NCBI GenBank assembly: GCA_035461765.1
Contig: DATHUY010000004.1
Coordinates: 18,368-82,367, forward strand
Direction of reading: 5' to 3'
Source of the DNA: Longimicrobiales bacterium
GTDB taxonomy: Bacteria; Gemmatimonadota; Gemmatimonadetes; Longimicrobiales; RSA9
Length of the DNA: 64,000 nt
Shown: piece by piece, positions 1-64,000 of the stretch
Numbering within the stretch: the first letter of the stretch is position 1
Layout of the letters: each line of letters begins with the position of its first letter
Made by a program: the position numbers and the translations under genes
Notes under the pieces: generated by a model
Databases searched by the model: none
What the model saw: only the letters and a program-made list of their open reading frames with translations
What the model was told of the DNA's origin: nothing

Positions 1-302
1 CACCAGGATGCCCAGAAGTTGACGAGCACCACCTGCCCGCGCAGATCGGCGAGCGCAACGTTGTCCCCGTCCAGGGTGGGGAGCGTGAAGAGCGGAGCCG
101 GTTCACTGGAGCCGCCGAACCCCAGGGCGGCCGATGCCTGCGGCAGCGCGCGCTGATACAGCAGCACCAGCACGACCACCAGCAGCAGGCCGTCCACGAC
201 CATGATGAGGCGCCGTTTGATCTTCTGTCGGCGCGTCGTATCCTGCGGCCGATCGCGCGCGCCGCCCGGTTCCCCGGAATGCGTGTCCTGCTGCAACGAC
301 AT
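1..302 (-). CDS. TlpA/ResA-like thiol:disulfide oxidoreductase (thioredoxin fold), N-terminal part only; runs off the left edge
   Basis: Own translation of the minus strand from ATG at 302: [34 protein letters not shown] (membrane anchor)..[30 protein letters not shown](C). This is the [10 protein letters not shown] active-site context of TlpA/ResA proteins. The frame stays open to position 1, so it is absent from the ORF track. Confidence 0.65.
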
Positions 303-423
303 GACTGCTGCTGCCTCTGGTGCGGGTCCGGCAGCTAATATCCGCGCGCAACCGGTCGCCGCAAGCCGGGTCGGGCGCGGCCGGGCACGCGGATTGCCCC
401 CTGAGCGTGAAAAAGGGGGATAC

Positions 424-1764
424 ATGCGAATTGCAGCAGCACTTGTGATCGTTCTGCTCAGCGCCGGATGCCGGGTGAGCGACAGTGAAAGCGAAGACCA
501 GGCCGCGGCCGCCGCGGAGCTGGAGGATGGCCGGGTCGCGACCGCGTACGCGAGCGGATCGGACCGGCTCAGTCCGGAGGAGCTCGAGGCGAACCGCCTC
601 AACATGGACTGGCGTGAGTTCGTCGAGCGCGACACGACCGCTGGCGCGGCAGGCGATACGACTGCGGACGGCCAGCCATCGGCCGACGAGTCGTGGGATG
701 ACATCACGATGGAGTCGATCAACAGCGGACCGGCGGCACTGCCGTTGTACGGCGATGTGGAGGGACCGAGTGTGCTGCGCGTCCAGATCCTGCTCGACCG
801 CGCGCTCTTTTCACCCGGTGTGATCGACGGGCGCTGGGGCAGCAATACGGAGAAGGCGGTGTACTGGCTGCAGCGGCGGGAAGGGCTGCGCCCGACCGGT
901 CATGTCGACCCCGCAACGTGGGAGCGACTCCAGCAGCTGGCGGGGCAGACGGGCCAGCTCGTTCGGACGAAGCAGCTGACCGCGGACGATGTCGCGGGTC
1001 CGTTCGTCACGCTGCCGGAGGAGTACTACGACCGGCGTGACATGGACTGCCAGTGCTACGAGTCGCTGGGCGAGAAGCTGGCTGAGATCCACCACACGAC
1101 CGAGGATCTGCTGGCAAAGCTGAATCCCGATCTCGACCTGAACAACGTGCAGGCTGGCACACCGCTGAACGTGCCCGCAGTCGACCGTCAGGCACCCACC
1201 GCGATGGCGCAGGGCACGGGCAGCCAGGCGCAGCGCGCTGACACACAGGCAGCGGGCACGCAGGCGCAGCGTCCGGGCGCAGGCGATACGGCGGGCACCG
1301 GCACGGCGGGCGCAGGCGCGTCGGGTCAGGCAGGTGCGTCTGGTGGTGTCGCGAAGATCGTGATCTCCGACGGCGGCCGCTATCTGCACGCGCTCGATGC
1401 GTCCGGCCGGATCCTGTACCATTTCCCGGCCACACTCGGCTCGGATTACTCGCCATCTCCGACGGGCGACTATCGGATCACGAACATCGCACACGATCCG
1501 ACCTGGCACTATCAGCCGGACCTGCTCGAGGGCGTGGACGATGACGAGCCGGATGCCGTGCTGCCCGCCGGTCCAAATAACGCCGTCGGCGTCGTGTGGA
1601 TGCAGCTGTCACGACCGCATTACGGAATTCACGGCACCAGCGCACCGGAGACGATCGGGTACGCCACGTCCAACGGCTGTGTCCGTCTGACCAACTGGGA
1701 TGCGGAGTTCCTGGCGGAGCGCACGGGAGCGGGCACGCCGGTCGAGTTCCGCGACGTGCGGTAG
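424..1764 (+). CDS. L,D-transpeptidase (YkuD domain) lipoprotein with peptidoglycan-binding domain
   Basis: Lies in ORF 202..1764. The internal ATG at 424 gives the lipobox [18 protein letters not shown]-binding-like [38 protein letters not shown] is present. YkuD catalytic region is [24 protein letters not shown]. Confidence 0.85.
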
Positions 1765-1911
1765 GGGGCGGTGCCCAGGCAGCGCAGGGAGAGCGCTGTA
1801 CTGGGCTGGAATGGCCGCACGCGGTGCGACGGATCAGACACGTGGCTCTGCAGGCGCCGGAATCCGGCGGTGCAGAGCCACAGTGGCATTGGATCTATAC
1901 CGTGGGGTGCG

Positions 1912-2283
1912 TCACCGCTCTCCGAATGTCAGCTGATTCTGCGCGATCGCCCAGATCACCACGAGGTTGTCGGTATCCACGCGGAACCGCTCGGAGAGAA
2001 TGTCCTCGGCGCCGACGCGCGTGGCGAGCAGCTGGTAGTCGCCCGCGCGCAGGCTGCGATCGAACGATGCCTTGTTGTTGGACTCGAGCGGACCGAGCGA
2101 GCGGCGGCCGCCGGTGTCGGACAGCAGATAGACGGATACGCCCGTGATACCCCGCAGATTGTTGTCGATCTGCAGTTGAACGGAGAGCGCCTCGCCGGTC
2201 GCGACCGATGATCCGGTCGCGCATCCGGTGACGGCGAGGGCCAGGAGCACAGCGGCAGAATTCAGGAAAGTCCGGCGCAGCAT
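1912..2283 (-). CDS. small lipoprotein, unknown function
   Basis: Lies in ORF 1912..2520. ATG at 2283 (plus-strand cat 2281-2283) gives MLRRTFLNSAAVLLALAVTGC (lipobox). The upstream part of the ORF is Arg/Pro-rich junk. Confidence 0.55.
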   Translation of the reverse strand: MLRRTFLNSAAVLLALAVTGCATGSSVATGEALSVQLQIDNNLRGITGVSVYLLSDTGGRRSLGPLESNNKASFDRSLRAGDYQLLATRVGAEDILSERFRVDTDNLVVIWAIAQNQLTFGER

Positions 2284-2470
2284 CGTACCTCCAGGTAGAG
2301 TTCCCCCAAGCATGGTGTCCGGCCGAAGCTCCCGCAATGGCGGAGCCAGCCGATTCGGGAAGCCGGCCGGCCCCGAACCCGTGCGCGGAGACCGGCTCTC
2401 CGCTAAAATCAGATGTGCCGCGCTGATGGGAGCGCGGTGCTCCCTCTCTCCGGCCGCGTTCCTCGGAGCC

Positions 2471-5176
2471 ATGACGCACATCGATCGCGCCCTGAAGGCC
2501 TGGGGCTGCCTCATCATCATGACGGGACCGGCCGCAGCGCAGCAGCTGCCGACGCTGGAGCCCGCGGACTATGCCCGCTGGGAAAGCATAGGCACCAGCG
2601 AGCTGTCACCGGACGGGCGCTGGGCGGCCTGGACGATCTCACGCGTCGACGGCGATGACGAGCTGCGTTTCCGCGCGGTCGATGGCGACTCGACGCACAT
2701 CGTCGCGAACGCCTCGCGGCCGGCTTTCTCGAGCAACGGCCACTGGCTCGCGTACACGATCGGCTACTCGGAAGAGGAGCGTGAACGGCTCGAGGAGGCG
2801 GGCGGGCCGGTGCGCGGCAAGGTTGCGATCGCGGACCTGCGATCCGGTGCCACGACCGTGATCGCTGACATTGCCGACTTCTCGTTCAGTGCCGACGGCT
2901 CATTCATCGCGCTTCACGGCTACAGCGATCCGGCGCGCGGCAGCGCCGGCCGCGATCTGATCGTGCGCGATCTCGACCGGTCGATCAACACGAGCTTCGG
3001 AAACGTCGCTGATGCGAAGTGGCAGCCGGGCGGCGCACTGCTCGCCATGATCGTCCACGGCCAGAGCCGGGCAGGCAACGGCGTGCGCACGTTCGATCCG
3101 GTCACCGGCGTAATCCGCACGTTCGAGTCCGATACGGCTGAGTACACCGGCCTCACCTGGCGCGAGGATGATGACGACCTGGCCGTGCTGCGCATCCGCA
3201 AGGTCGAGGAATACAGGGAGCCGACTCACGCCGTGCTCATCTGGCACGACGCCAGCGGACCTGCGCCGCTGCGGGCGGTGCTCGATCCCGCCACTCATGG
3301 CTCCTTCCCCACTGCACACAGGATCGTCGAGAATTACGAGATCGGCTGGAGTGATGACGGTGGCACGGTGTTCATCGGTCTGCGCGCCTGGACGCCGCAG
3401 GACGCAGCGGCAGACAGCGCTGCACCGGGGTCAAAGGAGAATGGGGACACGGCGGGTGTGGCCGTATGGCGGTCCGACGACGTCGACATCGTTCCCGCCC
3501 AGAGGCGGCTCGGCATGTTCGACCGGAACCGCAGCTGGGTAGCGGCCTGGCGCGTCGAGGGCGATCGCTTCATTGCCCTGGCTGATTCCACCATCAGCGA
3601 CGTGGCCCTCTCCGATGGCCGGTTCGCCATCGCCGTGGATCCCGCGCCCTACGAGCGCGAGCGCATGTTCGGCCCCGAGTATCGTGACCTGCATGTCGTC
3701 GACGTGACGACCGGCGAACGTACGCCGGTCGCGCGCCGCGTGCAGTTCCATTACGGCGTGTCACCCACCGGCCGCTACCTGCTGTACCTGCGTGATGGCG
3801 ACTACTGGACGTGGGACACCGAGCTGAAGCGCGAGACGAACATCACCGGCAGTCTGGGGACCAGCTTCGTCAACCTCCAGGATGACCACACGGTCGAGGA
3901 GAAGCCGCCGTACGGTACGGGCGGCTGGACGACCGGGGACGCCAGTGTCCTGCTCTACGACCGCTATGACGTGTGGGAAGTACGACCGGACGGGTCGGGC
4001 GCGACGCGCGTGACGGACGGCGCGGGCGACCGCATCCGGCACCGGCGTGCGTGGCTCAACCCCCGCGACCGCATCGTGGACCGCACGAAGCCCGTATATG
4101 TCGCGCTTTACGGCGACCGCACCAAGCGGTACGGCTACGGCAGGATCCTGCCCGATGGACGTGTCGAGCAGCTCGTGCTGCTCGCCCGCAGCGTCAGCCG
4201 GCTGACGAAGGCGGACAGTGCCGACGTGTTCATGTACCGGATCGAGGACTTCGATGACTCGCCCGACCTCTTCGTGGCCGGGCCGACACTCGCCGACGCG
4301 GTTCAGGTATCGGAAACGAATCCGTTCCAGAACGAATACGCCTGGGGCCGCTCGGAGCTGATCGACTTCCGCAGCGCGACGGGTGAGGATCTCCAGGCGG
4401 CGCTGTTCTATCCGGCGAACTATGAGCCCGGCCGCGCGTACCCGATGATAGTCGACATATACGAGATCACGTCGAACACGGTCCACACGTACCGCGTTCC
4501 GTCGGAACGCACGCCGTACAACACGACCGTGTTCACGCAGAACGGCTATTTCGTGCTGCGTCCTGACATAGTCTACCGCGGGCGCGACCCGGGCGTGTCC
4601 GCGGTGGAAGCGCTCGTGCCTGCGGTCGAGAAGGTCGTGGAGACCGGCATGGTGGATCGCGCGCGCATCGGGCTCGTCGGCCACTCGTGGGGTGGCTATC
4701 AGACGGCATTCGCGGTGACACAGACCGATCTGTTCAGTGCGGCAGTCGCGGGTGCACCGCTGACGAACCTGATTTCGATGTACCTGTCGGTCTACTGGAA
4801 CACGGGGATGACAGACGCCCGCATTTTCGAGATCGACCAGGGCCGCATGGAGGTGCCGTTCTGGGAAGACCTTGATGCCTACATGCGCAACTCACCGCTG
4901 TTCAGCATTCAGCAGATGGACACGCCGCTGCTGGTCGCGTTCGGCGACGAGGACGGCGCGGTCGACTGGAACCAGGGCGTCGAGCTGTACAACGCCGCGC
5001 GCCGCGCAGGCAAGGACATGGTCCTGCTGGTCTACGAAGGCGAGAATCACTCGCTCGCGAACGAGGCCAACCAGCTGGATTACCATCGCCGGATCCGTGA
5101 GTGGTTCGACCATTATCTGAAGGGCGCGCCCGCGCCCGACTGGATCGTGAAAGGATTGACGAAGCCGCAGACATGA
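2471..5176 (+). CDS. S9 family serine peptidase (prolyl oligopeptidase/DPP-like, beta-propeller plus alpha/beta hydrolase)
   Basis: Lies in ORF 2228..5176. Nucleophile elbow GHSWGGYQTAF; C-terminal FGDEDGAVD and GENHSL acid/His regions; TolB-like repeats (SPDGRWAAW, SSNGHWLAY). Start chosen at ATG 2471 (MTHIDRALKAWGCLIIMTGPAAAQQ); the start is uncertain. Confidence 0.85.
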   Translation: MTHIDRALKAWGCLIIMTGPAAAQQLPTLEPADYARWESIGTSELSPDGRWAAWTISRVDGDDELRFRAVDGDSTHIVANASRPAFSSNGHWLAYTIGYSEEERERLEEAGGPVRGKVAIADLRSGATTVIADIADFSFSADGSFIALHGYSDPARGSAGRDLIVRDLDRSINTSFGNVADAKWQPGGALLAMIVHGQSRAGNGVRTFDPVTGVIRTFESDTAEYTGLTWREDDDDLAVLRIRKVEEYREPTHAVLIWHDASGPAPLRAVLDPATHGSFPTAHRIVENYEIGWSDDGGTVFIGLRAWTPQDAAADSAAPGSKENGDTAGVAVWRSDDVDIVPAQRRLGMFDRNRSWVAAWRVEGDRFIALADSTISDVALSDGRFAIAVDPAPYERERMFGPEYRDLHVVDVTTGERTPVARRVQFHYGVSPTGRYLLYLRDGDYWTWDTELKRETNITGSLGTSFVNLQDDHTVEEKPPYGTGGWTTGDASVLLYDRYDVWEVRPDGSGATRVTDGAGDRIRHRRAWLNPRDRIVDRTKPVYVALYGDRTKRYGYGRILPDGRVEQLVLLARSVSRLTKADSADVFMYRIEDFDDSPDLFVAGPTLADAVQVSETNPFQNEYAWGRSELIDFRSATGEDLQAALFYPANYEPGRAYPMIVDIYEITSNTVHTYRVPSERTPYNTTVFTQNGYFVLRPDIVYRGRDPGVSAVEALVPAVEKVVETGMVDRARIGLVGHSWGGYQTAFAVTQTDLFSAAVAGAPLTNLISMYLSVYWNTGMTDARIFEIDQGRMEVPFWEDLDAYMRNSPLFSIQQMDTPLLVAFGDEDGAVDWNQGVELYNAARRAGKDMVLLVYEGENHSLANEANQLDYHRRIREWFDHYLKGAPAPDWIVKGLTKPQT

Positions 5177-7524
5177 GCAGCACAGCAGCAGGCAGTACCG
5201 GTCACACCGTCGGCGCCACAGGTGGCGCTGCCGTCTCTCCCGGACAGATGGCGCAGCGTATCGCGGCGGAGCTGTCGCTTCAGCCGCGACAGGTCGCGGC
5301 CGCACTGGCGTTGTTCGATGAGGGCGCGACCGTGCCGTTCGTCGCGCGGTACCGCAAGGAGGCGACGGGCGGCCTCGATGAGGTCCAGCTGCGCGATGTG
5401 CTCGAGCGCTCGGAATACCTGGAGGAGCTCGAGGACCGACGCGCGGCCATCCTCAAGTCGATCGAGGAGCAGGGCAAGCTCGATGACGCGTTGCGCGCGC
5501 GGATCGTCGCCGCGGACACGAAGCAGGCGCTGGAGGACCTGTACCTGCCCTACAAGCCGAAGCGCCGCACGCGTGCGACGATCGCCCGGGAGCGCGGCCT
5601 CGAACCGCTCGCGGAGCTCATCTGGGCGGGTGCGGCCGATGACGCGACGGTCGAGCGTGAAGCGGTGGCGTTCGTCGATCCCGAAAGGGAAGTGGCCGAT
5701 GTCGAGGCCGCGCTCCAGGGCGCGCGCGACATACTGGCGGAACGTGTTGCGGAAGATGCCGCCCTCCGGGCATGGGTGCGCGACCGCACGCGCGCCGCAG
5801 GCGTGATCACCAGCAAGGCGCGCGGCGAGCGCGATCCGGCGACGTCGAAGTTCGCGGACTATTTCGACTTCTCGCAGAAGCTGACGGAGATCCCGTCGCA
5901 TCGCGTGCTCGCGATCCGGCGCGGCGAGGCGGAGGAGGAGCTGTCGTGGAGCATTGAAGCGCCAGTCGAGGAGCTGACCGCGGGACTCACGCAGCGGGTC
6001 GTCGCGGACCGTGCGGCTGTGCGTCAGCTCACGCAGGTGGCCGCGGATGCATATCGGCGGTTGCTGTCGTCGTCGATCGAGGTGGAGCTTCGACTGGAGC
6101 TCAAGTCACGTGCGGATGAGGAAGCGATCGGCATCTTCGGGGCCAACCTCGAGCAGCTCCTGCTGGGAGCGCCTGCCGGCGGTCGCGTCGTGCTCGGCCT
6201 CGACCCGGGATTCCGCACCGGTGTGAAGGCCGCGCTCGTATCGAAGACGGGCGCAGTCCTCGACACGGAGACGCTGTACCTCCACCAGGAGGACAACTTC
6301 ACGAGGGCGATCGAGCGTCTCGTGAAGCAGCACGCGGTCGAGCTGATCGCGATCGGCAACGGCACCGCGTCGCGTGAGACGGAAGCACTGGTGAAATGCA
6401 CGATCCAGCAGCTTCCCGCGCCGCGGCCGCAGGTGCTGGTCGTCAACGAGTCCGGTGCATCGGTCTACTCCGCATCGGACATCGCGCGCGAGGAGATGCC
6501 GGACCTGGACGTGTCGATGCGCGGTGCGCCATCGATCGCGCGACGACTCCAGGACCCGCTCGCCGAGCTGGTGAAGATCGATCCCAAGTCGATCGGGGTC
6601 GGTCAGTACCAGCACGACGTCAACCAGTCGCGGCTGAAGAAGCGGCTCGACGAGGTAGTGGAGACGTGCGTGAACCGTGTCGGTGTCGAGCTCAACACAG
6701 CTTCCGCGCCGCTGCTGTCGTACGTCGCCGGTGTCGGCGATACGGTGGCGAGGAACATCGTTGCAGCGCGCGACAATCGCGGCGGATTCCGCTCGCGGCG
6801 CGAGCTGCTCGAGGTGCCGCGGCTCGGCGCGAAGGCGTTCGAGCAGGCGGCCGGCTTCCTGCGCGTACGTGGCGGCGAGCACCCGCTGGACGCGACCGCC
6901 GTGCACCCGGAGCGCTACGCACTGGTCGAGCAGATGGCTGCAGACCTGGGCGTCCCCGTCGCGGAGCTCGTGCAGAACGACGCGCTGATCGATCGCATCG
7001 AGCTCGGCCGCTACGTGAACGGCGATGTCGGGCTGCCGACGCTGCGCGACATCGCCGATGAGCTGCGGCGTCCGGGCCGTGACCCGCGCGACACGTTCGA
7101 GCTGCCGGCGTTCCGCGATGACATCACGTCGCCGAAGGACCTGAAGCAGGGCATGACGCTGGAGGGTGTCGTTACGAACCTGGTCGCGTTCGGTGCATTC
7201 GTCGACGTAGGCGTGCATCAGGATGGTCTGGTGCACGTGTCACAGCTGGCCGACCGTTTCGTGAAGGATCCCGCGGACGTGGTGAAGGTCGGGCAGAAGG
7301 TGAACGTCACGGTCATGAGCGTGGACCTGGAACGGAACCGGATCGCGCTCAGCATGAAGAGCGGCGCCGCACAGCAGCCGGGCGCCCGGCCGGATCAGGC
7401 AGCCGGAGGCGCGCATGGGAAGGCCCGCGAGAAGCGCGGGAAGCGCGAGCAGAAGCCGCGCGAGAAGCCGGTGGTCGTGCCGCAGAAAGGCGATGTGGCG
7501 CCGAATGGCATGAAGTTTCGTTGA
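5173..7524 (+). CDS. tex: Tex-like transcription accessory protein (YqgF/HhH/S1 domains)
   Basis: IAAELSLQPRQVAAALALFDEGATVPFVARYRKEATGGLDEVQLR is the canonical Tex N-terminus. C-terminal S1 domain is GMTLEGVVTNLVAFGAFVDVGVHQDGLVHVSQL. ATG 5173 overlaps the upstream stop (ATGA at 5173-5176). Confidence 0.92.
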   Translation: MSSTAAGSTGHTVGATGGAAVSPGQMAQRIAAELSLQPRQVAAALALFDEGATVPFVARYRKEATGGLDEVQLRDVLERSEYLEELEDRRAAILKSIEEQGKLDDALRARIVAADTKQALEDLYLPYKPKRRTRATIARERGLEPLAELIWAGAADDATVEREAVAFVDPEREVADVEAALQGARDILAERVAEDAALRAWVRDRTRAAGVITSKARGERDPATSKFADYFDFSQKLTEIPSHRVLAIRRGEAEEELSWSIEAPVEELTAGLTQRVVADRAAVRQLTQVAADAYRRLLSSSIEVELRLELKSRADEEAIGIFGANLEQLLLGAPAGGRVVLGLDPGFRTGVKAALVSKTGAVLDTETLYLHQEDNFTRAIERLVKQHAVELIAIGNGTASRETEALVKCTIQQLPAPRPQVLVVNESGASVYSASDIAREEMPDLDVSMRGAPSIARRLQDPLAELVKIDPKSIGVGQYQHDVNQSRLKKRLDEVVETCVNRVGVELNTASAPLLSYVAGVGDTVARNIVAARDNRGGFRSRRELLEVPRLGAKAFEQAAGFLRVRGGEHPLDATAVHPERYALVEQMAADLGVPVAELVQNDALIDRIELGRYVNGDVGLPTLRDIADELRRPGRDPRDTFELPAFRDDITSPKDLKQGMTLEGVVTNLVAFGAFVDVGVHQDGLVHVSQLADRFVKDPADVVKVGQKVNVTVMSVDLERNRIALSMKSGAAQQPGARPDQAAGGAHGKAREKRGKREQKPREKPVVVPQKGDVAPNGMKFR

Positions 7525-7553
7525 TCGCTCCTGGCATGGGAAGGGGGCGGAGG

Positions 7554-7676
7554 GGCGGCGGTGTCCACCCGGCGCTCGGACAGTCCTCGTCGCGGGGGCG
7601 GCGGTGTCCACCCGACGCTCAGACAGTCCTCGTCGCTTCGCTCCTGCGGAACTCGCGGCGGGTGGACACCGCCGCC
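7554..7676. repeat. Hairpin repeat family 1: half copy (7554-7593) followed by a complete copy (7597-7676)
   Basis: 18-bp perfect inverted repeat GGCGGCGGTGTCCACCCG (7597-7614) / CGGGTGGACACCGCCGCC (7659-7676) around a 44-nt loop. The preceding 40 nt repeat the left arm plus half the loop with 2 mismatches. Related copies lie at 45667-45740 and 45820-45905. Starts 30 nt after the tex stop. Confidence 0.85.
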
Positions 7677-7843
7677 GCCTCCGCCTGACGGGATGCCACC
7701 CCGCTGCTCTGCCTCCATGGCGGTGGGGCAGGGCGTCGCCAGCCTGGCGGGCCGGAGCGGGGGAATCGGCAGCCAGCGCGTCCTGAGGTTGCAGGGCGCC
7801 TCTCATCGTCCCACTCTACAGCACTGCGAACGGAGCAGGCGCA

Positions 7844-8248
7844 ATGAATCTCCCGCGGCGCGGGTTTCTGGCGATCATCGGTGCGGCGGCAATGGCGCCG
7901 GCCACGCTGGTTTCAGGCGCAACGACACGTGCAGGTGGAGCCGCGATGTTCGGACTGATAGGGAAGATGACGGCGGTGGCCGGCCAGCGTGATGCGCTGG
8001 CGGAGATTCTGCTCGCGGGCACGGACTCGATGCCTGGCTGCCTGAGCTACATCATCGCCGCCGATCAGACGGACGCGGACGCGCTCTGGATCACCGAAGT
8101 ATGGGACAGCAGGGAGAGCCACGAGGCATCGCTGACGCTACCGGCCGTGCGGGCGGCGATAGCGAAGGGGCGGCCGCTCATCGCGGGGTTCAGTGACCGC
8201 ATGGAGACCACGCCGCTCGGCGGTCACGGTTTGCAGGAGCGCCGCTGA
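7844..8248 (+). CDS. ABM (antibiotic-biosynthesis-monooxygenase-like) domain protein with twin-arginine signal
   Basis: MNLPRRGFLAIIGAAAMAPATLVSGA looks like a Tat signal. The rest (MFGLIGKMTAVAGQRDALAEILL..LWITEVWDSRESHEASL) has the ferredoxin-like ABM pattern. Confidence 0.7.
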   Translation: MNLPRRGFLAIIGAAAMAPATLVSGATTRAGGAAMFGLIGKMTAVAGQRDALAEILLAGTDSMPGCLSYIIAADQTDADALWITEVWDSRESHEASLTLPAVRAAIAKGRPLIAGFSDRMETTPLGGHGLQERR

Positions 8249-8312
8249 GTCGTCGGACCTCGGACGTCCGGCACCGTGCCGGGCACGCCTTTTCGCCTTC
8301 AACGAATCGATC

Positions 8313-8681
8313 ATGGCCGACACGACACACTACAGCTGGTCTGACGTCACGCTGGAGCGCGTGACGGACAAGCTCGATCGCAAGCTGATCACCGGCGACG
8401 GGATGATGCTCGCCCAGGTATTCCTGAAGCAGGGGTGCATCGTCCCGAAGCATCAGCATCACAACGAGCAGCTCACATGGATCATGGAGGGCGCGCTGCG
8501 TTTCTGGATCGGCGAGGACGAGTCGGAGGAAGTGGTCGTGCGGGCGGGTGAGGTGCTGCATATCCCGTCGAACGTGTGGCACAAGGCGGAAGCGCTCGAG
8601 GACACGCTCGACATCGACATCTTCAATCCGCCGCGCGAGGACTGGCTGAACCACACGGACTCCTACTTCCACCGGAAGTAA
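8313..8681 (+). CDS. cupin domain protein
   Basis: Lies in ORF 8193..8681 with ATG at 8313 (MADTTHYSW). Cupin motifs PKHQHHNEQLTWIMEG and GEVLHIPSNVWHKAEA. Confidence 0.75.
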   Translation: MADTTHYSWSDVTLERVTDKLDRKLITGDGMMLAQVFLKQGCIVPKHQHHNEQLTWIMEGALRFWIGEDESEEVVVRAGEVLHIPSNVWHKAEALEDTLDIDIFNPPREDWLNHTDSYFHRK

Positions 8682-8682
8682 C

Positions 8683-9474
8683 ATGGATCTGGGACTGCGC
8701 GGCAAGGTCGCGCTCGTAGCGGGATCCAGCCGGGGACTCGGTCGTGCGGTTGCGGAGGAGCTCGCGCGCGAAGGCTGTGCGCTCGTGCTCTGCTCGCGTG
8801 ACGAGGATGTGATCGGCGGCGTCGCGCGCGAGATCTCGACTGACCTCGGCGGTGACGCGCTGGCAGTACGGGCGAACCTCACGGACCCTGAAGACATCGA
8901 GCGACTGCTGCGCGCGGCGCAGGACCGGTTCGGCCGCATCGATGTGCTGGTGACGAACACCGGCGGGCCGCCCGCCGGTCCCTTCGAAAGTCACACGCCG
9001 GAGGTATGGCGCGACGCGATCGCGCAGAACCTCGAGAGCGTTCTCAACCTGGCGCGCGGCGTGCTGCCGCAGATGAAGAAGCGGCAGTGGGGCCGCATCG
9101 TGAACATCACGTCCATCGCGGTGAAGCAGCCGGTCGAGGGGCTGATCCTGTCGAACGCAGTGCGCGCGGCAGTCACCGGCTTTGCGCGCACGCTCGCGAA
9201 TGAAGTCGCACCGCAGGGCATCACGGTCAATAACGTCATGCCCGGCTATACCCGCACGGAACGGCTGGTCCACCTCGCCGAGCACAATGCGGAGAGGCGC
9301 GGCAGCACCGTCGATGACGCCTACGCGGCGTGGGAGAAGGAGATCCCGATGGGGCGCCTCGGTGAGCCGGAGGAGCTCGCGGCGCTCGTCGCATTCCTGG
9401 CGTCGCAGCGTGCGTCATACATTACCGGCACGTCCATCCCCGTGGATGGAGGCTGGATCCGCGCGCTCTACTAG
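8683..9474 (+). CDS. SDR family oxidoreductase (FabG-like)
   Basis: Starts 2 nt after the cupin stop. Rossmann motif VAGSSRGLGRAVA; NITSIAVKQP..; active-site region (SNAVRAAVTGFARTLANE) and PGYTRT loop are typical of classical SDRs. Confidence 0.85.
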   Translation: MDLGLRGKVALVAGSSRGLGRAVAEELAREGCALVLCSRDEDVIGGVAREISTDLGGDALAVRANLTDPEDIERLLRAAQDRFGRIDVLVTNTGGPPAGPFESHTPEVWRDAIAQNLESVLNLARGVLPQMKKRQWGRIVNITSIAVKQPVEGLILSNAVRAAVTGFARTLANEVAPQGITVNNVMPGYTRTERLVHLAEHNAERRGSTVDDAYAAWEKEIPMGRLGEPEELAALVAFLASQRASYITGTSIPVDGGWIRALY

Positions 9475-9557
9475 AGACCCCGCACCGCCGCGCCTGCCGC
9501 CTATGCGCGCCGGTGGACGCGACCCCATGCGGTGCAGGACCACACGGAGTGAAGTCA

Positions 9558-10541
9558 ATGATTCGTGAAGCGGAGTGGATCTGGCGCGACGGCAAGGTGA
9601 TACAGTGGCGCGACGCCAACGTTCACCTGCTGTCCCTCGCGGTGCAGTTCGGCTCGTCCGTGTTCGAGGGCGTCCGCTGCTACGACACGCCGCGCGGACC
9701 GGCGATCTTCCGCTGGTCCGAACACCTGCGCCGCCTGTACGATTCCTGCCGCATCTACCGCATGGAGCCGAAGTGGTCGGCCGGGGAGCTGACCGCTGCC
9801 ACCGCGGATCTCATCGTTCGCAACGGTCTGGACTCGTGCTACATCCGGCCCATGGTGCTGCGCGGCTACGGCGACGCGGGCATGCTGCCCGGCGTCTCAC
9901 CGGTGGAGACATTCATCGCGTGCTGGCCGTGGGGTACCTACCTGGGCGATGGCGCGCTCGAGAACGGCGTCGACGTCTGCGTTTCGACGTGGCAGCGGCC
10001 GGCGCCCAACACGTTCCCCGCCCTCGCCAAGGCGGCCGGCCACTACAACAACGCGCAGCTGATCAAGATGGAGGCGGCCGAGAACGGCTATGTCGAGGCG
10101 ATCGCGCTCGCGCCGAACGGGCTCGTGAGCGAGGGCAGCGGGCAGAACGTGTTCCTCGTGCGCGACGGTGTGCTGCGCACCACCGGAGTGGATGGCACGA
10201 TCCTGAACGGTATCACACGCGCCTCGATCATCACGCTCGCGCGTGACCTCGGCATCACGGTCGAGCAGGGCGCCATTCCGCGCGAGATGCTGTACACTGC
10301 CGACGAGGCCTTCTTCACGGGGACGGCCGCCGAGGTGACGCCGATCCGGAGCGTGGACCGTATCACGGTCGGCGCCGGCAAAGCGGGCCCGGTCACGCGG
10401 GCGTTGCAGCAGAAGTTCCTCGACATCGTTCACGGTCGCGTGCCGGACGAGCACGGCTGGCTCACGTACGTGGCGGATGCGGCGGATAGTGACGCCACGC
10501 GCGACGCCGGCGCGGCCACTGAGCCGCAGGCGGCGCGGTGA
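9558..10541 (+). CDS. ilvE: branched-chain amino acid aminotransferase
   Basis: Lies in ORF 9513..10541 with ATG at 9558. Sequence is MIREAEWIWRDGKVIQWRDANVHLLSLAVQFGSSVFEGVRCY..; the PLP fold type IV pattern (KAAGHYNNAQL, EGSGQNVF, GITR, FFTGTAAEVTPI) is present. Confidence 0.9.
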   Translation: MIREAEWIWRDGKVIQWRDANVHLLSLAVQFGSSVFEGVRCYDTPRGPAIFRWSEHLRRLYDSCRIYRMEPKWSAGELTAATADLIVRNGLDSCYIRPMVLRGYGDAGMLPGVSPVETFIACWPWGTYLGDGALENGVDVCVSTWQRPAPNTFPALAKAAGHYNNAQLIKMEAAENGYVEAIALAPNGLVSEGSGQNVFLVRDGVLRTTGVDGTILNGITRASIITLARDLGITVEQGAIPREMLYTADEAFFTGTAAEVTPIRSVDRITVGAGKAGPVTRALQQKFLDIVHGRVPDEHGWLTYVADAADSDATRDAGAATEPQAAR

Positions 10542-11446
10542 GAATCGCATCCTTCCTGGCCAGCGGCACGGAGATCTGCGTCGCGCTCGGTCTGCAGGAG
10601 TCGGTGGTCGCGATCTCGCACGAGTGCGACTGGCCGCCGGACGTGCTCGACCGTCCGCGTCTCAGCCGCCCGCGTTTCGATCCGGCGGGCCTGAGCAGCG
10701 GCGAGATCGACAGGGCGCTGCGTCACGCGATGCAGGAGCACGGCAGCGTCTACGAGATCGACGAGGACCTCCTGACACAGCTCGCGCCCGATATCGTCCT
10801 GACGCAGGCGGTCTGCGAAGTCTGTGCAGTGCCGACGCCCGGCGTACGCGAATTGATTGCGCGACGTGAGTTGCCTGCGCAGGTCGTGTCCCTCGATGCG
10901 CATACAGTGCGCGATATCCTCGACAGCATAGTGCAGGTCGGCGCGGTGACGGGCACGTCAGGCGAGGCGGCGGACGTGGTTGCGGACATCGAGGCGCGGA
11001 TCGAACGCGTGAGGCAGGCGGTGGCGTCCGCAGCCCGGCCGCGCGTGCTCGCACTGGAGTGGCTGGACCCGCCGTTCGCGCCCGGTCACTGGGTGCCGGA
11101 GATGATCGATCTGGCCGGCGGCGCGAACCTCGTCGGCACGGCCGGCTCTCACTCGACGGAGACGACGTGGGAAGCGCTCGGCGGGCTCGACCCCGACGTG
11201 CTCCTGATCATGCCGTGCGGCTACGGCCTCGAGGCAACGAAACGCGACGCCGAGTCCGCCCGCGAGCGACTGCATGATGCAGCACCGCGCGCGATTGACT
11301 CGCGGCATGCATTCGTCGTCGATGGCTCCGCATACTTCAATCGCAGCGGCCCCCGCTTCATCAACGGCATCGAGATCCTCGCCGGCCTGCTGCATCCCGA
11401 GTTGTTTGCCGCACCGCCGGACGATACCGCGGAAATCTGGACCTGA
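10538..11446 (+). CDS. periplasmic-binding-protein fold (cobalamin/siderophore-binding family) protein, no signal peptide
   Basis: GTG start at 10538 overlaps the ilvE stop (GTGA). MRIASFLASGTEICVALGLQESVVAISHECDWP and ...DPDVLLIMPCGY resemble BtuF-like class III binding proteins. Confidence 0.65.
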   Translation: MRIASFLASGTEICVALGLQESVVAISHECDWPPDVLDRPRLSRPRFDPAGLSSGEIDRALRHAMQEHGSVYEIDEDLLTQLAPDIVLTQAVCEVCAVPTPGVRELIARRELPAQVVSLDAHTVRDILDSIVQVGAVTGTSGEAADVVADIEARIERVRQAVASAARPRVLALEWLDPPFAPGHWVPEMIDLAGGANLVGTAGSHSTETTWEALGGLDPDVLLIMPCGYGLEATKRDAESARERLHDAAPRAIDSRHAFVVDGSAYFNRSGPRFINGIEILAGLLHPELFAAPPDDTAEIWT

Positions 11447-11460
11447 ACCAGGGAACGCTC

Positions 11461-13164
11461 ATGTCGCTCGACCGTCGCACGTTCATGGCGTACTTCGGCA
11501 CTGCCGGTCTCTCCACCACTCTGCTGCCCGGCGTGCTGTGGGGCATGGCGCAGGAGCAGGAGACGGTCACGAAGGAGATGGTCGCCCAGGCTGAGGCGAT
11601 CGCCGGCCTCGAGTTCACGGACGAGGAGCGCGAGGACATCGCGCGCGGACTCTCACGCAGCGTCCGCAATTACGAGCGTCTCCGCGAGGTGCGACTGCCG
11701 AATGCGGTTCCACCCGCCGTGCAGTTCGATCCCGTCCTGCCAGGCATGAGTCTGCCTTCCGAGCGGCGCCCGATACGATACACGCGTGAATCCGCGGTAC
11801 GTCGGCCGGCGAACCTGGAGGAGGTGGCGTTCTGGCCGGTCACGAAGCTGGCGGAGCTTGTGCGGTCGCGGCAGGTGCTGCCGAGTGAGCTGACGGAGAT
11901 GTACCTCGCGCGGATCAGACGCTACGATCCACAGCTGCACGCCGTCGTGACACTGACGGCGGACCGTGCTCGCGCGCAGGCCGCGCGGCTCGACGCGGAG
12001 CTGCACGAGGGCGAGTATCGCGGACCGCTACACGGAATCCCCTGGGGCGCGAAGGATCTGCTCGCAACGCGAGGCTATCCGACGACGTGGGGTGCGTCAC
12101 CGTATCGCGAGCAGGTGCTCGACCTGGACGCGACCGTAGTCGAGCGCCTCGACGCGGCCGGCGCCGTGCTCATTGCCAAGCTCACGATGGGAGCACTCGC
12201 GCAGGGCGATCGCTGGTTTGGCGGCATGACGAGAAACCCGTGGAATCCCGAGGAGGGCTCGAGCGGCTCCTCGGCAGGGCCCGGGTCGGCGACGGCGGCA
12301 GGTCTGGTCGGCTTCGCGATCGGCACTGAGACACTCGGGTCCATCGTGTCGCCCGCCACGCGCAACGGCGTGACCGGCCTGCGCCCCACGTTCGGCCGGG
12401 TCAGCCGTCACGGTGCCATGGCACTGTCGTGGAGCATGGACAAGATCGGTCCGATGTGCAGGAGCGTGGAGGACTGCGCGCTCGTGCTCGATGCGATACA
12501 CGGAGCGGACGGTCACGATCCCGTCGTGCGCGATGTGCCGTTCAACTGGGACGCGGAACGCCCGCTCTCCGAGATCCGCATTGGCTGGTTCCGTTCGGCG
12601 TTCGAGCGCACGAACGATGAAGGTGAGCGCAACGAGTTCGACGCGGCCGCGCTCGCCGCGATGCGGCACATCGTCCCGAACATGATCGAGGTCGAGCTGC
12701 CTGTCGACGAGTACCCGCTCCAGGCGGTCTCCGGATCCGTCCTCGGTGTCGAGGCCGCCGCCGCGTTCGACGAGCTGACGCGCAGCAACCGCGACGAGCT
12801 GCTCGTGCCGGAGCCGGAACGCAGCTCCTGGCCGGGCACGTTCCGCAATGCACGGTTCGTCCCCGCCGTCGAATACATCAATGCCAATCGTGTTCGGACT
12901 CTCGTCATGGAAGCGATGGACAGGGCATTGCGCGACGTCGATGTGATCATCACACCGAACAACATCCTGCTGCTCACCAACCTGACGGGACACCCGCAGG
13001 TGTCGATGCCCGCGGGCTTCACCGACCGCAGGGACGCGCGCGTGCCCGTCAGCGCCCAGTTCATCGGCAGGCTCTTCGGCGAGGCTGACATGCTGCGTGT
13101 GGCGAAAGCGTGGCAGGATGCCACGGGGCATCATCTCGAGGTGCCGCCTGCCTTCGCGATGTGA
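11461..13164 (+). CDS. amidase (amidase-signature family), Tat-type signal
   Basis: MSLDRRTFMAYFGTAGLSTTLLPGV is Tat-like. AS-signature region is GSSGSSAGPGSATAAGLVGFAIGTETLGSIVSPA, with GIPWGAKDL upstream. Confidence 0.88.
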   Translation: MSLDRRTFMAYFGTAGLSTTLLPGVLWGMAQEQETVTKEMVAQAEAIAGLEFTDEEREDIARGLSRSVRNYERLREVRLPNAVPPAVQFDPVLPGMSLPSERRPIRYTRESAVRRPANLEEVAFWPVTKLAELVRSRQVLPSELTEMYLARIRRYDPQLHAVVTLTADRARAQAARLDAELHEGEYRGPLHGIPWGAKDLLATRGYPTTWGASPYREQVLDLDATVVERLDAAGAVLIAKLTMGALAQGDRWFGGMTRNPWNPEEGSSGSSAGPGSATAAGLVGFAIGTETLGSIVSPATRNGVTGLRPTFGRVSRHGAMALSWSMDKIGPMCRSVEDCALVLDAIHGADGHDPVVRDVPFNWDAERPLSEIRIGWFRSAFERTNDEGERNEFDAAALAAMRHIVPNMIEVELPVDEYPLQAVSGSVLGVEAAAAFDELTRSNRDELLVPEPERSSWPGTFRNARFVPAVEYINANRVRTLVMEAMDRALRDVDVIITPNNILLLTNLTGHPQVSMPAGFTDRRDARVPVSAQFIGRLFGEADMLRVAKAWQDATGHHLEVPPAFAM

Positions 13165-13221
13165 TACCGGCCGGGGCGTACCGCGCACGTATACCATGAC
13201 GCCTCCGGCTCCGGTCACACG

Positions 13222-13881
13222 ATGAACGAGCATCACATCACCGTACGTCGCACTGCCCGGTATTACAGCCTCGGCGATCCCGCTGCGCCCGAGGTGTGGA
13301 TCGCATGTCACGGATACGCGCAGCTGGCGCGCTACTTCCTGCGATCGTTCGTGCCGCTCGATGATGGCAGCCGCTGCATCATCGCACCTGAAGCGCTCAA
13401 CCGGTACTACTACGAGACCGCGCCGGGCGTGCACACCGGCGATGCGCGCATCAGTGCCACCTGGATGACGCGCGAGGACCGCGAGCACGAGATCGAGGAC
13501 TACATCGCCTACCTCGACACGCTCACTGCGCACGTGATCAACGGCACGGCCAGGCGCGTCATTGCGCTCGGGTTCTCGCAGGGCGCCGCCACGGTGTCGC
13601 GCTGGGCGGCGTGCGGCACGGCCCGTATCGACCACGTCATCCTGTGGGGCAGCCCGCTGCCGCCGGAGCTGGAGCCGTCGCCATCACTTCTGCGCGGCGC
13701 GTCCCTGACGATCGCCGTCGGTGAATCCGACCGTCAGATCACCCCCGGCGAGATCGATCGACAGGACCGACGACTGCGGAATGGCGGTCTGGAGTACGAC
13801 CTGATCAGGTATGCCGGAGGCCACCGCGTCGAGCCGCACGCCCTGCGCGACGTAGCGGCTTCGCTGCCACCGCAGTCATGA
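13222..13881 (+). CDS. alpha/beta hydrolase (carboxylesterase/phospholipase-like)
   Basis: 219-aa ORF with GFSQGAA nucleophile elbow and C-terminal GGHRV histidine region. Confidence 0.7.
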   Translation: MNEHHITVRRTARYYSLGDPAAPEVWIACHGYAQLARYFLRSFVPLDDGSRCIIAPEALNRYYYETAPGVHTGDARISATWMTREDREHEIEDYIAYLDTLTAHVINGTARRVIALGFSQGAATVSRWAACGTARIDHVILWGSPLPPELEPSPSLLRGASLTIAVGESDRQITPGEIDRQDRRLRNGGLEYDLIRYAGGHRVEPHALRDVAASLPPQS

Positions 13882-13966
13882 CGCGAGGTACACCACCGTG
13901 CCGCGATGGGAAAAGGATGGCTTAACCCGGACCGGCAGAAGATTGGCCGCGCACGAAGAACTGAAC

Positions 13967-14036
13967 ATGCCCGTGCCCATGCCCGTAAACGTGTGCGTGC
14001 GCCTTCCACATGCCCGTGCCCGTGCCCACGCCCATG
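13967..14036. repeat. Two arrays of 6-nt periodic units (RTGCCC)n in a convergent intergenic gap
   Basis: ATGCCC GTGCCC ATGCCC GT (13967-13986) and ATGCCC GTGCCC GTGCCC ACGCCC ATG (14010-14036), between the esterase stop (13881) and the DDAH stop (14087). Same 6-nt periodic design as the GGGAGC/GGGATC elements, but with no opposing arm. Confidence 0.6.
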
Positions 14037-14086
14037 ACAACCTGACACCAATTCCTGATCCCCGGCACCGGATACCGTAAACCTGC

Positions 14087-14914
14087 CTAACTGGCGACGT
14101 CGAAGACGATGCTGCAGCACGTCACGCCGCCTTCCGCCTTTGCCAGTTCGGACACGTCGACGCCCAGCACATCGATGCCCGCCTCGCGCAGTAGTCGCGC
14201 CGTCTGTTCGAAGGCTGCCGGGTATATCACGCGCTCACCGATCAGCAGTGCGTTCGCAGCGAACGGCTCGTCCCGGGCGATCTCCAGGGTTCGCATCCCG
14301 TCGAAACACGATGGATCGACCCACTGCGTGTTGATGAGCAGCAGGTCAGGGGCAATCGCGGTAACGGCGGTCTTGAGGTGGAGGCAGCCGGTCGGCCGGA
14401 CGGCAGCGACGCGGTATCCGAGCGGCGCCACAGTTTCCCGCAGCCATGCGACGCCGTCGTCGCTGGTGCGGCCTGAGGTGCCGACGTACAGCGTGCGGCC
14501 GATGCGGAGCACATCGCCGCCGTCCAGTGCGGCCGGACCCGGCATCTGCACGACCGTCCGGTGTCGAGTGAGCTCTCCTGCAACGGCCGCGGTCTCCGCG
14601 CGTCGCGTTGCTGCGCCAGGTCTGGTAACGATGGCGACTTCGTCGAGCACGAGCGCTGTGTCCTCGACGAACACAGCGTCGGGCAGATGGTCCGCCGCCG
14701 CCACCTCGATCACATGACAGCCCACTTCAGCCAGCGCCCGTACGTACTCGGCGTGCTGTGCGCGCGCGCGCGCGATGTCGATCGGCTCGCGCTCCAGATG
14801 CGTCAGCTCGCACGCCGCCATTGTCTCGCTTACCGGCCGGGTCAGTGCGATGAGGCGGCCTGCCGACGCCTGTGCCGCGGACGCCGGCTGTGCGCCGCGG
14901 CCGGCGGGACTCAT
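14087..14914 (-). CDS. DDAH/amidinotransferase-fold (guanidino-group-modifying) enzyme
   Basis: Lies in ORF 14087..14950. ATG at 14914 shares ATGA with the upstream gene's stop (plus-strand tcat 14911-14914). DDAH-like pattern: PDAVFVEDTALV, DGGDVLRIGRTLYVGTSGRTS, CLHLKTAVT, and a C-terminal AEGGVTCCSIVF catalytic-Cys context. Confidence 0.82.
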   Translation of the reverse strand: MSPAGRGAQPASAAQASAGRLIALTRPVSETMAACELTHLEREPIDIARARAQHAEYVRALAEVGCHVIEVAAADHLPDAVFVEDTALVLDEVAIVTRPGAATRRAETAAVAGELTRHRTVVQMPGPAALDGGDVLRIGRTLYVGTSGRTSDDGVAWLRETVAPLGYRVAAVRPTGCLHLKTAVTAIAPDLLLINTQWVDPSCFDGMRTLEIARDEPFAANALLIGERVIYPAAFEQTARLLREAGIDVLGVDVSELAKAEGGVTCCSIVFDVAS

Positions 14915-17900
14915 GGAGTCGGGGTGACGGTCAGGCTCCGACCCTGCCACGGCTCATTGCTCAGCAGGCAGTCGGCCAGCTCGCGATAGACTTCGCGCAG
15001 CGCGCGACGGAGCGCCGTCTCGGACTCGGCGTGCGGCTCGAGTCGAGCCCGGATCCGCTCCGACAGTGTACCCTGCGCGATGATCTGCTCGATGAGCGGC
15101 AGATAGCCGCTGTCGCCTTCCTCCACTGCGGCATAGGACCGCTCGAGCAGACTGCGCAGCACGGTCGTGACACCGACGCCGGGGCCGTCCGTGATGCCCG
15201 TGATATGCGGCGCACGCACGAGGGCGCGGCTGCCGTCGCGTACGCACTCGTGGAAGTCCGCAACGAGCGTGTCGGAGGGCGGTGGCGTGATGGTGCCGGC
15301 CAGCACCTCGGTGGTCAGCTGACGCAGCGCCGCACGCGTGAACACGGCGATCGCGACATCCATGCGGACGCACTCCTGCGTGTCGATCACGCGCACCTCC
15401 AGCGCGCGCCGTGCGAACCGCAGGACCGCGCCGCGGCTGTTCAGAAACTCGTGCCGGATCGACGATGAGTGCGGGAACCGGTCGAGCGCGGCGTACATCG
15501 GATGCAGGATGTCGCGTCGGTATCCGGCAAAGCTGTCGACGTACTCCGGCACGATCCGCCCGCAGGTCTCCGGGATCCGCGACTGGTGCTGGAGAATCCA
15601 GCCGAGCCGGCCATCGACGAACGACTGGAGCCGGCCATCATGAACGGGTGAGCTCGCGGCTATCGCTGGCAGATAGGGAACGAGCATGGCCGCCGCCGTA
15701 TGCATGGCCATTGTCTCGCGCTCACTGCCGAACGGCAGGTTGAGATGCGTTGCATGCACGTTCATCCAGCCGTGCGTCCGGATGTCGAAGATCTGCGCGT
15801 AAGTCGTATAGATGCGCAGGCCCGAGCGCGTCCACAGGCGACCGTCCTGCGGATCGAACCACGGATGCATTGCAGTGGGGAGCAGGCGGGCGCCCCATTC
15901 CTGCTGGAGCACCTCCGAGAAGCGCCGGATCCCGCTGACGATCGCCTCGTCCGCATCGCGCAGCGAGCGCACCGGCTCCAGCGTCTTCACCTCGAACACG
16001 TGATCGGCAATCTCGTTCGAGAACCCGACGCGGTCGAGCTCGATGTCGCTGGTGCCGCGACCCGCAATTGCCCGAAACGCGGGCTCCACCAGCGCAACCA
16101 CATCGAGGTCCTCGTCGACCGTCGGATACTCCAGCTCCAGGCCCGCGACCTCGAACAGCTGGTACTGAGGCGCTTCGCGGCGCGCGTCCGCCGGCCGCCG
16201 TGCACCGCCGCTGCCCCCGCTGCTTGCAACGGCACCGCCACCCGTGCCGGACTGACCACTGACGGCGGACCGTCCACGTTTCGACGCGGCCGCCGCGTCC
16301 GACGCGCGCGGCGGTTCTGCGCGCGCTGACATGCCATTGCTGTCGTACCGCTCGGCTTCGAGGGTAGCGACGGCGCCTTGCACGTCCGACGTGTCTCCGT
16401 CCGCCGCTCCCGCTGCAGCCGTGCCGGCACGGGACCGGCCCGCGCCGGTTCGCGTCCGTGCGCGGCCGCGTGCACGTGCGGCCGTTGCCGATGCCGGGCG
16501 CCTCGGCGCTTCCGCCTCCTCTTCGATGCGACGCAGGAAGAACCGGATGATGTCCTCGTAGATGGTGTCGCCGTCGATGGCGTCCTCGTAGTCAGCGTCG
16601 AGATTCGGGTTGTCGTTCACCTCGATGACGACGGGTCCGTTCGCTGTCTCCTTCAGGTCGACGCCATATATGCCGCGGCCGATGAGGCGAGCGGCGCGCA
16701 GTGCGACATCGACGATGGCGGCGGGTGCCTCATCACGGGCGACGGCTTCCACCTTGCCATACCGCTCGACGCCGCCCTCCTCCGTGCGGATCTGCCAGTG
16801 GTCGCGCGCCATGTAGTAGCGTGCGGCAAACAGGAGCTGGCCGTCGAGCACCGTGATGCGCCAGTCGAAGCCGGTGGGCAGCCACTCCTGCGCGATCAGC
16901 AGCGGCGAGTGCGCGAGCAGCTCACCCGCGCGCTGCTCGTAATCCTCGCGTGTCGCAATCTTGTGAACACCGGCCGAGAACGAGCCGTCGGGCGACTTGA
17001 TGACGAACGGCAGGCCGAGCTCCTCGAGCATCGACCACGGCGAGTGCTGCGTGATGATGCGCGTCTTCGGCAGCGGCAGACCCTCGCGCCGCAACAGCTC
17101 CTCGAGGAAAACCTTGTTGCCGCACCGGATGATCGACTGCGAATCGTCGATCACGGGCATATCGAGCGCTTCCGCGCGCAGTGCGAACTGAAACGATGGG
17201 AGCGTGACACCCGTGAGCGACCGGATGAACAGTGCGTCGTATTCCGGCAGTCGCCTCAGCTCCGACGCGTCGATACGTGCGACGTGCACGTTCATCGTGG
17301 CCGCGACCTGCTCCAGGCGGTCGATCGTCTCCGTGCTCGATGCCGTGAACGGGTCGGCCGGGTCGAGCAGCACGGCGATCGAGGCGCGGATCGTATCCCG
17401 CTCCACCGTCCCGCCACGCCGGAGTGCCGGCACGTCGCCGGTCACCGCGTCCACGAGCTGCCGGCGCTGCTCGTCGTCGAGCGTGTCCGGCGACGCGGGC
17501 ATCACGCCCGCGACCTTCCACAGCGACTGCTCGCGCACCACGCGTATGCGGAGCAGCGGTGCCGGCCAGACGCGGTACACGCCTGCGGCGATCGCCTGGA
17601 ACCGCGGGTCCGGCGTCGTGCCGATGCACGCGATGATGTCCTCGACCTCGTCATCGCCGGCCGGGCGGCAGTGGCCGTTCTCGCGGATGAGCGGCAGCGG
17701 GCCGAACCCTTCCGCCGCGGCATCGCTGTCCTCGTCCCACGAAATACCGGCGCGCCGCCAGCGCACGGCCATCTCGCCGGCATCGAGCGTGGCGATGCCT
17801 GCCTCCTGGAGCGCACGGAAGCGCGAATACGGCTCGGCCAGGCCGGCACTGGTCTCCAGCCGCGGCAGGACCTGCTGTCCGCGCGCGTCCGCCAGCAGCG

Positions 17901-18111
17901 ACACGTAATAGCCGTCGCTGCCATAGCCGAGAGTGCGACACAGGTTGATGATGAGGGTATTGGGGTCGGCGGCCGTTTCGCCCGCCTCGATGTAGCCCTG
18001 CGCAGTCGTCACCAGCGCATCCGGAACGCCGTCGGCATCACCTCGTTCGGTGACGACGACGAGCACACGTCTTCGGCTCAAGCAGACTCCTCGTGATCTT
18101 CCGCCGGCCAC
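14911..18111 (-). CDS. Fusion protein: N-terminal RimK-associated domain + RimK-type ATP-grasp ligase + low-complexity linker + GCS2/YbdK-type carboxylate-amine ligase
   Basis: 1066-aa ORF. ATP-grasp region: LPFVIKSPDGSFSAGVHKI, LIAQEWLPTGFDWRITVLDGQLLFAARYY, YGVDLKETANGPVVIEVNDNPN. About 110 aa of A/G/R/S-rich linker follow. The GCS2-like half starts FEVAGLELEYPTVDEDL and includes HATHLNLPF. The start may be a little downstream (e.g. VLVVVTE), because ATG 18111 overlaps the upstream gene's end. Confidence 0.85.
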   Translation of the reverse strand: MAGGRSRGVCLSRRRVLVVVTERGDADGVPDALVTTAQGYIEAGETAADPNTLIINLCRTLGYGSDGYYVSLLADARGQQVLPRLETSAGLAEPYSRFRALQEAGIATLDAGEMAVRWRRAGISWDEDSDAAAEGFGPLPLIRENGHCRPAGDDEVEDIIACIGTTPDPRFQAIAAGVYRVWPAPLLRIRVVREQSLWKVAGVMPASPDTLDDEQRRQLVDAVTGDVPALRRGGTVERDTIRASIAVLLDPADPFTASSTETIDRLEQVAATMNVHVARIDASELRRLPEYDALFIRSLTGVTLPSFQFALRAEALDMPVIDDSQSIIRCGNKVFLEELLRREGLPLPKTRIITQHSPWSMLEELGLPFVIKSPDGSFSAGVHKIATREDYEQRAGELLAHSPLLIAQEWLPTGFDWRITVLDGQLLFAARYYMARDHWQIRTEEGGVERYGKVEAVARDEAPAAIVDVALRAARLIGRGIYGVDLKETANGPVVIEVNDNPNLDADYEDAIDGDTIYEDIIRFFLRRIEEEAEAPRRPASATAARARGRARTRTGAGRSRAGTAAAGAADGDTSDVQGAVATLEAERYDSNGMSARAEPPRASDAAAASKRGRSAVSGQSGTGGGAVASSGGSGGARRPADARREAPQYQLFEVAGLELEYPTVDEDLDVVALVEPAFRAIAGRGTSDIELDRVGFSNEIADHVFEVKTLEPVRSLRDADEAIVSGIRRFSEVLQQEWGARLLPTAMHPWFDPQDGRLWTRSGLRIYTTYAQIFDIRTHGWMNVHATHLNLPFGSERETMAMHTAAAMLVPYLPAIAASSPVHDGRLQSFVDGRLGWILQHQSRIPETCGRIVPEYVDSFAGYRRDILHPMYAALDRFPHSSSIRHEFLNSRGAVLRFARRALEVRVIDTQECVRMDVAIAVFTRAALRQLTTEVLAGTITPPPSDTLVADFHECVRDGSRALVRAPHITGITDGPGVGVTTVLRSLLERSYAAVEEGDSGYLPLIEQIIAQGTLSERIRARLEPHAESETALRRALREVYRELADCLLSNEPWQGRSLTVTPTP

Positions 18112-18902
18112 AGCTCGAGCAGCACGGCGTCATACGTCACATCGCCCAGCAGTATCGAATTGATCAGGCGCTCCGCACTCACGATCAGCCGGCCGTCCGG
18201 CGTCGCCGGTACGTGTTCCGACGGATCGAGCACGGTCAGACGCCGCCCCCACTGATCGTAACCACTCACGACGATGAAGTGGCCGGTCGGCTCACCGGCC
18301 ACGTCGTCATCGACAAGTTTTCCGTCTACTTCGTCCCAGCGCTCGCGCGCGAAGCCGTACAGATACGTCGCCGACAGTCCGGCGAGCACCGGATGGCCGC
18401 GATCGATGATGGACTTGAGCAGCGCCGGCGTCAGCTCATCGAACGCCAGCTCGCCGCCCTTTTCCAGGTACCTCACGTATGCAACGGCCGCGCCCCGGCG
18501 CTTGGAATCCGTCAGATACGGCGAGCGCGCGCGGATCTTCCTGATCAGCTCCTCGCGCGGCAGATGGGTCCAGGTCGGATCGAAGATCTGCAGGTCGTAG
18601 GAGTAGATGCGGGCACGCAGGCCCCGTCGCATCGCGGCCATGCCGAGGAACACCGCGAGCGTGCCGCCGTCCTCGTTGCGCTCGATCGCGTCGACTACCG
18701 AGTCCATGTCGATGTCGAAGCCATAGAAGTCGTAGACCTTCCGCAGGCACGTCGGACCGCACGTCACATCGTCCGGCTGCAGGAATCGGTGCACCGGCAG
18801 CTCGCGCGCGATCTCGGTGGCCTCCGTCCTGTCCTCCGTGCGTACGATGAGGCGGCGCAGCTTCGGCCCCTCCGTCGCGAGTACCTCCGGCTTCGTTCCC
18901 AT
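18078..18902 (-). CDS. free-standing C39-like (papain-fold) cysteine peptidase
   Basis: Lies in ORF 18078..19355. ATG at 18902 (plus-strand cat 18900-18902) gives MGTKPEVL. The pattern LQPDDVTCGPTCLRKVYDFYG (Cys), TGHFIVVSGYD (His) and LTVLDPSE (Asp) mirrors C39 bacteriocin-leader peptidase domains. No ABC-transporter portion is present. Confidence 0.75.
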   Translation of the reverse strand: MGTKPEVLATEGPKLRRLIVRTEDRTEATEIARELPVHRFLQPDDVTCGPTCLRKVYDFYGFDIDMDSVVDAIERNEDGGTLAVFLGMAAMRRGLRARIYSYDLQIFDPTWTHLPREELIRKIRARSPYLTDSKRRGAAVAYVRYLEKGGELAFDELTPALLKSIIDRGHPVLAGLSATYLYGFARERWDEVDGKLVDDDVAGEPTGHFIVVSGYDQWGRRLTVLDPSEHVPATPDGRLIVSAERLINSILLGDVTYDAVLLELWPAEDHEESA

Positions 18903-19022
18903 GATATCCAATATACAACCGCTCCCCGCGGAGCGGATCACCGCCGGCAATGCGCATACCAGGCGGGGAAACCCCGGCCGGCCAGCGGCGTACCATGGAG
19001 CGGATTCATCAGCGGAGGCGGC
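18903..19022. promoter_or_regulatory. divergent control region between the C39-like peptidase operon and the M50 protease gene
   Basis: 120-bp gap between divergent ATGs. It holds the palindrome CCGCTCC-N4-GGAGCGG (18919-18936) and GGAGCGGAT twice (18930-18938, 18997-19005). On the minus strand TATATT lies 7 nt upstream of the peptidase ATG with no SD in between, suggesting a possible leaderless start. Confidence 0.35.
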
Positions 19023-20150
19023 ATGAAGGTTGGCAGGCAGGCGGTCCTGTTGCTCGGTGGTGCGCTGTTCGGCGCCCTGCTCGGGATAGCGCTCGGTATG
19101 CTCGCCGGCGATGCCGTCGCCCCGATCATCCGCGGTCCGGGCGGCGCACTGCTCGCCCTGGCCCTCTATTTCGTCTGCATCCTCGCCCACGAGGCCGGAC
19201 ATCTCGCCGCGGGCGCCCTCGCCGGGTTTCGGCCCCTGCTGCTGATCGCCGGACCGCTGCGGCTCGAACGCCGCAACGGCCGGACGATCGCATCGTTCAA
19301 TCGCTCCATCCCGCTGGCCGGCGGCCTGGCGATCTGCACGCCTGTCGGCCTCCACGACCTGCGCCGTCGCACCATGATCATGGCCGCTGGCGGCCCGCTC
19401 GCATCACTGCTGCTCGGCGTTCAGTGCCTGGTTTTCTGGATGGCGCTGTCCTCTTTCGGCGCGGCTGCATCCGCCGCGGGCTCGGCACTGCTGCTGGCGG
19501 GCGTCATCTCGCTTGCGATCGGCGTTCTGACGCTGCTGCCGATGCGGGCGGGAGGCTTCTATTCGGATGGCGCGCGCATTCTGCGGCTGATGCGCAACAA
19601 CGAGGAGACGGTGCGTGAAGTCGCGCTCATGGCGCTGACCGCGCACAGCCTCGGCGGCACGCGGCCGCGCGACTGGGACGCCGAGCTGGTTCGGAGTGCA
19701 GCATCTATCCGCGACGGTGGTGCGTTCGAGGTGAGCGGTCTGGCATTCGCGCATCTGCACGCGCTCGACACCGGCGATATCGGCGCGGCCCGCGGCTACC
19801 TCGATGAGACACTTGCTCGTGTGCACCAGCTGCCGGCCGCGAGTCGTGGCCCGCTGCAGCTGGGTGCCGCTGTGTTTTTTGCGCTGTACGATCGGGACGT
19901 GGCCCGCGCGCGAGCGAATCTCGATGCGGCCGGCACGCGCACGGGGCTGCTCGGCGCGCCGCATCAGCGTCTGCTGGCCGAAGCGGCCGTGCGTCTGGCT
20001 GAGGGAGATGTCGAGGGTGCGGTGGCGGGTGCGGCCGCAGCCAGTGAGCTGATCGAGCGGGACTCCGGACCGGGCAGCACCGGGATCGATGCCGCCCACG
20101 CCCGTCGCATCCTCAATGCAGCAATCGCAGCGCCAGGAAGCCCAGGATGA
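19023..20150 (+). CDS. M50 family (site-2-protease-like) integral membrane metalloprotease with soluble helical C-terminal domain
   Basis: Lies in ORF 18093..20150 with ATG at 19023 (MKVGRQAVLLLGG). HEAGH zinc motif sits in TM2 (ILAHEAGHLAAG). Several TM helices follow, with a second motif region LTLLPMRAGGFYSDGARIL. Confidence 0.78.
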   Translation: MKVGRQAVLLLGGALFGALLGIALGMLAGDAVAPIIRGPGGALLALALYFVCILAHEAGHLAAGALAGFRPLLLIAGPLRLERRNGRTIASFNRSIPLAGGLAICTPVGLHDLRRRTMIMAAGGPLASLLLGVQCLVFWMALSSFGAAASAAGSALLLAGVISLAIGVLTLLPMRAGGFYSDGARILRLMRNNEETVREVALMALTAHSLGGTRPRDWDAELVRSAASIRDGGAFEVSGLAFAHLHALDTGDIGAARGYLDETLARVHQLPAASRGPLQLGAAVFFALYDRDVARARANLDAAGTRTGLLGAPHQRLLAEAAVRLAEGDVEGAVAGAAAASELIERDSGPGSTGIDAAHARRILNAAIAAPGSPG

Positions 20151-20742
20151 TCAGCGCGCCGAAGGCCCACGCCAGCCTGTTGAAGTGGCGATCGATGAAA
20201 CGCTGGATCGGCGGACCGTAGAAGTAGACGAGCGCGGCTTCCGCGAAGAAGCGGAGGCCGCGCGAGATGCCGCTCGCGATGACGAACACGGGGAAGGAGA
20301 TCGCGAATACGCCGGACGCCAGCGTGAACACCTTGTAGGGCAGTGGTGTGAAGCCCGCGAGGAACACGGCCCAGAAGCCCCAGCGCTGGTACCAGTCCTG
20401 GACGGTCGCGAACGCCTCGGGCGTCACGCCGGGTATGTAGGTGAAGAAGAAGTCGCTGATCCCGCTCCACAGCAGTGATCCGAGCAGGTAGCCGAACATG
20501 CCGCCGAGCACCGAGCCGAGCGTGCAGATTGCGCCGAACAGCAGCGCCTTGCGCGGCTTGCCGAGGCAGAGGGCCAGCAGCAGGGGATCCGGCGGGATCG
20601 GAAAGAATGAGGACTCGGCGAAGGAAAGAATGCCGAGCGCAGCGGGGCCGCTCTTGTGATCGGCCCACGCCAGCATCCAGTCGTAGAGCCGGCGCACCGG
20701 ATTGCGGCTTTGCGGCGGCGGCGTCGTGGTTGTCTGATTCAT
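20113..20742 (-). CDS. YqaA/DedA-type (SNARE-associated) membrane protein
   Basis: Lies in ORF 20113..20874 with ATG at 20742 (MNQTTTTPP). Contains FAESSFFPIPPDPLLLAL and FLAGFTPLPYKVFTLASG, typical of the DedA/YqaA family. Confidence 0.8.
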   Translation of the reverse strand: MNQTTTTPPPQSRNPVRRLYDWMLAWADHKSGPAALGILSFAESSFFPIPPDPLLLALCLGKPRKALLFGAICTLGSVLGGMFGYLLGSLLWSGISDFFFTYIPGVTPEAFATVQDWYQRWGFWAVFLAGFTPLPYKVFTLASGVFAISFPVFVIASGISRGLRFFAEAALVYFYGPPIQRFIDRHFNRLAWAFGALIILGFLALRLLH

Positions 20743-20822
20743 GGCCGACAAGGTATAGCAAGACTGTTGCCCGTCAATTCCCGACCCGCCAGATTCGGCG
20801 GACCCCTTTGCCCGGAGCCTGC

Positions 20823-22481
20823 ATGAAGCACCTGAGAGTTTTTTCCGCGGTGGCAATCCTCGCGCTGGGTGCATGTGCGCCTGCCGTCACCCCTGCGCCT
20901 GCGCCCGCACCGACGCCGGAGCCGCGGCCCGAGGTGGTGGCGCCCACACCGGAGCCCGAGGACATTCTCGCCGAGGCGCCAGCGCGCTGGTGGCTGCTCG
21001 ATGCCGACATCGATCGCGTCTACGGCGCGGGCGTGGACCGCGCATACAGCGAGATCCTGAACCGGAAGCAGCCCGCGCGTGAGATCGTGGTGGCGATCCT
21101 CGATTCCGGTGTGGACATCACACACGAGGACCTCGACGACGTTCTCTGGTCCAATCCCGACGAGCCGGCCAACGGTCGCGACGATGACGGCAACGGCTAT
21201 GTCGATGACGTGCACGGCTGGAACTTCATTGGCGGACCCGATGGGGCCCACGTGGATGAGGACACCTACGAGGTCGCGCGCCTGTTCGGCGCATGCCGGC
21301 AACTCGAGGCCGCTACGGACGCCGGCACCCGGCCGGAACCGGTCACGCCGGACGAGTGCCAGGAGATCCGCGAGGCCTTCGAGGCGGAGCGCGAGGAGAA
21401 CGAGGGCATGCTCGTACAGATGCGCGCCATCGACGCCACTGTCAGCCAGGCGATGATGCTGCTGCGCCAGCAGCTCGGTACCGACAGCATCACCACCGAG
21501 CAGGTGCGCGCGCTCGCGCCGGTGCGCAACGATGTCCGCCAGGCTCGCCAGATCTATCTCCAGCTTGCCGCACAGAACATCTCGGAGCAGGACGTCAAAG
21601 ACGAGCTGGAGCGCATCGAGAATCTGCTCGAGAACGGCCTGAACCCCGACTTCGATCCGCGCCCGATCGTCGGCGACGACTATGCGGACACGGCCGAGCG
21701 GGTGTATGGCAACCGCGATGTGATCGGCCCTGATGCCTCGCATGGCACCGGTGTCGCCGGAATCGTCGCGGCAGAGCGCGGCAACGGCATCGGCGTGGAC
21801 GGGATCGCGACGAATACGCGCATCATGGTCGTCCGCACCGTTCCGAACGGCGACGAGCGCGACAAGGACGTCGCCAACGCCATCCGCTATGCCGTGGACA
21901 ACGGCGCCCACATCATCAACATGAGCTTCGGCAAGGCGTACTCGCCCTGGAAGGGCGTCGTCGACGCGGCCGTCCGCTATGCGCAGGAGCGCGGCGTACT
22001 GCTGGTCCACGCGGCTGGCAACGACGCGAAGGATCTCGCGACCGAAAAGAACTTCCCGAACCGGTATTTCGCGGGCGGCGACACCGCCTCGTTGTGGATC
22101 GAGGTCGGCGCATCCGCTTGGCAGGGCAGGGGACAGCTCGCCTCCGGCTTCAGCAACTACGGCGCCCGCCAGGTGGACGTGTTCGCTCCCGGGTCGGATG
22201 TCCTCTCCACATCGCCGGGCAACGAGTATGACGCCGCGTCAGGCACCAGCTTCGCCGCACCCGTCGTCTCCGGCATCGCCGCCATGCTGATGGCGTACTA
22301 TCCGGAGCTGTCCGCCGCCGATGTCCGCCGGATCATCCTGGAATCGGCTCTGCCGCTCCGTGATGTCATGGTGGTGCGGCCGGGCGAGGATGAGCTCCAG
22401 GTCCGTTTCGGTGACCTGAGCATCACGGGCGGCGTCGTCAATGCCTATCGTGCGGTTCAGATGGCTGAGCGAATGCAGTAA
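20823..22481 (+). CDS. S8 family serine peptidase (subtilase) lipoprotein
   Basis: Lies in ORF 20475..22481. ATG 20823 gives MKHLRVFSAVAILALGAC. Catalytic triad contexts are ILDSGVDITHEDL (Asp), SHGTGVAGIVAA (His) and SGTSFAAPVVSGIAA (Ser). Confidence 0.9.
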   Translation: MKHLRVFSAVAILALGACAPAVTPAPAPAPTPEPRPEVVAPTPEPEDILAEAPARWWLLDADIDRVYGAGVDRAYSEILNRKQPAREIVVAILDSGVDITHEDLDDVLWSNPDEPANGRDDDGNGYVDDVHGWNFIGGPDGAHVDEDTYEVARLFGACRQLEAATDAGTRPEPVTPDECQEIREAFEAEREENEGMLVQMRAIDATVSQAMMLLRQQLGTDSITTEQVRALAPVRNDVRQARQIYLQLAAQNISEQDVKDELERIENLLENGLNPDFDPRPIVGDDYADTAERVYGNRDVIGPDASHGTGVAGIVAAERGNGIGVDGIATNTRIMVVRTVPNGDERDKDVANAIRYAVDNGAHIINMSFGKAYSPWKGVVDAAVRYAQERGVLLVHAAGNDAKDLATEKNFPNRYFAGGDTASLWIEVGASAWQGRGQLASGFSNYGARQVDVFAPGSDVLSTSPGNEYDAASGTSFAAPVVSGIAAMLMAYYPELSAADVRRIILESALPLRDVMVVRPGEDELQVRFGDLSITGGVVNAYRAVQMAERMQ

Positions 22482-22600
22482 CGAAAGCGGGAGCGGGATC
22501 GTGTTCGGGAGCGTGTTCGGGAACAGCGGCGCTCCAGATGCATCGTATGTTGTTCCCGCTCCCGAACACGAACACGATCCCGCTCCCGCTCCCGATTTCC
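22482..22600. repeat. Hexamer-modular palindromic element, copy A (fills the gap between convergent stop codons)
   Basis: Left arm 22482-22524 is CGAAAGC[GGGAGC][GGGATC][GTGTTC][GGGAGC][GTGTTC][GGGAAC]. Right arm 22552-22600 is GTTCCC GCTCCC GAACAC GAACAC GATCCC GCTCCC GCTCCC GATTTCC. The loop is 27 nt. The element is bounded by the S8 stop (22479-81) and the actP stop (22602-04). Confidence 0.9.
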
Positions 22601-22601
22601 T

Positions 22602-24323
22602 TCAGGGATTGATCTCGTGGGCGGGGCCGGCGTGCCGCGGCACGCGGATCCGCTCGATAAGCTCCTGGACGTCCGCGGGCGGGGGTGGTGTCATGCGTGA
22701 AACGATGGATGAGACCGCGAAGTTGATCAGCATGCCGATGCCGCCGATGCCTTCGGGTGATATGCCGAGCCACCAGTTCGCGGCCGTGTTCGCGTCCGGA
22801 TTGATGAACTTGAAGTAGATGATGTACGCAGCGGTGAACGTGATGCCGCTGACCATCCCCGTGATCGCCCCCTCCCGGTTCATCCGCTTCGAGAAGATCC
22901 CCATGATAATCACGGGAAAGAACGAGGAGGCCGCCAGGCCGAACGCGAACGCCACCACTTCAGCGACGAAGCCCGGCGGGTTGATCCCGAGGTAGCCGGC
23001 AATGATCACGGCGGCGCCGGCCGCGGTCCGCGCCGCGATGAGCTCGCCGCGCTCGCTGATGTTGCGGCGGAACCCGCGTTTGAGCAGGTCGTGACTCACG
23101 GCCGTCGAGATCACGAGCAGGAGACCGGCGGCGGTCGATAGGGCGGCCGCGAGGCCGCCGGCCGCGACCAGCCCCACCACCCACGCCGGCAGCCGCGCAA
23201 TCTCGGGATTCGCCAGCACCATGATGTCGGGATCGACGGTCAGCTCGTTCACTAGCGGCGCGCCCACACCATCGCGTGCATTCGGTCCGACGAACTGAAC
23301 GATGCCATCGCCATTGTGGTCGTCGTGGCGCAGCAGCCCGGTCTGTTCCCATGTCCGGAACCACTCCGGCATCTCGGCATAGGGTCGGCCGGCGACGGTC
23401 GAGAGCAGGTTGGTGCGGGCAAACGCCGCGATCGCCGGTGCGGACGTGTACAGGATCGCTATGAACAGCAGGGCCCAGCCCGCGCTGATCCGCGCATCGC
23501 GCACGCGCCGCACGGTGTAGAATCGGATGATGACATGCGGCAGGCCGGCCGTGCCTACCATCAGGGCCGCGGTGATGAAGAAAATGTCGATCGTCGACTT
23601 CGATCCGCTCGTGTAGGGTGCGAATCCGAGCTCCGCGTGCAACGTGTTCAACCGGTCGAGCAGGAATGTCCCGGTCGCCTGGTCCGCGGCGCCGAACCCG
23701 ACCTGCGGGATGACATTGCCGGTCAGGAGCAGTGACAGGAAGATGGCAGGCACCATGTACGCGAAAATCAGAACGCAGTACTGCGCGACCTGCGTGTACG
23801 TGATGCCTTTCATGCCGCCGAGCACCGCATAGAAGAACACGATGCCCATGCCGATCAGCACACCCAGCTCTACGGGCACCTCGAGGAACCGGCCGAACAC
23901 GATACCGACGCCGCGCATCTGGCCCGCGACGTATGTGAACGAGATGAATATCGCGCACACGACGGCGACCATGCGCGCCGTCTGGGAGTAATAGCGGTCG
24001 CCCACGAAGTCCGGGACCGTGAACGCGCCGAACTTGCGCAGGTAGGGTGCAAGCAGCAGGGCGAGCAGCACGTACCCGCCCGTCCAGCCCATCAGGTAGA
24101 CGGAGCCGTCGTACCCTCGGAACGCGATGAGGCCGGCCATCGAGATGAACGAAGCGGCGGACATCCAGTCGGCCGCGGTCGCCATCCCGTTCGCGATCGG
24201 GGACACACCCGCACTCGCGACGTAGAAGTCCTTCGTGCTCCGTGCCCGTGACAGGATTGCGACGCCGATGTAGAGTGCGAAGGACAGGCCTACCAGGACG
24301 AACGTCCATGCCTGCACATTCAT
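22602..24323 (-). CDS. actP: sodium:solute symporter family, cation/acetate symporter ActP-like
   Basis: 573 aa and polytopic. The N-terminus YIGVAILSRARSTKDFYVASAGVSPIANGMATAADWMSAASFISMAGLIAF matches the ActP/SSF pattern. The start overlaps the upstream DUF4212 stop (ATGA). Confidence 0.85.
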   Translation of the reverse strand: MNVQAWTFVLVGLSFALYIGVAILSRARSTKDFYVASAGVSPIANGMATAADWMSAASFISMAGLIAFRGYDGSVYLMGWTGGYVLLALLLAPYLRKFGAFTVPDFVGDRYYSQTARMVAVVCAIFISFTYVAGQMRGVGIVFGRFLEVPVELGVLIGMGIVFFYAVLGGMKGITYTQVAQYCVLIFAYMVPAIFLSLLLTGNVIPQVGFGAADQATGTFLLDRLNTLHAELGFAPYTSGSKSTIDIFFITAALMVGTAGLPHVIIRFYTVRRVRDARISAGWALLFIAILYTSAPAIAAFARTNLLSTVAGRPYAEMPEWFRTWEQTGLLRHDDHNGDGIVQFVGPNARDGVGAPLVNELTVDPDIMVLANPEIARLPAWVVGLVAAGGLAAALSTAAGLLLVISTAVSHDLLKRGFRRNISERGELIAARTAAGAAVIIAGYLGINPPGFVAEVVAFAFGLAASSFFPVIIMGIFSKRMNREGAITGMVSGITFTAAYIIYFKFINPDANTAANWWLGISPEGIGGIGMLINFAVSSIVSRMTPPPPADVQELIERIRVPRHAGPAHEINP

Positions 24324-24667
24324 GGCGCACGCCCTCGATCGTCCCCGCGCCGCGTCCGCCGCTTGTCGCGCACCACTGCGTCCTCCTCGTCCACATCGAA
24401 CTCGCGGTCCAGCCGGTTCATGAGCAGGACGTAGACAAAGATCAGCAGCACGAAGACGTAGATCGATCCCTGCTGGGCGAACCAGAAGCCGAGAGGGAAA
24501 CCGGTGCCGGGTATGCGGAAGCGGTTCAGCGGCTCGGCCAGGAGAATGCCCGCGCCGTAGGAAACGGCGAACCAGATCGCGAGCAGGGTCGCGAGGTATC
24601 GGAGATTGCGCCGCCAGTATGCGTCAGCGGCGCGTCGGCTGACCGGCTCGTCATGTTCCGATGGCAT
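24320..24667 (-). CDS. DUF4212-type small membrane subunit of solute:sodium symporter
   Basis: YWRRNLRYLATLLAIWFAVSYGAGILLAEPLNRFRIPGTGFPLGFWFAQQGSIYVFVLLIFVY. Translationally coupled to actP. Confidence 0.8.
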   Translation of the reverse strand: MPSEHDEPVSRRAADAYWRRNLRYLATLLAIWFAVSYGAGILLAEPLNRFRIPGTGFPLGFWFAQQGSIYVFVLLIFVYVLLMNRLDREFDVDEEDAVVRDKRRTRRGDDRGRAP

Positions 24668-24689
24668 CGGCGATCAGGTTGGCAGTTGA

Positions 24690-24729
24690 GCGCTGCGGCA
24701 GGTGAGCGGGCAATATTATGCCGCAGCGC
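24690..24729. other. perfect 11-bp stem hairpin in the gap between the DUF326 gene and the DUF4212/actP operon
   Basis: GCGCTGCGGCA (24690-24700) / TGCCGCAGCGC (24719-24729) with an 18-nt loop. No U-tract on the minus strand, so it is not a classical intrinsic terminator. It lies 23-62 nt upstream of the DUF4212 start. Confidence 0.35.
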
Positions 24730-24841
24730 CGGAAATCCAACAGCCTGATCCACCACGTATCCGGTGTGGGGCGGCGTCGCCCGAAGAGTGCGTCGATCCC
24801 GCTGCGAGCCCGCACGGCCCGGCCACAGGATCGTGCGCGGA

Positions 24842-25249
24842 TCAGGCTGCCAGCGCTGCGATCATGCGGTCACACGCCTGGGCACACCGGCGGCATGACT
24901 CCGCGCAGATGCGGCAGTGCTCCATGTGCTTCGCATGGTTCGAACATTCGTCGCCACACGCACGACACATGGCGGCGCATGCCTCGAGCTGCAGCCGCAG
25001 CGCTTCCGCATCGCGCGCACTCGGCCGCGCGAACAGCCGCCCCGTCACCTCGCAGATGTCCGAGCAGTCCAGGTTCAGCCGGACGCACATCACCAGCTCG
25101 CCCACATTCTCCTCCGCCAGACATGCGTCGGCACACGTCGCGCATATCGCTGCGCACTCGTAACATGCCTCGATACAGGCACGCGCGACGTCGCCGTCGG
25201 AATGCGCCGGGGAAGGATGGGATTCGAGCATCGTGTGGAGCTCCTGCAT
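24842..25249 (-). CDS. DUF326 cysteine-rich four-helix-bundle (copper-storage-like) protein
   Basis: ATG 25249 is preceded by GAGGAGG. Repeated CxxxC-type helices: CIEACYECAAICATCADACL, CVRLNLDCSDICE, CAAMCRACGDECS, CRICAESCRRCAQAC. Confidence 0.8.
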   Translation of the reverse strand: MQELHTMLESHPSPAHSDGDVARACIEACYECAAICATCADACLAEENVGELVMCVRLNLDCSDICEVTGRLFARPSARDAEALRLQLEACAAMCRACGDECSNHAKHMEHCRICAESCRRCAQACDRMIAALAA

Positions 25250-25360
25250 GTTGCCTCCTCGAGCGGAAATGGTTGCGTGCCTGTGTGCCATGCAACCTTT
25301 CTGCCGGGAGCTGCAGCGGGGAGTCGGCCGTCCTCAGCCGCACGGCCGGGCGCCGGGCTG

Positions 25361-25452
25361 CGGGAGCGCCGCTCCATTGAACGGCGCCCCGAGCCGGTCG
25401 GCCTGGCGGGAGCGTCGCTCGAGTGAACGGCGCCCCGCTCCAGTCGGCCTAC
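25361..25452. repeat. tandem 46-nt repeat x2, each with an internal GC hairpin
   Basis: Unit 1 (25361-25406) is CGGGAGCGCCGCTCCATTGAACGGCGCCCCGAGCCGGTCGGCCTGG. Unit 2 (25407-25452) is CGGGAGCGTCGCTCGAGTGAACGGCGCCCCGCTCCAGTCGGCCTAC. It lies immediately downstream (minus sense) of, and overlaps, the stop of the 25449 gene. Confidence 0.7.
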
Positions 25453-26399
25453 CGGATTTCGCGGACCTCGATGCGGTTGCCGTTGAACAGCGGGATCAGC
25501 AGTCGCTGGCGCCGCGTGTCCCAGCCGATGTCGGCCGGCGCCTCCACGTTCTCGACGACGGTGCTGACCGCGCCGTCGGGCGATACACGATACACAGCCT
25601 GGCCCTCCCAGCTCGACACGAAGAGCGTCCCATCGCTCGTGCGCACCACGCCATCCAGCTGTCCGGCGGGCAGCGTGGCGACCGAATCGGGCGTGCCGCC
25701 GCCAGCCGCGATGCGCTGGACGACAGGGCCACCAAAGCCGACGACAATGATGCCCCCATCATCCGCGACGATGCCGTTCGGCGCCGCGAGGTCCGGCGCC
25801 CCGGCGAACGACTGCGAACCTGTGGCATCGAAGCGGTGGATGGCGTCCGTGCCCGTCGGAGAGAACGACGCATCCATACCCGTGTCGGTGACATACAGCG
25901 CTCCGTCGGGCCCGGTCGTCAGGTCATTCAGGAATGAGGCACCGGCGATGCCGCGGGCACCGAGCGGCTCGCCCGTCGTGCGATGAAAGGCGCGCACGCT
26001 GTCGATGTCGGCTACGAACAGCGTATCGCCGCTCAGCGCCATGCCCTTCGGCGCGTTCAGGGTGATGCCGTCGGCCTCGCCATCGATCCACTTCAGCGAC
26101 TCGACCGCGCCCGTCGGACGGACCCGGCTGATGAAGCCGTTACCGTCCGCGCCAAGAGGCTCGCCGTTGATGTTCGACACGATGTAGACATCCGCCTGCT
26201 CGTCGTACAGCACCGATTCCGGCGTCTGGAACCCGACATCGGCAATGCTGGTCAGCGATGCGGTCGCTGCGGCATCGCCCGCCGTATCGGCTTCGACCGT
26301 GGCCGCGTTGTCGTCCGTCTGCGCGCAGGCGGCCAGCAGGACGGCGCAGGCGAAGGCGAAGACCGGGACGGAAACGGCAGTCATGCGCGAGGGGTGCAT
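25449..26399 (-). CDS. beta-propeller (SMP-30/gluconolactonase/LRE-like) lipoprotein
   Basis: Lies in ORF 25449..26687. ATG 26399 is preceded by GGGAGAA and gives MHPSRMTAVSVPVFAFACAVLLAAC. Repeated propeller-blade-like segments include PESVLYDEQADVYIVSN, PKGMALSGDTLFVAD, LNDLTTGPDGALYVTD, PNGIVADDGGIIVV and DGVVRTSDGTLFVSS. Confidence 0.65.
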   Translation of the reverse strand: MHPSRMTAVSVPVFAFACAVLLAACAQTDDNAATVEADTAGDAAATASLTSIADVGFQTPESVLYDEQADVYIVSNINGEPLGADGNGFISRVRPTGAVESLKWIDGEADGITLNAPKGMALSGDTLFVADIDSVRAFHRTTGEPLGARGIAGASFLNDLTTGPDGALYVTDTGMDASFSPTGTDAIHRFDATGSQSFAGAPDLAAPNGIVADDGGIIVVGFGGPVVQRIAAGGGTPDSVATLPAGQLDGVVRTSDGTLFVSSWEGQAVYRVSPDGAVSTVVENVEAPADIGWDTRRQRLLIPLFNGNRIEVREIR

Positions 26400-26640
26400 G
26401 GGTTTTCTCCCTGTGAGTGTGGTGCGAGGATAATCAGGAGGCGGGCGCCGTGCTGCAACCGGCGGAGCGCCGGCGCCGCGGTCGGGCCGCCGGACGCGGC
26501 GGGGCCACCGGCTTGCGCACCGTCCACCGCGCCCACCGGACGCGGCACCCACTCTGCAGAATGGCGCGGGCGGCCATGCCGCTGCCTGTATCGGACGGCC
26601 GGGCGCGGCAATACGGGACGCGGCCATGCGCCGATGGGCC

Positions 26641-28185
26641 TCATGGCAGAGGGGGTGCCGCGTCCGGGTTGTCCGGGGTGAAGACACCGAACCCGTCCAG
26701 CTCCATCCGCACCACGCGCGCCCGGCGATCCAGACCGAACGTCACGAAGGCGCGGCCGAACCCTTCCCGCCGCCAGTTCGCCCGGAACGTATCGTGATGC
26801 CAGTGCTCCAGGTCCGCGATGTAGTCCGGTGCATAGCTCAGCACCAGGCGATCGCCCTCTACCGTGAGACGGACATCGCCATACAGCTCGCTCGTGTACG
26901 TTCCGGCGTAGTCTGCCAGCGTGAGCGACGGCGCGGTCCCGGTGATGCGCTCCGCCGCGGGCGCCGCTTCCGACCGCTCGCGGCTGCGTTGTGCGAGCTC
27001 GAGATACTCTGCGCTCCAGTCGCGTGCGGGCAGACCCATGAGCGCATCCAGCACGCGATACATCAGTGCGAGCTGCAGGTTGCTGCTGCCGTAGTTCGCG
27101 ATCACGATCACGCCGATGCCTTCCGACGGCACCATTCCGATCTGGGTGCGCGTCCAGTTCAGCGATCCGGAATGGTGGACGAGCTTGCGGCCGTGATAGT
27201 CCTGCACGTTCCAGCCGAGAGCATACGCGCGCAGGTTCGTGTTCGGGAACATGCGCTCGGTCGTCGTGTCCATGCGGATCACCACCTGCGGCGTGTGCAG
27301 CTCGCGCATCGTGCCCGGTGACAGCAGCCGTGTGCCCTCGTACACACCGTTGTTCAGCTGCATGCGGATCCACTGCGCCATGTCACGGACACTCGAGAAC
27401 GTCGCGCCGGCACCGCCGATGTTGTCGTAGTTGCGCCGCGGAACCGCCTGCACATTGCCGTTCACATCGGTGTGCGAGGCGGCAACGTTGTCGCGCGTCT
27501 CGACCACGGCCGCACGCGTCGTGCTGCGCATCATGCCGAGGGGCTGGAACAGCCGCCTCTCGATGAAATCGTCCCAGCTCATCCCTGAGACTGCGGCGAC
27601 TACTTCACCGGCCGCGATGTACATCACGTTATGGTAACCGTACTCCGACCGGAACCCGCTCGTGGACGGCAGGTAGCGCGCGCGGCGCAGCACCTCGGCG
27701 CGATCGAACGGACCCGCAATCCACAGATTGTCGCTCCGTGCAATGCCGCTGCGATGCGTCAGCAGGTCACGGATCGTCAGGTCGTGGGAGATGAACGGAT
27801 CTGAGAGCTGGAAAGCGGGCAGGTGCTGCGCGACGGGATCATCCCAGTCCACGCGGTCCTCGTCGACGAGCATCCCGAGCGCCGCGGCCGTCATTGCCTT
27901 CGTCGTCGAGGCGATAGCAAACAGCGTGTTTTCGTCCACCGCGCCCGGCCTGCCGAGCTCCCGTACGCCATAACCCCGCGCAAGGATCACCGAGTCGTTG
28001 CGGATGACCGCGATCGCCAGCCCGGGCACCTCCCACCGCGGCATCGCGCTCGTAATGTAGTCGTCGAGCCCCGCGAGCGGGCCCGCCTGCGCGACCGCCT
28101 CCACCGGCAGCACCAGGACGCAGAGCAGCATCAGGCCGCGAATGGGATTTGACAGCGCGGCACGGCGCCGCGGAAGGCTCGGCAT
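26641..28185 (-). CDS. serine hydrolase, beta-lactamase (class C/PBP4*-like) family, secreted
   Basis: Signal peptide LMLLCVLVLPVEAVAQA. SxxK motif in FAIASTTKAMTAAAL. Roughly 510 aa with a C-terminal extra domain. Confidence 0.82.
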   Translation of the reverse strand: MPSLPRRRAALSNPIRGLMLLCVLVLPVEAVAQAGPLAGLDDYITSAMPRWEVPGLAIAVIRNDSVILARGYGVRELGRPGAVDENTLFAIASTTKAMTAAALGMLVDEDRVDWDDPVAQHLPAFQLSDPFISHDLTIRDLLTHRSGIARSDNLWIAGPFDRAEVLRRARYLPSTSGFRSEYGYHNVMYIAAGEVVAAVSGMSWDDFIERRLFQPLGMMRSTTRAAVVETRDNVAASHTDVNGNVQAVPRRNYDNIGGAGATFSSVRDMAQWIRMQLNNGVYEGTRLLSPGTMRELHTPQVVIRMDTTTERMFPNTNLRAYALGWNVQDYHGRKLVHHSGSLNWTRTQIGMVPSEGIGVIVIANYGSSNLQLALMYRVLDALMGLPARDWSAEYLELAQRSRERSEAAPAAERITGTAPSLTLADYAGTYTSELYGDVRLTVEGDRLVLSYAPDYIADLEHWHHDTFRANWRREGFGRAFVTFGLDRRARVVRMELDGFGVFTPDNPDAAPPLP

Positions 28186-28313
28186 CGGGATCCTCCGTCG
28201 ATGTCTCAGGGGCCGCAGGGCAGGGGCCCGCGATTTTCACAACCTGAGGGGCGGTGTAACCAGGCGCAATGGCGCGCCCGTGGCAGGCCTGGCTGACAGC
28301 CGCCCGCCGCGAT

Positions 28314-28485
28314 GAACGGCCGAAACGGCCGCACGCGCACGCGCACTCGCACGCGGGCGGGGGCGTCATTTGCTGGATGATATTGCCGCCGGCGGTCTGG
28401 CCCTGTGGCGGTCTGCCGGCGGGGAAGCTGCGCGAAATCCCGCGTGCGTGTGCGCGTCCGCGTGCGCGTGCGGCCGTTTCCGTTC
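28314..28485. repeat. long inverted repeat with (GCGCAC)n-type 6-nt periodic arms in a divergent promoter region
   Basis: Left arm 28314-28357 is GAACGGCCGAAACGGCCGCACGCGCACGCGCACTCGCACGCGGG. Right arm 28439-28485 is CCCGCGTGCGTGTGCGCGTCCGCGTGCGCGTGCGGCCGTTTCCGTTC (reverse complement nearly identical). The 81-nt spacer contains GGCGGTCTG twice. Confidence 0.8.
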
Positions 28486-28604
28486 CCCCATCTCGATAAC
28501 CCGACGCCGGGAGGCACTGGACGGCACACGGCTTCGTGCCTATCCTCCAGATGAAGCGATGTGCGGTGGCAGGGCCTTCCTCCCCCACAATCAGGAGCCG
28601 CGCC

Positions 28605-30410
28605 ATGCGGCCGACGGACGTTACCGACCCCGCGTATTACCATCGTGTGGTGGACTGCCAGTGGGCGTGTCCGGCACACACGAACGTGCCCGGCTACATC
28701 CGCGAGATCGCGCAGGGCCGCTTCACCGAGGCGTACCTGCTCAATCGTGAGTCGAACGTGTTCCCCGGCATTCTCGGGCGCACATGCGACCGACCCTGCG
28801 AGCCGGCATGCCGGCGCACCCGCGTCGATGGCAAGCCGGTCGCGATCTGCCGCCTGAAGCGCGTCGCCGCGGATCACCGCGACGACATCTCGGCAATGCT
28901 GCCCACCGCCCCGCCGGTGAAGAACGGGAAGCGTATTGCGTGTGTCGGCGCAGGGCCGGCGTCGCTCACGCTCGCCAACGATCTCATCCCGATCGGCTAC
29001 GACGTCACGATCTTCGAGAAGCTGCCGCGTCCCGGCGGGCTCATGCGCACGAACATCCCGTCGTTCCGCCTGCCGGCCAGCGTGCTGGATGAGGAGATCG
29101 GCTACATCGTGGACATGGGCGTCGACCTGCGCCTGAACACGCCCGTCGACAGCATGGAGTCCCTGCTGCGCGAGGGGTACGATGCGATCTTCGTCGGCAG
29201 CGGTGCGCCCCGCGGCAAGGACCTGGACATCCCGGGCCGCCATGACAGCGACCGCATCCTGATCGGCATCGACTTCCTCGAGTCCGTGCATTTCGGCCAC
29301 GTCACGGCGATCGAGCCGCGCGTTCTCATCATCGGCGTCGGCAACACGGCCATGGACTGCTGCCGTACTGTCAAGCGCATCGGCGCCACGGACGTTAAGG
29401 TGATGGCGCGCCGCGGCCGCCAGCACTTCAAGGCGTCACCGTGGGAGCTCGAGGATGCGGAGGAGGAGCTGGTCGAGATCGTCGAGAACCACGCGCCGCG
29501 CCGCTTCGTGATCGAGGACGGGAAACTCGTCGGCATGGAGTTCGACCGCGTCGAGTGGTATGACGACAACGGCCGGCAGAAGAGCCGCACGCTCGAGACC
29601 GTCACCATCCCGTGCGACGCCGTCATCCTCGCGATCGGTCAGGATAACGCGTTCCCGTGGATCGAGCGCGACATCGGCATCGAGTTCGGCGACTGGGACA
29701 TGCCCGTCGTCGACAAGGTGACGTTCCAGAGCACGCTGGCCGGCGTCTTCTTCGGTGGCGACGCCGCGTGGGGGCCCGAGAATATCATCTGGGCCGTAGA
29801 GCACGGGCACCAGGCCGCGATCTCCGTGCATCTGCATTGCACCGGCTCACCGCTCACGGAACGCCCGCCGCAGGGCATGAACCTGCTCAGCGAGAAGATG
29901 GGGCTGCACCAGTGGTCGTACAGCAACGCTTACAGCGCGGCGTCGCGTGCGAAGATGGTGCATGTCGATCTCGAGCAGCGCTTCCGCGACCTCGGTGTCG
30001 AGGTGGAACTGGGGTTCGATCCCGCTCAGACAGCCGCCGAAGTGCAGCGCTGCCTGAACTGCGACATCCAGACCCATTTCACCGCCGAGCTGTGCATCGA
30101 ATGCGACGCCTGTATCGACATCTGCCCCGTGGACTGCCTCACGATCACGTATCCGGGCGAGGAAGCGGACCTGCGTACACGCCTGACCGCCGTCACGGCG
30201 CACCCGGAGCAGCCGCTGTACGTCTCCGCCAGCCTCCCGCAGACCGCACGCGTCATGGTCAAGGATGAAGACGTCTGCGTCCACTGCGGGCTCTGCGCCG
30301 AGCGCTGCCCGACGGCGGCGTGGGACATGAGGCGGTTCGAGCTGCTCATGCCGTACGCAGGCGTGCCCGCGGGAGCGGCGAAGTACCCACCCCTGCCGGT
30401 TCTCACATGA
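28605..30410 (+). CDS. GltD/NfnB-like FAD/NAD(P)H oxidoreductase fused to a 2x[4Fe-4S] ferredoxin domain
   Basis: Lies in ORF 28536..30410. ATG 28605 is preceded by CAGGAG. N-terminal Cys cluster: CQWACPAHTNVPGYI..CDRPCEPACRR. Dinucleotide folds: IACVGAGPASL, VLIIGVGNTAMDC. C-terminal ferredoxin motifs: CLNCDIQ..CIECDACIDICP and CVHCGLCAERCP. Confidence 0.85.
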   Translation: MRPTDVTDPAYYHRVVDCQWACPAHTNVPGYIREIAQGRFTEAYLLNRESNVFPGILGRTCDRPCEPACRRTRVDGKPVAICRLKRVAADHRDDISAMLPTAPPVKNGKRIACVGAGPASLTLANDLIPIGYDVTIFEKLPRPGGLMRTNIPSFRLPASVLDEEIGYIVDMGVDLRLNTPVDSMESLLREGYDAIFVGSGAPRGKDLDIPGRHDSDRILIGIDFLESVHFGHVTAIEPRVLIIGVGNTAMDCCRTVKRIGATDVKVMARRGRQHFKASPWELEDAEEELVEIVENHAPRRFVIEDGKLVGMEFDRVEWYDDNGRQKSRTLETVTIPCDAVILAIGQDNAFPWIERDIGIEFGDWDMPVVDKVTFQSTLAGVFFGGDAAWGPENIIWAVEHGHQAAISVHLHCTGSPLTERPPQGMNLLSEKMGLHQWSYSNAYSAASRAKMVHVDLEQRFRDLGVEVELGFDPAQTAAEVQRCLNCDIQTHFTAELCIECDACIDICPVDCLTITYPGEEADLRTRLTAVTAHPEQPLYVSASLPQTARVMVKDEDVCVHCGLCAERCPTAAWDMRRFELLMPYAGVPAGAAKYPPLPVLT

Positions 30411-32401
30411 TTGCTGAGCATCTCGCGAACGCAGTGCCACTCGACAATGACGGGCGCCCCACAGCGAAGGTGAACGACTTTGCCTTCCGCATCGCGACCG
30501 TCAACGGCACAGGCTCCGCCAGTGCGAACGGCCTGCTCCTCCAGGCGATCTTCCGCATGGGGATTCCCGTGTCGGGTAAGAACGTGTTCCCCTCGAACAT
30601 TCAGGGACTGCCGACCTGGTACGAGATCCGGGTGAACCATAGCGGCCACGTCGCACGCACGCCGCGGTTCGATCTCGTCGTCGCGATGAACAACGCGACA
30701 TACGGCCGCGACCTCGCCGAGCTGCACCCCGGTGCATACGTGCTGTTCGACTCGTCCTGGCCCATGCCGGAAGCGTTGCAGCGGGCGGACCTCAACTACC
30801 TCGGCGTTCCGATCGCACGGCTCTGCGCTGACGCGTTCTCCGGCGGACGCGAGCGCCTGCTGCTCGGCAACATCGCATACGTCGGCGCGCTCGCCGCGCT
30901 CTTCGATATCCCGCTCGATGTCATCGATACGCTGCTTGGCGAGCAGTTCGCGAAGAAGAAGAAACTCCTCGATGCGAACCACGTCGCCGTGCGCCTCGGT
31001 CATGACTATGCGACTTCGCATTTCCAGTGTCCGCTGCCGATCCGGCTGCAGGCCATGCCCGCCACCGATGACCACGTGCTGATCGATGGCAATACGGCCG
31101 CTGCCCTCGGCTGCGTCTATGCCGGCGCCACCGTGGGCGCCTGGTATCCGATCACGCCCGCGACATCGCTCATGGACGCGTTCCGCGCCTTCTGCGCGCG
31201 ATACCGGCGCGACCCGGCGACGGGCGAGAACCTGTACCATATCGCGCAGGCGGAGGACGAGCTGGCTGCGGCCGGCATCGTGATCGGTGCGAGCTGGGCG
31301 GGTGCACGATCGTTCACGCCGACGAGCGGCCCCGGCATCTCGCTCATGTCCGAGTTCATCGGCCTCGCCTACTACGCCGAGGTGCCGGCGGTCTTCTTCG
31401 ATATCCAGCGCACGGGCCCATCCACGGGCATGCCGACCCGGACGCAGCAGGGCGACCTGATGCTGACGGCGTACGCGTCGCACGGCGATACGAAGCACAT
31501 CGTGCTCTACCCGGGCGATCCCGGCGAATGCTTCACCATGGCCGTCGCCGCGTTCGATCTCGCCGAGCGTTTCCAGACGCCTGTGTTCGTGCTCAGCGAC
31601 CTCGACATCGCGATGAACGACTGGCGCTGCCCCCGCTTCACGTGGGACGACGCATACCGCCCCGATCGCGGCAAGGTGCTGACCGCCGCGGAGCTCGAGC
31701 AACTGCCTCAGTACTTTCGCTACCTGGACGTGGACGGCGACGGCATCGCGGCCCGCACGCTGCCGGGTGTGCACCCGCGCGGGGCGTATTTCACGCGCGG
31801 CTCCGGCCACACGAAGCTCGGCACGTACACCGAGGACGCCGACGACTACGTCGAGGTCATGGAGCGACTCGCACAAAAGATCGACAGCGCGGGCGCCGCT
31901 GTACCCGCGGCCGTGATCCGGCGCAGCACGCCGGACATCGCGGCGCACATCGGCCTCGTGTCGCTCGGCAGCTGTGACGCGGCGGTTCGCGAAGCTGTCG
32001 ACGTGATGGCGGGCGGCGGACTGGGCGTCGACTACATGCGGATCCGTGGTTTCCCGTTCGGCGCGGAAGTCGAGACGTTCCTGCTCGAGCACGAGACGGT
32101 GTTCGTCATCGAGCAGAACCGCGACGGGCAGCTGCGCAGTCTGCTGTTGCTCGAGACGGCTGCGACGAAGGAGCGGCTCAAGTCGATCTGCGTATACGGC
32201 GGCATACCGCTGGCCGCGGAGGACGTCGTCAGGGGAGTGCTCGGTGAGGCCGCGGCGCTGAGTGGTGGAGCCGGCTCCGCCCTGCGCCCCGCCCCGGACG
32301 CACCGGGAGCCCCGGCGCACACCCTTGCGGCACCGGGTAACCCGGGCGTCACCGCAACCCGGCGCGCGGGATCTCCAGCCACGGAGTCTCATTCACCATG
32401 A
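30407..32401 (+). CDS. korA: 2-oxoacid:acceptor oxidoreductase subunit alpha (fused gamma-alpha type)
   Basis: ATG 30407 overlaps the upstream stop (ATGA). FRIATVNGTGSASANGLL..GKNVFPSNIQG is the gamma/POR domain. GNTAAALGCVYAGATVGAWYPITPATS is the alpha domain. The C-terminal 50 aa are low-complexity. Confidence 0.88.
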   Translation: MIAEHLANAVPLDNDGRPTAKVNDFAFRIATVNGTGSASANGLLLQAIFRMGIPVSGKNVFPSNIQGLPTWYEIRVNHSGHVARTPRFDLVVAMNNATYGRDLAELHPGAYVLFDSSWPMPEALQRADLNYLGVPIARLCADAFSGGRERLLLGNIAYVGALAALFDIPLDVIDTLLGEQFAKKKKLLDANHVAVRLGHDYATSHFQCPLPIRLQAMPATDDHVLIDGNTAAALGCVYAGATVGAWYPITPATSLMDAFRAFCARYRRDPATGENLYHIAQAEDELAAAGIVIGASWAGARSFTPTSGPGISLMSEFIGLAYYAEVPAVFFDIQRTGPSTGMPTRTQQGDLMLTAYASHGDTKHIVLYPGDPGECFTMAVAAFDLAERFQTPVFVLSDLDIAMNDWRCPRFTWDDAYRPDRGKVLTAAELEQLPQYFRYLDVDGDGIAARTLPGVHPRGAYFTRGSGHTKLGTYTEDADDYVEVMERLAQKIDSAGAAVPAAVIRRSTPDIAAHIGLVSLGSCDAAVREAVDVMAGGGLGVDYMRIRGFPFGAEVETFLLEHETVFVIEQNRDGQLRSLLLLETAATKERLKSICVYGGIPLAAEDVVRGVLGEAAALSGGAGSALRPAPDAPGAPAHTLAAPGNPGVTATRRAGSPATESHSP

Positions 32402-33510
32402 CGACGTCGATCCCGAAGCCCCGCGTCCACCATCCCGGCCTCGAGCGCAATGCGATCGGCCTCACGCGGCGCGATTACGAGGGCGCGATGTCCACGCTGT
32501 GCGCCGGCTGCGGCCATGATTCCGTGACGGCAGCGATCATTCGCGCGTTCTGGGAGCTGAGCATCCCGCCGCACAAGGTCGCGAAGCTCAGCGGCATCGG
32601 CTGTTCGTCGAAGACACCGACGTACTTCCTGCGCGAGGCGCACGGCTTCAACTCGGTGCACGGACGCATGCCGTCCATCGCTACGGGCGCCGGTGCCGCG
32701 AATCGCGAGCTCATCATGATCGGGATCTCCGGTGACGGCGACTCGCTGTCGATCGGGCTCGGCCAGTTCTGCCATGCCATGCGTCGCGGCGTGCGCATGC
32801 TCTATGTCCTCGAGAACAACGGCGTCTACGGCCTCACGAAGGGACAGTTCTCCGCGTCCGCCGACATCGGTACGAAGGCAAAGCGGGGCCAGGTGAATCG
32901 CAACGCGCCCATCGATCCCGTGCTCCTGGCGCTCTCGCTCGGCGCCACGTTCGTCGCGCGCGGCTTCTCCGGCGACAAGGAGCAGCTCGTGCCCATCCTC
33001 AAGGCGGGTCTCGCGCACAGAGGCTTCGCTTTCGTCGACGTCATCTCGCCGTGCGTTACGTTCAACGACCACGAGGGCTCCACCAAGAGCTACCGCTTCA
33101 CGCGCGCGCACATGAAGGAAGTCGTCTCCGCCGACTTCGTCGACGCCGTTCCAGGAGGCTCCAACGGTGACGGCATGGCCGCCCCGGACCTCGTCCCGAT
33201 CCGGACCGAGATCACCGCCGCCTACGCACCCGGCAGCACCCACGACGTGCGCATGCACGACGGCAGCACCGTCCGCCTGCGCAAGGTCGCCGACGACTTC
33301 GAGCCGGGCGACCGCGATGCCGTCTACGCCTATGTCCGCGAGCGTCAGCAGGCCGGCGAGATCCCCACGGGCCTGCTCTACATGCAGCCCGATGCGGCCG
33401 ACATGCACGAAATGGAAGGCACCACGGATACGCCGCTGACGACGATCGATTACGAGGCGCTGTGCCCTGGAGCCGACGCGCTCGATTCACTCATGGACGA
33501 GTTCAGGTAG
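32398..33510 (+). CDS. korB: 2-oxoacid:ferredoxin oxidoreductase subunit beta (TPP-binding)
   Basis: ATGA overlap with korA. CAGCGHDSV, GIGCSSK and GDGDSLSIGLGQF..NNGVYGLTKGQ are beta-subunit TPP/Fe-S motifs. Confidence 0.9.
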   Translation: MTTSIPKPRVHHPGLERNAIGLTRRDYEGAMSTLCAGCGHDSVTAAIIRAFWELSIPPHKVAKLSGIGCSSKTPTYFLREAHGFNSVHGRMPSIATGAGAANRELIMIGISGDGDSLSIGLGQFCHAMRRGVRMLYVLENNGVYGLTKGQFSASADIGTKAKRGQVNRNAPIDPVLLALSLGATFVARGFSGDKEQLVPILKAGLAHRGFAFVDVISPCVTFNDHEGSTKSYRFTRAHMKEVVSADFVDAVPGGSNGDGMAAPDLVPIRTEITAAYAPGSTHDVRMHDGSTVRLRKVADDFEPGDRDAVYAYVRERQQAGEIPTGLLYMQPDAADMHEMEGTTDTPLTTIDYEALCPGADALDSLMDEFR

Positions 33511-33519
33511 GCGACCCGT

Positions 33520-34221
33520 TCAGTCGGCCGGATACTCCCTCTTCTCATAGACCTGCGCGATCCGGGTACCATCCCAGACGTACGTCAGATGCAGCGATGC
33601 GCGGCATGTGCGGATCCGGCGCGGCCGGAAGATCGCCACGCACTGACCGCCGTCATGGCGCACGCTGTCGTACGCGATGCCGTCACTGCCCTCCCCGCGC
33701 AGCCGGGCCGCCAGTCCCTGCGATGCGCCGTAGTCCTCGGGGTCATAGATGTCGGGGAGCGTGTCGCGGCGCCCGCGCAGGTCGTGCAGGCGCGCGTCCA
33801 GCTCCGCCTCCAGCACCCGCATGTCGAGCTCCATCGGCCGCTCCCGCGTCGCCAGCATGAACTTCGCACGATGATAGCTGCTCTCCGCGATCGCCGTTTC
33901 CAGTGCACGCGCCGCGTAGTACGCGCCCAGCCGCCCATCGTTGAAGCGCGCGCCGGCCGGCGCGGGGTGCGTGAACGCCGCCATCACGTATCCCGCACCC
34001 GGGCCGGCCACACGCTCCGCCGCGGGCACCATGTGGATCTGCCCCAGCTGGTCACGCAGCCGGTCGTTCGTCAGTGACTCCAGCTCGTGCACGGCGGCCA
34101 GGTCCTCCGCACCCGCCACCCGCTCGAACAGGTCGATCGGCGGAAAACGGCTCGGGATGATGCGGTAACACGTCCGCCACCGGACCCGGCGCCGCGGCGG
34201 CTCTGTGGGCTTCAGCTCCAT
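33520..34221 (-). CDS. RES domain toxin (MbcT/ParT-like NAD+-targeting family)
   Basis: WRTCYRIIPSRFPPIDLFERV.. is the N-terminal extension. RES core: GARFNDGRLGAYYAARALETAIAESSYH ... GIAYDSVRHDGGQCVAIFRP (R..E..S order). Confidence 0.85.
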   Translation of the reverse strand: MELKPTEPPRRRVRWRTCYRIIPSRFPPIDLFERVAGAEDLAAVHELESLTNDRLRDQLGQIHMVPAAERVAGPGAGYVMAAFTHPAPAGARFNDGRLGAYYAARALETAIAESSYHRAKFMLATRERPMELDMRVLEAELDARLHDLRGRRDTLPDIYDPEDYGASQGLAARLRGEGSDGIAYDSVRHDGGQCVAIFRPRRIRTCRASLHLTYVWDGTRIAQVYEKREYPAD

Positions 34222-34224
34222 CCC

Positions 34225-34623
34225 TCAGCCGCCCCGCTCCGCATCCAGGTAACGCCGAACTTCATAGAGGTCGGAGACGTTTCCCGACAGCATTCGCTCC
34301 AGCGCACTCCGTCCGCCAAACGGCGGCGCATCGTTCGGCCGCCGCACCCACGTGTCAGCCGCCTCTTCGTCCGGCAGCAGCAGCTGCAGATCCTTGTAGA
34401 TCCCCAGCACGTACGAGATCCGCTCCAGCACGTCGCGCGGCAGCGACTCCACACCCTCACGCTTCCACTTGAAATATGTCGACCGCGCCGGCGACCCGAG
34501 CAGCGTGATCTGTTCTTCAACGCTCAGATCCCACAGTCCGGCAATTCGGAAGAACGTCCGTAAGCCGGCCTGCGCCATCTGCGGTTCAGTGACCGGCCGG
34601 TCTGATGCTGCGGGCAATGCCAT
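34225..34623 (-). CDS. Xre/MbcA/ParS-type antitoxin (DUF2384)
   Basis: ATG 34623 has GGAGG 5 nt upstream (the ORF track starts at GTG 34635). LSVEEQITLLGSPARSTYFKWKREG ... APPFGGRSALERMLSGNVSDLYEVRRYLD is the DUF2384 pattern. The stop is 3 nt from the RES start. Confidence 0.85.
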   Translation of the reverse strand: MALPAASDRPVTEPQMAQAGLRTFFRIAGLWDLSVEEQITLLGSPARSTYFKWKREGVESLPRDVLERISYVLGIYKDLQLLLPDEEAADTWVRRPNDAPPFGGRSALERMLSGNVSDLYEVRRYLDAERGG

Positions 34624-34658
34624 GTCGGCCTCCACAGTACATAATGAGACTACACCGG

Positions 34659-34688
34659 AATATAGTACATATATGAATTATGCGTCAA
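34659..34688 (-). promoter_or_regulatory. candidate sigma70-type promoter/operator of the RES-Xre operon
   Basis: Minus strand reads TTGACG (34688-34683) - 18 nt - TATATT (34664-34659) in the only AT-rich patch of the region. An 8-bp direct repeat AGTACATA (34636-34643 and 34664-34671) flanks or overlaps it. Confidence 0.35.
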
Positions 34689-34932
34689 ACTGCGCCTCTG
34701 GGCTGTTGAGCGCACAGGGGACCTCGGAAGTGACCCGGCAACATTTTCGGACGGTCCAGCACATTGTGGCCGGATTGCGAGTCGGTGCACCCGTGCCTCA
34801 TCGTTCCCGCCCGGGCCTCTATCATGTGACGGGACAAGGAGTTCCAGAGCGTGGCCGGCGTGGACGCGGGTGCGAGTCCTGCACTTGCAGAGGGCATTGG
34901 TAGTTGGATAACTCAAACGGACCTGCGCAACC

Positions 34933-37020
34933 ATGGGCTCAACTCCCGTCCGGGTGCTGCTGGTCGACGCTGACACCCACGGCATTTCGCGCTTCAGCGG
35001 GATGCTGCAGGCGCAGCGTGTGCCCAGGTTCCAGGTCGAGACAGCCCGCACGATCGGCGCCGCCGAGCGCCTCCTCAGCGACCATACGCCCGATATCATC
35101 CTGCTCAACCTGTTCGGCTGGAAGCCGGGCGGGCTCGCCGCGCTGGCGCTGGTCCAGGCAGTGGCACCTGCGACGCCGGTGATCGTGACCGCGCCATCGG
35201 AGCAGGAGCACATTGCACTCAAGGCGGTGAAGGGCGGGGCGCACGACTATGTGCTGACGGACCAGGTCTATGACACGCTGCTCGTGCGCTCGATCCGGCA
35301 TGCGCTGGAGCGCTATCAGGCAGAGGAGCGGCGGCGCGCTGCGGTGGATGCGCTGCGCGTGAGCGAGCGACGCTATCGTGCGTTGTTCGAGCAGTCGCGC
35401 GACGCGCTGTATATCACGGACAGCAGCGGGAAGATCGTGGAGGGCAACGCGGCGCTCGTAGAGCTGTTCGGCTACGGCATCGATGAGCTGTACGGTCGCC
35501 AGCTGGAGTTCCTGTTCGCCGATCCATTCGACTGGGAGCTGGTGCAGACGGAGCTGCAGGTGCGCGGCTATGCGCGCGAGGTGGAAGTCAGGCTGCGCCG
35601 CAGCGATGGTGTTCAGCTCTGGTGTCTGCTGTCCGTTGCTCGCCGTGTCGATGACGATGTCGAGGTGCGCGGATTTCAGGGGATTATCCACGACATCACC
35701 GATCGCAAGCGCGCGGAGGAGCGGTTGCGCTACAACGCGCTGCACGATCCGCTGACCGGCCTGCCGAACCGGGTGCTGTTTGTCGATCGTCTGGGGACGG
35801 CCCTGGCGCGCTGGCGGCGCGAGCCACAGCATCGATGTGCGGTCCTGTTCATGGACCTGGACCGCTTCAAGGTCGTGAACGACAGCCTGGGCCACGCCGT
35901 GGGCGATGCGCTCCTCATGCGCGTTGCGGGTGCTCTCGCCTCCTCCGTGCGTGCACACGAGACCGTCGCGCGTCTGGGCGGCGACGAGTTCGCGATCCTG
36001 CTCGAGGTGGAGACGGACGACGACGCCGTGCACGCCGCGCAACGCGTGCAGCAGCGGCTCGCCGACTCGTTTCAGTTGCAGGGCCAGACGATGTTCACGT
36101 CCGCCAGCATCGGCATCGCCTTCCCGGACGATCCGGAACAGCAGCCGGACGACCTCCTTCGCAATGCGGACATGGCGATGTACTCGGCGAAGAAGACGGG
36201 GCCCGCACGCATGGAGGTCTTCGCGCCGAGCATGCACGTCAGCGCGATCAACCTGCTCGAGCTGGAGACGGATCTGCGCACGGCCGTCGCGCGCGATGAG
36301 CTCACGCTGTTCTATCAGCCGATCGTGTCGCTGCCCGACCAGTCGATCATTGGACTCGAGGCGCTCATCCGCTGGCGCCACCCGCGCCGCGGGCTGCTCC
36401 TGCCCCATGAGTTCATTCCGATCGCCGAAGAGACCGGCATGATCGTCAGCATCGGCTGGTGGGTCCTGCGCGAGGCCTGTCGCCAGGGTCGCGCACTCCT
36501 CGAGTCGAGCGCGCCGGGCACCTGTCCCTACATTGCGGTCAACCTGTCCAGCCGCCAGATCGCACTGCCGGATCTCGCCGAGGAGGTGCTGGATATTCTC
36601 GACGAAACGGGAATGCCGGGCTCGCTGCTGTCGCTCGAGATCACCGAGAGCTCCCTCGTGCCGAACGCCGACGCCGCCGCGCGCGGGCTGGCGCAGCTCC
36701 GTGCCGCCGGTGTGCGCATCTGCATTGACGACTTCGGCACCGGCTATTCGTCCCTCGCCTATCTCCACTCACTGCCGATCGACGGCCTCAAGATCGACCG
36801 CTCCTTCATCAGCCTGCTCGGCTCCAGCACCGACCGCTCCGAGCTGGTCCAGACCATCATCACGCTCGCCGCACGACTGGGCATCTCCACGGTCGCCGAG
36901 GGCGTCGAGACGACGGCCCAGCTGCAGCACCTCGAGCATCTCGGCCCCGCGTCATTCCAGGGCTTCCTCTTCTCCCGGCCCGTCGAGGCCGCCGCGGTCG
37001 GCCCGCTGCTCGCCCGCTAG
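34933..37020 (+). CDS. REC(degenerate)-PAS-GGDEF-EAL c-di-GMP turnover protein
   Basis: The receiver-like N-terminus is VRVLLVDAD...DIILLNLFGW (Asn at the phospho-Asp position). PAS: YRALFEQSRDALYITD. GGDEF: RLGGDEFAILLE. EAL domain: GLEALIRW, IDDFGTGYSSL, KIDRSF. Confidence 0.9.
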   Translation: MGSTPVRVLLVDADTHGISRFSGMLQAQRVPRFQVETARTIGAAERLLSDHTPDIILLNLFGWKPGGLAALALVQAVAPATPVIVTAPSEQEHIALKAVKGGAHDYVLTDQVYDTLLVRSIRHALERYQAEERRRAAVDALRVSERRYRALFEQSRDALYITDSSGKIVEGNAALVELFGYGIDELYGRQLEFLFADPFDWELVQTELQVRGYAREVEVRLRRSDGVQLWCLLSVARRVDDDVEVRGFQGIIHDITDRKRAEERLRYNALHDPLTGLPNRVLFVDRLGTALARWRREPQHRCAVLFMDLDRFKVVNDSLGHAVGDALLMRVAGALASSVRAHETVARLGGDEFAILLEVETDDDAVHAAQRVQQRLADSFQLQGQTMFTSASIGIAFPDDPEQQPDDLLRNADMAMYSAKKTGPARMEVFAPSMHVSAINLLELETDLRTAVARDELTLFYQPIVSLPDQSIIGLEALIRWRHPRRGLLLPHEFIPIAEETGMIVSIGWWVLREACRQGRALLESSAPGTCPYIAVNLSSRQIALPDLAEEVLDILDETGMPGSLLSLEITESSLVPNADAAARGLAQLRAAGVRICIDDFGTGYSSLAYLHSLPIDGLKIDRSFISLLGSSTDRSELVQTIITLAARLGISTVAEGVETTAQLQHLEHLGPASFQGFLFSRPVEAAAVGPLLAR

Positions 37021-37080
37021 TCTCACGCCGCGTCGAGGCCGCCGCGGTCGGCCCGCGGCTCACCCGCCAGTCTCACGCTC
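36981..37080. repeat. 50-bp tandem duplication covering the last 40 nt plus stop of the GGDEF-EAL gene
   Basis: 36981-37030 and 37031-37080 are identical except for 3 substitutions. The TAG stop of copy 1 is CAG in copy 2. Confidence 0.85.
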
Positions 37081-37363
37081 GACCACCAGCGAGGTGTCGG
37101 CGTCTTGTTGCGGGGCAAGTTTAGAGGCTGTGCAGTTCCCCTCCGTTCAATGATTTCGTAGCGCGGCAAATCTGGCCCGGTCGCCAGAAGGGCGTTTCAG
37201 CCTTCTTTTTCCCGCGCTACGATTCGCGCCGCCGGATGCATCAGTCGACACGCTCCTTTCTTGCCGCGCAATGGCCAGCCGACTGCGGCAGTGGCCCACC
37301 GCGAGTTCGGGCGGCGGCCCGGCCATCACCCTCCGTCCATGCTCGAGGTCGACCCGCCGCGCC

Positions 37364-37918
37364 ATGGCTGTGCCCCGGATGCGGCTGCATCGTAATGCCG
37401 TGGCTAGAGACGATCTGACGGTTTTCGCGATGTTGATGCGCGCGCATGCGATTGCGCTGAAGACCGCGCGGGAAATGCTGATGGAGACGGGGTGTCCCCG
37501 CTGGAGGCCTGGTTGCTGGAGGTCATTCCCGATGACGGTCGCGCGTGCGCGTCGGAGTTGGCTCATGGGATCGGTGTGACGACGTCGACGGTGACGCGCG
37601 CCCCGGCGCATGGAGGGGTACGGGTACCTGACCCTGACGAAGGGCTTCTTCTTCGACGCGCGCGTGCTGCGCGCAACGCTCACGCCTCTTGGTGCGACGA
37701 TCAGAGCAGGAGTGTGCGGATTCGAGCGGGACCTAGACGGAGTACTGTTGAAGGGCATATCGCAGAACGCCTTCGCAGGGCTGCTGGCCGGTCTGTCCCA
37801 TATCGAGCGGTCGGGAAGGAAATACATGTCACCCGCGTCGCCAGCGGCGCCCGCGCAATTTACGCATGCGAATGAGGCTGGCGGGCGGGAGGACGCCGAG
37901 GCGCGGATCGAGTCGTAG
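37364..37918 (+). pseudogene. MarR-family winged-helix regulator interrupted by two compensating frameshifts
   Basis: The MarR-like sequence is split over three listed ORFs. Frame 2: DDLTVFAMLMRAHAIALKTAREMLMETG. Frame 1 from 37492: VSPLEAWLLEVIPDDGRACASELAHGIGVTTSTVTRA. Frame 2 from about 37604: PRRMEGYGYLTLTKGFFFDARVLRATLTPLG... The shifts fall in G4/C4 runs (about 37489-37492 and 37601-37604). The block is lower in GC than its surroundings. Sequencing error cannot be excluded. Confidence 0.45.
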
Positions 37919-37989
37919 CCTGTCCCGGGCGGATGCAGTATCCTGTCTACCCTGGTAGCCGCCCCGATCCACCGACCAGCGAGGTGTCG

Positions 37990-40900
37990 ATGCCCGCCCG
38001 TCCTGCCCATGCCGTCCGTCCCTCCGGTTCCGCCTACGCCGGTTCCGCCGCTTCCGCGGCTTCGGCCGGTTATGCCAGGGCGGTTGCGGCGGCGCTCAGT
38101 GTCTTCACCTGCGTGTTTGCGGGCGTGCTCATGGCGATCGCCGCGTCGGCGTCGCCGGCGTCCGCGCAGGGCACGCGGCTGCTGCGGCAGCCGTCGCTCG
38201 GCACGGACGCGATCGCGTTCGCGTACGCGGGCGACCTGTGGCTCACCGGCGTCGATGGTGGCGGTGCCCGCCGCCTTACGGCCACGCCGGCCGTCGAGAG
38301 CGACCCGCACTTTTCGCCCGACGGCCGCTGGCTCGCGTTCACGTCAACACGCGATGGTACCGCGTCGGTGTACGTCATGTCGGCCGCGGGCGGCGCGCCG
38401 ACGCGTCTGACATGGTACCCGGCGCCCTCGTGGGTGCGCGGGTGGACTCCCGATGGCACTCGCATCCTGTACGCATCCTCACGCGAGAGCGCCCCGACAT
38501 CGCACGAGCGCCTGTGGACCGTGTCGCGCGATGGCGGTCCGTCGACAATGGTGCCGGCGCCGTGGGGCGCACGGGGGTCTTACTCCGCCGATGGCCGACG
38601 CATGGTCGTGGACCGTGTAGACCGCTGGGACGTGGAGTGGCGCAATTACCGGGGTGGCCAGAACACGGCGCTCACGATCCTCGACCTGGAGGATCTGGGC
38701 GAGGTGCTGCTGCCGAACGAGAACCGGACGACCGACATCGCCCCCGTGTGGCTCGACGGGACGATCTACTTCCTGTCCGACCGCAACCGCGCGATGAACA
38801 TCTGGGCATACGACGTCGCGTCGCGTGCGCTCCGGCAGGTCACGAATTTCACGAACGCAGACGTGAAGACGCTGGCCGGACGCGGCAGCACGCTCGTCTT
38901 CGAGCAGGACGGCTACATCCACACACTCGATGTCACCGCGGGCGAGCCGCGCCGCATCGACATCGCCGTCAGGGGCGACTTCCCGTGGGCCATGCCGCAG
39001 TGGGTGGACGCCGGACGCTCGATCTCGACGGCCGCGCTGTCGCCCACGGGGAAGCGTGCGCTGATGGAGGCACGCGGTGAGATCTTCACGGTGCCGGTCG
39101 ACAAGGGTGACACACGCAATCTGACGCGCTCCGCCGGCGCTGCCGATCGCGCACCGGTCTGGTCACCCGATGGCGCCCGGGTCGCGTGGTTCTCCGACGA
39201 CGGCAGCGGCTACGTGCTGAAGATCGGGACGCAGGACGGGCTCGGCACGCCGCGCACCATTTCGATCGGTGAGTCGAAGTACGTGTGGAATACGGAGTGG
39301 TCGCCGGACGGCACGATGATCGCCTTCGTCGATGACCGTGCCCGCATCCGGATCGTGAACGTCGCAGCGGGCGATGTCGGCACGGCGGATGTCGATGGCA
39401 ACACGAACTCGCGCAGCGGCATGGGGCTCGTGTGGTCCGGGGACTCGAAGTGGCTGGCGTACTCGAAGAGCTTCCCGAACAACCTGCGGCGGATCGTCGT
39501 GTGGAACGCGGACACGCGCGAGGCGCGTGCGATCACGGACGCACTCGCGGATGCGCGCACGCCCGCATGGGACCGCGACGGCCGTCATCTCTACTTCCTC
39601 GCCAGCACCGACCTGGCACTGGCATCCGGCTGGGCGAACACGAGCAGCATGCAGGCGCAGCCGACTTACGCGCCGTACGTGATGGTGCTGCGCGCCGAGG
39701 ACCCGACGCCGTTCTCGCTCGAAAGCGATGAGGAGCCCGCAGGCGCGACACCGGAACGGCCCGACACGACGAGCACACCCGTTCGGATCGACTTCGACGG
39801 CATTGGCAGCCGCATTATCTCGCTGCCGATGCCGGTGCGCAGCTATTCGACCCTGCTCGCGGGCCCGCGCGGCAGCGTGTTCATCGGTGAGAGCGTGCCG
39901 AACACGCCGGGCGCGGTCCTGCACAAGTTCACGCTCGCGGACCGGGAGACGGAAGTCTTCGCGCGCGGCGTGTCTCGCCCGTCCGCGTCGCATGATGGCA
40001 GGAAGCTGCTCTATCAGAGCGGCGGCAACTGGCAGGTGGTGGATGCAACGCGCGCGAGCGCCGACGGCAACAACGGTCGCCTGACGGTCGCACTCTCCGC
40101 GCACATCGATCCGGCCGTCGAGTGGCAGCAGATCTTCGATGAGGCGTGGCGCTACCAGAAGGACTTCTTCTACGACCCGGACACGCACGGCGCGGACTGG
40201 GATGCCGTGCGGCGTCGCTATGAGCCGCTGGTCGCGCACGTGCGGCATCGCGATGATCTGAACTATGTCCTCGACATGGTCAACGGCGAGTTGTCCGTCG
40301 GACACAGCTTCGTGCGTGGCGGCGACATGCCGGAGACGGAGACGTCGCGCGTCGGTCTGCTCGGTGCCGACCTGGAGGCCAACGACGGACGTTGGCGCAT
40401 CACGCGCATCTACACGGCCGAAAGCTGGAACCCGGGCCTGACCGCACCGCTCGCAGCGCCGGGCCTCCAGGTCGACGAGGGCCAGTACATCCTCGCGATC
40501 GACGGAGTCGAGCTGACCGCGGCCGACGATCCGTATCGCCTGCTGGATGGCACGGCCGGCCGGCAGACGGTGCTGCACCTGAACAATCGTCCGGCGATGA
40601 GCGGCGCACGCACCGTCACGGTCGCGCCGGTCCGGAACGAGAGCACGCTGCGGCAGCGTGCGTGGGTGGAAGACAATCGCCGCCGCGTCGACGAGCTGTC
40701 CGGCGGCCGCCTGGCCTATGTGTGGGTGCCGAACACGGGTGGTGCGGGCGTCGTGTCATTCAACCGCTACTACTTCGCGCAGCAGGACAGGGAGGGAGCA
40801 GTCATTGACGAGCGGTACAATGGTGGCGGTCTCCTCGACGACTACATGGTCGATCTCATGATCCGGCAGCCGCGCGCGGCGATCACGAACGAGGCGCCCG

Positions 40901-41331
40901 GCGGCCGCCCGTTCCAGCTGCCCGCCGGCGTGCTCGGCCCGAAGGTGCTGCTCATCAACGAGCTCGCCGGGTCCGGCGGCGACTACTTCCCCTGGGTATT
41001 CCGCCATCAGCAGATCGGCCCGCTCATCGGCACGCGCACGTGGGGCGGACTCGTGCGTTCCTGCTCGCATTACCCGATGGTCGATGGCGGCAGCATCACG
41101 TCGCCGTGCAACGCGGTCTTCGAGCCGGGCGTCGGCTGGATCGCGGAGAACGAGGGTGTGCCGCCCGACATCGAGGTGCGCATGGATGCGCGCAGCGTCG
41201 CACAGGGGATGGATCCGCAGCTGGAACGCGGAGTACAGGAGGCGATGCGCATGCTCGAGGCGCAGGGCACCCGCACGATCACTGTGCCAGCATTCCCGCG
41301 GCCCGCAGGATGGCCGGGCGGCGATCGATGA
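37990..41331 (+). CDS. tricorn protease homolog (S41 family, beta-propellers + PDZ + C-terminal peptidase)
   Basis: Lies in ORF 37933..41331 with ATG at 37990. Signal is ..VLMAIAASASPASAQG. LLRQPSLGTDAIAFAYAGDLWL..HFSPDGRWLAFTS is the tricorn N-terminus. The S41 core has INELAGSGGDYF. Confidence 0.88.
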   Translation: MPARPAHAVRPSGSAYAGSAASAASAGYARAVAAALSVFTCVFAGVLMAIAASASPASAQGTRLLRQPSLGTDAIAFAYAGDLWLTGVDGGGARRLTATPAVESDPHFSPDGRWLAFTSTRDGTASVYVMSAAGGAPTRLTWYPAPSWVRGWTPDGTRILYASSRESAPTSHERLWTVSRDGGPSTMVPAPWGARGSYSADGRRMVVDRVDRWDVEWRNYRGGQNTALTILDLEDLGEVLLPNENRTTDIAPVWLDGTIYFLSDRNRAMNIWAYDVASRALRQVTNFTNADVKTLAGRGSTLVFEQDGYIHTLDVTAGEPRRIDIAVRGDFPWAMPQWVDAGRSISTAALSPTGKRALMEARGEIFTVPVDKGDTRNLTRSAGAADRAPVWSPDGARVAWFSDDGSGYVLKIGTQDGLGTPRTISIGESKYVWNTEWSPDGTMIAFVDDRARIRIVNVAAGDVGTADVDGNTNSRSGMGLVWSGDSKWLAYSKSFPNNLRRIVVWNADTREARAITDALADARTPAWDRDGRHLYFLASTDLALASGWANTSSMQAQPTYAPYVMVLRAEDPTPFSLESDEEPAGATPERPDTTSTPVRIDFDGIGSRIISLPMPVRSYSTLLAGPRGSVFIGESVPNTPGAVLHKFTLADRETEVFARGVSRPSASHDGRKLLYQSGGNWQVVDATRASADGNNGRLTVALSAHIDPAVEWQQIFDEAWRYQKDFFYDPDTHGADWDAVRRRYEPLVAHVRHRDDLNYVLDMVNGELSVGHSFVRGGDMPETETSRVGLLGADLEANDGRWRITRIYTAESWNPGLTAPLAAPGLQVDEGQYILAIDGVELTAADDPYRLLDGTAGRQTVLHLNNRPAMSGARTVTVAPVRNESTLRQRAWVEDNRRRVDELSGGRLAYVWVPNTGGAGVVSFNRYYFAQQDREGAVIDERYNGGGLLDDYMVDLMIRQPRAAITNEAPGGRPFQLPAGVLGPKVLLINELAGSGGDYFPWVFRHQQIGPLIGTRTWGGLVRSCSHYPMVDGGSITSPCNAVFEPGVGWIAENEGVPPDIEVRMDARSVAQGMDPQLERGVQEAMRMLEAQGTRTITVPAFPRPAGWPGGDR

Positions 41332-41348
41332 ACGGAGGAGTCTGACTG

Positions 41349-41789
41349 ATGCGACAGATCGCCGGCTGGGTGCTGATCGCGCTCGCGCTGTTCATGTTCA
41401 TCGGGTACATGCGCGCCGATGTCGATGGCGGCGCTGCGCTGTTCGCACTGATCGTCACGGTACTGCTCCCCGCCGCCGGTGGTGTCGCTCTCGTCACCGG
41501 GCGCGTGCGCGGCCGCGGCGCAGTCGGCGCACGCAGGGACGAGCTGCGACAGCAGACGCTCGAGGCGGAGCTGCTCCGTCTCGCCGGCGCGCGCGCAGGC
41601 CGCCTCACGATCGTCGAGGCTGTGACCGAGCTGGCCGTGCCGCCCGAAGAGGCGAAGAACGCTCTCGACGCGCTCGCCGTCCGCGGCCTCGCCGATTTCG
41701 AGGTGACGGACTCTGGCGTTGTTGTATATGTGTTTCACGACATCGAGAATCTCGGCGACAAATCGCAGGCGCGGGGTCTCCTGGAATGA
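41349..41789 (+). CDS. two-TM membrane protein with C-terminal winged-helix-like domain, unknown function
   Basis: GGAGG lies 10 nt upstream. MRQIAGWVLIALALFMFIGY and ALFALIVTVLLPAAGGVALV are predicted TM helices. The C-terminal domain is RLTIVEAVTELAVPPEEAKNALDALAVRGLADFEV. Confidence 0.6.
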   Translation: MRQIAGWVLIALALFMFIGYMRADVDGGAALFALIVTVLLPAAGGVALVTGRVRGRGAVGARRDELRQQTLEAELLRLAGARAGRLTIVEAVTELAVPPEEAKNALDALAVRGLADFEVTDSGVVVYVFHDIENLGDKSQARGLLE

Positions 41790-42451
41790 TACGGATGGAG
41801 ACGCGCTACCCGTGCCCCGTGTGCCTCGGCGTGAAGATGGAGAAGGTCACGCTCGAGAATCTGACGCTCGACCATTGCGCACGCTGCGGCGGCGTGTGGT
41901 TCGAGGCCGGCGAGGTGCAGCGGCTGCGGGGGATCGACGCGACGGCCCTCTGGCGCCAGATCGCCCAGCGCGAGGGCGTGCATGCGATGCAGTGTCATTC
42001 CTGTCGCACGCACGTGCCGCGCAACTTCACCGAGTGTCATGCGTGCGGCTGGACGATCGAGCTCGACTGTCCAACGTGCGACCGGGAGATGCGGATCGCC
42101 GAGCAGAATGGCATGCGCCTGGATTACTGCACGCACTGCAAGGGTGTCTGGTTCGATCACGATGAGCTGACATCGATCTGGAAGATGGAGGTAGACGCGC
42201 TCATGAAGCGCCGCGGCTCACGCACCGTGGCTGCGGCAGGCGATGTGATGCTGCTCGACGTACTGCTCTACGACCCGTTCGTGATGTACTACGGCATCCA
42301 CGCAGCAGGGCATGCTGCGGGTGCGGCGGCCGACGCGCTCGCGGCATCGGGCTCGGTGGAAGTGATTGGCGAGGTGGCGGGCGCGGCCGGCGAGGTCGCG
42401 TCATCGCTGTTCGAGACGATCGTGGAGATCATCGGCGGCATCTTCGGCTGA
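41786..42451 (+). CDS. double TFIIB-type zinc-ribbon protein with Gly/Ala-rich hydrophobic tail
   Basis: ATG 41786 overlaps the upstream stop (ATGA). Two zinc-ribbon units: CPVC..LDHCARCGGVWFEAGEV and CPTC..LDYCTHCKGVWFDHDEL, plus CHSC..CHAC between them. The tail is AAGHAAGAAADALAASGSVEVIGEVAGAAGEVASSLFETIVEIIGGIFG. Confidence 0.7.
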   Translation: MIRMETRYPCPVCLGVKMEKVTLENLTLDHCARCGGVWFEAGEVQRLRGIDATALWRQIAQREGVHAMQCHSCRTHVPRNFTECHACGWTIELDCPTCDREMRIAEQNGMRLDYCTHCKGVWFDHDELTSIWKMEVDALMKRRGSRTVAAAGDVMLLDVLLYDPFVMYYGIHAAGHAAGAAADALAASGSVEVIGEVAGAAGEVASSLFETIVEIIGGIFG

Positions 42452-42516
42452 GGACACCTGGGCATTCCGCGCAGCGTCAGCCGGGCGCGGTCGCATTCGC
42501 GCCGATATCCGCCTTC

Positions 42517-43548
42517 CTACCGCAGCAGGCTCAGCCCCAGACCGAACGTGTAGAACCCGAGCTGCGTGTCATCGCCGCTGTTCGTGAAGTTCGAGTGCCA
42601 GCGTGCTTCCGCCGAGATACCGATGCGGCCGGTGCCCGGCCGGAGCCGCACCCCGCCGCCCGCGGAATAGCCGCCCAGCGTCGCTTCGCCGAAATCGGTG
42701 ACACCCAGGCCGAGCAACGCAAACGGCTCCACGGAGCGGTGCGCCCCTGTGCCGACGCGCGCAAGACCGCCGATGTTCCAGTTGCGCGTCGGCGAGTCGA
42801 CCGTGCAGAGGTTGTCGGGGTCCCCGCAGAAGTACTCCAGGTCCGGCCGTGCGACGTTGTAGCTCGCCGCCTCCAGCCCCAGCGCGATGTGGCCGGACAG
42901 CTGACTGAGGTAGGATATGCCGACTCCGGCGCCGACGCCCTCGTCGCCGTCGGCAGCACGCGCGAGCACCGGTGTCACGCTGAACGCGCTCAGTCCCGGG
43001 CGCCGGCGCGGGTCGCGCGACACGATCGTCGCCGGCGCGGACGATTCCGTGAGTGGCTCCCACCGCGTTACGGAGGAGCCGAGCAGCGCGCCGAGCAGGT
43101 ACCCCGACGCTGCACCCGCCGCAGCGCCGATCGCACTCGCCACCAGGATCTCGCCCGCGCCCCAGTCCGGACAGTCGTACTCGCAGAGGCCGCTGGCTAC
43201 GGCCGCTCCCAGACCGAACACGACGGCGCCGGCGCCTGCACCGATGATCGCGCCGGCCTTCCCACCGCCACGGGTCGAGCGTCGCTGAAGCCACGCGTCG
43301 GTGATCGAGCTGAGCGTCAGCACACGAGGCGGATCCGTCAGGTGCACACGTCCCGCGTCGACCCGCTCCAGCACGCCGGTCACCTGTTCGTTCGCGGCGT
43401 TCAGGCGCAGCATGACACCGGCCGGCTGGCGCATGACGAGCCGTGCTGCGACGCTCAGCGTGTCCTGACCGCGTGCGGTGGTGTTACCAGACAGCAGACA
43501 GGTGCCTGCGAAAAGGGCCGCGATGACGATACGTGATCTGAAGGACAC
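42517..43548 (-). CDS. outer-membrane beta-barrel-like protein with glycine-zipper segment
   Basis: GTG start 43548 has GGAGG 4 nt upstream. Signal is MSFRSRIVIAALFAGTCLLSG. Glycine-zipper segments: GAIIGAGAGAVVFGLGAAV and AIGAAAGAASGYLLGALLG. The C-terminal half has alternating beta-strand pattern ending GFYTFGLGLSLLR. Confidence 0.6.
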   Translation of the reverse strand: MSFRSRIVIAALFAGTCLLSGNTTARGQDTLSVAARLVMRQPAGVMLRLNAANEQVTGVLERVDAGRVHLTDPPRVLTLSSITDAWLQRRSTRGGGKAGAIIGAGAGAVVFGLGAAVASGLCEYDCPDWGAGEILVASAIGAAAGAASGYLLGALLGSSVTRWEPLTESSAPATIVSRDPRRRPGLSAFSVTPVLARAADGDEGVGAGVGISYLSQLSGHIALGLEAASYNVARPDLEYFCGDPDNLCTVDSPTRNWNIGGLARVGTGAHRSVEPFALLGLGVTDFGEATLGGYSAGGGVRLRPGTGRIGISAEARWHSNFTNSGDDTQLGFYTFGLGLSLLR

Positions 43549-43753
43549 GATGCCTCCGGGTTAAGTCCCACACCCAATGTCACGCTGCGGCACTGCCGAC
43601 TCAAGGAGGCTGTGACCATTGGGACCCTGCGCCTCTGCACGGCCGGCGTGCGGGGACCTCCGTCCGATCCGGTTGACAGCTCCAGCGGTGGCCGCTCATA
43701 CTTGCCGGGCGCTTCCCTCGTACGCTCGCCATCCTCTGTCCGGCAGGTTGTTC

Positions 43754-45658
43754 ATGCGATTCAACATTCTGGCAATTGCCGTCGTCAGCGCGGCGCTGCC
43801 CGCAGTGCAGCTGGCGCCCGTCGCAACGTCGCAGCTCCACGCGCAGGTGACGCCGCGCCATGACGTGCCGCCGCCGCGGCAGACGCAGCGCCCCCCGCTC
43901 CACGGGTCGGAGTGGGTGGCAGTGACCGGCAAGCCGCTCGGGGCGGCGGCCGGCGCCATGATCTTTCAGCAGGGCGGCAACGCCGTCGACGCAGCGGCCG
44001 CCATGCTCGCTGCTACCGCCACCATGTGGGACGTCCTGTCGTGGGGCGGCGAGACACAGGCGCTGATCTACAATCCGGACACCAGGCAGGTGATCGGCAT
44101 CAATGCGCTCGGCGTCGCACCGACAGGCGCGACCGTCGAGTACTATCGGTCGCAGGGCTACAACTATCCACCGGAGTACGGCCCGCTCGCTGCCATCACG
44201 CCGGGCACGCCCGGCGGCCTGATGGTCATGCTCGCGGAGTACGGCACCATGTCGCTCGCGCAGGTGCTCGCGCCCGCGATCCGCCTCGCGGACGGCTATC
44301 CCATCGAGGCGCAGACGGCCAACTCGATGGAGAACAACAAGGACCAGATCAAGAACTGGCCGTACTCTACCACCGTATTTCTGCCGCACCTCGGACAGGA
44401 ACGCGAGGCGCCGGAGCCGGGGGAGATGTTCCGGCAGGCGGACCTCGCCGCAACACTTCGCAAGCTCGTCGAGGCGGAGCAGAACGCACTGCGTGCGGGC
44501 AAGTCGCGCAAGGATGCGATACAGGCCGCGTACGACCGCTTCTACCGCGGCGACATCGCGGAGGAGCTGGTCCGCAGCACGCGCGAGCAGGGCGGCCTCT
44601 TCACAATGGAAGATCTCGCCACCTGGGAAGTGAAGATCGAGGAGCCGCTCTCCGTCAATTACAAGGGCATCGACGTCTACAAGCTCCAGCAGTGGCAGCA
44701 GGGGCCTGTGATGCTGCAGGCGCTGAACATAGCCGAAACGCTCGATCTCAAGTCGCTCGGCTACAACACGCCCGAGTACATGCACACGATCTACCAGATC
44801 ATGAATCTGGCGTACGCCGACCGCGACTTCTATTACGGCGACCCAGCATTCCCGCCGGAGGAGCCGATGCGCGGCCTGCTGTCGAAGGAGTACGCGCGCG
44901 AGCGAGCGAAGCTGATCGATCCGGAGCGCAACGACACCACCATCAAGCCCGGTGACCCCTATCCGTTCCAGGGCGGAACGAACCCGTTCAGGGAGCTGCT
45001 GGACAAGTGGCCGCCACCGCCGAAGCCGGTGCGCATCGCGGCCGCCAGCGACAGAAGCTGGGAGGACGCGTTCTACGCGGGCACGACGTCGATCCAGGCG
45101 GCCGACTCATCAGGCTGGGTCGTTTCGATCACGCCCAGCGGCGGCTGGATCCCCGCTGTGATTGCCGGACGCACGGGCGTCGGCTTGAGCCAGCGCGCAC
45201 AGCAGTTCGTGCTCGACCCCGCGGAGAACCCGTTCAACGTGATGGAGCCGGGGAAGCGTCCGCGTGTCACACTTACGCCGACACTCGCGCTGCGCGACGG
45301 CCTGCCGATGATGGCGTTCTCGGTGCAGGGAGGCGACTCGCAGGATCAGAACCTGCTCCAGTACTTCCTGAACGTCGTCGAGTTCGACATGACGCCGCAG
45401 CAGGCGGCCGAAGCGCCGAACATCAACTCGTTCCAGATGCGCAACTCGTTCGACGACCACAGCGCGCAGCCGGGCCGCATGCTCGTGCCCGCGGCCGCCG
45501 GACCCGAAGTGCGCGCCGCACTGGAGCGCATGGGCTATTCACTGCGCTTCTCCCAGCGCACGTCCGGGCCGATCACTGCGATCTGGTTCGACCGCGAGCA
45601 CGGCACGATGTGGGGTGCGGCCAGCAACTTCGGCGAGGACTACGGCATCGCCTGGTAA
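43754..45658 (+). CDS. ggt: gamma-glutamyltransferase
   Basis: Lies in ORF 43619..45658 with ATG at 43754 (MRFNILAIAVVSAALPA). Contains GGNAVDAAAAMLAATATMWDVLSWGGE. The autoprocessing/nucleophile site is FYAGTTSIQAAD. SGGWIP and GGDSQDQ motifs are present. Confidence 0.9.
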   Translation: MRFNILAIAVVSAALPAVQLAPVATSQLHAQVTPRHDVPPPRQTQRPPLHGSEWVAVTGKPLGAAAGAMIFQQGGNAVDAAAAMLAATATMWDVLSWGGETQALIYNPDTRQVIGINALGVAPTGATVEYYRSQGYNYPPEYGPLAAITPGTPGGLMVMLAEYGTMSLAQVLAPAIRLADGYPIEAQTANSMENNKDQIKNWPYSTTVFLPHLGQEREAPEPGEMFRQADLAATLRKLVEAEQNALRAGKSRKDAIQAAYDRFYRGDIAEELVRSTREQGGLFTMEDLATWEVKIEEPLSVNYKGIDVYKLQQWQQGPVMLQALNIAETLDLKSLGYNTPEYMHTIYQIMNLAYADRDFYYGDPAFPPEEPMRGLLSKEYARERAKLIDPERNDTTIKPGDPYPFQGGTNPFRELLDKWPPPPKPVRIAAASDRSWEDAFYAGTTSIQAADSSGWVVSITPSGGWIPAVIAGRTGVGLSQRAQQFVLDPAENPFNVMEPGKRPRVTLTPTLALRDGLPMMAFSVQGGDSQDQNLLQYFLNVVEFDMTPQQAAEAPNINSFQMRNSFDDHSAQPGRMLVPAAAGPEVRAALERMGYSLRFSQRTSGPITAIWFDREHGTMWGAASNFGEDYGIAW

Positions 45659-45666
45659 AGATGGTC

Positions 45667-45740
45667 GGCGGTATCCACCCTCCGCTCAGACAGTCCTCGG
45701 CGCTGCGCGCCTGCGGAACTCGCGGAGGGCGGATACCGCC
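45667..45740. repeat. Hairpin repeat family 1, complete copy with compensatory arm changes
   Basis: GGCGGTATCCACCCTCCG (45667-45684) / CGGAGGGCGGATACCGCC (45723-45740). The loop CGCTCAGACAGTCCTCGGCGCTGCGCGCCTGCGGAACTCG is nearly identical to the loop of the 7597-7676 copy. Starts 9 nt after the ggt stop. Confidence 0.85.
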
Positions 45741-45819
45741 TCCCTTGTCTGGTGGGGCAGGGGACGGGGGGGCGCGCGCTCCGCTGGGACAGTCTCCGCG
45801 CTGCGTGCCTGGTCGGATC

Positions 45820-45905
45820 GGCGGTGTTCACCCGGCGCTCGGACAAGTCCTCGTCGCGTCACTGGCGCGCCGCTCCTGCGGAGCTCGCGACGGACGATCA
45901 CCGCC
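45820..45905. repeat. Hairpin repeat family 1, degenerate copy
   Basis: GGCGGTGTTCACCCGGCGCTCGGACAAGTCCTCGTCGC matches copy 7554-7593 with 1 substitution and a 1-nt insertion. The right side ..CTCCTGCGGAGCTCGCGACGGACGATCACCGCC is diverged. A further fragment (CGCTGGGACAGTCTCCGCGCTGC) lies at about 45780-45803. Confidence 0.7.
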
Positions 45906-46135
45906 GATCCTCTGCATTGGGGACGGGGTGTCGCGCTACTGCCGGGGGACAGAGTACCGCGGCAGAGAGGCGGCGCGTGGGGGGCGGCGGACGTCAGATT
46001 AGCCCCGCGGCCGTCGGCACGGCGGCTGGGGCCTGGTTGCCGTCGCACGGCGCCGTCGCGTTTACCCCGAGGCCCTCAGCAGGGCGGCCTGGGGCACGAT
46101 TGACTTATCAACGCCACGCTACAACGGCAAACCGC

Positions 46136-48481
46136 TCACCGCTCGACGAGCCGCTCCAGCAGATCACGCTTCCGTCGCACGCGTGGCTGCAGCTCAGGAT
46201 CGGCGTCTTTCCAGAGCGCGATGAACAGCCCCGCGTAGTTGCGCGCCGCCTCGAGGTCGCCGGCCGCCTCATACAGCTCGGCGAGGCTCTCATACGCGGG
46301 CGCGAGCTCCCACGCGTCGTCAGTGATGCGGTCCATTGCGGTCGCATCGATGTAACGACGGTAGTAGAGGATGGCTGAGTCCGGCATCTCGGCGACGCGG
46401 AACGCCGATGCGAGCGTCGCCAGCCCGCAGAAATCGCACGAGCCGTAGTCCGCCGCCTCGCGGAACCGCTGGACCGCATCGGCCGGTCGGTTCTCCGCCA
46501 TTGCGATCCAGCCCAGGGCGGTCGGCAATATCCAGTTGCCGTCGCCTCGGTCGGATTCCGGCAGATCCTGCCACTCCGCGATCAGCCGCCGCGCCTTGGC
46601 AGGTTGGCCAGTCGCGGCATATCCCTGGGCCACTTCCAGGTAGCCGCGCGTGGCGGGCGGCGTCTCGCGCCACAGGTCGCTCGCGAGGATGCCGTCGAGC
46701 CGGCGGAGCGCGGCTTCGGGCTTCTGCAGCACCCACGCGTCGAGCCCCGCGAGCGTGCCCTCGTGCCACAGGCCGGCCTGGGAGATGCCGCGGGCGCGGT
46801 TGGCCGCCAGGCTCTCCTCGTACAGCCGGCGCGCCTCGCCCAGGCGACCCAGCATCTGCGTCAGTCCGGCGAGCGTGAACGTGGACCGCGCCCGCCACAC
46901 GTCCGAATCGCGGCTGTCGTCGACGAGCTGGCGCAGGATGCGCTCCGCTTCTTCGTAGTTACCCTCCGCCTGCGCCAGTCCGGCAGCGAACGCGCGATTG
47001 TCGCGCTGGTCGGGGAACCGCTCTGACGCGGCGTCGAGGAGCGAGCGCGCCTCCGCGGTATTGCCGCGGTAGTATTCCGTGAGCGCGAGGTTCGTCCACG
47101 AGCTCGGCACGAAGGAATCGACGGCGATCGCGCGGTGATAGTATTCGGCAGCGCGATCCTGGTCGCGGATGCGGCCGTACGCGAGCGCGATGTTGTTCAG
47201 CGCGGTGTGATCGTCAGGGTACGTGTCGAGCAGCGTACGGTAGGCGTTGATCGCCGCGGTATTGTCGGGTCCGACGTTCAGGTGGTACAGGGCGATGGTG
47301 TGATAGCGCTCGCGTTCCGTGAGCCGGTCGCGATGCTCGTACGCCATGCGCGTAGCATGTGCGAGTCGGTCCCGTCCCGCGCGCGCATTGTTGTAACCGA
47401 CCGCCAGCTTGCGCCACGCCATCGCGAACGTGCTGTCCTCCGCAACAGCCTCCTGCAACAGGCGGATGCCGCGATCGTAATCCCGCTCCATATCCAGCGC
47501 ATGTGTCCCCTGCGTGTAGAGCTCGAGCGCGCGCAGTGACGCGGTGGTCACTGCCTCGAGCGGCGCGTCCGCACGCACGGTGCGCAGTGATTCGCCGATC
47601 CGCTCGCGCAGCTTCCGTGACATGCGGTCGATCGCGGGGATCACATCCGCTTCACCATCCGCCGTTTCGCGATGGGATATCAGCAGCTCACCGGTCCCGG
47701 CGTGGAGCAGTCGAGCGGTGATGATCGAGCCCGAGCCGGCGGGCGTGATCTCGCCTTCCAGTACCGCCTTCGCGCCCTCCCGTATGGCCACCTCGCGCGC
47801 GAGTGCGCCGGTCAGCCGCGCGTCGCGCGGGCGCCCCATGCGCTGGAGCGCATCGCCGAGGAACCGTGACTCGAGCACGGTGACCACAGGCGACTGGGCG
47901 AGGTCTACGCGGAGCGCTTCGGTGACGGCAGCAGCGGTCACGGTATCGCCGGACGCATGCTCCAGCTGTGCGATGATGATGCGGTCGCGCGCATCCATCG
48001 CTCCCGACGTGATGAGCGACGCAAAGCCCGGCACGCCGGCATTGCGGAGCCCGATGTAGCCGCCCGCCGTGAGGCCGAGCATCAGAAACGCGACCAGGCC
48101 CGCGAGTACCGACCGCTGCCAGGTGAGGAACGCGTGCGGCCGCGCGGGCGTGAGCAGTGCAGTCCCGCCCGCTCTGCGTTCTGCCGGCTGCGGGTCGAGA
48201 CCGGGCACCAGCGTCGGGTCGGCCGGTCCGACCTCCTCCGGTCGGTCGAACACCGACTGCCCGGGCAGCCCCTCCTGCACGATCGCCGTTGCGATCACGA
48301 TCGGCAGTCCAATCAGGAAAAGCACGATGGCGAAGCCCGGCACCCAGTCGGGCAGCCCCATTCGCGTGGTTACTTCAGCGATGATCTCGTAGATCGCCCA
48401 TGAACCGAACAGATAGACACCGAGGACCTGCCACAGGGAGCGGCGGTGCATCTCGATGATGAGAGACCTGATGCGCTGCAT
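46136..48481 (-). CDS. membrane-anchored TPR-repeat protein
   Basis: Lies in ORF 46136..48535 with ATG at 48481 (MQRIRSLIIEMHRRSLWQVLGVYLFGSWAIYEI). Two TM segments are followed by a periplasmic alpha/beta domain and about 10 TPR-like repeats (e.g. AIAVDSFVPSSWTNLALTEYYRGN). Confidence 0.78.
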   Translation of the reverse strand: MQRIRSLIIEMHRRSLWQVLGVYLFGSWAIYEIIAEVTTRMGLPDWVPGFAIVLFLIGLPIVIATAIVQEGLPGQSVFDRPEEVGPADPTLVPGLDPQPAERRAGGTALLTPARPHAFLTWQRSVLAGLVAFLMLGLTAGGYIGLRNAGVPGFASLITSGAMDARDRIIIAQLEHASGDTVTAAAVTEALRVDLAQSPVVTVLESRFLGDALQRMGRPRDARLTGALAREVAIREGAKAVLEGEITPAGSGSIITARLLHAGTGELLISHRETADGEADVIPAIDRMSRKLRERIGESLRTVRADAPLEAVTTASLRALELYTQGTHALDMERDYDRGIRLLQEAVAEDSTFAMAWRKLAVGYNNARAGRDRLAHATRMAYEHRDRLTERERYHTIALYHLNVGPDNTAAINAYRTLLDTYPDDHTALNNIALAYGRIRDQDRAAEYYHRAIAVDSFVPSSWTNLALTEYYRGNTAEARSLLDAASERFPDQRDNRAFAAGLAQAEGNYEEAERILRQLVDDSRDSDVWRARSTFTLAGLTQMLGRLGEARRLYEESLAANRARGISQAGLWHEGTLAGLDAWVLQKPEAALRRLDGILASDLWRETPPATRGYLEVAQGYAATGQPAKARRLIAEWQDLPESDRGDGNWILPTALGWIAMAENRPADAVQRFREAADYGSCDFCGLATLASAFRVAEMPDSAILYYRRYIDATAMDRITDDAWELAPAYESLAELYEAAGDLEAARNYAGLFIALWKDADPELQPRVRRKRDLLERLVER

Positions 48482-48577
48482 GGTGTTCCGCGGCTGGGGG
48501 ATGGCTGGCAGGCAACCATTCCCAAGATGCCGCACGCCGGCCGATGCTGCAAGCGACCCGTTCGCCGGGCGCCGACG

Positions 48578-49447
48578 CTACGCCAGCGCCTGCAGCCCCG
48601 ACTTCAGGTGCAGGTCGCGCTGTGGGAACGGGATCTCGATGCCCTCCCTGCGGAACGCGGCGTCGATCGCAAAGCGGACGTCGCTCGCGACGCGGTTCTG
48701 ATCGCGCGCTTCACTGATCCAGAAGATGAGCACGAAGTCGAGCGACGATTCTCCGAAGTCATTGAACAGCACCGTCGTCTCCTCGGGCCGCACCACCTCC
48801 AGCTGTTCGGCGGCCACTGCCATTAGCGTGCGTCGCACCTGTTCCGTGTTGGAGCCGTACGCCACGCCGACGTTCACGCGCACCCGTACGAAGCGGTCGG
48901 CGTACGTCTGGTTCACGACCGGTTCCGTGATGAACTGGCCGTTCGGCACGAGGATGTCGACATTGTCGATCGTCGTGATGACAGTCGCGCGGCTGTAGAT
49001 GGAGCGGACCGTGCCGCGTGTCTCCCCGACCTCCACGAAGTCGCCCTGCTTCACCGGCCGCTCGATCAGCAGGATGATGCCGCTCACGAAGTTCTGTGCG
49101 ATGTTCTGGAGACCGAAGCCGATGCCCACGGCGAGGATCGCACCGAGACCTGCCAGCGCAGTGATCGAGAAGCCGAGGTTGTCGAGCGCAACGAAGATCC
49201 CGACCGCCAGCACAGTGTAGTGCAGCAGCCGGTTCATCGCGTACTGCACTCCCTGCTCGATACCGCGCCGCTGGTAAGCGCGGGACAGCACCCGCTGCAG
49301 AATACCCGAGATTGTCAGCGTGACGACGATGACGAGGAGCGCCGCTACGATCGATGCGATCGTGACGTCCGTCCCGCCAATCGTGAAGAGCCGCTCGTCG
49401 AAGCGTGGAGCAAGACCTTCGATGTCCAGCGTCTGCAGAAACCACAT
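48578..49447 (-). CDS. mechanosensitive ion channel (MscS family)
   Basis: ALAGLGAILAVGIGFGLQNIAQNFVSGIILLIERPVKQGDFVEVGETRGTVRSI is the MscS TM3/beta-domain signature. ATG 49447 is preferred over GTG 49456. Confidence 0.85.
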   Translation of the reverse strand: MWFLQTLDIEGLAPRFDERLFTIGGTDVTIASIVAALLVIVVTLTISGILQRVLSRAYQRRGIEQGVQYAMNRLLHYTVLAVGIFVALDNLGFSITALAGLGAILAVGIGFGLQNIAQNFVSGIILLIERPVKQGDFVEVGETRGTVRSIYSRATVITTIDNVDILVPNGQFITEPVVNQTYADRFVRVRVNVGVAYGSNTEQVRRTLMAVAAEQLEVVRPEETTVLFNDFGESSLDFVLIFWISEARDQNRVASDVRFAIDAAFRREGIEIPFPQRDLHLKSGLQALA

Positions 49448-49518
49448 GCCAGGCACCTCGCGCCAAGTGGGAGTGAATGGACAGTATCAGGATTCGACTT
49501 CGAATCAGGTCGCGGTCG

Positions 49519-51114
49519 TCACCAGGTGAATGCGGTCTCTGCGGTGCGCGCCACAAGCTCCTCCTGTACGACGGCCGCCCTGGCCTCCGGCAGGAACGGG
49601 ATGACCACGCCGCCGTGTGCGCCGGCGGTGTCTGCCCGCACGCGCGCCATGCCCGCCCGCATGTCCAGCGGACTCCGGCCCTGGGCCGTCACCTGGACAC
49701 GGTTGTATCGTGCGATCCTGATCGTGCGCGTGAATGAACCATCGCGGACGATGATGGAGTCGCTCGTCAATGACCAGGCGAGGTTCTTCACGCGGAGTCG
49801 TGCGCGGACGAGCGTGTTCACCAGCAACAGCCCGAACAGGGCGATCGCCCACTCCTGCACGAAAATGAACGCGACCGCGGACAATGCGACGGGCCAGAAC
49901 AGTGAGCCCCGCACCATGCGGCCGAACGCCCGCGGATGTACCGGCTGCCATTCGACGGAGTCGAGATCCAGTCCCGGCTGGAGCACACGCAGCAGAGCGG
50001 GCACCTGATCCTCCGGGATGATGGGCGCGATCGGTTCGCGTTGCGGTGCTCCGGGTATGTCCGTCATGCCGCCGGCCGTCTCGATCGCTACCTGGCGTCT
50101 GCCGAGCAGGCGGTGCAGCATGCGATCGCGGACGATGATCGTCTGCACGCGACGCAGCGGTATCGTCGCGGTGACGCGTGTGAGCAGGCCGTAGGCCGTG
50201 TTCAGGTCGTCGCCCATGCGCTCCAGTCTGAACTCGTGAAGCCGCACCAGCGCCCATACGGTCGAGAGCAGGCGGATCAGTAGCAGCGCCACGAGCAGTG
50301 CCGCGGCCAGGTATACCGCACCCTGCATTACCGGCACTCCGCCATCACCCAGCCAGCGCGCGGCCACGGTACGGAGCGAGCCGTCCTCCGTGTCGATCAG
50401 TCGTTCGACGACGCGATTCGTGGCGCCGGCCTGCTCGAGCAGCGCGAGCGCGCCCAGGATGAGGACCATCCCGCGGTTCTCGATGAAGCCGGCGAGGATG
50501 AGGTCGCGTGGTGACAATGCCAGCAGCGTCTGTCGCGTGTGTGCATCGTGTACGCCGGCCGCGCCGGGCGTCGCCCGTGCTGCGTCTGAGACTGCGCCGG
50601 GCGCGGGTTGTTCTGCGTCGGACGACACCCCGGGGGTGGCGTGCGCATCGGCGGCCGCCGCGCGGGCACCGCCTGCCTCCATCACGCGCGTGCGCATCTC
50701 CTCGAGCGCGGCGAGCGGAAGCACGCGCAGCGACGCCTCCGGCTCGACGCCACTGCCGGTCTGCACGAAAACCTCTGTTACGCCCAGCAGCCGCTGCACC
50801 ACGTTCTGTGACGCGTCCAGGTTCTGGATGCGAACGTAGGGTATGCTGCGCTCGTTGCGGACCAGCACGCCCGAGCGGATTACCAGGTCGCGCTCATCGT
50901 AGCGGTACGTGTAGCGGAGGTGTCGGGCGACGGCGATCAGTGCCACGACAGCGGCGACCGCCGCCGCGATGAGCAGGACGACCAGCGCCTTCCGCTGTTG
51001 TGGCGCGGTGAACAGCAGTACGACGAACGGGAGGAGCATGCGCGGCAGCAGCTGCCCCATGTGGAGGAGGATGCTGACGGGATGCAGCCGTCGCTCAGAT
51101 GACGTCGTCTTCAT
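49519..51114 (-). CDS. ydbT: YdbT-like membrane protein with three bacterial PH (bPH_2/DUF304) domains
   Basis: RRLHPVSILLHMGQLLPRMLLPFVVLLF, followed by a repeated TM-pair plus PH-like module three times (..VRIQNLD.., ..LRRVQTIIV.., ..IARYNRVQVT..). The start is uncertain (ATG 51114 or 51150). Confidence 0.75.
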   Translation of the reverse strand: MKTTSSERRLHPVSILLHMGQLLPRMLLPFVVLLFTAPQQRKALVVLLIAAAVAAVVALIAVARHLRYTYRYDERDLVIRSGVLVRNERSIPYVRIQNLDASQNVVQRLLGVTEVFVQTGSGVEPEASLRVLPLAALEEMRTRVMEAGGARAAAADAHATPGVSSDAEQPAPGAVSDAARATPGAAGVHDAHTRQTLLALSPRDLILAGFIENRGMVLILGALALLEQAGATNRVVERLIDTEDGSLRTVAARWLGDGGVPVMQGAVYLAAALLVALLLIRLLSTVWALVRLHEFRLERMGDDLNTAYGLLTRVTATIPLRRVQTIIVRDRMLHRLLGRRQVAIETAGGMTDIPGAPQREPIAPIIPEDQVPALLRVLQPGLDLDSVEWQPVHPRAFGRMVRGSLFWPVALSAVAFIFVQEWAIALFGLLLVNTLVRARLRVKNLAWSLTSDSIIVRDGSFTRTIRIARYNRVQVTAQGRSPLDMRAGMARVRADTAGAHGGVVIPFLPEARAAVVQEELVARTAETAFTW

Positions 51115-51646
51115 CGGCCCGCAGCAGGTGCTCGCGTATTGCCATTGCACGATCGTGATCGAGCCCGTGCAACCGCACCAGTGCGTGTTTCGTTCCTGCC
51201 GTGAAGACGCTCAGTGTGCCGAGTCCGTGCATACGCTCGAGCGGGCCCTGCGACACATCGCTGTGCTGGATACGCGAGCGCGGCACGACGATGACGCTGC
51301 GCCATAGCACGCCGCGCCGTATCTCCAGCGCGCGCGCGCCCAGTCGCCAGGCGGCGTACCGATACGCCACGGCCGGCCAGATCTGGTTCACCGCCGCGAT
51401 CACGAGCATCGGTACGACCGCTGCCGCCACCGCCACTGCCACCGGCACGAACTCGAGCAGAACGGCAAAGAGCGTCGCTCCCGCGATCAGTAGTGCGTGC
51501 ACCGCCGTTTTCAGCCACCCGACCTGCCGCCGGTATGTGATCCAGCGCGGATCCAGGCTGTGCGCAACGCCGTCCGCCATCGAGCCGGCAGATGCCGGGT
51601 CGATGATGCCGCCGTATGAGGGAGCGGTTTCTGACACGTCTACCAC
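51095..51646 (-). CDS. ydbS: YdbS-like bPH_2 (DUF304) membrane protein
   Basis: GTG start 51646. Contains RWITYRRQVGWLKTAVHALLIAGATLF..YRYAAWRLGARALEIRRGVLWRSVIVVPRSRIQHSDVSQGPLERMHGLGTLSVFTAG. Overlaps the ydbT start. Confidence 0.78.
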   Translation of the reverse strand: MVDVSETAPSYGGIIDPASAGSMADGVAHSLDPRWITYRRQVGWLKTAVHALLIAGATLFAVLLEFVPVAVAVAAAVVPMLVIAAVNQIWPAVAYRYAAWRLGARALEIRRGVLWRSVIVVPRSRIQHSDVSQGPLERMHGLGTLSVFTAGTKHALVRLHGLDHDRAMAIREHLLRADEDDVI

Positions 51647-51866
51647 ATCATTCGCGGGAGAGCCTGTGATCGGAGGGTATCCTCGAGTGTAGCTGACTCA
51701 CGGTAACCTCACCCGCCGCGTCCTGACAATACGCGGGCCACCGGGAAATTCCCCACCGCCGCAACGTGAGTTGCCCGACTGACGGGGCACAGCCTTAACG
51801 ATATGGTTGTGCGCAGGACGCCCGCGGGCATCCTGAAATGTTCACCCGTCAACCGGATCTACAGCG

Positions 51867-52187
51867 ATGTCGTCTGCTGAACAGGCCGTACCGCGCGCCG
51901 CAGGCGCGCCCTATTTCGCCAGGCCCGGAATCGTCTTCATGCGCCGCATCATGCTGGCCGTGTTCATCGGCTGGACGGCGTTCTGGACATACAGCGCGTA
52001 CGGGATGGTGCGCGCGCATTCGAAGATCGGTACGGGCTCGTACGGCTCGACGATCGATGGCCACGAGATCTTCGAGTTCGTGTTCGTCGCGAGCCACTGC
52101 CTCGTGCGCTGGGCGCCGCTGGCCGTCCCGCTCTTCGGGTTCTGGCTCTGGACCGGCTGGCAGGCAAAGCGCGAGCCGCAGGTCTGA
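51867..52187 (+). CDS. small membrane protein, unknown function
   Basis: 106-aa ORF with two hydrophobic helices (IMLAVFIGWTAFWTYSAYGMV; WAPLAVPLFGFWLWTGW). No similarity recognised. Confidence 0.45.
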   Translation: MSSAEQAVPRAAGAPYFARPGIVFMRRIMLAVFIGWTAFWTYSAYGMVRAHSKIGTGSYGSTIDGHEIFEFVFVASHCLVRWAPLAVPLFGFWLWTGWQAKREPQV

Positions 52188-52231
52188 CCTGCGGCTCGCT
52201 CAGGCTCGTCGGTGTGACGATCAGCCAGCCG

Positions 52232-52519
52232 TCACACGGTGGCTGCCGCCTCCGCCGTAACGGGCTCGATGATGGAATGCACGCGCGTGATCACGTCGGC
52301 GGGGAAGCCGCCGCGGCGCGCGTGGGTGAGCAGCATCTCCTCATCCGGCGCCATGTACACGCAGTAGATCTTGTCATCCGTCACGTAGCTGTGGATCCAC
52401 TGGATGCTCGTACCGAGATCCGTCAGCACGGCGCACGACTTCTGCGCGATGCCCGTGAGCTGGTCCGCCGAGAACTGACCGGCGCCAGGCAGGTCGCGCT
52501 CGATCACGTATTTCGGCAT
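52232..52519 (-). CDS. DUF4242 (nickel-binding-like) small protein
   Basis: Lies in ORF 52232..52684 with ATG at 52519. MPKYVIERDLPGAGQFSADQLTGIAQKSCAVL..IQWIHSYVTDDKIYCVYMAPDEE is the DUF4242 pattern. Confidence 0.72.
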   Translation of the reverse strand: MPKYVIERDLPGAGQFSADQLTGIAQKSCAVLTDLGTSIQWIHSYVTDDKIYCVYMAPDEEMLLTHARRGGFPADVITRVHSIIEPVTAEAAATV

Positions 52520-52521
52520 GG

Positions 52522-53106
52522 TCAGCTCCCCGCAGGCGCGTAATCGCAGTTCACATCCGGGTTCCAGTCGGCGAACATGCCCGCCGGATTGTGCTTCCAG
52601 ATCCACGCGTGCAGCACCCAGAGGCCGAGTCCATCGTTGCGATGGAACTCGACGCCGTGCAGGACCGGCGCTACGTCGCCCCACGCCGCGATCGGTACCG
52701 CATACTCCACCGCCACCAGCCGCTGCCGCCCGTTTTTCTGCGGCTCGTACACGAGCAGCTCCGGCCCGAGATCCTGCGGCGTCAGCTCGTCCATCCGGTC
52801 CCAGTCGATGTAGTGCTGTCCCATGCCGCCCGTGCCCGGCAGCTCCATGCAGGGCAGGATCGGCTCGGACCAGCCTGCCGGGCCCGCAGCGTCAAAGTCC
52901 CTGAACTCGACCGTGGCCTGCCGCAGCTCCGCGAGCCACTTCCTGACCTCAGGGTCGGTGACGGGATTCACGTGCGAGCCATGTGCGGGTGCGAGCTCGA
53001 TCTCCGTCGCCAGGGGCGACGACTCGGCGCCGTCGCAGCCTGTGATCCCCGCCAGGACCAGCGCGGCCGGAGCGGTGAAACGATACAACGTCCTGCGTAC
53101 AGTCAT
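52522..53106 (-). CDS. lipoprotein, unknown function
   Basis: Lies in ORF 52522..53859. ATG 53106 gives MTVRRTLYRFTAPAALVLAGITGC. The stop is 2 nt from the DUF4242 start, suggesting an operon. Confidence 0.6.
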   Translation of the reverse strand: MTVRRTLYRFTAPAALVLAGITGCDGAESSPLATEIELAPAHGSHVNPVTDPEVRKWLAELRQATVEFRDFDAAGPAGWSEPILPCMELPGTGGMGQHYIDWDRMDELTPQDLGPELLVYEPQKNGRQRLVAVEYAVPIAAWGDVAPVLHGVEFHRNDGLGLWVLHAWIWKHNPAGMFADWNPDVNCDYAPAGS

Positions 53107-53121
53107 GTGACCTCCAGTGTG

Positions 53122-55626
53122 ATGGATGTCGCGGCTGACTTGCCGCGATTCGATCCGGTGGTGCACATTACCAGGTCGCCATCGACCGGCTGTCGTCCCG
53201 ATCTCGCCCCCCTGTCGCCCGGACGCAACTTGTTTCGCCTCAAGCTCTTCGGCAGTGCATCCATTGACGGTCCCGACGGCCGTGTGACGGGCCGGGCGGT
53301 GCAGCGGCGGCGTCTCGGGCTGCTCGCGCTGCTCGCCGTGGCGGGTGAGCGGGGCATGACGCGCGACAAGCTCGTCGGCTACCTGTGGCCGGATTCCGAC
53401 GCGGAGCGCGCGCGGCATCTGCTGTCGGACTCGGTCTACCGGATCAACCAGGCGGTGGGCGGCGAGGCGGTGGTGGCGGTGGGCGATGATCTGCGGCTGA
53501 ACCCGGAGCGGCTGCCGAGCGATGCCTGGGAGTTCGCGGAATCCATGGAGCGTGGCGACTGGGAGCGCGCCGTTGAGCTGCACGTCGCGCCATTCCTGGA
53601 CGGGTTCTTCCTGACGGATGCGGACGAGCTGGAGCGGTGGGTGGACGGGCAGCGGGAGCGACTCGCGCGTGAGAGCGCGCGCGCGCTGGAGGCGCTTGCG
53701 GAGCGAGCCGAACGCGACGGTTCGGCGGTCGACGCCGTGCAGTGGTGGCGGATGCTCGCGGCACAGGATCCCTGGAGCTCGCGGATTGCGCTGCGGCTGA
53801 TGCGCGCTCTCGACAGCGCGGGCGAACGTGCGGCCGCGCTCCAGCACGCGCGCGTGCACGCGCAGCTTCTCGAAGACGAGATGGGCCTGACACCCGATGC
53901 CGAGCTGCTCGCGTTCGTTACCGAGCTGCGGACCCGGCCGCCGCCCGCGCTCCCGCCGTTGCCCGCGACCCGCACGTCGGCGGAGGCTCTCGCCGGGAGC
54001 ATGACTGCGCCCGATGCCGCCGGCGCGCCGGGGTCATCGGACGACGCGGAGACCGATGCGCCCTCGAGTCCTGCGCGCGGCGAACCGGCCGTCACACCCG
54101 CACCGCGCCGCGCGCGCTGGATGGTCGCCGCCGCCCTCGTACTGCTGGCCGCGACGATCGTCGCCGCTGCGTTCGTCGTGAGCCGCAGCCGTGAACGCGC
54201 GGATGCGGCGGGTGTGCCGCAGGCGCTTGCCGTGCTGCCGTTTGCAGACCTCAGTGCGGACGGCGCCTACGAGTACTTCGCGGACGGGCTGACGGAGGAG
54301 CTGATGGCGCGCCTGGCCAATGTGGACGGCCTGAACGTGGTCGGTCGCACGTCCGTGTTCGCGTTCAAGGACGAGCCGATCGATGTTCGCGACATCGCTG
54401 CGCGCCTCAATGTCACGGCCGTGTTGCAGGGCAGTGTGCGTCATTCCGGCGACCGGCTGCGCATCGTCGTACAGCTCATCGATGCGCGCAACGGTTACCA
54501 GTTGTGGACCGACTCGTACGAGCGAGAGGTCGCGGACGTGTTTGTGATACAGGACGACATCTCGCGGCAGATCGTCACGCGCCTGCGGGGCGAGCTGAGC
54601 GGTGTCGACGCGGCGCGCCTGACGGAGCGGAGCAGCGCGACCGACGATCCGGAGGCGTTCAATCTCTACCTCAAGGGACGCTACGAATGGCATCAGCGCA
54701 CGGAGTCGAGCCTGCGCGCAGCGGCTGAATTCTTCCAGCAGGCGGTCGATCGTGCGCCCGCGTACGCACTCGCGCATGCCGGCCTCGGCGACGCGTATGC
54801 GGTGCTCGGCTTTTACGACTTCGTGCCGCCGCGCACTGCGTTCCCGTCCGCCGCCGCCGCGGCACGTCGGGCGCTCGAGCTGAATCCGTCGCTCGTCGAA
54901 CCGCATGCGACGCTCGGCTACGTCGCACTCTACTACGACTGGGACTGGCCGCAGGCGGAGAGTGAGTTCCGCCGCGCGATCGAAACGGAGCCCGGCTATT
55001 CCACGGCCCACCAGTGGTACGCTAACTATCTGACGGCGATGGGCCGCTTCGATGAGGCGGCCAGCCGCATGGGGACGGCGATGGAGCTGGACCCGCTCTC
55101 CGTCATCGCGAACGCAGCACTCGGCTGGGTCCATTTCTACGCTGGCGACTACGAGCGCACGATCCGGCAATGCACGCGAGCGCTCGATCTCAACCGTGAT
55201 TTCGCCCTCGCGTACCTGTGGCGCGGCATGGCGCATATGGAGCTCGGCGACACGGCCGCAGCACTCGCCGACCACGAGCAGTCCGTCCGACTGTCCGGCG
55301 GCAGCGCCATCCATGTCGCTGCGCATGCACACGCACTGGCACACACCGGCCGCCCGCAGGCCGCCGCGACTCTGATGGCGGAGCTCGTGGCCCGCACCGG
55401 ATCCGATTATGTGCCGCCGTATGAGATGGCGAAGCTGTACGATGCACTGGGCGATCGCGACGCCGCGCTGGCATCGCTGGAACAGGCATATGACGACCGC
55501 TCCCACTCCATGGCGTTCCTGGCGGTCGATCCGCAGCTGCGTGCGCTGCACGACGAGCCCCGCTTCCGCCGGCTGATCCGGCTGGTAGGCCTCGAGGCTA
55601 CGCCGGGCGGGCAGCGGCTACGCTAG
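53122..55626 (+). CDS. BTAD/SARP-type transcriptional activator domain + TM + TolB-N-like domain + TPR repeats
   Basis: Lies in ORF 52591..55626. FRLKLFGSASIDG..RRRLGLLALLAVAG..MTRDKLVGYLWPD is the wHTH. DAWEF..ERWV..ALRLMRALDSAGERAAAL is the BTAD. LAVLPFADLSADGAYEYFADGLTEEL is TolB-N-like. C-terminal TPRs follow. The start is uncertain (ATG 53122 or an internal TTG near 53230). Confidence 0.8.
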   Translation: MDVAADLPRFDPVVHITRSPSTGCRPDLAPLSPGRNLFRLKLFGSASIDGPDGRVTGRAVQRRRLGLLALLAVAGERGMTRDKLVGYLWPDSDAERARHLLSDSVYRINQAVGGEAVVAVGDDLRLNPERLPSDAWEFAESMERGDWERAVELHVAPFLDGFFLTDADELERWVDGQRERLARESARALEALAERAERDGSAVDAVQWWRMLAAQDPWSSRIALRLMRALDSAGERAAALQHARVHAQLLEDEMGLTPDAELLAFVTELRTRPPPALPPLPATRTSAEALAGSMTAPDAAGAPGSSDDAETDAPSSPARGEPAVTPAPRRARWMVAAALVLLAATIVAAAFVVSRSRERADAAGVPQALAVLPFADLSADGAYEYFADGLTEELMARLANVDGLNVVGRTSVFAFKDEPIDVRDIAARLNVTAVLQGSVRHSGDRLRIVVQLIDARNGYQLWTDSYEREVADVFVIQDDISRQIVTRLRGELSGVDAARLTERSSATDDPEAFNLYLKGRYEWHQRTESSLRAAAEFFQQAVDRAPAYALAHAGLGDAYAVLGFYDFVPPRTAFPSAAAAARRALELNPSLVEPHATLGYVALYYDWDWPQAESEFRRAIETEPGYSTAHQWYANYLTAMGRFDEAASRMGTAMELDPLSVIANAALGWVHFYAGDYERTIRQCTRALDLNRDFALAYLWRGMAHMELGDTAAALADHEQSVRLSGGSAIHVAAHAHALAHTGRPQAAATLMAELVARTGSDYVPPYEMAKLYDALGDRDAALASLEQAYDDRSHSMAFLAVDPQLRALHDEPRFRRLIRLVGLEATPGGQRLR

Positions 55627-55633
55627 GTTTTTA

Positions 55634-55756
55634 ACGATCGGGAGTGGGATCGGGAGCGTGTTCGTGACCGGGATCGGGAACTGCTTCAAGCGCGTCCGCC
55701 GTGGCGCGCGGTCCCGATCCCGCCAACCGAACACGCCCGATCCCGCTCCGAGTCGG
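55634..55756. repeat. Hexamer-modular palindromic element, copy B
   Basis: Left arm 55634-55681 is ACGATC[GGGAGT][GGGATC][GGGAGC][GTGTTC][GTGACC][GGGATC][GGGAAC]. Right arm 55710-55756 is GGTCCCGATCCCGCCAACCGAACACGCCCGATCCCGCTCCGAGTCGG. Begins 8 nt after the upstream stop. Confidence 0.85.
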
Positions 55757-55826
55757 TTCAGAACAGGCAGCCCACTTTCAGTGTATCGAGCCTGTGGACA
55801 ACGGTATCACGGCAGGAGGAAGTAAG

Positions 55827-56234
55827 ATGAAGCAGGTTATTGTCGGGCTGGCAGCTCTGCTGGTAGTAGTCGTGGCGCAGCCGGCGGCTGCTCAGCAGCG
55901 GGAGCCGGTGGAGCCCGCGCGGAGCGTGGAAGAGGTGATCGATTCGAGCGGCATCGTGCAGGCCGTGGAGGCGCTCGCCGTGTCGGCGACGCCCGAGCTG
56001 GAGCGCGCACTGGGTCAGCTCGCGCAGGCGCTCAGCGTCGTAGTCGCCCGCATCGCGGCCGATCCGGAGCTTCGCTCCTCGGCCGTACGCGCTGGTGTCG
56101 GCATGGCCGAAGTCGCCGAGGCCGCGGTCGTCGAGCACTCCAGCACACTTCAGGATGCTCTGCGCGACCTCGCGGATCGCCTCGAGGAGCTTGCCGGCGA
56201 ACGCCGTCCGCCTGCCGGCGTTCCTATTCGATGA
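55827..56234 (+). CDS. secreted Ala/Glu-rich helical protein, unknown function
   Basis: A strong AGGAGGA lies 7 nt upstream of ATG 55827. Signal peptide is MKQVIVGLAALLVVVVAQPAAAQQ. Confidence 0.65.
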   Translation: MKQVIVGLAALLVVVVAQPAAAQQREPVEPARSVEEVIDSSGIVQAVEALAVSATPELERALGQLAQALSVVVARIAADPELRSSAVRAGVGMAEVAEAAVVEHSSTLQDALRDLADRLEELAGERRPPAGVPIR

Positions 56235-56328
56235 GGAAGTTCATCATCATTCCCATGTCTTCATGCTCCAGGTTGTGGCAGTGGAGCATGAACAGCCCGG
56301 AAGTGCGCTGCGACCATACTGGATGAGA
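56224..56328 (-). pseudogene. C-terminal remnant of a multicopper oxidase
   Basis: Own minus-strand translation: ..SHPVWSQRTSGLFMLHCHNLEHEDMGMMMNFLIE*. It contains the type-1/type-3 copper motif HCHxxxHxxxxM at the extreme C-terminus. No upstream MCO body exists; the frame runs into palindromic element C and hits a stop at 56365-56367. Confidence 0.7.
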
Positions 56329-56329
56329 C

Positions 56330-56425
56330 CGAATCGAGGAGCGGGAGCGGGATCGGGACCGCGCCTACACGTGTCCGGATCGGTTCCCGATCCCGAACAC
56401 GCTCCCGGTCCCGCTCCCGAATTCG
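56330..56425. repeat. Hexamer-modular palindromic element, copy C
   Basis: Left arm 56330-56360 is CGAATCGAGGAGC GGGAGC GGGATC GGGACC. Right arm 56377-56425 is GGATCGGTTCCCGATCCCGAACACGCTCCCGGTCCCGCTCCCGAATTCG. Ends 3 nt before the stop of the 56429 gene. Confidence 0.85.
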
Positions 56426-56428
56426 TTC

Positions 56429-56764
56429 CTAGAGCAGCACCGCCAGGATGATCCCGCCGAGCACGATCGCACCGACCAGCCACCAGAAGTTGCGCGGGGC
56501 CGTGACGTCCTGGGCTGCTTCGTCCATGTCGGCTGGCGCGCGCATGGTCGCAGCGTCGATCGCCGTGGCCGTGGGGCTGCGCGGGCTCAGGTCGACGGAT
56601 GGGACGGGCGCTTCCGGTGCGCGGGCCGGTGCTGCCTCAGCCGCCGCCGGAGCCGGCGCGGCGGGCGCGACTTCGGTCGTCACCGGCTCCTGCGGGACGG
56701 GGTCCTGCGCCTGAACGGCGGTGGCGCAGAAGAACAACAGCGCGAATGCAGTAAGTCTTCTCAT
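56429..56764 (-). CDS. secreted Pro/Ala-rich protein with C-terminal TM anchor
   Basis: GAGG lies 5 nt upstream of ATG 56764. Signal is MRRLTAFALLFFCATAVQAQ. C-terminal anchor is FWWLVGAIVLGGIILAVLL. Confidence 0.55.
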   Translation of the reverse strand: MRRLTAFALLFFCATAVQAQDPVPQEPVTTEVAPAAPAPAAAEAAPARAPEAPVPSVDLSPRSPTATAIDAATMRAPADMDEAAQDVTAPRNFWWLVGAIVLGGIILAVLL

Positions 56765-56927
56765 GATGTCCTCGGAGTTGCGTGACAGGCTCGCGACGGT
56801 ACGTCCGCGTGAGTACCCGGGTCACATACGCAAGGATGAGCCCCTTCCGTCGCGCCAGCAGGTATACCCGTGCGCCAATCGTTGTGCTATCCTGCCCTTC
56901 CCGCACAATTCACCAGCGAGGCCAGCC

Positions 56928-59195
56928 ATGATTGCACGCATACGCTCCGTGCTCGCCACGGCGACTATCCTGTCGGGTATCGTCTCGGCCGCGCACGGCC
57001 AGACGCGCCCGATGACGTTTCTCGACATGCAGCACATGCGCACCGGTGGCGCGGAGACGCCGAGTCCTGACGGGCAGTGGCTGCTCTATACCGTGGCCGA
57101 GCCGGACTGGGACGAGGCGGAGCGGCAGATGGACCTGCATATCGTCTCGCTGCGCGAGGGTGTCTCGTCCTCGCGGCAGCTGACATTCACGACGGACAGC
57201 AACGAGGGATCGCCCGCGTGGCTGCCGGATGGCAGCCGGTTCCTGTTCCTGTCGAACCGCGACGCGCCTGCATCGAGCCGGAACCGCATGCAGCTGTATG
57301 TCATGCGTCATGATGGCGGCGAGGCGCGGCGGATCACGGACGCGACGGAGGGTGTGTCGAACTACGAGATCAGCCGGGACGGCCGGTGGCTGGTGTATCG
57401 CAGCGGCAAGTCAGGCGAGGAGCAGCTGTATCGTCTCCCGGTGGCGACGCTCGACAGCGCGGAGCCGGCGCCGGAACAGATCACGAAGCAGGCCGCGGGT
57501 GTGGGCAGCTGGGAGTGGGCGCCGGACAGCCGTCGCATCTACTTCATCACGGCCGACACCGTGGACGAGGCGGAGAAGCTGCGGCGCGAGAAGGACTTCA
57601 CGGTCGACATTTACAACATGGAAACGCCGCTGTCGAGCCTGTGGTCGATCGACCTCGATCCGGTGCGGGTGACGCGGCTCACGCGTGATACGACCCTATC
57701 GGTATCCGGCTTCAATGTCTCGCCCGACAGCCGCTGGGTCGGATTTCGTGGCACATCGGCGGATCGTTACCGGCGCAACATCACGGAGGAGGGCATCAAC
57801 ACCGACCTCTATCTGCTCGAGGTCGCGACCGGCAGCATCGAGCGCCTCACGGAGAACCAGGAGGTCGGCGAGAGCGGACCGGACTTCTCGCCAGACGGGC
57901 GCTGGGTCGCGTTCAGCGCACCGGATGATCTCACACGTTACACGATGTCGAACCGTCGCGTGTACATCCGGCCGGTCGCGGAACGCGGCGGGCAGTTCCG
58001 CAAGCTGGGCTCGTCATTCGATGGCGACGTCGGCATCAGTTTCTGGTCCCCGGACTCGCGCACGATCTACTTCAACACCGGTGTGCGTGCTACGCGACAG
58101 CTCATGGCGCTCGACATCGAGCGGGACCGGGTCCGTCAGGTCACGCAGGAGCGCGCCGCTCTGTCCGTCGATCGCGACGAGCGGACGGGCGTGGTGCTCA
58201 TCACGTACCAGGACCCGAAGACGCCGACGACGCTCTTCACGGTACCGTCGCTCGACCGCGTCGCGAATCGCTCCGCGTGGCGCCAGCTCATCGACGTGAA
58301 CCCGCAGGTGAGCGAGTGGGCGCTGGGCGAGGAGGAAGAGATCACGTGGACGTCGACGGACGGGAAGCCGGTAAGCGGCGTGCTCGTGAAGCCCGTCGGC
58401 TACCGCGAGGGGCAGCGCTACCCGCTGATCGTCGCGATCCATGGCGGTCCCGCGTCGGCCGATGTGCTCGGCTTCAACGGCGGCTACGGCGCGCAGGTCT
58501 ATGCCGGCGCGGGCTACGCGGTGCTCCGGCCGAACTACCGCGGCTCGACCAACTACGGTGAAGCGCACAAGACGGATATCGTCGGCAACTACTTCGAGCC
58601 CGGCTACAACGACATCATGAGCGGCGTCGACCATCTGATCGCCGAAGGCATCGTCGACGGCGACCGCATGGGTGCGCTCGGCTGGAGCGCCGGCGGCCAC
58701 TGGTCGAACTGGATCCTGGTGAATACGGACCGCTTCAAGGCGATCAGCTCCGGTGCCGGCACATCGAACTGGATATCCATGTATGCGCAGAGCGATGTGC
58801 AGCGGAACCGGCAGTTCTACCTCGGCAACGAGCTGCCGTACGACGACTTCGACGCGTACTGGGACCAGTCGCCGCTCAAGTACATCCGGAACGCGAAGAC
58901 ACCGACCATGATCCACGTCGTGAAGGGTGATCCGCGCGTGCCGAGCCCGCAGTCGGTCGAGCTGCACATGGCGCTCAAGAAGATCGGTGTCCCGACCGAG
59001 CTCTACATGTATCCCGGCAACTCGCACGGCATCCCGGACCCGCGCAACCGCCTCGTGAAGTCCGTCAGCGAAAAGGCGTGGATGGATTATTACGTGCTGG
59101 GCACGGGCCGCAAGTTTGTATGGCGCGATGTTCTGGAGACGCTGGAGAAGGCGGAAGCGGCCGAGACGGCGCGGGTCAGTACTGGCGGGAACTGA
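56928..59195 (+). CDS. S9 family serine peptidase (TolB-like propeller + prolyl oligopeptidase domain)
   Basis: Lies in ORF 56721..59195 with ATG at 56928 (MIARIRSVLATATILSGIVSAAHGQ). Propeller repeats SPDGQWLLY, SRDGRWLVY, SPDGRWVAF. Nucleophile is GALGWSAGGHWSNW. The acid/His region is VKGDPRVP..GNSHG. Confidence 0.9.
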   Translation: MIARIRSVLATATILSGIVSAAHGQTRPMTFLDMQHMRTGGAETPSPDGQWLLYTVAEPDWDEAERQMDLHIVSLREGVSSSRQLTFTTDSNEGSPAWLPDGSRFLFLSNRDAPASSRNRMQLYVMRHDGGEARRITDATEGVSNYEISRDGRWLVYRSGKSGEEQLYRLPVATLDSAEPAPEQITKQAAGVGSWEWAPDSRRIYFITADTVDEAEKLRREKDFTVDIYNMETPLSSLWSIDLDPVRVTRLTRDTTLSVSGFNVSPDSRWVGFRGTSADRYRRNITEEGINTDLYLLEVATGSIERLTENQEVGESGPDFSPDGRWVAFSAPDDLTRYTMSNRRVYIRPVAERGGQFRKLGSSFDGDVGISFWSPDSRTIYFNTGVRATRQLMALDIERDRVRQVTQERAALSVDRDERTGVVLITYQDPKTPTTLFTVPSLDRVANRSAWRQLIDVNPQVSEWALGEEEEITWTSTDGKPVSGVLVKPVGYREGQRYPLIVAIHGGPASADVLGFNGGYGAQVYAGAGYAVLRPNYRGSTNYGEAHKTDIVGNYFEPGYNDIMSGVDHLIAEGIVDGDRMGALGWSAGGHWSNWILVNTDRFKAISSGAGTSNWISMYAQSDVQRNRQFYLGNELPYDDFDAYWDQSPLKYIRNAKTPTMIHVVKGDPRVPSPQSVELHMALKKIGVPTELYMYPGNSHGIPDPRNRLVKSVSEKAWMDYYVLGTGRKFVWRDVLETLEKAEAAETARVSTGGN

Positions 59196-59322
59196 ATTCG
59201 GGAGTGGGATCGGGATCGTGTTCGGTTCGCGGGATCGGGACCGTTCTTCCAGCTGGACCCTCGGTCTGGATCCGTTCCCGATCCCGCACACGAACACGAT
59301 CCCGATCCCGCTCCCGATTTCG
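59194..59322. repeat. Hexamer-modular palindromic element, copy D (fills the gap between convergent stop codons)
   Basis: Left arm 59194-59242 is GAATTC[GGGAGT][GGGATC][GGGATC][GTGTTC]GGTTCGC[GGGATC]GGGACC. Right arm 59268-59322 is GGATCCGTTCCCGATCCCGCACACGAACACGATCCCGATCCCGCTCCCGATTTCG. It overlaps the TGA at 59193-95 and ends at the TAA at 59323-25. Confidence 0.9.
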
Positions 59323-59820
59323 TTACTGCACCACCAGCGTCCTCTCCGCTCGCGGCCTCTGCTGCGATCCCGGCGGCGGCTGCAACTCGAACTCGACGCG
59401 TACGACGTAGGTGCCTCGGGGAGCGGGCGCTCCCTCGATATCCCCGGTCTCCTGGGCATACAGCTCCGCCCGCATCGGCCACTCGTACGTCTTTGTCTCA
59501 CCCGGTGCGAAGACATGGGTCGTGATGGCCGCGGTGCAGCCCCACAAGCTGCCCTTGAACGGCACGCGCACCCCGTTGCGGTACACGCCCGGCAGGACGA
59601 GGCAGCCATGCGACGTGACAATCTGCATGGTGGACGTGGTGGTATTCGTCGCCGTGAAGCGGGCCGTGAACGGCGCGTGCTGCATCACCTCATCGTCGTC
59701 GAGAACCAGCGAGACCTCCAGCCCGTCCGGCAGACCGCCCGTGGAGTCGGAAGGCGATAGAATCTCCGTACAGCCCGTGAGCAGCAGAAATCCCAGGAAC
59801 AGAAGACTATTTCGTCGCAT
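59323..59820 (-). CDS. lipoprotein, unknown function
   Basis: Lies in ORF 59323..59901. ATG 59820 gives MRRNSLLFLGFLLLTGC. A beta-rich 165-aa product. Confidence 0.6.
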   Translation of the reverse strand: MRRNSLLFLGFLLLTGCTEILSPSDSTGGLPDGLEVSLVLDDDEVMQHAPFTARFTATNTTTSTMQIVTSHGCLVLPGVYRNGVRVPFKGSLWGCTAAITTHVFAPGETKTYEWPMRAELYAQETGDIEGAPAPRGTYVVRVEFELQPPPGSQQRPRAERTLVVQ

Positions 59821-59885
59821 GATGACCGTCGTTGTAAAGTATGTTTCAAGGATAACGCGCGAGCCCGCGACCTCGTGACCGGTCA

Positions 59886-59968
59886 GTCCCGCGCACCGCA
59901 CACGAACACGATCCCGCTCCCGCTCCCGATTTCGTCAGGCAGGAAGCTGACACTCGGGAATGGGGATC
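59886..59968. repeat. Hexamer-modular element, copy E (solo C-rich arm plus short degenerate partner)
   Basis: 59886-59934 is GTCCCGCGCACCGCACACGAACACGATCCCGCTCCCGCTCCCGATTTCG, nearly identical to the right arms of copies A and D. A short G-rich partner TCGGGAATGGGGATC lies at 59954-59968, next to the amidase stop. Confidence 0.7.
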
Positions 59969-60711
59969 TAACCGTCGGCGTTCCCGGCGTCGTCGGACAG
60001 GAAACGGATGATACCATCCGCGATGCCCCGCGCCGCGCGGTCCGGCTCGGCGACGATGACGCGACGGTCGCGCGCACTGGTGAGGAACCCGGTCTCGATG
60101 ATGACACCGACCGTCATCGGGTGCAGCGCGTGATGATAGCGACGCGAATTGAACGCGTAATAGCCGCGCATGCGGCGAGTGATCGTCGGGTAGAACGGCA
60201 GGGCAGTCGCCTCGCCGTACGCCTCGTTCAGCACCTGCACGAGGTCCTGCGCGCGGCCGGTGCGGTCACGACGCGGCGCAGCCGCGCGGTAGCCGGAGAG
60301 CGACGTGTTCGGATTGCCGTCCGCGTGGATGGCGACGAAGACATCCGCCCAGTAGCCGGGCGGGATGGTGGTGGGCAGGATGTCGACTGCGTAGCCGGCG
60401 TCCTCCAGCCGCTCGGCCGCGCGCGTTGCGATGGCGAGGTTGACCTCCCACTCTGCCTTGCCACCGCCGCGCGTGCCGTTGGTGCGGAGCCGCGCCTGCT
60501 CGTCTGGCGCTTCCGCGGCCTTCCAGTGACCCGCCTGGAGTGCGACGCGGATCGGTCCGTCCGGCCGCTGCCAGTTCGCGTACGGATCCGGGTCGACAGG
60601 TGGCGCAGCCTCTTCGGGCGCGGACATGTCGGAGTCGGCGCCGTCCGGGATGTTGAACGCGACGATCGCGAAGATGAGTGGCAGGCCGAGCAGGATGGCG
60701 GCTGATTTCAT
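59968..60711 (-). CDS. N-acetylmuramoyl-L-alanine amidase (Amidase_3 family)
   Basis: Signal/anchor is MKSAAILLGLPLIFAIVAF. ALQAGH, GKAEWEVNLAIA, VFVAIHADG and VIIETGFLTS are Amidase_3 zinc-ligand contexts. Confidence 0.8.
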   Translation of the reverse strand: MKSAAILLGLPLIFAIVAFNIPDGADSDMSAPEEAAPPVDPDPYANWQRPDGPIRVALQAGHWKAAEAPDEQARLRTNGTRGGGKAEWEVNLAIATRAAERLEDAGYAVDILPTTIPPGYWADVFVAIHADGNPNTSLSGYRAAAPRRDRTGRAQDLVQVLNEAYGEATALPFYPTITRRMRGYYAFNSRRYHHALHPMTVGVIIETGFLTSARDRRVIVAEPDRAARGIADGIIRFLSDDAGNADG

Positions 60712-60902
60712 GACAGGTGCGGTCCGGGGAGTGGGAGCGACCCTATATTAGCTTGAGTACGCCCGGCGGGCGACCCTCGTTCCATGATCGGCCTTAAGCG
60801 ACGGGTGAAAGACCACGGAGCAGGGGCGGTATCCAGGCACGTGACGCCGCAGGGAGAGGGGCCTCCACGGTCCCGACCATGTCTCCATTGCGAGGAGAGA
60901 GG

Positions 60903-61250
60903 ATGTCAGTAGCAGATCAACTCCTGCACCTGGAAGAGCAGTTCTGGACGTCCGATGAGACCTTCTATCGCGATAATCTCACACCCGACGCTCTGATGGT
61001 GTTCGCTGATCCGGTCGGCGCAATGACGAAGCAGGCCATAGTCGAATCGATCAGCGCGGCGCCGCGCTGGCGCAGTGTCGAGTTCCGGGACGTGACGCAT
61101 GTCCCGCTCACATCGGACGTAATCCTGCTGACCTACCAGGCGACGGCAGAGCGGGATGGCGGCGACGCGTCGTATACGGCGCGAGCTTCGAGCGTCTACG
61201 TGCAGCGTGGGAGTCGCTGGCGGCTTGCCTTTCATCAGCAAACACCGTGA
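60903..61250 (+). CDS. DUF4440/SnoaL-like (NTF2 fold) protein
   Basis: Lies in ORF 60879..61250. ATG 60903 follows GAGGAGAGAGG. Contains LLHLEEQFWTSDETFYRDNLTPDALMVF..YTARASSVYVQRGSRWRLAFHQQTP. Confidence 0.7.
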   Translation: MSVADQLLHLEEQFWTSDETFYRDNLTPDALMVFADPVGAMTKQAIVESISAAPRWRSVEFRDVTHVPLTSDVILLTYQATAERDGGDASYTARASSVYVQRGSRWRLAFHQQTP

Positions 61251-61314
61251 CACTCTGCACGAAGGTGCGCTGAATCTCCAGCACGATACAATGTCCCAAA
61301 CATGGGGGTGATCC

Positions 61315-62130
61315 ATGACCGGCGCGACGTTCAGCCACGTGACGTCAGCGGATGGTACCAGGCTGGGCGTGTGGCAAAGTGGCTCCGGGCCCGCCCTGGT
61401 TGCTGTCCATGGCACTACAGCTGACCACACACGCTGGTCGCGGATCGCTCCACTGCTGGAGGCCCAGTTCTCACTCCATACGATGGACCGGCGTGGCAGG
61501 GGGCGCAGCGATGACACGGCCCCGTATTCCATCCAGCGCGAAGCCGAGGACGTTGCCGCTGTGGTCCGGCTCGCTGGAGAGCGTGTCACGCTGCTCGGGC
61601 ACTCGTACGGCGCTCTGTGCTGTCTGGAAGCCGCTTTACAACTCCCCGGACTGTTTCGCATGATCGTATACGAGCCCCCTCTCCCGATCGGAGCCGGCAT
61701 TATCGGGCGGGCCACGCGCACTGAGATCGAACGGTTGCTGAACCAGGACGATCGGGAGGGTGCACTGCTGTGCTTCTTTCGTGACGTGGTCGGTGTCCCG
61801 GATGCCGAACTTGAATCGTTGAAAGATCATCCGGTGTGGCCCGCGCGGGTCGCGGCCGCTCACACAGTACTTCGTGAGGCGGATGCCGAGGAGGCATATG
61901 AGCTCGACCTGAGCCGCTTCGGGGGATTGTCAGTTCCGACTCTGCTGATCCTCGGCGGTGACAGCCCGGACTACTTCCGGGAGGCTGTCGTACGACTGGA
62001 TGCTGTGATACCCGATAGCCGAGTACACGTACTGCCCGGGCAGCAGCACATAGCGATGGACACCGCGCCCGAGGAGTTTGTCGAAGCTGTTGTATCTTTT
62101 GCCAGCACTCGTGATCGTCCACCCGCGTAA
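61315..62130 (+). CDS. alpha/beta hydrolase
   Basis: GPALVAVHGTTADHTRW; nucleophile elbow LLGHSYGALCCL; C-terminal GQQHIAMDTAP histidine region. Confidence 0.82.
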   Translation: MTGATFSHVTSADGTRLGVWQSGSGPALVAVHGTTADHTRWSRIAPLLEAQFSLHTMDRRGRGRSDDTAPYSIQREAEDVAAVVRLAGERVTLLGHSYGALCCLEAALQLPGLFRMIVYEPPLPIGAGIIGRATRTEIERLLNQDDREGALLCFFRDVVGVPDAELESLKDHPVWPARVAAAHTVLREADAEEAYELDLSRFGGLSVPTLLILGGDSPDYFREAVVRLDAVIPDSRVHVLPGQQHIAMDTAPEEFVEAVVSFASTRDRPPA

Positions 62131-62139
62131 AGGCCATCG

Positions 62140-62604
62140 ATGACGGACGCAGCGATGAAGTACATTCCCAGGGCGCTCCTTCGGCGCCGGCGAAAGCCAT
62201 TCCTGATCTGGGCAGCGCCACCCTTCCTGGTGTGCCATGCGCTCGTCACCACGGCCTTCGCGTTTCTGGTTGCAATCGAGAGCGGCAGCGGCTCGATCAT
62301 CGTTGCTGACGAAGCGATTTCGCAGCCGGGCGCCCTGTTGCTCGTGGTGCCGCTCCTGGTTGCGGACGCCGCACTTGTTCTCGCGCTGGCCCATGGTCTC
62401 CTCGAGGAGCGAACCTGGGCTCGGCCACTCGCATGCCTGGGATTGCCGATATCCCATGTGGTCACACTCTTTGCTCTCGCAGGATCCCGCCTCTGGATCC
62501 TTGTCACGGACAGCGTCCCTGTTCTGGTCATGATGTCTGCGTGCGCGTGGTACTTCTACCGTTATGCCCCTGTCCGCGACTACTACCGGCGCCTGGCGTC
62601 ATGA
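62140..62604 (+). CDS. four-TM membrane protein, unknown function
   Basis: 154-aa ORF with 4 hydrophobic helices, in the same lower-GC block as the two upstream genes. Confidence 0.5.
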   Translation: MTDAAMKYIPRALLRRRRKPFLIWAAPPFLVCHALVTTAFAFLVAIESGSGSIIVADEAISQPGALLLVVPLLVADAALVLALAHGLLEERTWARPLACLGLPISHVVTLFALAGSRLWILVTDSVPVLVMMSACAWYFYRYAPVRDYYRRLAS

Positions 62605-62677
62605 TCACGCCGTAGCAATCGCGCGCAGCGCAGTCTGCTCGTATCTTGAGCAGCAGCTCCGTCACCGGAGGTGAATC

Positions 62678-64000
62678 ATGACGCTCCCCATCCCGTCGAT
62701 CACCCTCGTTTCGATCATCCTGCTCGTCGCACTCGCCGCGTGCGACAGCGGTCAGGGTGCCGTGACCGACCCGCCTGATGACGAATGCAGTCCCGACACG
62801 GCAGACGCATGCGAACCGCCACCCGTGGCAGCGTGCGCTCCGCAGCAGGTGCCGCAGGGCAGGAGCTGCGTTCGCTGGACGCCTGCGGATGGCGCTCGGC
62901 TGGTGAACGCGGCCGATACATTCGACATCCTCGTGATCGACGCCGGAACGGAAGTACGCGCGGCGGCAGGCGTGCGGCTCGTTGCGTCACAGCTCCACGT
63001 CAACGGTACGGCGGCCGCTCCGGTGCGCTTCCTCCCGCTGACTGAGGGCGTGCGTTGGGGCGGCATCGAAACCCCCGGCTACGGCGCGGACACCTCGACC
63101 ATCCGCTACGCCCGCATCGAGACTGCCGAACACGGGGTCGTCGCGACCGCGCCGGCCCTCATCGAGAACACCCACGTCAAGGATGTAACGGGTGTGGGCG
63201 TCGTTCTGCATGGCGGCCACCTGATCCGGAGCGTAATCGAAGGCGCGCAGGACGCCGGCGTTGCGATCGGCAGCAACAGCCACGCGAGACTGAGCGATAC
63301 GGATGTGCGGGGCTCCGGCGACGGCATCAGGGTGCTGTGCGTGCGCTGCCGCCTCTTCATCGGCGGCGGCAGCATCGACAACAATGCCGGCGACGGTGTG
63401 CGCACGGCGTTCGGCGACATGCGGAGCGGCACGGTCTTCTTCGAATCGCCCGTGCGCATTACCGGGAACGCGGGCTATCCGCTGGTCGTGCCGCTCACAT
63501 CCATGCGCGGCGTGATGAACGAAGTCGCTGCGCGCAATAATCTGCTCGGCAACGGGCGCGACACCGTCATAGCGTACGCAGGGAGTACATGGGGCGCCCA
63601 GTACGTGCCAGATGCAGAAGGCGACCTGACCATTGCCCGGGCGTTGCCGTTCCGCGTGACGCTGCCATGCCTCGCGGCGCTACCTCTGATGACCATGGAA
63701 GCCGGGGCGAGCCTGACCGTGGAGAGCTATGACTGCGGCGGTCCCTGGGGGGCATGGCCCGTACCGGTCAGTTACGGCACGCCGACGGAGCCGGTAACGA
63801 TAACAGGAATCAACGCCATGCTGGGTCTCGTTCGGCAGGGTGCGGATACAGTCTTCGTGCGCCACGCGCGATTCACGAACGTCCTGCTCCTTTCGGCGGA
63901 GACACCGGTGGTCATGGAAGACGTCGAGCTCGACTCGGCGTCGCTCGTTATCACTGCCGTCGGCTCACGCGTCACGCGCCTCAGCTCCATCGGCGGAGGG
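62678..64000 (+). CDS. lipoprotein with parallel beta-helix-like repeats (partial; runs off the right edge)
   Basis: Own translation from ATG 62678: MTLPIPSITLVSIILLVALAACDSGQG.. (lipobox). It then shows repetitive ..IENTHVKDVTGVGVVLHGGHLIRSVIEGAQDAGVAIGSNSHARLSDTDVRGSGDGIRV.. The frame is open to position 64000, which is why it is missing from the ORF track. Confidence 0.7.
   Translation, partial: MTLPIPSITLVSIILLVALAACDSGQGAVTDPPDDECSPDTADACEPPPVAACAPQQVPQGRSCVRWTPADGARLVNAADTFDILVIDAGTEVRAAAGVRLVASQLHVNGTAAAPVRFLPLTEGVRWGGIETPGYGADTSTIRYARIETAEHGVVATAPALIENTHVKDVTGVGVVLHGGHLIRSVIEGAQDAGVAIGSNSHARLSDTDVRGSGDGIRVLCVRCRLFIGGGSIDNNAGDGVRTAFGDMRSGTVFFESPVRITGNAGYPLVVPLTSMRGVMNEVAARNNLLGNGRDTVIAYAGSTWGAQYVPDAEGDLTIARALPFRVTLPCLAALPLMTMEAGASLTVESYDCGGPWGAWPVPVSYGTPTEPVTITGINAMLGLVRQGADTVFVRHARFTNVLLLSAETPVVMEDVELDSASLVITAVGSRVTRLSSIGGG

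Follow-up and report, generated by a model that had tools for sequence, protein, structure and literature searches.

Two clusters of short hairpins, one behind tex and the other behind ggt, in the 64,000-nucleotide stretch of DNA analyzed here (the window) raise the question of whether they belong to the transcripts of these two genes or represent something more general. The clusters are true copies of a small intergenic hairpin repeat, and this repeat is securely a member of a very widespread, previously undescribed family of structured repeats, characterized by a core of two invariant strands, by two permuted arrangements, by helices that covary and by a preference for folding on one strand. 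As to its nature, we tentatively favor, with somewhat less than even confidence, a non-autonomous REP-like hairpin repeat that would act as a folded single strand recognized by a trans-acting factor.

The first cluster follows tex (5101–7524, plus strand; the homologs are named Tex, have the Tex Pfam domains and assign the host to Gemmatimonadota) and precedes a gene for an ABM monooxygenase (7844–8248, plus strand), whereas the second lies between ggt (43619–45658, plus strand; PF01019, E = 6e-104) and a convergent downstream gene with TPR families (46136–48535, minus strand); tex and ggt are considered here as context only. As originally predicted, the clusters begin 9–30 nt past the stop codons of tex (7522–7524) and ggt (45656–45658), with the gene identities resting on Pfam. 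The window contains 3 full copies, 1 half copy and 1 fragment, all given here on the minus strand. In full copy 1 (7597–7676), the arms of the outer helix P1, GGCGGCGGTGTCCACCCG (7597–7614) and CGGGTGGACACCGCCGCC (7659–7676), are perfectly complementary over 18 bp and enclose 44 nt, comprising the conserved strand S1 (7616–7632), a P2 cap (7633–7643, TCGCTTCGCTC) and the conserved strand S2 (7644–7656); P1 is extended by pairing of CGC (7616–7618) with GCG (7655–7657). Full copy 2 (45667–45740) has the same architecture, with P1 arms at 45667–45682 and 45724–45740, S1 at 45683–45699, a P2 cap at 45700–45710 (GCGC-TGC-GCGC) and S2 at 45711–45723, and its internal 17-mer and 13-mer are identical to those of copy 1. 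The stems of the 2 copies differ by two-sided changes, GTGTCC/GGACAC to GTATCC/GGATAC (G:C to A:T) and CCCG/CGGG to CCCT/AGGG (G:C to T:A). The original prediction had described this architecture of copies 1 and 2, from the perfect 18-bp stem and the 44-nt interior to the paired changes, correctly and at these coordinates, but had missed one A.C mismatch on the plus strand of copy 2 (CCACCC/GGGCGG), equivalent to a G.U wobble on the minus strand.

The degenerate copies predicted near 7554–7593, 45820–45905 and 45780–45803 were also found, with boundaries here at 7552–7593, 45815–45910 and 45764–45811, respectively. The half unit at 7552–7593 consists of a duplicated outer arm, S1 (CGCTCGGACAGTCCTCG) and TCGC, without S2 and without a partner arm, and is a 42-nt direct repeat (95% identity) of 7595–7636, the 5′ half of copy 1. 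The fragment at 45764–45811, which belongs to direct-repeat families D1 and D2, retains an arm remnant, an S1-like sequence (CGCTGGGACAGTCTCCG), a P2-like CGCTGCG and the start of S2. The sequence at 45815–45910 is a third full, albeit decaying, copy, the arms of which (45815–45838 and 45887–45910) are 83% complementary and enclose an S1 with a 1-nt insertion (CGCTCGGACAAGTCCTCG), a longer P2 and an S2 with a single substitution (CTGCGGAGCTCGC, 45876–45888). Allowing up to 3 mismatches, the S1 17-mer occurs 5 times in the window against 0.69 occurrences expected, a number reached in 0 of 100 shuffles, and the fold z-scores of copies 1 and 2 are −5.8 and −5.9. A covariance model built from relatives identified exactly 3 full copies in the 64 kb, all on the minus strand, namely, copy 1 (7599–7672, 61.7 bits, E = 7e-14), copy 2 (45666–45739, 61.6 bits) and copy 3 (45820–45903, 40.2 bits, E = 3e-8), with the next match scoring 15 bits.

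The 44 nt between the arms had been taken for an unusually conserved loop. The conservation is real but the loop is not: the interior consists of two conserved strands, S1 (CGCTCAGACAGTCCTCG) and S2 (CTGCGGAACTCGC), flanking a short capped helix, P2 (TCGC-TTC-GCTC or GCGC-TGC-GCGC). Read on the folding strand, the core is P1 / GA GUUCC GCAG / P2 / CGA GGAC UGUCU GA / P1, which would correspond to the layout 5′-P1-GCGAGUUCCGCAG-P2-CGAGGACUGUCUGAGCG-P1′. On this strand, modeling predicts a tandem G.A (G.A/A.G) adjoining P1 in a Y-GA-R context, a bulge of 5–6 nt (UGUCU), a 5-bp helix (GUUCC/GGAC) with a bulged U, an A.G mismatch and a bulged A ahead of P2. Among distinct elements, the pair S1-13:S2-6 is C:G in 188, G:C in 4 and C.A in 3, the last being G.U on the reverse strand; this variation supports a putative 5-bp core helix AGUCC/GG(A)ACU with a bulged A. 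On the folding strand, most of the terminal caps are triloops of the form C-GNA-G, and the window copies carry GC-GAA-GC and GCGC-GCA-GCGC. Triloops of this type are best known as highly stable DNA mini-hairpins.

The copies in the window are genuine, but the notion of a local family of approximately 75-nt hairpins did not hold, because they are one lineage's version of a motif found in many phyla. At least 177 loci, drawn from many phyla and from hosts with GC contents from 33% to 74%, contain the S1/S2 pair, and the two-strand core of approximately 30 nt is nearly invariant across more than 10 bacterial phyla; in AT-rich hosts, the flanks are AT-rich and the core is unchanged. A genome scan for S1, with one genome per species, yielded at least 120 loci, and the matches listed include Beta-, Gamma- and Deltaproteobacteria, Bdellovibrio, Campylobacterota, Nitrospirota, Coriobacteriia, Lachnospiraceae, Bacteroidota, Planctomycetota, Omnitrophota, Spirochaetota and several lineages of the candidate phyla radiation. 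Among the matches listed, S2 lies close to S1 in 120 of 143, in the order S2-linker-S1 in 79 and S1-hairpin-S2, the type found in the window, in 40. The existence of both orders implies that the core sits between two helices, either of which can be closed, that is, that the element is circularly permuted; in other lineages, the core is closed at P1 and open at P2, and extra lineage-specific domains are added. The reverse test was a metagenome scan anchored on S2 plus 5 nt and hence free of ascertainment on S1; in 77 of its 126 matches, the other 12 nt of S1 were present as well, with no more than 2 mismatches, and there S1 varies only at positions 6 (A/G) and 7 (G/A). The length of the S2-S1 linker varies (2, 6 and other values), so that no reading frame is kept, and coding potential was accordingly rejected. 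Collections of plasmids and phages yielded no genuine match, and viral contigs contain the element only rarely (2 true matches out of 5).

That the pairing itself is under selection had been argued from two changes between two copies, which is thin evidence on its own; an alignment of 36 relatives now bears the claim out. In P1 of these 36 window-type copies, compensatory changes occur in 10 of 10 pairs, and 91% of the cells are paired, compared with 76% after column shuffling and 29–42% with the partner slid, while P2 displays several pair types at its first three positions. The pairing is also strand specific. In 97 of 110 instances, the reverse complement is the strand with the more stable fold, its mean advantage being 5.9 kcal/mol; this holds for nearly every lineage, and the advantage is independent of the side of the local GC skew on which the element lies. 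For 20 beta-proteobacterial copies, RNAalifold gives −63.2 kcal/mol and 53 pairs (29 with compensatory changes) on the reverse strand versus −36.7 kcal/mol and 40 pairs on the forward strand, and in this family G.U wobbles are frequent, with approximately 75 G.U cells against 11 A.C cells. In the window, where the stems are near-perfect, both strands fold about equally well, copy 1 included, and copy 2 folds better on the minus strand (−56.8 kcal/mol) than on the plus strand (−51.3 kcal/mol). Given the family-wide asymmetry, it is most likely the minus strand that functions in the window, and not its reverse complement, which was originally considered; for these copies, the assignment is made at the level of the family.

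Independent support for the strand call comes from domains that are absent from the window copies. Beta- and gamma-proteobacterial copies and many metagenome copies are embedded in a 200–300-nt element with further covarying helices. Many relatives carry an accessory H-type pseudoknot, in which loop 1 is a mirror copy of the pyrimidine strand of the stem, and 43 of 58 distinct elements contain an exact third strand for parallel U.A-U, C.G-C and G.U-A triples. The third strand is matched over 8 variants of the purine arm, with the reversed control found twice. This topology fits the reverse strand only. A parallel-triple H-type pseudoknot is the topology of telomerase RNA, SAM-II/V and preQ1-II; the accessory domain matched no Rfam family of that topology at the gathering threshold.

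The strand preference bears directly on the reading implicit in the original prediction, namely, that the hairpins function on the plus strand, in the 3′-UTR RNA of tex and ggt, as terminators or as stabilizers that block 3′ exonucleases. The hairpins are indeed very stable and both clusters stand close behind a stop codon, on the strand of the gene; moreover, E. coli REP elements can stabilize the upstream mRNA. However, the strand selected for folding throughout the family is the opposite one. No T/U run follows any of the window copies, as would be required of an intrinsic terminator, and a terminator scan of 7300–8000 and 45500–46300 returned 0 terminator-like sites. Family members are intergenic, lying 3′ of a gene in 82 cases and 5′ in 53, and their orientation relative to the upstream gene is weakly biased (folding strand antisense in 46, sense in 36), both being weak trends that rest on three crude home-made gene callers. 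Close relatives lack the element after tex, and a terminating or stabilizing role needs no invariant 30-nt core shared across phyla. Thus, a plus-strand role in the transcripts of tex and ggt is not favored, and we consider it quite improbable.

Comparison of the tex locus among relatives illustrates how the repeat behaves in genomes. At the site after tex, the element is present in 3 close relatives and absent in 2, the latter being 89% and 81% identical. The 95%-identical relative contains three tandem half units with a 43-nt period followed by a full copy, and the 84% relative contains three 34-nt partial units and a full copy, together with a second family that has a different stem and is preceded by 5.9 copies of a 37-nt arm repeat. 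Tandem half units in both the window and the relatives point to local duplication of the slippage type. In the empty-site comparison, the spacers of the element-free relatives are too diverged for an insertion boundary or a target duplication to be defined, and no direct repeats flank the window copies. Viewed by local GC skew, the better-folding strand is the leading-strand template more often than not (65 to 35), a behavior opposite to that of IS200/IS605. Among 193 distinct elements, 101 have the tetranucleotide GTAG, the tag of REPs, in their flanks on the folding strand, compared with 25 for its complement CTAC; about half of the Coriobacteriia copies carry GTAG at the hairpin's 5′ foot, and most beta-proteobacterial copies have it as well. 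The flanks of the window copies carry no GT[AG]G tag on either strand.

The neighborhoods of the element were surveyed for a gene that could mobilize it in cis. Within 2.5 kb of the element in 177 loci, no protein family recurs beyond common housekeeping ones, and all-against-all clustering of ORFs (from 120, then 177 loci), which led to the rejection of a cis-encoded transposase or reverse transcriptase, returned only ABC ATPases and translations of the repeat itself. Genes between inverted pairs of the element are unrelated, and a contig with copies at both ends (L109) has ordinary genes inside. A motif-level search of the window, the 120 genome loci and the loci of the tex relatives found no ORFs with HUH and Y motifs.

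We rank the REP-like reading, with single-stranded DNA as the acting form, first because of the REP-like genomic behavior, the GTAG tags, the DNA-type triloops, the absence of transcriptional signals and the lack of a strong orientation bias. According to this reading, the hairpins would be dispersed, non-coding, non-autonomous repeats of the REP or miniature-element kind, each unit comprising an outer helix P1, which may change in sequence provided that it stays paired, a near-invariant asymmetric S1/S2 core and a short capped P2. The core would be the part by which a trans-acting factor recognizes the element in order to copy or process it; we lean toward single-stranded DNA handled by an HUH/Y1 (RAYT-like) enzyme encoded elsewhere in the genome. 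The copies in the window would then be passengers in the 3′ spacers of genes, and the arrays would grow and decay by local slippage. The trans-acting factor, DNA rather than RNA as the active form and the mobility of the element are components that we infer.

Several general considerations stand against the REP-like reading. REPs that co-evolve with RAYTs diverge fast between lineages, and we know of no protein-recognized single-stranded DNA site in which approximately 30 nt are invariant over more than 10 phyla. Invariance over approximately 30 nt is typical of catalytic or ligand-binding cores of RNA; small ribozymes are noted for natural circular permutation, which, to our knowledge, has no precedent among REPs; and a covarying triple-helix pseudoknot, as found in many relatives, is better known in functional RNAs than in mobile DNA. 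The window copies without a GTAG tag, the motif-level search that found no Y1/HUH gene in the window or the loci covered, the spacers that yielded neither a target-site duplication nor an exact boundary, the frequent G.U wobbles and the GC-skew placement opposite to that of IS200/IS605 also weigh against it.

It is for the cross-phylum invariance, the permutation, the peripheral domains and the triple-helix pseudoknot, all known from such RNAs, that we rank second the possibility that the element is a self-contained functional RNA module produced from the minus strand, either a new class of small self-cleaving ribozyme or a K-turn-like or loop-E-like motif bound by a universally conserved factor. 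Catalysis or binding would then reside in the core, with the helices as its scaffold and the lineage-specific domains as tertiary stabilizers, and the module would ride on, or itself be, a dispersed repeat. Consistent with such an RNA, the helices covary around the core, copies appear to be numerous within a genome, peripheral domains differ by lineage, the excess of G.U over A.C cells in the beta-proteobacterial family marks a single strand as the paired one, the third strand of the pseudoknot follows the purine arm over 8 variants, and conserved GA..GA dinucleotides flank the bulge on the folding strand. By contrast, no promoter or terminator consensus adjoins the window copies and none is conserved in the family alignments; the folding strand is slightly more often antisense than sense to the upstream gene; most caps are triloops, whereas structured RNAs usually have GNRA or UNCG tetraloops; and the minimal copies in the window amount to two helices, with a P2 of 4 bp. 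Many known small ribozymes are common in viral, plasmid and phage DNA, where this element is rare or absent. On balance, a functional RNA module appears possible but on the unlikely side.

The original prediction had not recognized the hairpins as a known Rfam family, and a search with the Rfam 15 covariance models agrees at every threshold tried: the whole window gave 0 matches, 18 diverse loci matched only a tRNA, and relaxing E up to 10 added only spurious miRNA-hairpin matches and no ribozyme model. String searches of the searchable literature for S1 and S2, on both strands and in DNA and RNA letters, returned nothing relevant, and topic searches revealed no description of a matching element. 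Individual resemblances were followed up and dismissed. S1 carries GACAGUCCU, presumably the 9-mer substrate of the sTRSV hairpin ribozyme, but on the non-folding strand; loop B is absent, as is any match to the Rfam model (RF00173), and no second internal loop is present in the 75-nt window copies. The inverted repeat of Tn3 (GACGCTCAG), the DnaA box (TATCCAC), the ops site (GGCGGTA), SRP helix 8, the sarcin-ricin loop, tmRNA, the RNase P RNA 5′ end and fragments of 16S and 23S rRNA each have a short word in common with the stems or the core, but arranged differently; these chance resemblances were compared by eye, and the stems themselves differ between lineages.

A folded single-strand recombination site would offer another use for one strand of a hairpin, either as an attachment site of the integron attC type or as a target for IS110/IS1111 elements or class C group II introns. 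The imperfect hairpin, the conserved extrahelical bases on one strand and the presumed strand-specific function all speak for this reading. However, the R-box GTTRRRY is absent, the sole GTT reading GTTCCGC, neither the window nor any locus contains an integrase or a cassette organization, and what attC sites keep is their structure, not a 30-nt sequence. As for introns, GTGCGCC, which resembles a group II intron 5′ end, directly follows the motif in 2 loci (L036 and L098), but it gave no Rfam intron match and is part of a longer repeat. A recombination site or insertion target is thus highly improbable.

That the S1/S2 core is the active center of an undescribed class of small structured nucleic acids, for example, a new self-cleaving, catalytic or ligand-binding RNA, we consider rather unlikely; such a class would occur across a large part of the bacterial domain, the candidate phyla radiation among them, in two permuted forms and often with a triple-helix pseudoknot. 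Intergenic repeats such as REPs and MITEs are thought to be lineage specific, and a near-invariant core of approximately 30 nt that ranges from Gemmatimonadota to Nitrospirota, Proteobacteria, Actinobacteria, Firmicutes, Bacteroidota and genomes of the candidate phyla radiation is therefore unexpected. If the active form is RNA, the element may represent a widespread ribozyme or protein-binding motif that is new and missing from Rfam; if it is single-stranded DNA, no substrate of a DNA-processing enzyme before it would have been so deeply conserved. In the latter case, it might be the partner of subclass 2.1 of the Y1-HUH enzymes, a widespread subclass described as having no known REP partner (PMC6006769), which we offer as a lead only. 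Either way, a precise and testable consensus is now available.

Several known systems share features with the element. Correia/NEMIS, ERIC, RUP and Nezha are likewise multi-copy, non-coding, hairpin-forming and intergenic, but such miniature inverted-repeat elements have conserved terminal repeats and a free interior, whereas the present element shows the opposite, with free termini around an invariant interior; indeed, the P1 arms differ between lineages, and no target-site duplication was seen. K-turns and tandem sheared G.A motifs resemble the core in having a conserved GA on each strand next to a Watson-Crick helix and a bulge on the 5′ side of one GA (5′-GGAC UGUCU GA GCG / CGC GA GUUCC on the folding strand), although the bulge is 5–6 nt rather than 3 nt and an alternative register pairs A4 with U8. 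The GA..GA nucleotides are invariant and hence offer no covariation with which to probe K-turn-like pairing, and we know of no L7Ae-type partner that is universal in bacteria. The accessory domain of the relatives, with its covarying triple helix, is akin to those of telomerase RNA, SAM-II/V and preQ1-II, but unlike SAM-II/V, preQ1-II and the like it is multi-copy and does not reside in 5′ leaders. With the small self-cleaving ribozymes (hammerhead types I to III, twister types P1, P3 and P5, and hairpin), the element shares an unpaired, conserved core set between helices that vary and covary, circularly permuted natural variants, multiple copies, a wide phyletic spread and optional peripheral domains, but here there are only two helices. 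In a REPtron, the RAYT (TnpA_REP, HUH-Y1) gene is flanked by the repeats; near the present element, the motif-level search and the survey of neighbors in 177 loci revealed no RAYT gene, although a gene present once per genome may well lie elsewhere. REPs conserve a 4-nt tag and a lineage-specific stem, whereas the conserved part of the present element is an internal 30-nt two-strand core shared across phyla; furthermore, two circular permutations, window copies without GTAG and relatives with pseudoknot and triplex domains set it apart from the REP/RAYT pair. REPs have been described as lineage specific, and types with a hairpin-bulge-hairpin organization are among them (PMC6006769). In common with REP, BIME and REPIN elements, the repeats are short, GC-rich, imperfect palindromes located in the 3′ spacers of genes in both orientations, multi-copy, clustered in arrays (two clusters in the 64 kb of the window) and represented by several families per genome, and as in the REP/RAYT system, one folded DNA strand is proposed to be functional and a GTAG tag accompanies the hairpin in the Coriobacteriia and beta-proteobacterial families.

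Tandem arrays of 5' half units follow tex in 2 close relatives of the window organism. The array in L122 (4885-5080) contains 3 units of 43 nt, that in L124 (4863-5011) contains 3 units of 34 nt, and the half units of the 2 loci are interrupted at differing points within S1; a second 3' half also begins in the L122 array. These arrays look like the product of hairpin-induced replication slippage. The genome represented by L124 carries, in addition, a second element family (L124:5223-5496) with an identical core and a different stem (GGCGAGCGTCC). The orientation of this second family is opposite, and a 37-nt unit containing its 5' arm is repeated 5.9 times in tandem ahead of it. In L122, every unit is preceded by GGGGAC, which is also found in the G-rich spacers (GGTGGGGCAGGG and GGGGACGGGG) recurring beyond the hairpins in both window clusters (7717-7740, 45748-45777, and 45919-45936). 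Thus, the window spacers are probably unit-boundary sequence. The window also yielded a weak covariance-model match within the ABM monooxygenase gene (7999-8064; 15.2 bits, E 0.11); the S1/S2 core is absent from this match, which is probably due to chance.

Two relatives do not carry the element after tex. In one of them, L125, the corresponding position (4800-4840) is occupied by a plain GC-rich hairpin, GCGCCGCGGCA...TGCCGCGGCGC. This hairpin could be a terminator-like stem of the ordinary kind, or it may be a target; divergence of the spacer is too great to distinguish the two. The other, L123, is an 89%-identical relative, in which an 8-nt microsatellite, (GGCTGAGA)n, spans the tex 3' end (4700-4790).

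An accessory H-type pseudoknot, the pyrimidine loop of which mirrors the pyrimidine strand of the stem, is present in relatives' elements at L087:1507-1716 and L087:2703-2912, in L047, L018, and L002, and in many metagenome loci (e.g., L132 and L208), with none of the pseudoknot-bearing loci falling within the window. In 43 of 58 distinct elements, representing 8 sequence variants, covariation between the loop and the purine strand follows a parallel triple-helix pattern (U.A-U, C.G-C, and G.U-A). In AT-rich copies (L048, L059, and L076 from Lachnospiraceae, and L110), the outer helices repeatedly include a CUUAG/CUUAG segment, which contains a U.U mismatch and adjoins tandem G.A mismatches (GUGAGC/GCGAAC); this arrangement suggests additional conserved non-Watson-Crick modules. 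In 2 Desulfobacterota (L036:1-130 and 2740-2930; L098), the core forms part of a larger, conserved repeat, ...GCGCACCGCTCCC..CATAAG.CGGGT.CCCG.GAGACT.... This repeat starts with GTGCGCC, like the 5' end of a group II intron, yet no intron match was obtained.

GTAG is the tag of REP/RAYT systems. The tag is missing from the window copies. Across 193 distinct elements, GTAG is enriched on the folding strand of the flanks (101 versus 25 for CTAC). In the beta-proteobacterial loci, GTAG falls within columns 31-36 of alignment A1, and in Coriobacteriia (L016, L042, L068, L095, and L106) the tag reads G(C/T)GTAGAGG and is located at the hairpin's 5' foot.

Follow-up and report, generated by a model that had tools for sequence, protein, structure and literature searches.

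A fused ligase gene and its coupled neighbours

The window, that is, the whole stretch of 64,000 nucleotides that we analysed from a Longimicrobiales bacterium, contains a gene joining two ligases in one chain, with an overlapping gene on either side. The features are as follows.

14087..14914 (-): DDAH-like (amidinotransferase-superfamily) hydrolase gene, 275 aa; downstream, its ATG overlapping the ligase stop (ATGA)
14911..18081 (-): fused ligase gene, probably 1056 aa from a TTG at 18081; stop TGA at 14913-14911
14914..16173 (-): GCS2-type carboxylate-amine ligase domain, residues 637-1056; PF04107, E 7e-23
16174..16500 (-): low-complexity linker, residues 528-636 (1056-aa numbering), 109 aa; predicted disordered
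16501..17397 (-): pre-ATP-grasp and RimK-like ATP-grasp ligase domain, residues 229-527; PF08443 and related families
17398..18081 (-): RLAN domain, residues 1-228; PF14401, E 4.5e-25
18078..18902 (-): C39-like (papain-fold) cysteine peptidase gene, 274 aa, ATG at 18902; upstream, its stop overlapping the ligase start

The first-pass annotation had described a 1066-aa frame at 14911-18111, and this frame is intact: the longest option in the ORF listing starts at a GTG at 18111 (1066 aa, 14911..18111, minus strand), contains every motif quoted at the time and no internal stop, and its junctions with the flanking genes are precisely coupled. The length of 1066 aa stands for this ORF and not for the likely protein, which probably starts at the TTG at 18081 and has 1056 aa. 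We favour this start because the stop codon of the preceding C39-like gene overlaps it by 4 nt (TTGA), because a 100%-identical database protein (P0001) has 1056 aa, and because homologues begin with LSRRR. The order along the chain is RLAN, RimK-like ATP-grasp, linker and GCS2, with ~50% of the protein taken by RLAN and ATP-grasp, ~10% by the linker and ~40% by GCS2, which corrects the earlier division into N-terminal two-thirds and a C-terminal third.

The translationally coupled C39-like and DDAH-like neighbours had been overlooked in the first reading. The C39-like protein matches PF13529 (1.4e-10) and PF03412, its profile retrieves the ComA peptidase domain 3k8u (1.2e-6), and residues Q42, C48 (QPDDxTCGPTC), H208 and D226 are invariant in 14 orthologues. 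The DDAH-like protein matches PF19420/PF02274 and the dimethylargininase model NF045660 (5e-67), the latter with 226 bits, under the cut-off of 340.

Two ligase folds, an RLAN domain and a disordered linker

In the fused ligase, PF14401, PF08443 and PF04107 all exceed the Pfam gathering cut-offs, and the full-length AlphaFold model (pLDDT 85.4) shows two confident halves, resembling RimK/LysX/ArgX and YbdK. The N-terminal domain of ~230 aa, noticed but left unnamed in the first reading, is the known RLAN domain (PF14401 match at residues 38-221, 1066-aa numbering). It carries the family-invariant motif NLCR..Y.S.GYYVSLLA.ARG..V.P., and residues N46, G57, Y58, S61, L62, P73 and P175 are invariant in 22-36 diverse homologues. 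When the RLAN model (pLDDT 90.4) was searched against the PDB with Foldseek, the best 50 matches all belonged to the ATP-grasp superfamily, LysX (1uc8) being among them with an E of 4.5e-5 and a TMq of 0.5-0.57. The RLAN domain models as a degenerate ATP-grasp-like fold. In Methanocella, RLAN is a stand-alone protein.

Regarding the RimK-like half, its assignment as pre-ATP-grasp and ATP-grasp was borne out by PF08443 (residues 332-506, 1066-aa numbering), by phmmer, which matched E. coli RimK (5zct/4iwx) with an E of ~4e-15, and by Foldseek, with TMt values of 0.7-0.8 against RimK, LysX, ArgX and Ddl. Residues K333, K372, R418, D485, E497 and N499 (1066-aa numbering) align with K100, K141, R189, D248, E260 and N262 of RimK, and these ATP/Mg ligand positions are invariant across family homologues. 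RimK and LysX/ArgX are the closest solved relatives of this half in both sequence and fold; unlike the window protein, they have neither an RLAN nor a GCS2 domain.

The C-terminal part is, as had been proposed, a complete GCS2-type ligase, with PF04107 matching residues 657-933 (1066-aa numbering) over positions 2-279 of the 291 in the model. It shares its fold and active-site strand motifs with YbdK and the plant and proteobacterial glutamate-cysteine ligases: YbdK (1r8g/1tt4) matches with an E of ~4e-14 and a Foldseek TMt of 0.78-0.81, and the family profile of this half retrieves the plant enzyme 9ufc (5e-7) and YbdK (4.7e-5). GLELEY, HLNL and LEVRVxD align with GIELEM, HVHV and VEVRVMD of YbdK, and the E/E/E/H/E/N/R/E/D set is invariant in 30 homologues; identity to YbdK is ~15%. 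We know of no YbdK or plant or proteobacterial glutamate-cysteine ligase fused to an ATP-grasp. The chain accordingly combines two different amide-ligase folds, an ATP-grasp and the glutamine-synthetase/GCL-like fold of GCS2, and the ATP/Mg motifs are kept in both. Since every NCBIfam equivalog or subfamily score falls under its cut-off (RimK, 54 vs 331; LysX, 83 vs 276; YbdK, 37 vs 176; GshA-type, 22.8 vs 409; also MptN and CofF), specificity is not transferable from these named families.

The Ala/Gly/Arg/Ser/Thr-rich linker, announced as ~110 aa, measures 109 aa, with 81% A/G/R/S/T/P, a net charge of +8 and trivial tandem repeats only; the AlphaFold model gives it a pLDDT under 50 and shows no secondary structure there. 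Its length is hypervariable among 124 clusters of fused homologues, the span between the flanking motifs ranging from 53 to 188 aa in one frame throughout, and close homologues keep the frame through differing linker lengths. Most fused homologues have a linker of ~25-30 aa, and the ~110-aa version is evidently a local expansion in the close relatives of the window, not a feature of the family.

Distribution and origin of the fusion

The 124 clusters come from independent metagenomes (NCBI, JGI, ENA and Logan assemblies), mostly from Longimicrobiales (Gemmatimonadota). We surveyed 86 RLAN-RimK loci for fused and adjacent separate genes, and GCS2 immediately followed RLAN-RimK in 37 of them, 9 fused (all read directly) and 28 separate. 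In 34 of these 37 loci the ligase is preceded by the C39-like gene, and in 18 it is followed downstream by an N-formylglutamate-amidohydrolase-like gene (FGase). The unfused operon, in the order C39-like cysteine peptidase, RLAN-RimK, GCS2 and usually FGase, occurs in Acidobacteriota, Planctomycetota, Verrucomicrobiota, Bacteroidota, Fibrobacter, Gammaproteobacteria and Gemmatimonadaceae, with Thiobacillus thioparus DSM 505 and Roseivirga pacifica among its cultured carriers. Its two ligase genes overlap by 4 nt on a 2-Mb contig and in a MAG from Acidobacteria. The unfused operon has the same three core proteins as the window, in identical order and coupled in translation in the same way; identity to the window protein is 36-44% for the N-terminal and 34-55% for the C-terminal halves. 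The window differs in having one polypeptide with a disordered linker, and a DDAH-like gene in the place of the absent FGase-like gene. In the loci surveyed, this DDAH-like gene is limited to the closest relatives (L005, L008 and L088); with FGase lost and DDAH restricted to a sub-clade, the accessory chemistry is not fixed.

In a neighbour-joining tree of N-terminal halves, all fused forms make up one clade, so a single fusion event is the simplest account. The gene presumably arose when two neighbouring genes with coupled translation, both part of a conserved operon, became fused. The other RLAN-RimK subfamily, on a separate branch of the tree, pairs with GNAT: 43 of 48 loci have such a gene, and in 17 of these it is fused to a C39-like DUF3335 domain. 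The GNAT-linked forms are GNAT-RLAN-RimK fusions or have an adjacent GNAT-DUF3335 gene, and they resemble the window in that the RLAN-RimK core comes together with another enzyme forming acyl or amide bonds and also a C39-like domain, GNAT replacing GCS2. The pairing of this sister subfamily with GNAT makes a second partner that forms acyl or amide bonds a constant feature of the family. DUF3335-GNAT fusions have been noted before (PMC10318531).

Proposed function and alternatives

The merging of neighbouring operon genes into one protein strongly suggests that both enzymes share one product, and the functional coupling claimed for the two halves gains strong backing from the unfused operons, with their adjacent genes and 4-nt overlap. 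We propose, with about even confidence, that the protein is a genuine bifunctional ATP-dependent amide ligase performing two sequential ligations that yield a small glutamate-containing peptide or conjugate. Each catalytic half would convert a carboxylate into an acyl-phosphate, which it would then join to an amine. The GCS2 half would most likely form a gamma-glutamyl-type amide and the RimK-like half would most likely add an amino acid, glutamate by precedent, to an alpha-carboxylate, following the logic of glutathione synthesis (a GCL-type step, then an ATP-grasp step). The alpha-type and gamma-type Glu ligase labels of the first-pass annotation, glutamate as the substrate and the order of the steps are borrowed from family precedent, and we likewise infer the substrates, bond types and hydrolase roles. 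RLAN would be a catalytically dead ATP-grasp-like module, probably for substrate binding or assembly, and the linker a mere tether between both active sites. The co-translated C39-like enzyme, with Cys, His and Asp intact, would hydrolyse or transfer the product, and the DDAH-like enzyme, in the usual position of the amidohydrolase, may act on a guanidino group of substrate or product.

There are precedents for parts of this scheme. The bifunctional glutathione synthetase GshF/GshAB of Streptococcus agalactiae, Listeria and Pasteurella carries GCL-fold and ATP-grasp ligases in one chain and performs two consecutive amide ligations, so GCL-fold/ATP-grasp fusions do act sequentially. GshF has its GCL domain, of the GshA type, at the N-terminus, and its ATP-grasp is Ddl-like, whereas the window protein has the reversed order, RimK-like and GCS2 domains, an extra RLAN and a long linker. 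CtaD/CtaG (closthioamide) and BtrJ/BtrH (butirosin) pair an ATP-grasp ligase with a papain/C39-like transacylase, CtaD/CtaG being a precedent for such pairs in small-molecule amide assembly (PMC7183216). The window likewise has an ATP-grasp ligase alongside a C39/BtrH-like Cys-His-Asp enzyme, and hence its C39-like partner could be a transferase, not a hydrolase. Those two pathways are thiotemplated on carrier proteins, whereas we saw no PCP/ACP gene in the window operon.

One could argue that the module makes no metabolite and modifies a protein or peptide C-terminus, which we regard as rather unlikely. The RimK-like half would then attach one or more glutamates at the C-terminal end of a target or carrier protein, in the manner of RimK on S6 and of LysX/ArgX on LysW. 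The GCS2 half would behave as PafA does in pupylation and link the carboxylate of a glutamate to an amine, for instance that of a lysine or a small amine. The C39-like peptidase would take the part that RimB plays for RimK, trimming or removing the modification, and RLAN that of a target-binding adaptor. Among solved structures, those nearest to the ATP-grasp half are of RimK and LysX/ArgX, and they include complexes with S6 and LysW. RimK is paired with the protease RimB, as the window ligase is with the C39-like gene, and LysX/ArgX with LysW. A dead ATP-grasp-like RLAN, separate in Methanocella, suits an adaptor; the C39 profile, with its catalytic residues kept, resembles peptide-cleaving ComA domains; PafA and GCS2 belong to one superfamily; and in one case a GNAT partner from the sister subfamily, P0262, reaches the cut-off of the ribosomal acetyltransferase RimI (90.5 vs 86.4). 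The best-known members of the RimK family work on the C-termini of proteins, and peptides are what C39 peptidases classically cleave; these two facts agree equally well with a protein or peptide substrate. Against the protein-modification reading, the operons that we examined show no conserved small ORF for a carrier or precursor, the partners of FGase-like and DDAH-like type come from families with small-molecule substrates, and the RimK and LysX cut-offs are missed by far. We favour the small-molecule reading because of this missing ORF and because characterised GCS2/GCL, FGase and DDAH relatives use free amino acids.

It is quite improbable that the protein is a synthetase of glutathione or a close thiol analogue, a GshF in reversed order. 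The single chain of GCL-like fold and ATP-grasp, the C-terminal profile matches to plant-type glutamate-cysteine ligases (5e-7 to 3e-6) and the weak matches of glutathione synthetase models to relatives would agree with it. The domain order is reversed, however, the ATP-grasp is RimK-like and not Ddl/GshB-like, the GCS2 domain is not GshA and scores far under the GshA-type and YbdK cut-offs, RLAN lacks a counterpart in GshF, and glutathione synthesis involves no dedicated C39-like peptidase nor an FGase or DDAH partner. Hardly credible is an artefact that joins two separate genes, whether through a sequencing frameshift, a misassembly or an open frame arising by chance over GC-rich sequence. 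Two observations speak for it: the normal GC3-over-GC2 codon signature is missing in the linker (GC3 0.70-0.78 vs 0.80-0.95 in the flanks; GC2 up to ~0.75), a flattening that also fits fast-evolving low-complexity coding sequence, and some database entries show a 'standalone' GCS2 with 58-90% identity. The two such entries that we checked, P0121 and P0136, start 89-127 nt from a contig end and are thus truncated. The single frame through the linker in 124 clusters, the 9 loci read directly, the lack of internal stops and the precise coupling of the flanking genes effectively refute this explanation.

A literature search on the RLAN-RimK/GCS2 system found no publication; ATP-grasp/COOH-NH2-ligase/peptidase neighbourhoods were reportedly predicted by Iyer, Abhiman, Burroughs and Aravind in Mol Biosyst in 2009. 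The fusion is not a new type of system; it gives a new architecture to a predicted amidoligase system that is widespread in bacteria.

A genuine fusion of two ligases

The first-pass annotation had described a RimK-like ATP-grasp ligase and a GCS2-type ligase joined in one polypeptide by a low-complexity linker, a description that is real and right in outline. The ORF listing gives a frame without interruption at 14911..18111 on the minus strand, encoding 1066 aa from a GTG and containing all the motifs quoted at the time. Its three domains, namely RLAN (the N-terminal domain PF14401), the RimK-like ATP-grasp and GCS2, all exceed their Pfam gathering cut-offs. Codons 1-10 of this frame are probably untranslated and the start would be codon 11, a TTG at 18081, since this TTG overlaps the upstream gene's stop codon as TTGA, the database protein P0001 (100% identity to the fused ligase) has a length of 1056 aa, and homologues start at the equivalent LSRRR. 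At the 3' end of the gene, the ligase's TGA stop lies within the ATGA that opens the downstream gene.

Features of the fused ligase and its operon (domain residues in 1066-aa numbering unless stated)
14087-14914, minus strand: DDAH-like hydrolase (amidinotransferase superfamily), directly downstream of the ligase; NF045660 matched at 5e-67, below its cut-off
14911-18111, minus strand: fused ligase, full frame
Residues 657-933: GCS2 (PF04107), E 7e-23, 81.8 bits against a cut-off of 21, covering 2-279 of 291 model positions
16174-16500, minus strand: linker, 109 aa, residues 528-636 of the 1056-aa protein
Residues 332-506: RimK-like ATP-grasp (PF08443), 37.9 bits against a cut-off of 21
17398-18081, minus strand: RLAN domain; PF14401 match at residues 38-221, E 4.5e-25, 88.5 bits against a cut-off of 25, directly before the ATP-grasp domain (also at 6113-6805 in the homologous locus L004)
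18078-18902, minus strand: C39-like papain-fold peptidase, directly upstream, with a 4-nt overlap with the ligase

The fusion of the two ligases is real. A frameshift or misassembly in the linker, hiding two separate genes, had been named in advance as the alternative, and we found fused homologues in independent assemblies. From the 338 matches in a whole-protein database search, the best 120 all carry RLAN, RimK and GCS2, mostly in 955-1090 aa and with identities of 55-100%. These 120 stem from NCBI, JGI, ENA and Logan assemblies, and their named sources are Longimicrobiales, Longimicrobium or Gemmatimonadota. Some database entries resemble standalone GCS2 proteins with 58-90% identity; the two that we checked (P0121 and P0136) start 89-127 nt from a contig end and are truncations. 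Metagenome contigs of close relatives end in or beside the GC-rich low-complexity linker (L088 1-89 and L089 1-127, both homologous loci); assemblies evidently tend to break there, giving rise to entries that seem standalone.

Regarding the linker itself, 81% of its residues are Ala, Gly, Arg, Ser, Thr or Pro, and its net charge is +8. In the AlphaFold model of the full-length protein (mean pLDDT 85.4, confident elsewhere) it is the sole long stretch with pLDDT below 50. An alignment of 15 homologues shows it to be hypervariable, with dense conservation in both halves, and the GC3-over-GC2 codon signature flattens within it (GC3 of 0.70-0.78, versus 0.80-0.95 in the flanks). Among 124 fused clusters, the NDNPN and GxELEYP motifs lie 53 to 188 aa apart (median 72), with spacings above 120 aa only in the close relatives of the window. 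We rejected tandem-repeat expansion as the origin of the linker, having seen just trivial 9-nt and 15-nt repeats and no real repeat structure.

The two catalytic halves and the RLAN module

Both halves keep the ligand motifs expected of active ligases, including the nucleotide-binding residues whose loss the annotation had considered. The ATP-grasp half aligns to E. coli RimK (E ~4e-15), with K333, K372, R418, D485, E497 and N499 (1066-aa numbering) corresponding to RimK K100, K141, R189, D248, E260 and N262. These ATP/Mg residues are invariant in 22 diverse relatives, down to 29% identity, and in a Foldseek search the predicted structure of the N-terminal half resembles Ddl, RimK, LysX and ArgX (TMt 0.7-0.8, E ~1e-14). 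For the GCS2 half, PDB searches with the single sequence and with a profile of fused homologues gave no match. A 30-member family profile found plant glutamate-cysteine ligases at 5e-7 to 3e-6 and YbdK at 4.7e-5, and the GLELEY, HLNL and LEVRVxD motifs align with GIELEM, HVHV and VEVRVMD of YbdK. The active-site motifs (ExE strand, E/H..E, H/N strand and ExR..D) are kept, their acidic, His, Asn and Arg positions being invariant in 30 homologues. The predicted structure of this half matches YbdK (1r8g/1tt4; TMt 0.78-0.81, E ~4e-14), which points to a GS/GCL-like fold.

The fused ligase scores under every curated equivalog cut-off. For the ATP-grasp half, the RimK family alpha-L-glutamate ligase model TIGR00768 gives 83.7 against 143.4 and the RimK equivalog NF007764 gives 54.2 against 331. 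For the GCS2 half, the YbdK-subfamily model TIGR02050 gives 37 against 176.4, and the GshA-type glutamate-cysteine ligase models NF010039 and NF010043 give 27 against 371 and 22.8 against 409. We also rejected an identity as cyanophycin synthetase, the match being a local ATP-grasp one alone (31 bits against 877), with no Mur-ligase domain. Automated annotation already calls the protein a 'glutamate-cysteine ligase family protein', with the COG pair RimK-type ligase / YbdK.

RLAN modelled alone reached a pLDDT of 90.4, and its top 50 Foldseek matches in the PDB all belong to the ATP-grasp superfamily, among them LysX, ArgX, a RimK-domain protein, CPS, ITPK1, synapsin, biotin carboxylase, PsnB and Ddl (E 4.5e-5 to 3e-3, TMq ~0.5-0.57, with a high rmsd of 7-9 Å). 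The invariant residues of RLAN sit in its N-terminal Rossmann-like part, and the ATP-grasp catalytic set is absent among them. The models give moderate support to RLAN being a degenerate, dead-looking ATP-grasp-like module or duplicate, which suggests a pseudo-enzyme partner architecture. In Methanocella, RLAN (230 aa) and RimK are encoded by separate adjoining genes. A full-text literature search found no paper on RLAN, PF14401 or 'RimK-like ATPgrasp N-terminal'.

Operon neighbours and distribution across phyla

Fourteen orthologues of the C39-like enzyme encoded upstream of the ligase all keep the oxyanion Gln, the Cys (QPDDxTCGPTC), the His (GHF) and the Asp, and all match PF13529. The profile of this enzyme matches the ComA double-glycine peptidase domain. 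The downstream DDAH-like protein ends in GGVTCCS, which we take to be the catalytic Cys motif of the superfamily. By tblastn we found no N-formylglutamate-amidohydrolase-like gene (FGase, PF05013) in the window; the DDAH-like gene lies at that position. The divergent intergenic region upstream of the C39 gene is 120 bp long. Scanning 13800-19500 gave no sigma-70 promoter sites and three weak terminator-like sites, not more than the shuffled expectation.

Several further genes lie nearby. The 120-bp region is common to the operon and to a divergent membrane protein at 19023-20150 on the plus strand, which has a HEAGH motif and resembles Peptidase_M50 weakly, its 22.8 bits staying under the cut-off. 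On the plus strand, convergent to the operon, are encoded a 567-aa amidase-signature enzyme with a twin-arginine-like N-terminus (RRTFM) at 11461-13164 and a small alpha/beta-hydrolase at 13222-13881. The amidase occupies the same position in L005 and L006, a hydrolase gene is also found in L005 and L088, and the L088 contig ends short of the amidase position; this arrangement probably reflects synteny, not function. About 5 kb upstream of its C39 gene, the 76%-identical relative L005 has a further amidoligase cluster (1-2800) made up of CP_ATPgrasp_2, which is a circularly permuted ATP-grasp, an additional GCS2 and a Peptidase_C26/GATase. Genes for cyanophycin synthetase and/or cyanophycinase (S51) occur no more than a few kb from the fused gene, in differing arrangements, in three Longimicrobium-type relatives (L089 1747-5356, L007 2619-4633 and L001 14475-15368). 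We rejected a link to cyanophycin metabolism, as such genes occur in these three loci only and in neither the window nor the other loci.

Beyond the fused forms, standalone GCS2 homologues with 36-55% identity are found in operons encoding a C39_2-like protein (~245 aa), RLAN-RimK (~530 aa), GCS2 (~405 aa) and an FGase-like protein, with a 4-nt overlap between the two ligase genes. Searching exhaustively with HMMER, we recovered 289 representative clusters for the N-terminal half (E <1e-30), most of them standalone (480-550 aa), a few fused, and some, of 636-672 aa, with an additional GNAT domain. Scanning species-representative genomes, we found RLAN-RimK relatives in at least 596, and 80 loci from many phyla were returned. 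We mapped partner genes by tblastn in these and in six loci fetched earlier (86 in total), reading the frames of the fused loci directly. The annotation had asked how often homologues are fused or merely adjacent: GCS2 follows RLAN-RimK directly in 37 of the 86 loci, as separate genes in 28 and fused in nine. Among these 37, C39 lies upstream in 34 and FGase downstream in 18.

Eight of the nine fused loci belong to Gemmatimonadota or Longimicrobiales MAGs. The ninth, L013 (6001-9500), retains the FGase gene and is labelled Alphaproteobacteria, isolate 'MYXO-39', a taxonomic label that may be unreliable. Separate genes occur in the one Gemmatimonadaceae-labelled MAG (L014) and in two other Gemmatimonadetes MAGs (L038 and L050), and we found the DDAH-like gene in the window, L005, L008 and L088. 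A neighbour-joining tree built on the N-terminal halves unites all fused forms in a single clade, from which L013 branches first, and the nearest outgroups are separate-gene operons. The simplest history suggested by this topology would therefore have four steps: one fusion, loss of FGase in Longimicrobiales, and gain of the DDAH-like gene and expansion of the linker in the sub-clade of the window.

In the 48 loci without GCS2, a GNAT gene adjoins RLAN-RimK in 43 (4713-5855 of L073, minus strand, and 42 further loci among L017-L086). Hence, RLAN-RimK consistently comes with another enzyme that forms acyl or amide products, GCS2 or GNAT, and with a papain-like enzyme. The GNAT is fused to a C39-like DUF3335 domain in 17 loci, and DUF3335-GNAT fusions have been noted before (PMC10318531). 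Single-chain GNAT-RLAN-RimK fusions are also present (P0261, P0262, P0311 and P0340). A Tahibacter RLAN-RimK locus that seemed orphan by Pfam of its longest ORFs proved by tblastn to have an adjoining GNAT. N-acetylglutaminylglutamine synthetase (Ngg, TIGR03103) was rejected for the GNAT-RLAN-RimK relatives, at ~27-29 bits against a cut-off of 569.

Candidate products and significance

From family chemistry, each half would phosphorylate a carboxylate and then couple it to an amine, and pairing a GCL-like with an ATP-grasp ligase would follow the logic of glutathione synthesis. GshF is an existing enzyme in which GCL-like and ATP-grasp ligases are fused; it has a GshA-type GCL at the N-terminus and the ATP-grasp at the C-terminus, whereas the window protein has the ATP-grasp first and GCS2 second, from different families. 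We infer the substrate, the alpha or gamma linkage and the order of the steps for the fused ligase, and give about an even chance to a product that is a small glutamate-containing peptide or conjugate. We favour this product because the operon is without a carrier or precursor gene, because action on small molecules has precedent in the FGase, DDAH and GCL families, and because the partner in the sister subfamily is a GNAT. The main rival, that a protein or peptide C-terminus is modified as in RimK/S6 or LysX/LysW, with GCS2 acting like PafA, draws on the RimK and LysX resemblance of the ATP-grasp half; we consider it rather unlikely.

Less probable still, the C39/RLAN-RimK/GCS2 module might be a prokaryotic system, hitherto undescribed, for tagging proteins or modifying their tails. 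Its RimK-like half would then extend a protein C-terminus with a glutamate tail, which the GCS2 half, PafA-like, would couple to an amine of another molecule, while the C39-like enzyme would be a maturing or de-conjugating protease and the dead RLAN module a target adaptor. If so, the Longimicrobiales fusion would be a single-chain 'E1/E3-like' tagging enzyme. Regarding the C39-like enzyme, closthioamide provides a demonstrated case in which a C39/BtrH-like enzyme forms amides as a transacylase next to an ATP-grasp ligase (PMC7183216).

Our full-text search found nothing on ATP-grasp together with FGase, GCL and C39. The key comparative-genomics paper on such neighbourhoods is Iyer et al. 2009, which reportedly predicted them. 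The window shares with the conserved C39_2/RLAN-RimK/GCS2/FGase operon the upstream C39 and the GCS2 after RLAN-RimK, here as an in-frame fusion, and differs in being without FGase. The window protein is best classed as an architectural variant, by fusion, of a predicted amidoligase operon that comparative genomics has already recognised.

The fusion is 'Rosetta-stone' evidence that the RLAN-RimK and GCS2 ligases act in one pathway, in a system that spans many phyla and in which none of the proteins matches a curated functional model. With both active sites in one polypeptide, it offers the simplest means of reconstituting the reaction in vitro and discovering the product. A new glutamyl peptide as the product, be it a thiol, an osmolyte or a storage compound, would fill an orphan pathway; a protein as the substrate would make this a new bacterial modification system.

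Follow-up and report, generated by a model that had tools for sequence, protein, structure and literature searches.

ORF-containing IVS of 23S rRNA are known in Coxiella burnetii, Leptospira and Xanthomonas, with the encoded S23p protein represented by PDB entry 2GSC. REP and REPIN sequences are extragenic palindromes found at gene ends, often in convergent gaps, for which roles in termination and mRNA stabilisation have been proposed. In the 23S rRNA IVS, short tandem repeats lie by the ORF in strain-variable number (heptamers in Coxiella). The ORF is easily deleted and some forms lack it, and it has been asked since the early 1990s what the IVS is, how it moves and which role its conserved S23p/Avd-like ORF has (PMC4990558).

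The locus which we compare with these systems is a window of 64,000 nucleotides (the whole stretch of DNA that was analysed) from a Longimicrobiales (Gemmatimonadota) MAG, in which four complete palindromes and one half copy were located (Table 1). The same arms enclose a small four-helix-bundle (4HB) gene in close relatives, so the window copies look like a gene-less form. Our preferred reading, to which we give a probability of roughly 0.6, is that the window repeats are a Longimicrobiales-specific family of long hairpins and the gene-less form of an IVS-like, 4HB gene-carrying element placed at gene 3' ends.

Table 1. Repeat copies in the window and the lipoprotein gene that lies between copies D and E (MFE in kcal/mol).
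Feature	Span	Strand	G-arm	Loop	C-arm	MFE, + strand	MFE, - strand	Remarks
Copy A	22482..22601	.	22483-22524 (GAAAGC GGGAGC GGGATC GTGTTC GGGAGC GTGTTC GGGAAC)	22525-22551	22552-22599	-72.8	-75.9	G-arm, loop, C-arm; fills convergent gap; z about -8.7
Copy B	55634..55757	.	55634-55681	55682-55705	55706-55757	-82.1	-75.7	irregular termini
Copy C	56330..56428	.	56331-56360	56361-56382	56383-56424	-59.4	-62.9	
Copy D	59194..59322	.	59194-59242	59243-59273	59274-59321	-100.8	-94.0	z about -12
Copy E	about 59886..59934	.						solo C-rich arm
Lipoprotein gene	start 59820, stop 59323-59325	-						

Each complete copy consists of a G-rich arm of in-phase hexamers, a loop of 22-31 nt and a C-rich arm. A reading of the window made from its sequence only (the sequence-only reading) had listed five such copies, and all five were found again where it had placed them. 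The hexamer GKGWKC which it had described, scanned for in the window as three consecutive modules with at most one mismatch, gave 29 matches against 0.20 expected, and all 29 fell inside copies A-E; a chance origin of the pattern was discarded on these figures (29 seen, 0.2 expected). A looser two-module scan of the window revealed no copies beyond A-E, and the arm pairs were recovered independently by a repeat search. The spacer of 16-28 nt given earlier did not hold, as the measured loops show. Copy E (reverse complement GAAATC GGGAGC GGGAGC GGGATC GTGTTC GTGTGC...) is a solo arm, as had been stated, but it does not extend to position 59968 and ends 33 nt from the amidase stop.

The layout of the element is an (A)AC-GAAWYC terminus, the G-rich hexamer arm, the loop, the C-rich arm and a GRWTTC-GT(T) terminus, and the G-rich arm always lies 5' on whichever strand is read. 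Conserved termini had been proposed and this layout bears them out, but the 'CGAAAKC' at the ends is one more hexamer module (GAAATC/GAATTC/GAATCC) following the conserved (A)AC, and the termini of copy B are irregular. The conserved 3' terminus is GAUUUCGUU on both strands. The earlier remark that a U-tract is missing was accurate in that there is no run of >=5 U and the copies are not classical terminators, but it overlooked this short U-rich tail. A consensus scan for intrinsic terminators found none at the elements, where only the short UUUCGUU tail is present, and this candidate was rejected.

Folding of the arms gave stable predicted RNA hairpins on both strands, with energies of -59 to -101 kcal/mol and z from -4.6 to -12.5, which agrees with the palindromic structure first described; the stems, of about 40-50 bp, are long as in an IVS. 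Single arms are G- or C-skewed and have no self-complementarity. The partner arms of one element are 77.2% alike compared with 71.8% for non-partner arms (permutation p about 0.001), and this co-variation argues for pairing between the arms. Between orthologues the loops are about 52-56% identical and the arms 71-86%; judged from these comparisons of sequence, the hairpin is maintained. For copies B and C, the fold is slightly better on whichever strand is read through from the neighbouring upstream gene, though as evidence this is weak (n = 2).

The same observations bear on a DNA-level explanation, in which the G3N3 arms would form a G-quadruplex, R-loop or cruciform and act as binding or pause sites for DNA or RNA polymerases with no RNA hairpin involved. 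The G-first polarity would suit such a role, as it puts a G-rich non-template strand before RNA polymerase arriving from either side, and some relatives (e.g. locus L139) have >=4 consecutive GGGAGC modules, a canonical quadruplex motif. In the window copies, however, GTGTTC modules interrupt the G-runs, so that canonical quadruplex motifs are mostly absent, and the co-variation of partner arms also speaks against this explanation, which we consider improbable.

All five copies lie between protein-coding genes, and the window has no Rfam family, rRNA or tRNA. Copy A is bounded by the stops of a subtilase gene (+) and a symporter gene (-) and fills the gap of 22482-22601 completely. Copy D is bounded by the stops of an S9 peptidase gene (+) and the lipoprotein gene (-), fills the gap of 59196-59322, and is overlapped in its terminal module by the S9 peptidase TGA (59193-59195). 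Both gaps had been described as filled between convergent stops, and both descriptions were correct. The lipoprotein product is 165 aa in length. Copies B and C had been placed within 3-8 nt of a stop, and this held for copy B, which begins 7 nt 3' of the TAG of a BTAD/TPR gene, and for the right end of copy C, 3 nt away from which a 111-aa gene on the - strand ends (stop 56429-56431); the TGA to the left of copy C, however, does not terminate a gene, and on that side the copy abuts a relic, on the - strand, of the C-terminal part of a multicopper-oxidase gene. Between B and C, a gene on the + strand at 55827-56234, upstream of which copy B lies, is the most likely one, as indicated by a signal peptide, an RBS and the same call on a 99.87% identical contig. 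With this gene on the + strand, copy B lies in a co-directional gap and copy C in a convergent one. Copy E lies 33 nt downstream of the amidase stop (59968-59970) and about 66 nt upstream of the lipoprotein start. On a rough gene map, 3 of the convergent gaps (about 7) contain a copy, compared with 2 of the remaining gaps (about 43; hypergeometric p about 0.016), in line with the link to gene 3' ends that had been suggested. Two other candidates were set aside: the copies are irregularly spaced, which excludes CRISPR, and lie outside ORFs, which excludes coding low-complexity sequence.

Integron-type attC sites, here a cluster with no integrase, are also imperfect palindromes with AAC...GTT ends at or over an upstream (cassette) stop, as in the Vibrio cholerae repeats (VCRs), and form species-specific homogeneous families. 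The window elements are of similar length (96-129 nt), four of them lie in consecutive gaps within 4.4 kb, and their (T)AAC...GTT(A) termini, which we take to resemble the R''/R' boxes of attC, are often overlapped by a stop codon. However, there is no integrase among the 47 window ORFs and no cassette array. The neighbours are large, housekeeping-type genes in both orientations which are syntenic across species, in place of the co-oriented, promoterless cassettes of an integron; of the core boxes RYYYAAC/GTTRRRY only AAC/GTT is conserved, and where a 4HB gene is present it sits between the arms and not between complete sites. An attC origin is scarcely credible.

A longer terminus pattern searched in metagenome contigs gave three loci, which led to the 4HB genes; a 23-nt exact match to the window terminus, from a search blind to genes, fell beside a 4HB gene, and viral contigs scanned for the terminus gave no match. 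The new point of this analysis is that the arms of the family are, as far as homology can tell, tied to 4HB genes of the PF05635/TIGR02436 type. At L139, with an S9 peptidase 88% identical to that of the window, the S9 stop is directly followed by two tandem G-arms, a PF05635 gene on the - strand and a third G-arm (CGAATCC GGGAGCx3 GTTGTC GGTTCGC GGGAGC). This third arm is 84% identical to the left arm of copy D at the orthologous site, and an odd 7-mer, GGTTCGC, is common to both. At L143 (S9 86% identical), a pair of 47-nt arms, 543 nt from each other and 91% complementary, encloses the PF05635 gene. The outer arm shares 88.6% identity with the right arm of copy D (44 nt) and 86.7% with copy E, with eight modules in the same order; when the 656-nt element is folded in full, the outer arms pair in the MFE structure, and the 4HB protein matches 2GSC.

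Further 4HB genes lie within 47-nt arms (87% complementary) at L088 from Gemmatimonadaceae, and within 33-35-nt arms (82-91% complementary) at L124, L126 and L134, which form a clade (85-96% identical) spread over Lentisphaerae, Desulfobacterota and Gammaproteobacteria. This clade has the modules and the terminus of the window family (atCGAAATC GAAATC GGGATC...). The G-rich arm is 5' of the ORF on the coding strand at all four of these loci. These arm pairs were taken from the repeat search, as unconstrained RNAduplex of the flanks gave long spurious duplexes. The terminus, the G-first hexamer arms and the arm homology by which 4HB-associated hairpins can be grouped all recur in the window copies, and by these features the copies belong to that group.

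The internal S23p/PF05635 ORF is absent from the five window copies and present between arms of the same family at L139 and L143, where one side of the gene is in addition flanked by a directly repeated arm, beyond a plain arm-ORF-arm arrangement. A six-frame hmmsearch for a 4HB gene found none in the window, in the adjoining 6.7 kb or in 24 kb of a sister MAG, and the window loops are too short for any relic of an ORF to show. Loss of the gene from such elements was seen directly at one locus, which is represented by L122 and L123, the latter with an internal deletion of the ORF. Many of the family matches in a large protein search also span only part of the query.

The window family resembles the 23S rRNA IVS in having inverted repeats that make a long stem, which in relatives encloses a PF05635 ORF, in the short tandem repeats of varying number next to the ORF, and in the ORF being deletable, with ORF-less forms. 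It differs in its location at 3' ends between protein-coding genes and not in helix 25 or 45 of 23S rRNA, in its arms of 40-50 nt built from G3N3 hexamers with strict G-first polarity, and in being multi-copy and homogenised within the genome, the window copies having no ORF. The arm-enclosed protein also belongs to the superfamily (PF05635 / bAvd-like) of Avd from diversity-generating retroelements. Unlike those, the 4HB genes at L139, L143, L126 and L134 have no adjacent reverse transcriptase or template/variable repeats, and a comparison of the 4HB proteins with PADLOC gave no match.

On our preferred reading, the full-length form of the family carries the PF05635/TIGR02436 (S23p/Avd-like) gene between its arms, an architecture as in the ORF-containing 23S rRNA IVS but placed between protein-coding genes. 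The gene-less copies would most likely have arisen by internal deletion, e.g. by recombination between directly repeated G-arms, after which gene conversion, or replacement from other copies, would have kept those of one genome similar, and slippage would add and remove whole hexamers. Because the copies directly follow stop codons, they would be transcribed as mRNA 3' ends from either side, and the RNA end would form a near-perfect stem of about 40-50 bp with the short UUUCGUU tail. Either transcription would stop or pause at this structure, or the double-stranded end would be trimmed by RNase III, as for IVS stems, and block 3' exonucleases. A barrier to transcription or RNA decay is plausible when judged by position and predicted stability. 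The interpretation given in the sequence-only reading was partly supported overall; nothing pointed to the protein recognising 6-bp steps that it had also suggested.

Copies A, D and E occur at the same sites in the sister MAG, where copy E is again a solo arm and more decayed, and an orthologue of copy A is present at L117. Loops could not be aligned between the two MAGs and arms differ by whole modules. A comparison of orthologous loci with and without the element had been proposed; shared sites were found in this way but no empty site. When the PadR-S9 gap was aligned between L136 and L143 in search of one, L136 contained only a degenerate relic of the C type, so element boundaries and any target duplication could not be read from this alignment. 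A 19-nt core pattern gave 120 matches in genome contigs, about 110 of which are chance matches inside genes of GC-rich genomes; real copies were found only in the Longimicrobiales MAG DATHVW01 (L007, L044, L117).

The right arms of copies A and D and copy E are 89-93% identical to each other, compared with 73-75% to their own orthologues, and termini are genome-specific (all GAATCC at L143 and L139), which suggests that the arms of one genome evolve in concert. Slippage-like change of modules, as had been proposed, was seen at the orthologous site in L137, where a G-arm of 16 hexamers faces a C-arm of 5 modules, and between L138 and L139, two 99.9% identical contigs that differ by two 24-nt arm units, bearing in mind that the relatives are all short-read MAGs or metagenome contigs in which repeats may be misassembled. 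In a 99.87% identical strain every copy is unchanged.

These comparisons bear most directly on a rather unlikely alternative, namely that the copies are host-selected bidirectional transcript-end hairpins of non-mobile origin and the 4HB genes are separate selfish cassettes which integrate secondarily, e.g. by homologous recombination that duplicates an arm. Of 9 related genomes, 5 have a family copy at the S9 3' end and 2 more a different hairpin (L136, L140), which also counts in favour of our preferred reading; some hairpin is kept there in most relatives despite change of sequence, and copies persist at orthologous sites and are stable between strains. The 4HB gene at site D occurs in only one related genome, and the directly repeated G-arms that bracket the gene at L139 and L143 are what integration into an arm would leave. 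On the S9 tree, gain of the gene by a single lineage is as parsimonious for site D as repeated loss, and with such a gain the hairpins could be targets of the 4HB cassette and not its remnants. In addition, classical hairpin-plus-U-tract terminators are not enriched (7 against 4.5 +/- 2.2 expected). However, host selection leaves unexplained the near-identical arms (89-93%) at unrelated genes, the genome-specific termini, the solo arms (E; L143:1511), the tandem arm units (L138) and the 4HB genes of distant phyla within inverted arms of their own vocabulary, and S9 orthologues at L141 and L142 have no hairpin.

The sequence-only reading had also regarded the copies as a dispersed family unlike REP/BIME, ERIC and classical MITEs, and the present results support this. 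A family of REP/REPIN type, multiplied by a RAYT (IS200/IS605-like Y1 transposase) present once elsewhere in the genome, would share the extragenic palindromes at gene ends, the populations of homogeneous sequence within a genome and the clustering in consecutive gaps, and TTAC, the IS608-type cleavage tetranucleotide, is present in some termini. Against it, the GTAG or CGTC head is absent and the termini are (A)AC GAAWYC, the arms are non-palindromic and too skewed to form small hairpins of their own, and the stems are 40-50 bp compared with REP units of 20-40 nt. The RAYT/IS200 partner that had been suggested was not found: no Y1 transposase is present among the 47 window ORFs (Pfam) or in the Pfam gene lists of about 110 kb of related contigs, and the gene inside the arms is a PF05635 gene. 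We consider this origin very improbable.

We likewise see only a slight chance that the copies are MITEs descended from an insertion sequence that has a DDE transposase and these terminal inverted repeats. They do have terminal inverted repeats, measure about 100-130 nt and are dispersed in the genome, but the hairpin makes up the whole element, in place of unrelated DNA bordered by short terminal repeats. Direct repeats are absent on either side of the copies, so no target-site duplication is visible, and at no locus does a transposase lie between such arms, the sole enclosed gene being PF05635.

The link to 4HB genes changes what the window element most probably derives from. If general, it would provide a non-rRNA genomic setting for tracing, by comparative genomics, how these elements insert, decay and are homogenised, and would explain a class of long palindromes with no U-tract at gene ends in GC-rich uncultured phyla, which one would otherwise take for REPs, attC sites or assembly oddities. 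It would also point to experiments on termination, RNase III processing and binding of the protein to the hairpin. A wider proposal, which we put forward tentatively and think doubtful, is that 4HB genes in modular hairpin arms constitute a widespread, undescribed selfish element of which the ORF-bearing 23S rRNA IVS is one special case. Such elements would settle at the 3' ends of genes and decay until a gene-less hairpin is left. The hairpins would then be homogenised within a genome and co-opted as transcript-end structures, and the small protein would recognise the hairpin for spread or maintenance. A full-text literature search found no paper linking 4HB genes to intergenic palindromic repeats. 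The TIGR02436 family is very large, with 3,910 representatives of 50%-identity clusters in a single-sequence search, and its annotation is only "four helix bundle protein". Searching proteins with an Asp-Pro-frame translation of the arms (VPDPAHEHDPDPAPDF...) gave no match; the C-arm in the L122 clade encodes a (D-P/S/F)n tail, and the arms in the Longimicrobiales clade are not translated.

Sequences matching the earlier description were present at the positions given for all five palindromes A–E, and in the complete copies A–D a G-rich arm (G-arm) of in-phase hexamers faces, as described, a reverse-complement C-rich arm (C-arm) that differs in module order and number. Each complete copy contained (A)AC with a terminal GAAWYC module after it, an in-phase run on the + strand of GGGAGC, GGGATC, GTGTTC, GTGTGC and GGGAAC/GGGACC, a loop, and reverse-complement modules similar but not identical in order and number to those of the G-arm. 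The spacer expected between the arms was found, although its length was 22–31 nt and not 16–28 nt, and copy E was indeed a solo arm which ended at 59934 rather than 59968. Three consecutive GKGWKC modules (at most one mismatch) gave 29 matches against 0.20 expected in the window, every one within A–E, and a looser two-module scan of the window revealed zero further copies. Outside A–E, runs of three or more G3N3 units were confined to one convergent gap near 13.97–14.04 kb and used a different vocabulary. Two tandem C-type hexamer arms without an inverted partner were observed there (13966-13986 and 14009-14036; + strand CATGCC CGTGCC..., - strand GGGCAT GGGCAC GGGCGT); this kind of element may here have a second arm vocabulary. 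The predicted RNA hairpins of A–D ranged from -59 to -101 kcal/mol (z-scores -4.6 to -12.5, either strand). As the G-arm/loop/C-arm layout is its own reverse complement, the G-rich arm comes first in transcripts arriving from both directions. Neither the window nor its relatives showed this family with the polarity reversed.

Palindromes in the window and hairpins at the D site (the gap 3' of the S9 peptidase gene) in contigs carrying orthologues of that gene
Feature	Position	Form	Setting
Copy A	22482-22601	complete	fills stop-to-stop gap between subtilase gene (+) and sodium:solute symporter gene (-)
Copy B	55634-55757	complete	starts 7 nt past TAG of BTAD/TPR gene; upstream of small secreted-protein gene (+, 55827-56234)
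Copy C	56330-56428	complete	convergent gap between end of small secreted-protein gene (+) and stop of 111-aa gene (-)
Copy D	59194-59322	complete	fills gap between S9 peptidase gene (+) and lipoprotein gene (-)
Copy E	59886-59934	C-rich arm alone	between amidase stop and lipoprotein start
L137, D site	L137:11929-12083	~16-hexamer G-arm (GGGCGC/GGGAGC/AGGAGC) against 5-module C-arm	strongly asymmetric, microsatellite-like expansion
L136, D site		shorter, different G/C hairpin	
L140, D site		small plain hairpin	

Genes typical of a chromosome, such as those for peptidases, transporters and oxidoreductases, made up the 47 window ORFs scanned with Pfam, which included no four-helix-bundle (4HB; PF05635/TIGR02436) gene and no integrase or transposase, of the Y1 type or otherwise; the search for a RAYT/IS200-type partner, as had been proposed, likewise returned none among these 47 ORFs. 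The placement of the family at gene ends was borne out, A and D filling gaps between convergent genes and B, C, D and E occupying four successive intergenic gaps within 4.4 kb. On a rough gene map of the window, copies were present in 3/~7 convergent, 2/~35 co-directional and 0/~8 divergent gaps (hypergeometric p ~0.016). A scan for hairpins followed by a U-run was empty at the elements, and showed no overall enrichment in the window, in agreement with the view that these are not classical intrinsic terminators, of which the defining U-run is absent.

The conserved 3' terminus in RNA was GAUUUCGUU on both strands, and in an alignment of ~25 termini, taken from the window and related genomes, T(A/G)A mostly stood 0–3 nt from the conserved AC (e.g. 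TAAC GAAATC, TGAC GAAATC), so that the palindromic ends (TAAC...GTTA) provide, or overlap with, the stops of genes entering from either side. No stop codon was found in any reading frame of either arm, and an insertion lacking the terminal stop would therefore lengthen a protein by ~40 residues, an effect which on its own could select for exact abutment of stops. A relic of about the last 33 codons of a multicopper oxidase (56237-56330, - strand; ...LHCHNLEHEDMGMMMNFLIE*), with 90% DNA identity to an intact gene end in another contig (L068), is cut off exactly where copy C begins on the left, suggesting that the element was the site of a rearrangement or deletion.

The S9 peptidase of the window had 100% identity to a Longimicrobiales MAG protein. 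Contig L125, from what is nearly the same genome, was 99.87% identical over 14 kb of the window, with all 19 differences outside the elements, and carried ~6 kb past the right end of the window a sixth, shorter copy in a convergent gap (L125:690-738; TGAC GAATCC GGGATC GGGGGC ... GCTCCCC GGATTC). The sister MAG DATHVW01 (84–90% DNA identity) shared three of the copies, A, D and the half-copy E, each at the corresponding site. Between these orthologous pairs the loops were essentially unalignable (52–56% identity) and the arms were 71–86% identical, differing mostly by whole-module insertions and deletions. The S9 stop reads TGA|ATTC in the window and TAA|CGAATTC in the sister MAG, and the last few residues differ too; both stops lie at the element edge. 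Across nine elements, arms resembled their own partners more (77.2%) than the partners of other elements (71.8%; permutation p ~0.001), indicating that pairing is maintained. The paralogous window arms A-right, D-right and E were 89–93% identical to each other versus 73–75% to their orthologues, and termini were genome-specific (GAATCC in all arms of L139 and L143, GAAATC or GAATTC in the window), a pattern characteristic of concerted evolution or repeated within-genome replacement.

In contig L139, whose S9 gene is 88% identical, two tandem G-arms came after the S9 stop, then a PF05635 gene (-) and a third G-arm, where the contig ends; this third arm was 84% identical to the left arm of window D and shared with it an idiosyncratic GGTTCGC 7-mer. 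Its twin L138 was 99.9% identical over 5.6 kb but had four tandem arm units instead of two (L138:5786-5940 vs L139:5553-5665), the difference being two 24-nt units (CGAATCC GGGAGC GGGAAC GGCTA). Across the 4HB segment the twins were only 97.3% identical, which points to either conversion from a paralogue or an assembly chimera; the repeats of relatives come from short-read assemblies, and little sequence is available from this lineage. In contig L143 (S9 86% identical) a PF05635 gene, which shares 87% identity with its L139 counterpart, lay in a different gap from the D site, within 47-nt arms that were 91% complementary and, G-oriented, 88.6% identical to the right arm of window D with eight modules in the same order. 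A small complete hairpin was nested next to this gene, the predicted fold of the whole 656-nt element paired the outer arms, and the D site of this contig had a hairpin without a gene, while a solo G-arm stood at another place. No hairpin was found at the D sites of L141 and L142. The 4HB proteins matched TIGR02436 and the Xanthomonas S23p structure 2GSC, with no match in PADLOC.

A metagenome search for exact matches to 23 nt of the window's terminus, blind to genes, gave three loci, and in two of them (a single locus in two samples) the terminus lay just upstream of an ORF of PF05635, the 23S rRNA intervening-sequence (IVS) protein family. The clade of 4HB proteins to which this ORF belongs, 85–96% identical across Lentisphaerae, Desulfobacterota and Gammaproteobacteria, was always enclosed by inverted arms of GAAATC, GGGATC and GCTATC hexamers (33–35 nt, 82–91% complementary, 383–402 nt apart), with the G-arm 5' of the ORF and the C-arm translated in frame into a ...DPDPDSDFD tail; compared with L122, contig L123 had an internal ORF deletion. 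In L135 this clade adjoins an ISL3 transposase and an integrase fragment, and these neighbours and the high identity across phyla suggest recent horizontal spread. Several palindromes of GTGAAC/GTGTAC hexamers with opposite polarity (C/T-rich arm first) were observed at L122:5990-8000 (contig 64.5% GC), beside a GGGATC-armed 4HB pseudogene. Within the same phylum, the Gemmatimonadaceae contig L088 carried a PF05635 gene within 47-nt arms of 7-nt modules, the arm ending precisely at a convergent gene's stop. Hairpins of telomere-like 7-nt modules (GGGGTTC, GGGGTTA) starting from a stop codon were also seen in Gemmatimonadaceae, in L088:323-1159 and L090 (3' of MacB-like genes).

The window palindromes are homologous to the arms around PF05635 genes of close relatives, in one of which such a gene stands at the very site of copy D. 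Distant lineages repeat the G-arm/ORF/C-arm design, each in a short-module vocabulary of its own. We read the window copies as the gene-less form of an IVS-like element. Such copies could plausibly arise by deletion between directly repeated G-arms, and the left arm of D, which reads as though the outer arm of L139 had given its 5' part (GTGTTC) and the inner arm its 3' part (GGTTCGC...), is only suggestive of such a join. Since only one lineage has the gene at the D site, 4HB cassettes may instead integrate into pre-existing hairpins. No gene-bearing copy was found in ~95 kb of the window's genome and the sister MAG. The closest known architecture is that of 23S rRNA IVSs with an ORF, in which RNase III cuts the stem, tandem heptamers of strain-variable number stand beside the ORF, the ORF is subject to decay, and mobility, though suspected, has never been explained (PMC4990558). 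Our elements share the stem and, in relatives of the window, the ORF family, but they do not lie in rRNA, so that the architecture is alike and the location is not.

As to other known families, the elements do not match REP/REPIN sequences, as they have no GTAG or CGTC head and their arms are not self-palindromic, and no RAYT was among the window ORFs; nor do they match MITEs, for which neither target duplication nor a transposase-bearing parent was found. The AAC...GTT ends overlapping stop codons recall those of integron attC sites, an unlikely identity given the syntenic neighbours and the lack of an integrase or cassette array in the window. The full-text literature, with incomplete coverage, gave no description of intergenic palindromes linked to PF05635/TIGR02436 genes. 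The sequence-only reading was partly right in proposing a gene-end family with slippage-like changes in module number, and the tie to IVS-type 4HB genes is the most informative addition.

From their position, stability and persistence at gene ends, the 40–50 bp stems right after stop codons should serve as double-stranded ends of the RNA. RNA polymerase coming from either side may pause or terminate at them, RNase III may trim them, and they may protect against 3' exonucleases. In B and C the predicted fold was more stable by a few kcal/mol on the strand read from the adjacent gene (n=2), which hints weakly at RNA-level selection. A stem of repeated units would tolerate slippage by re-registering, and we speculate that the non-G3 modules GTGTTC and GTGTGC, at fixed positions, would lock the register and interrupt quadruplex-prone G-runs.

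Other hairpins were observed in the window. A long palindrome in a divergent gap (28322-28480) had 42-nt arms, 86% complementary, of GCGCAC-type hexamers with GAAAC termini, and a 75-nt spacer with its own hairpin (MFE -119 kcal/mol, z ~-6). A separate repeat family, GGCGGTGTYCACCCGRCGCTCRGACA..., occurred at 7557-7582, 7600-7625 and 45820-45845 with an inverted partner at 7655-7679, forming strong hairpins in two intergenic regions. Finally, the end of a RES-domain toxin gene (33520-34221, -) and the stop of a convergent 2-oxoacid:ferredoxin oxidoreductase subunit gene were 9 nt apart.
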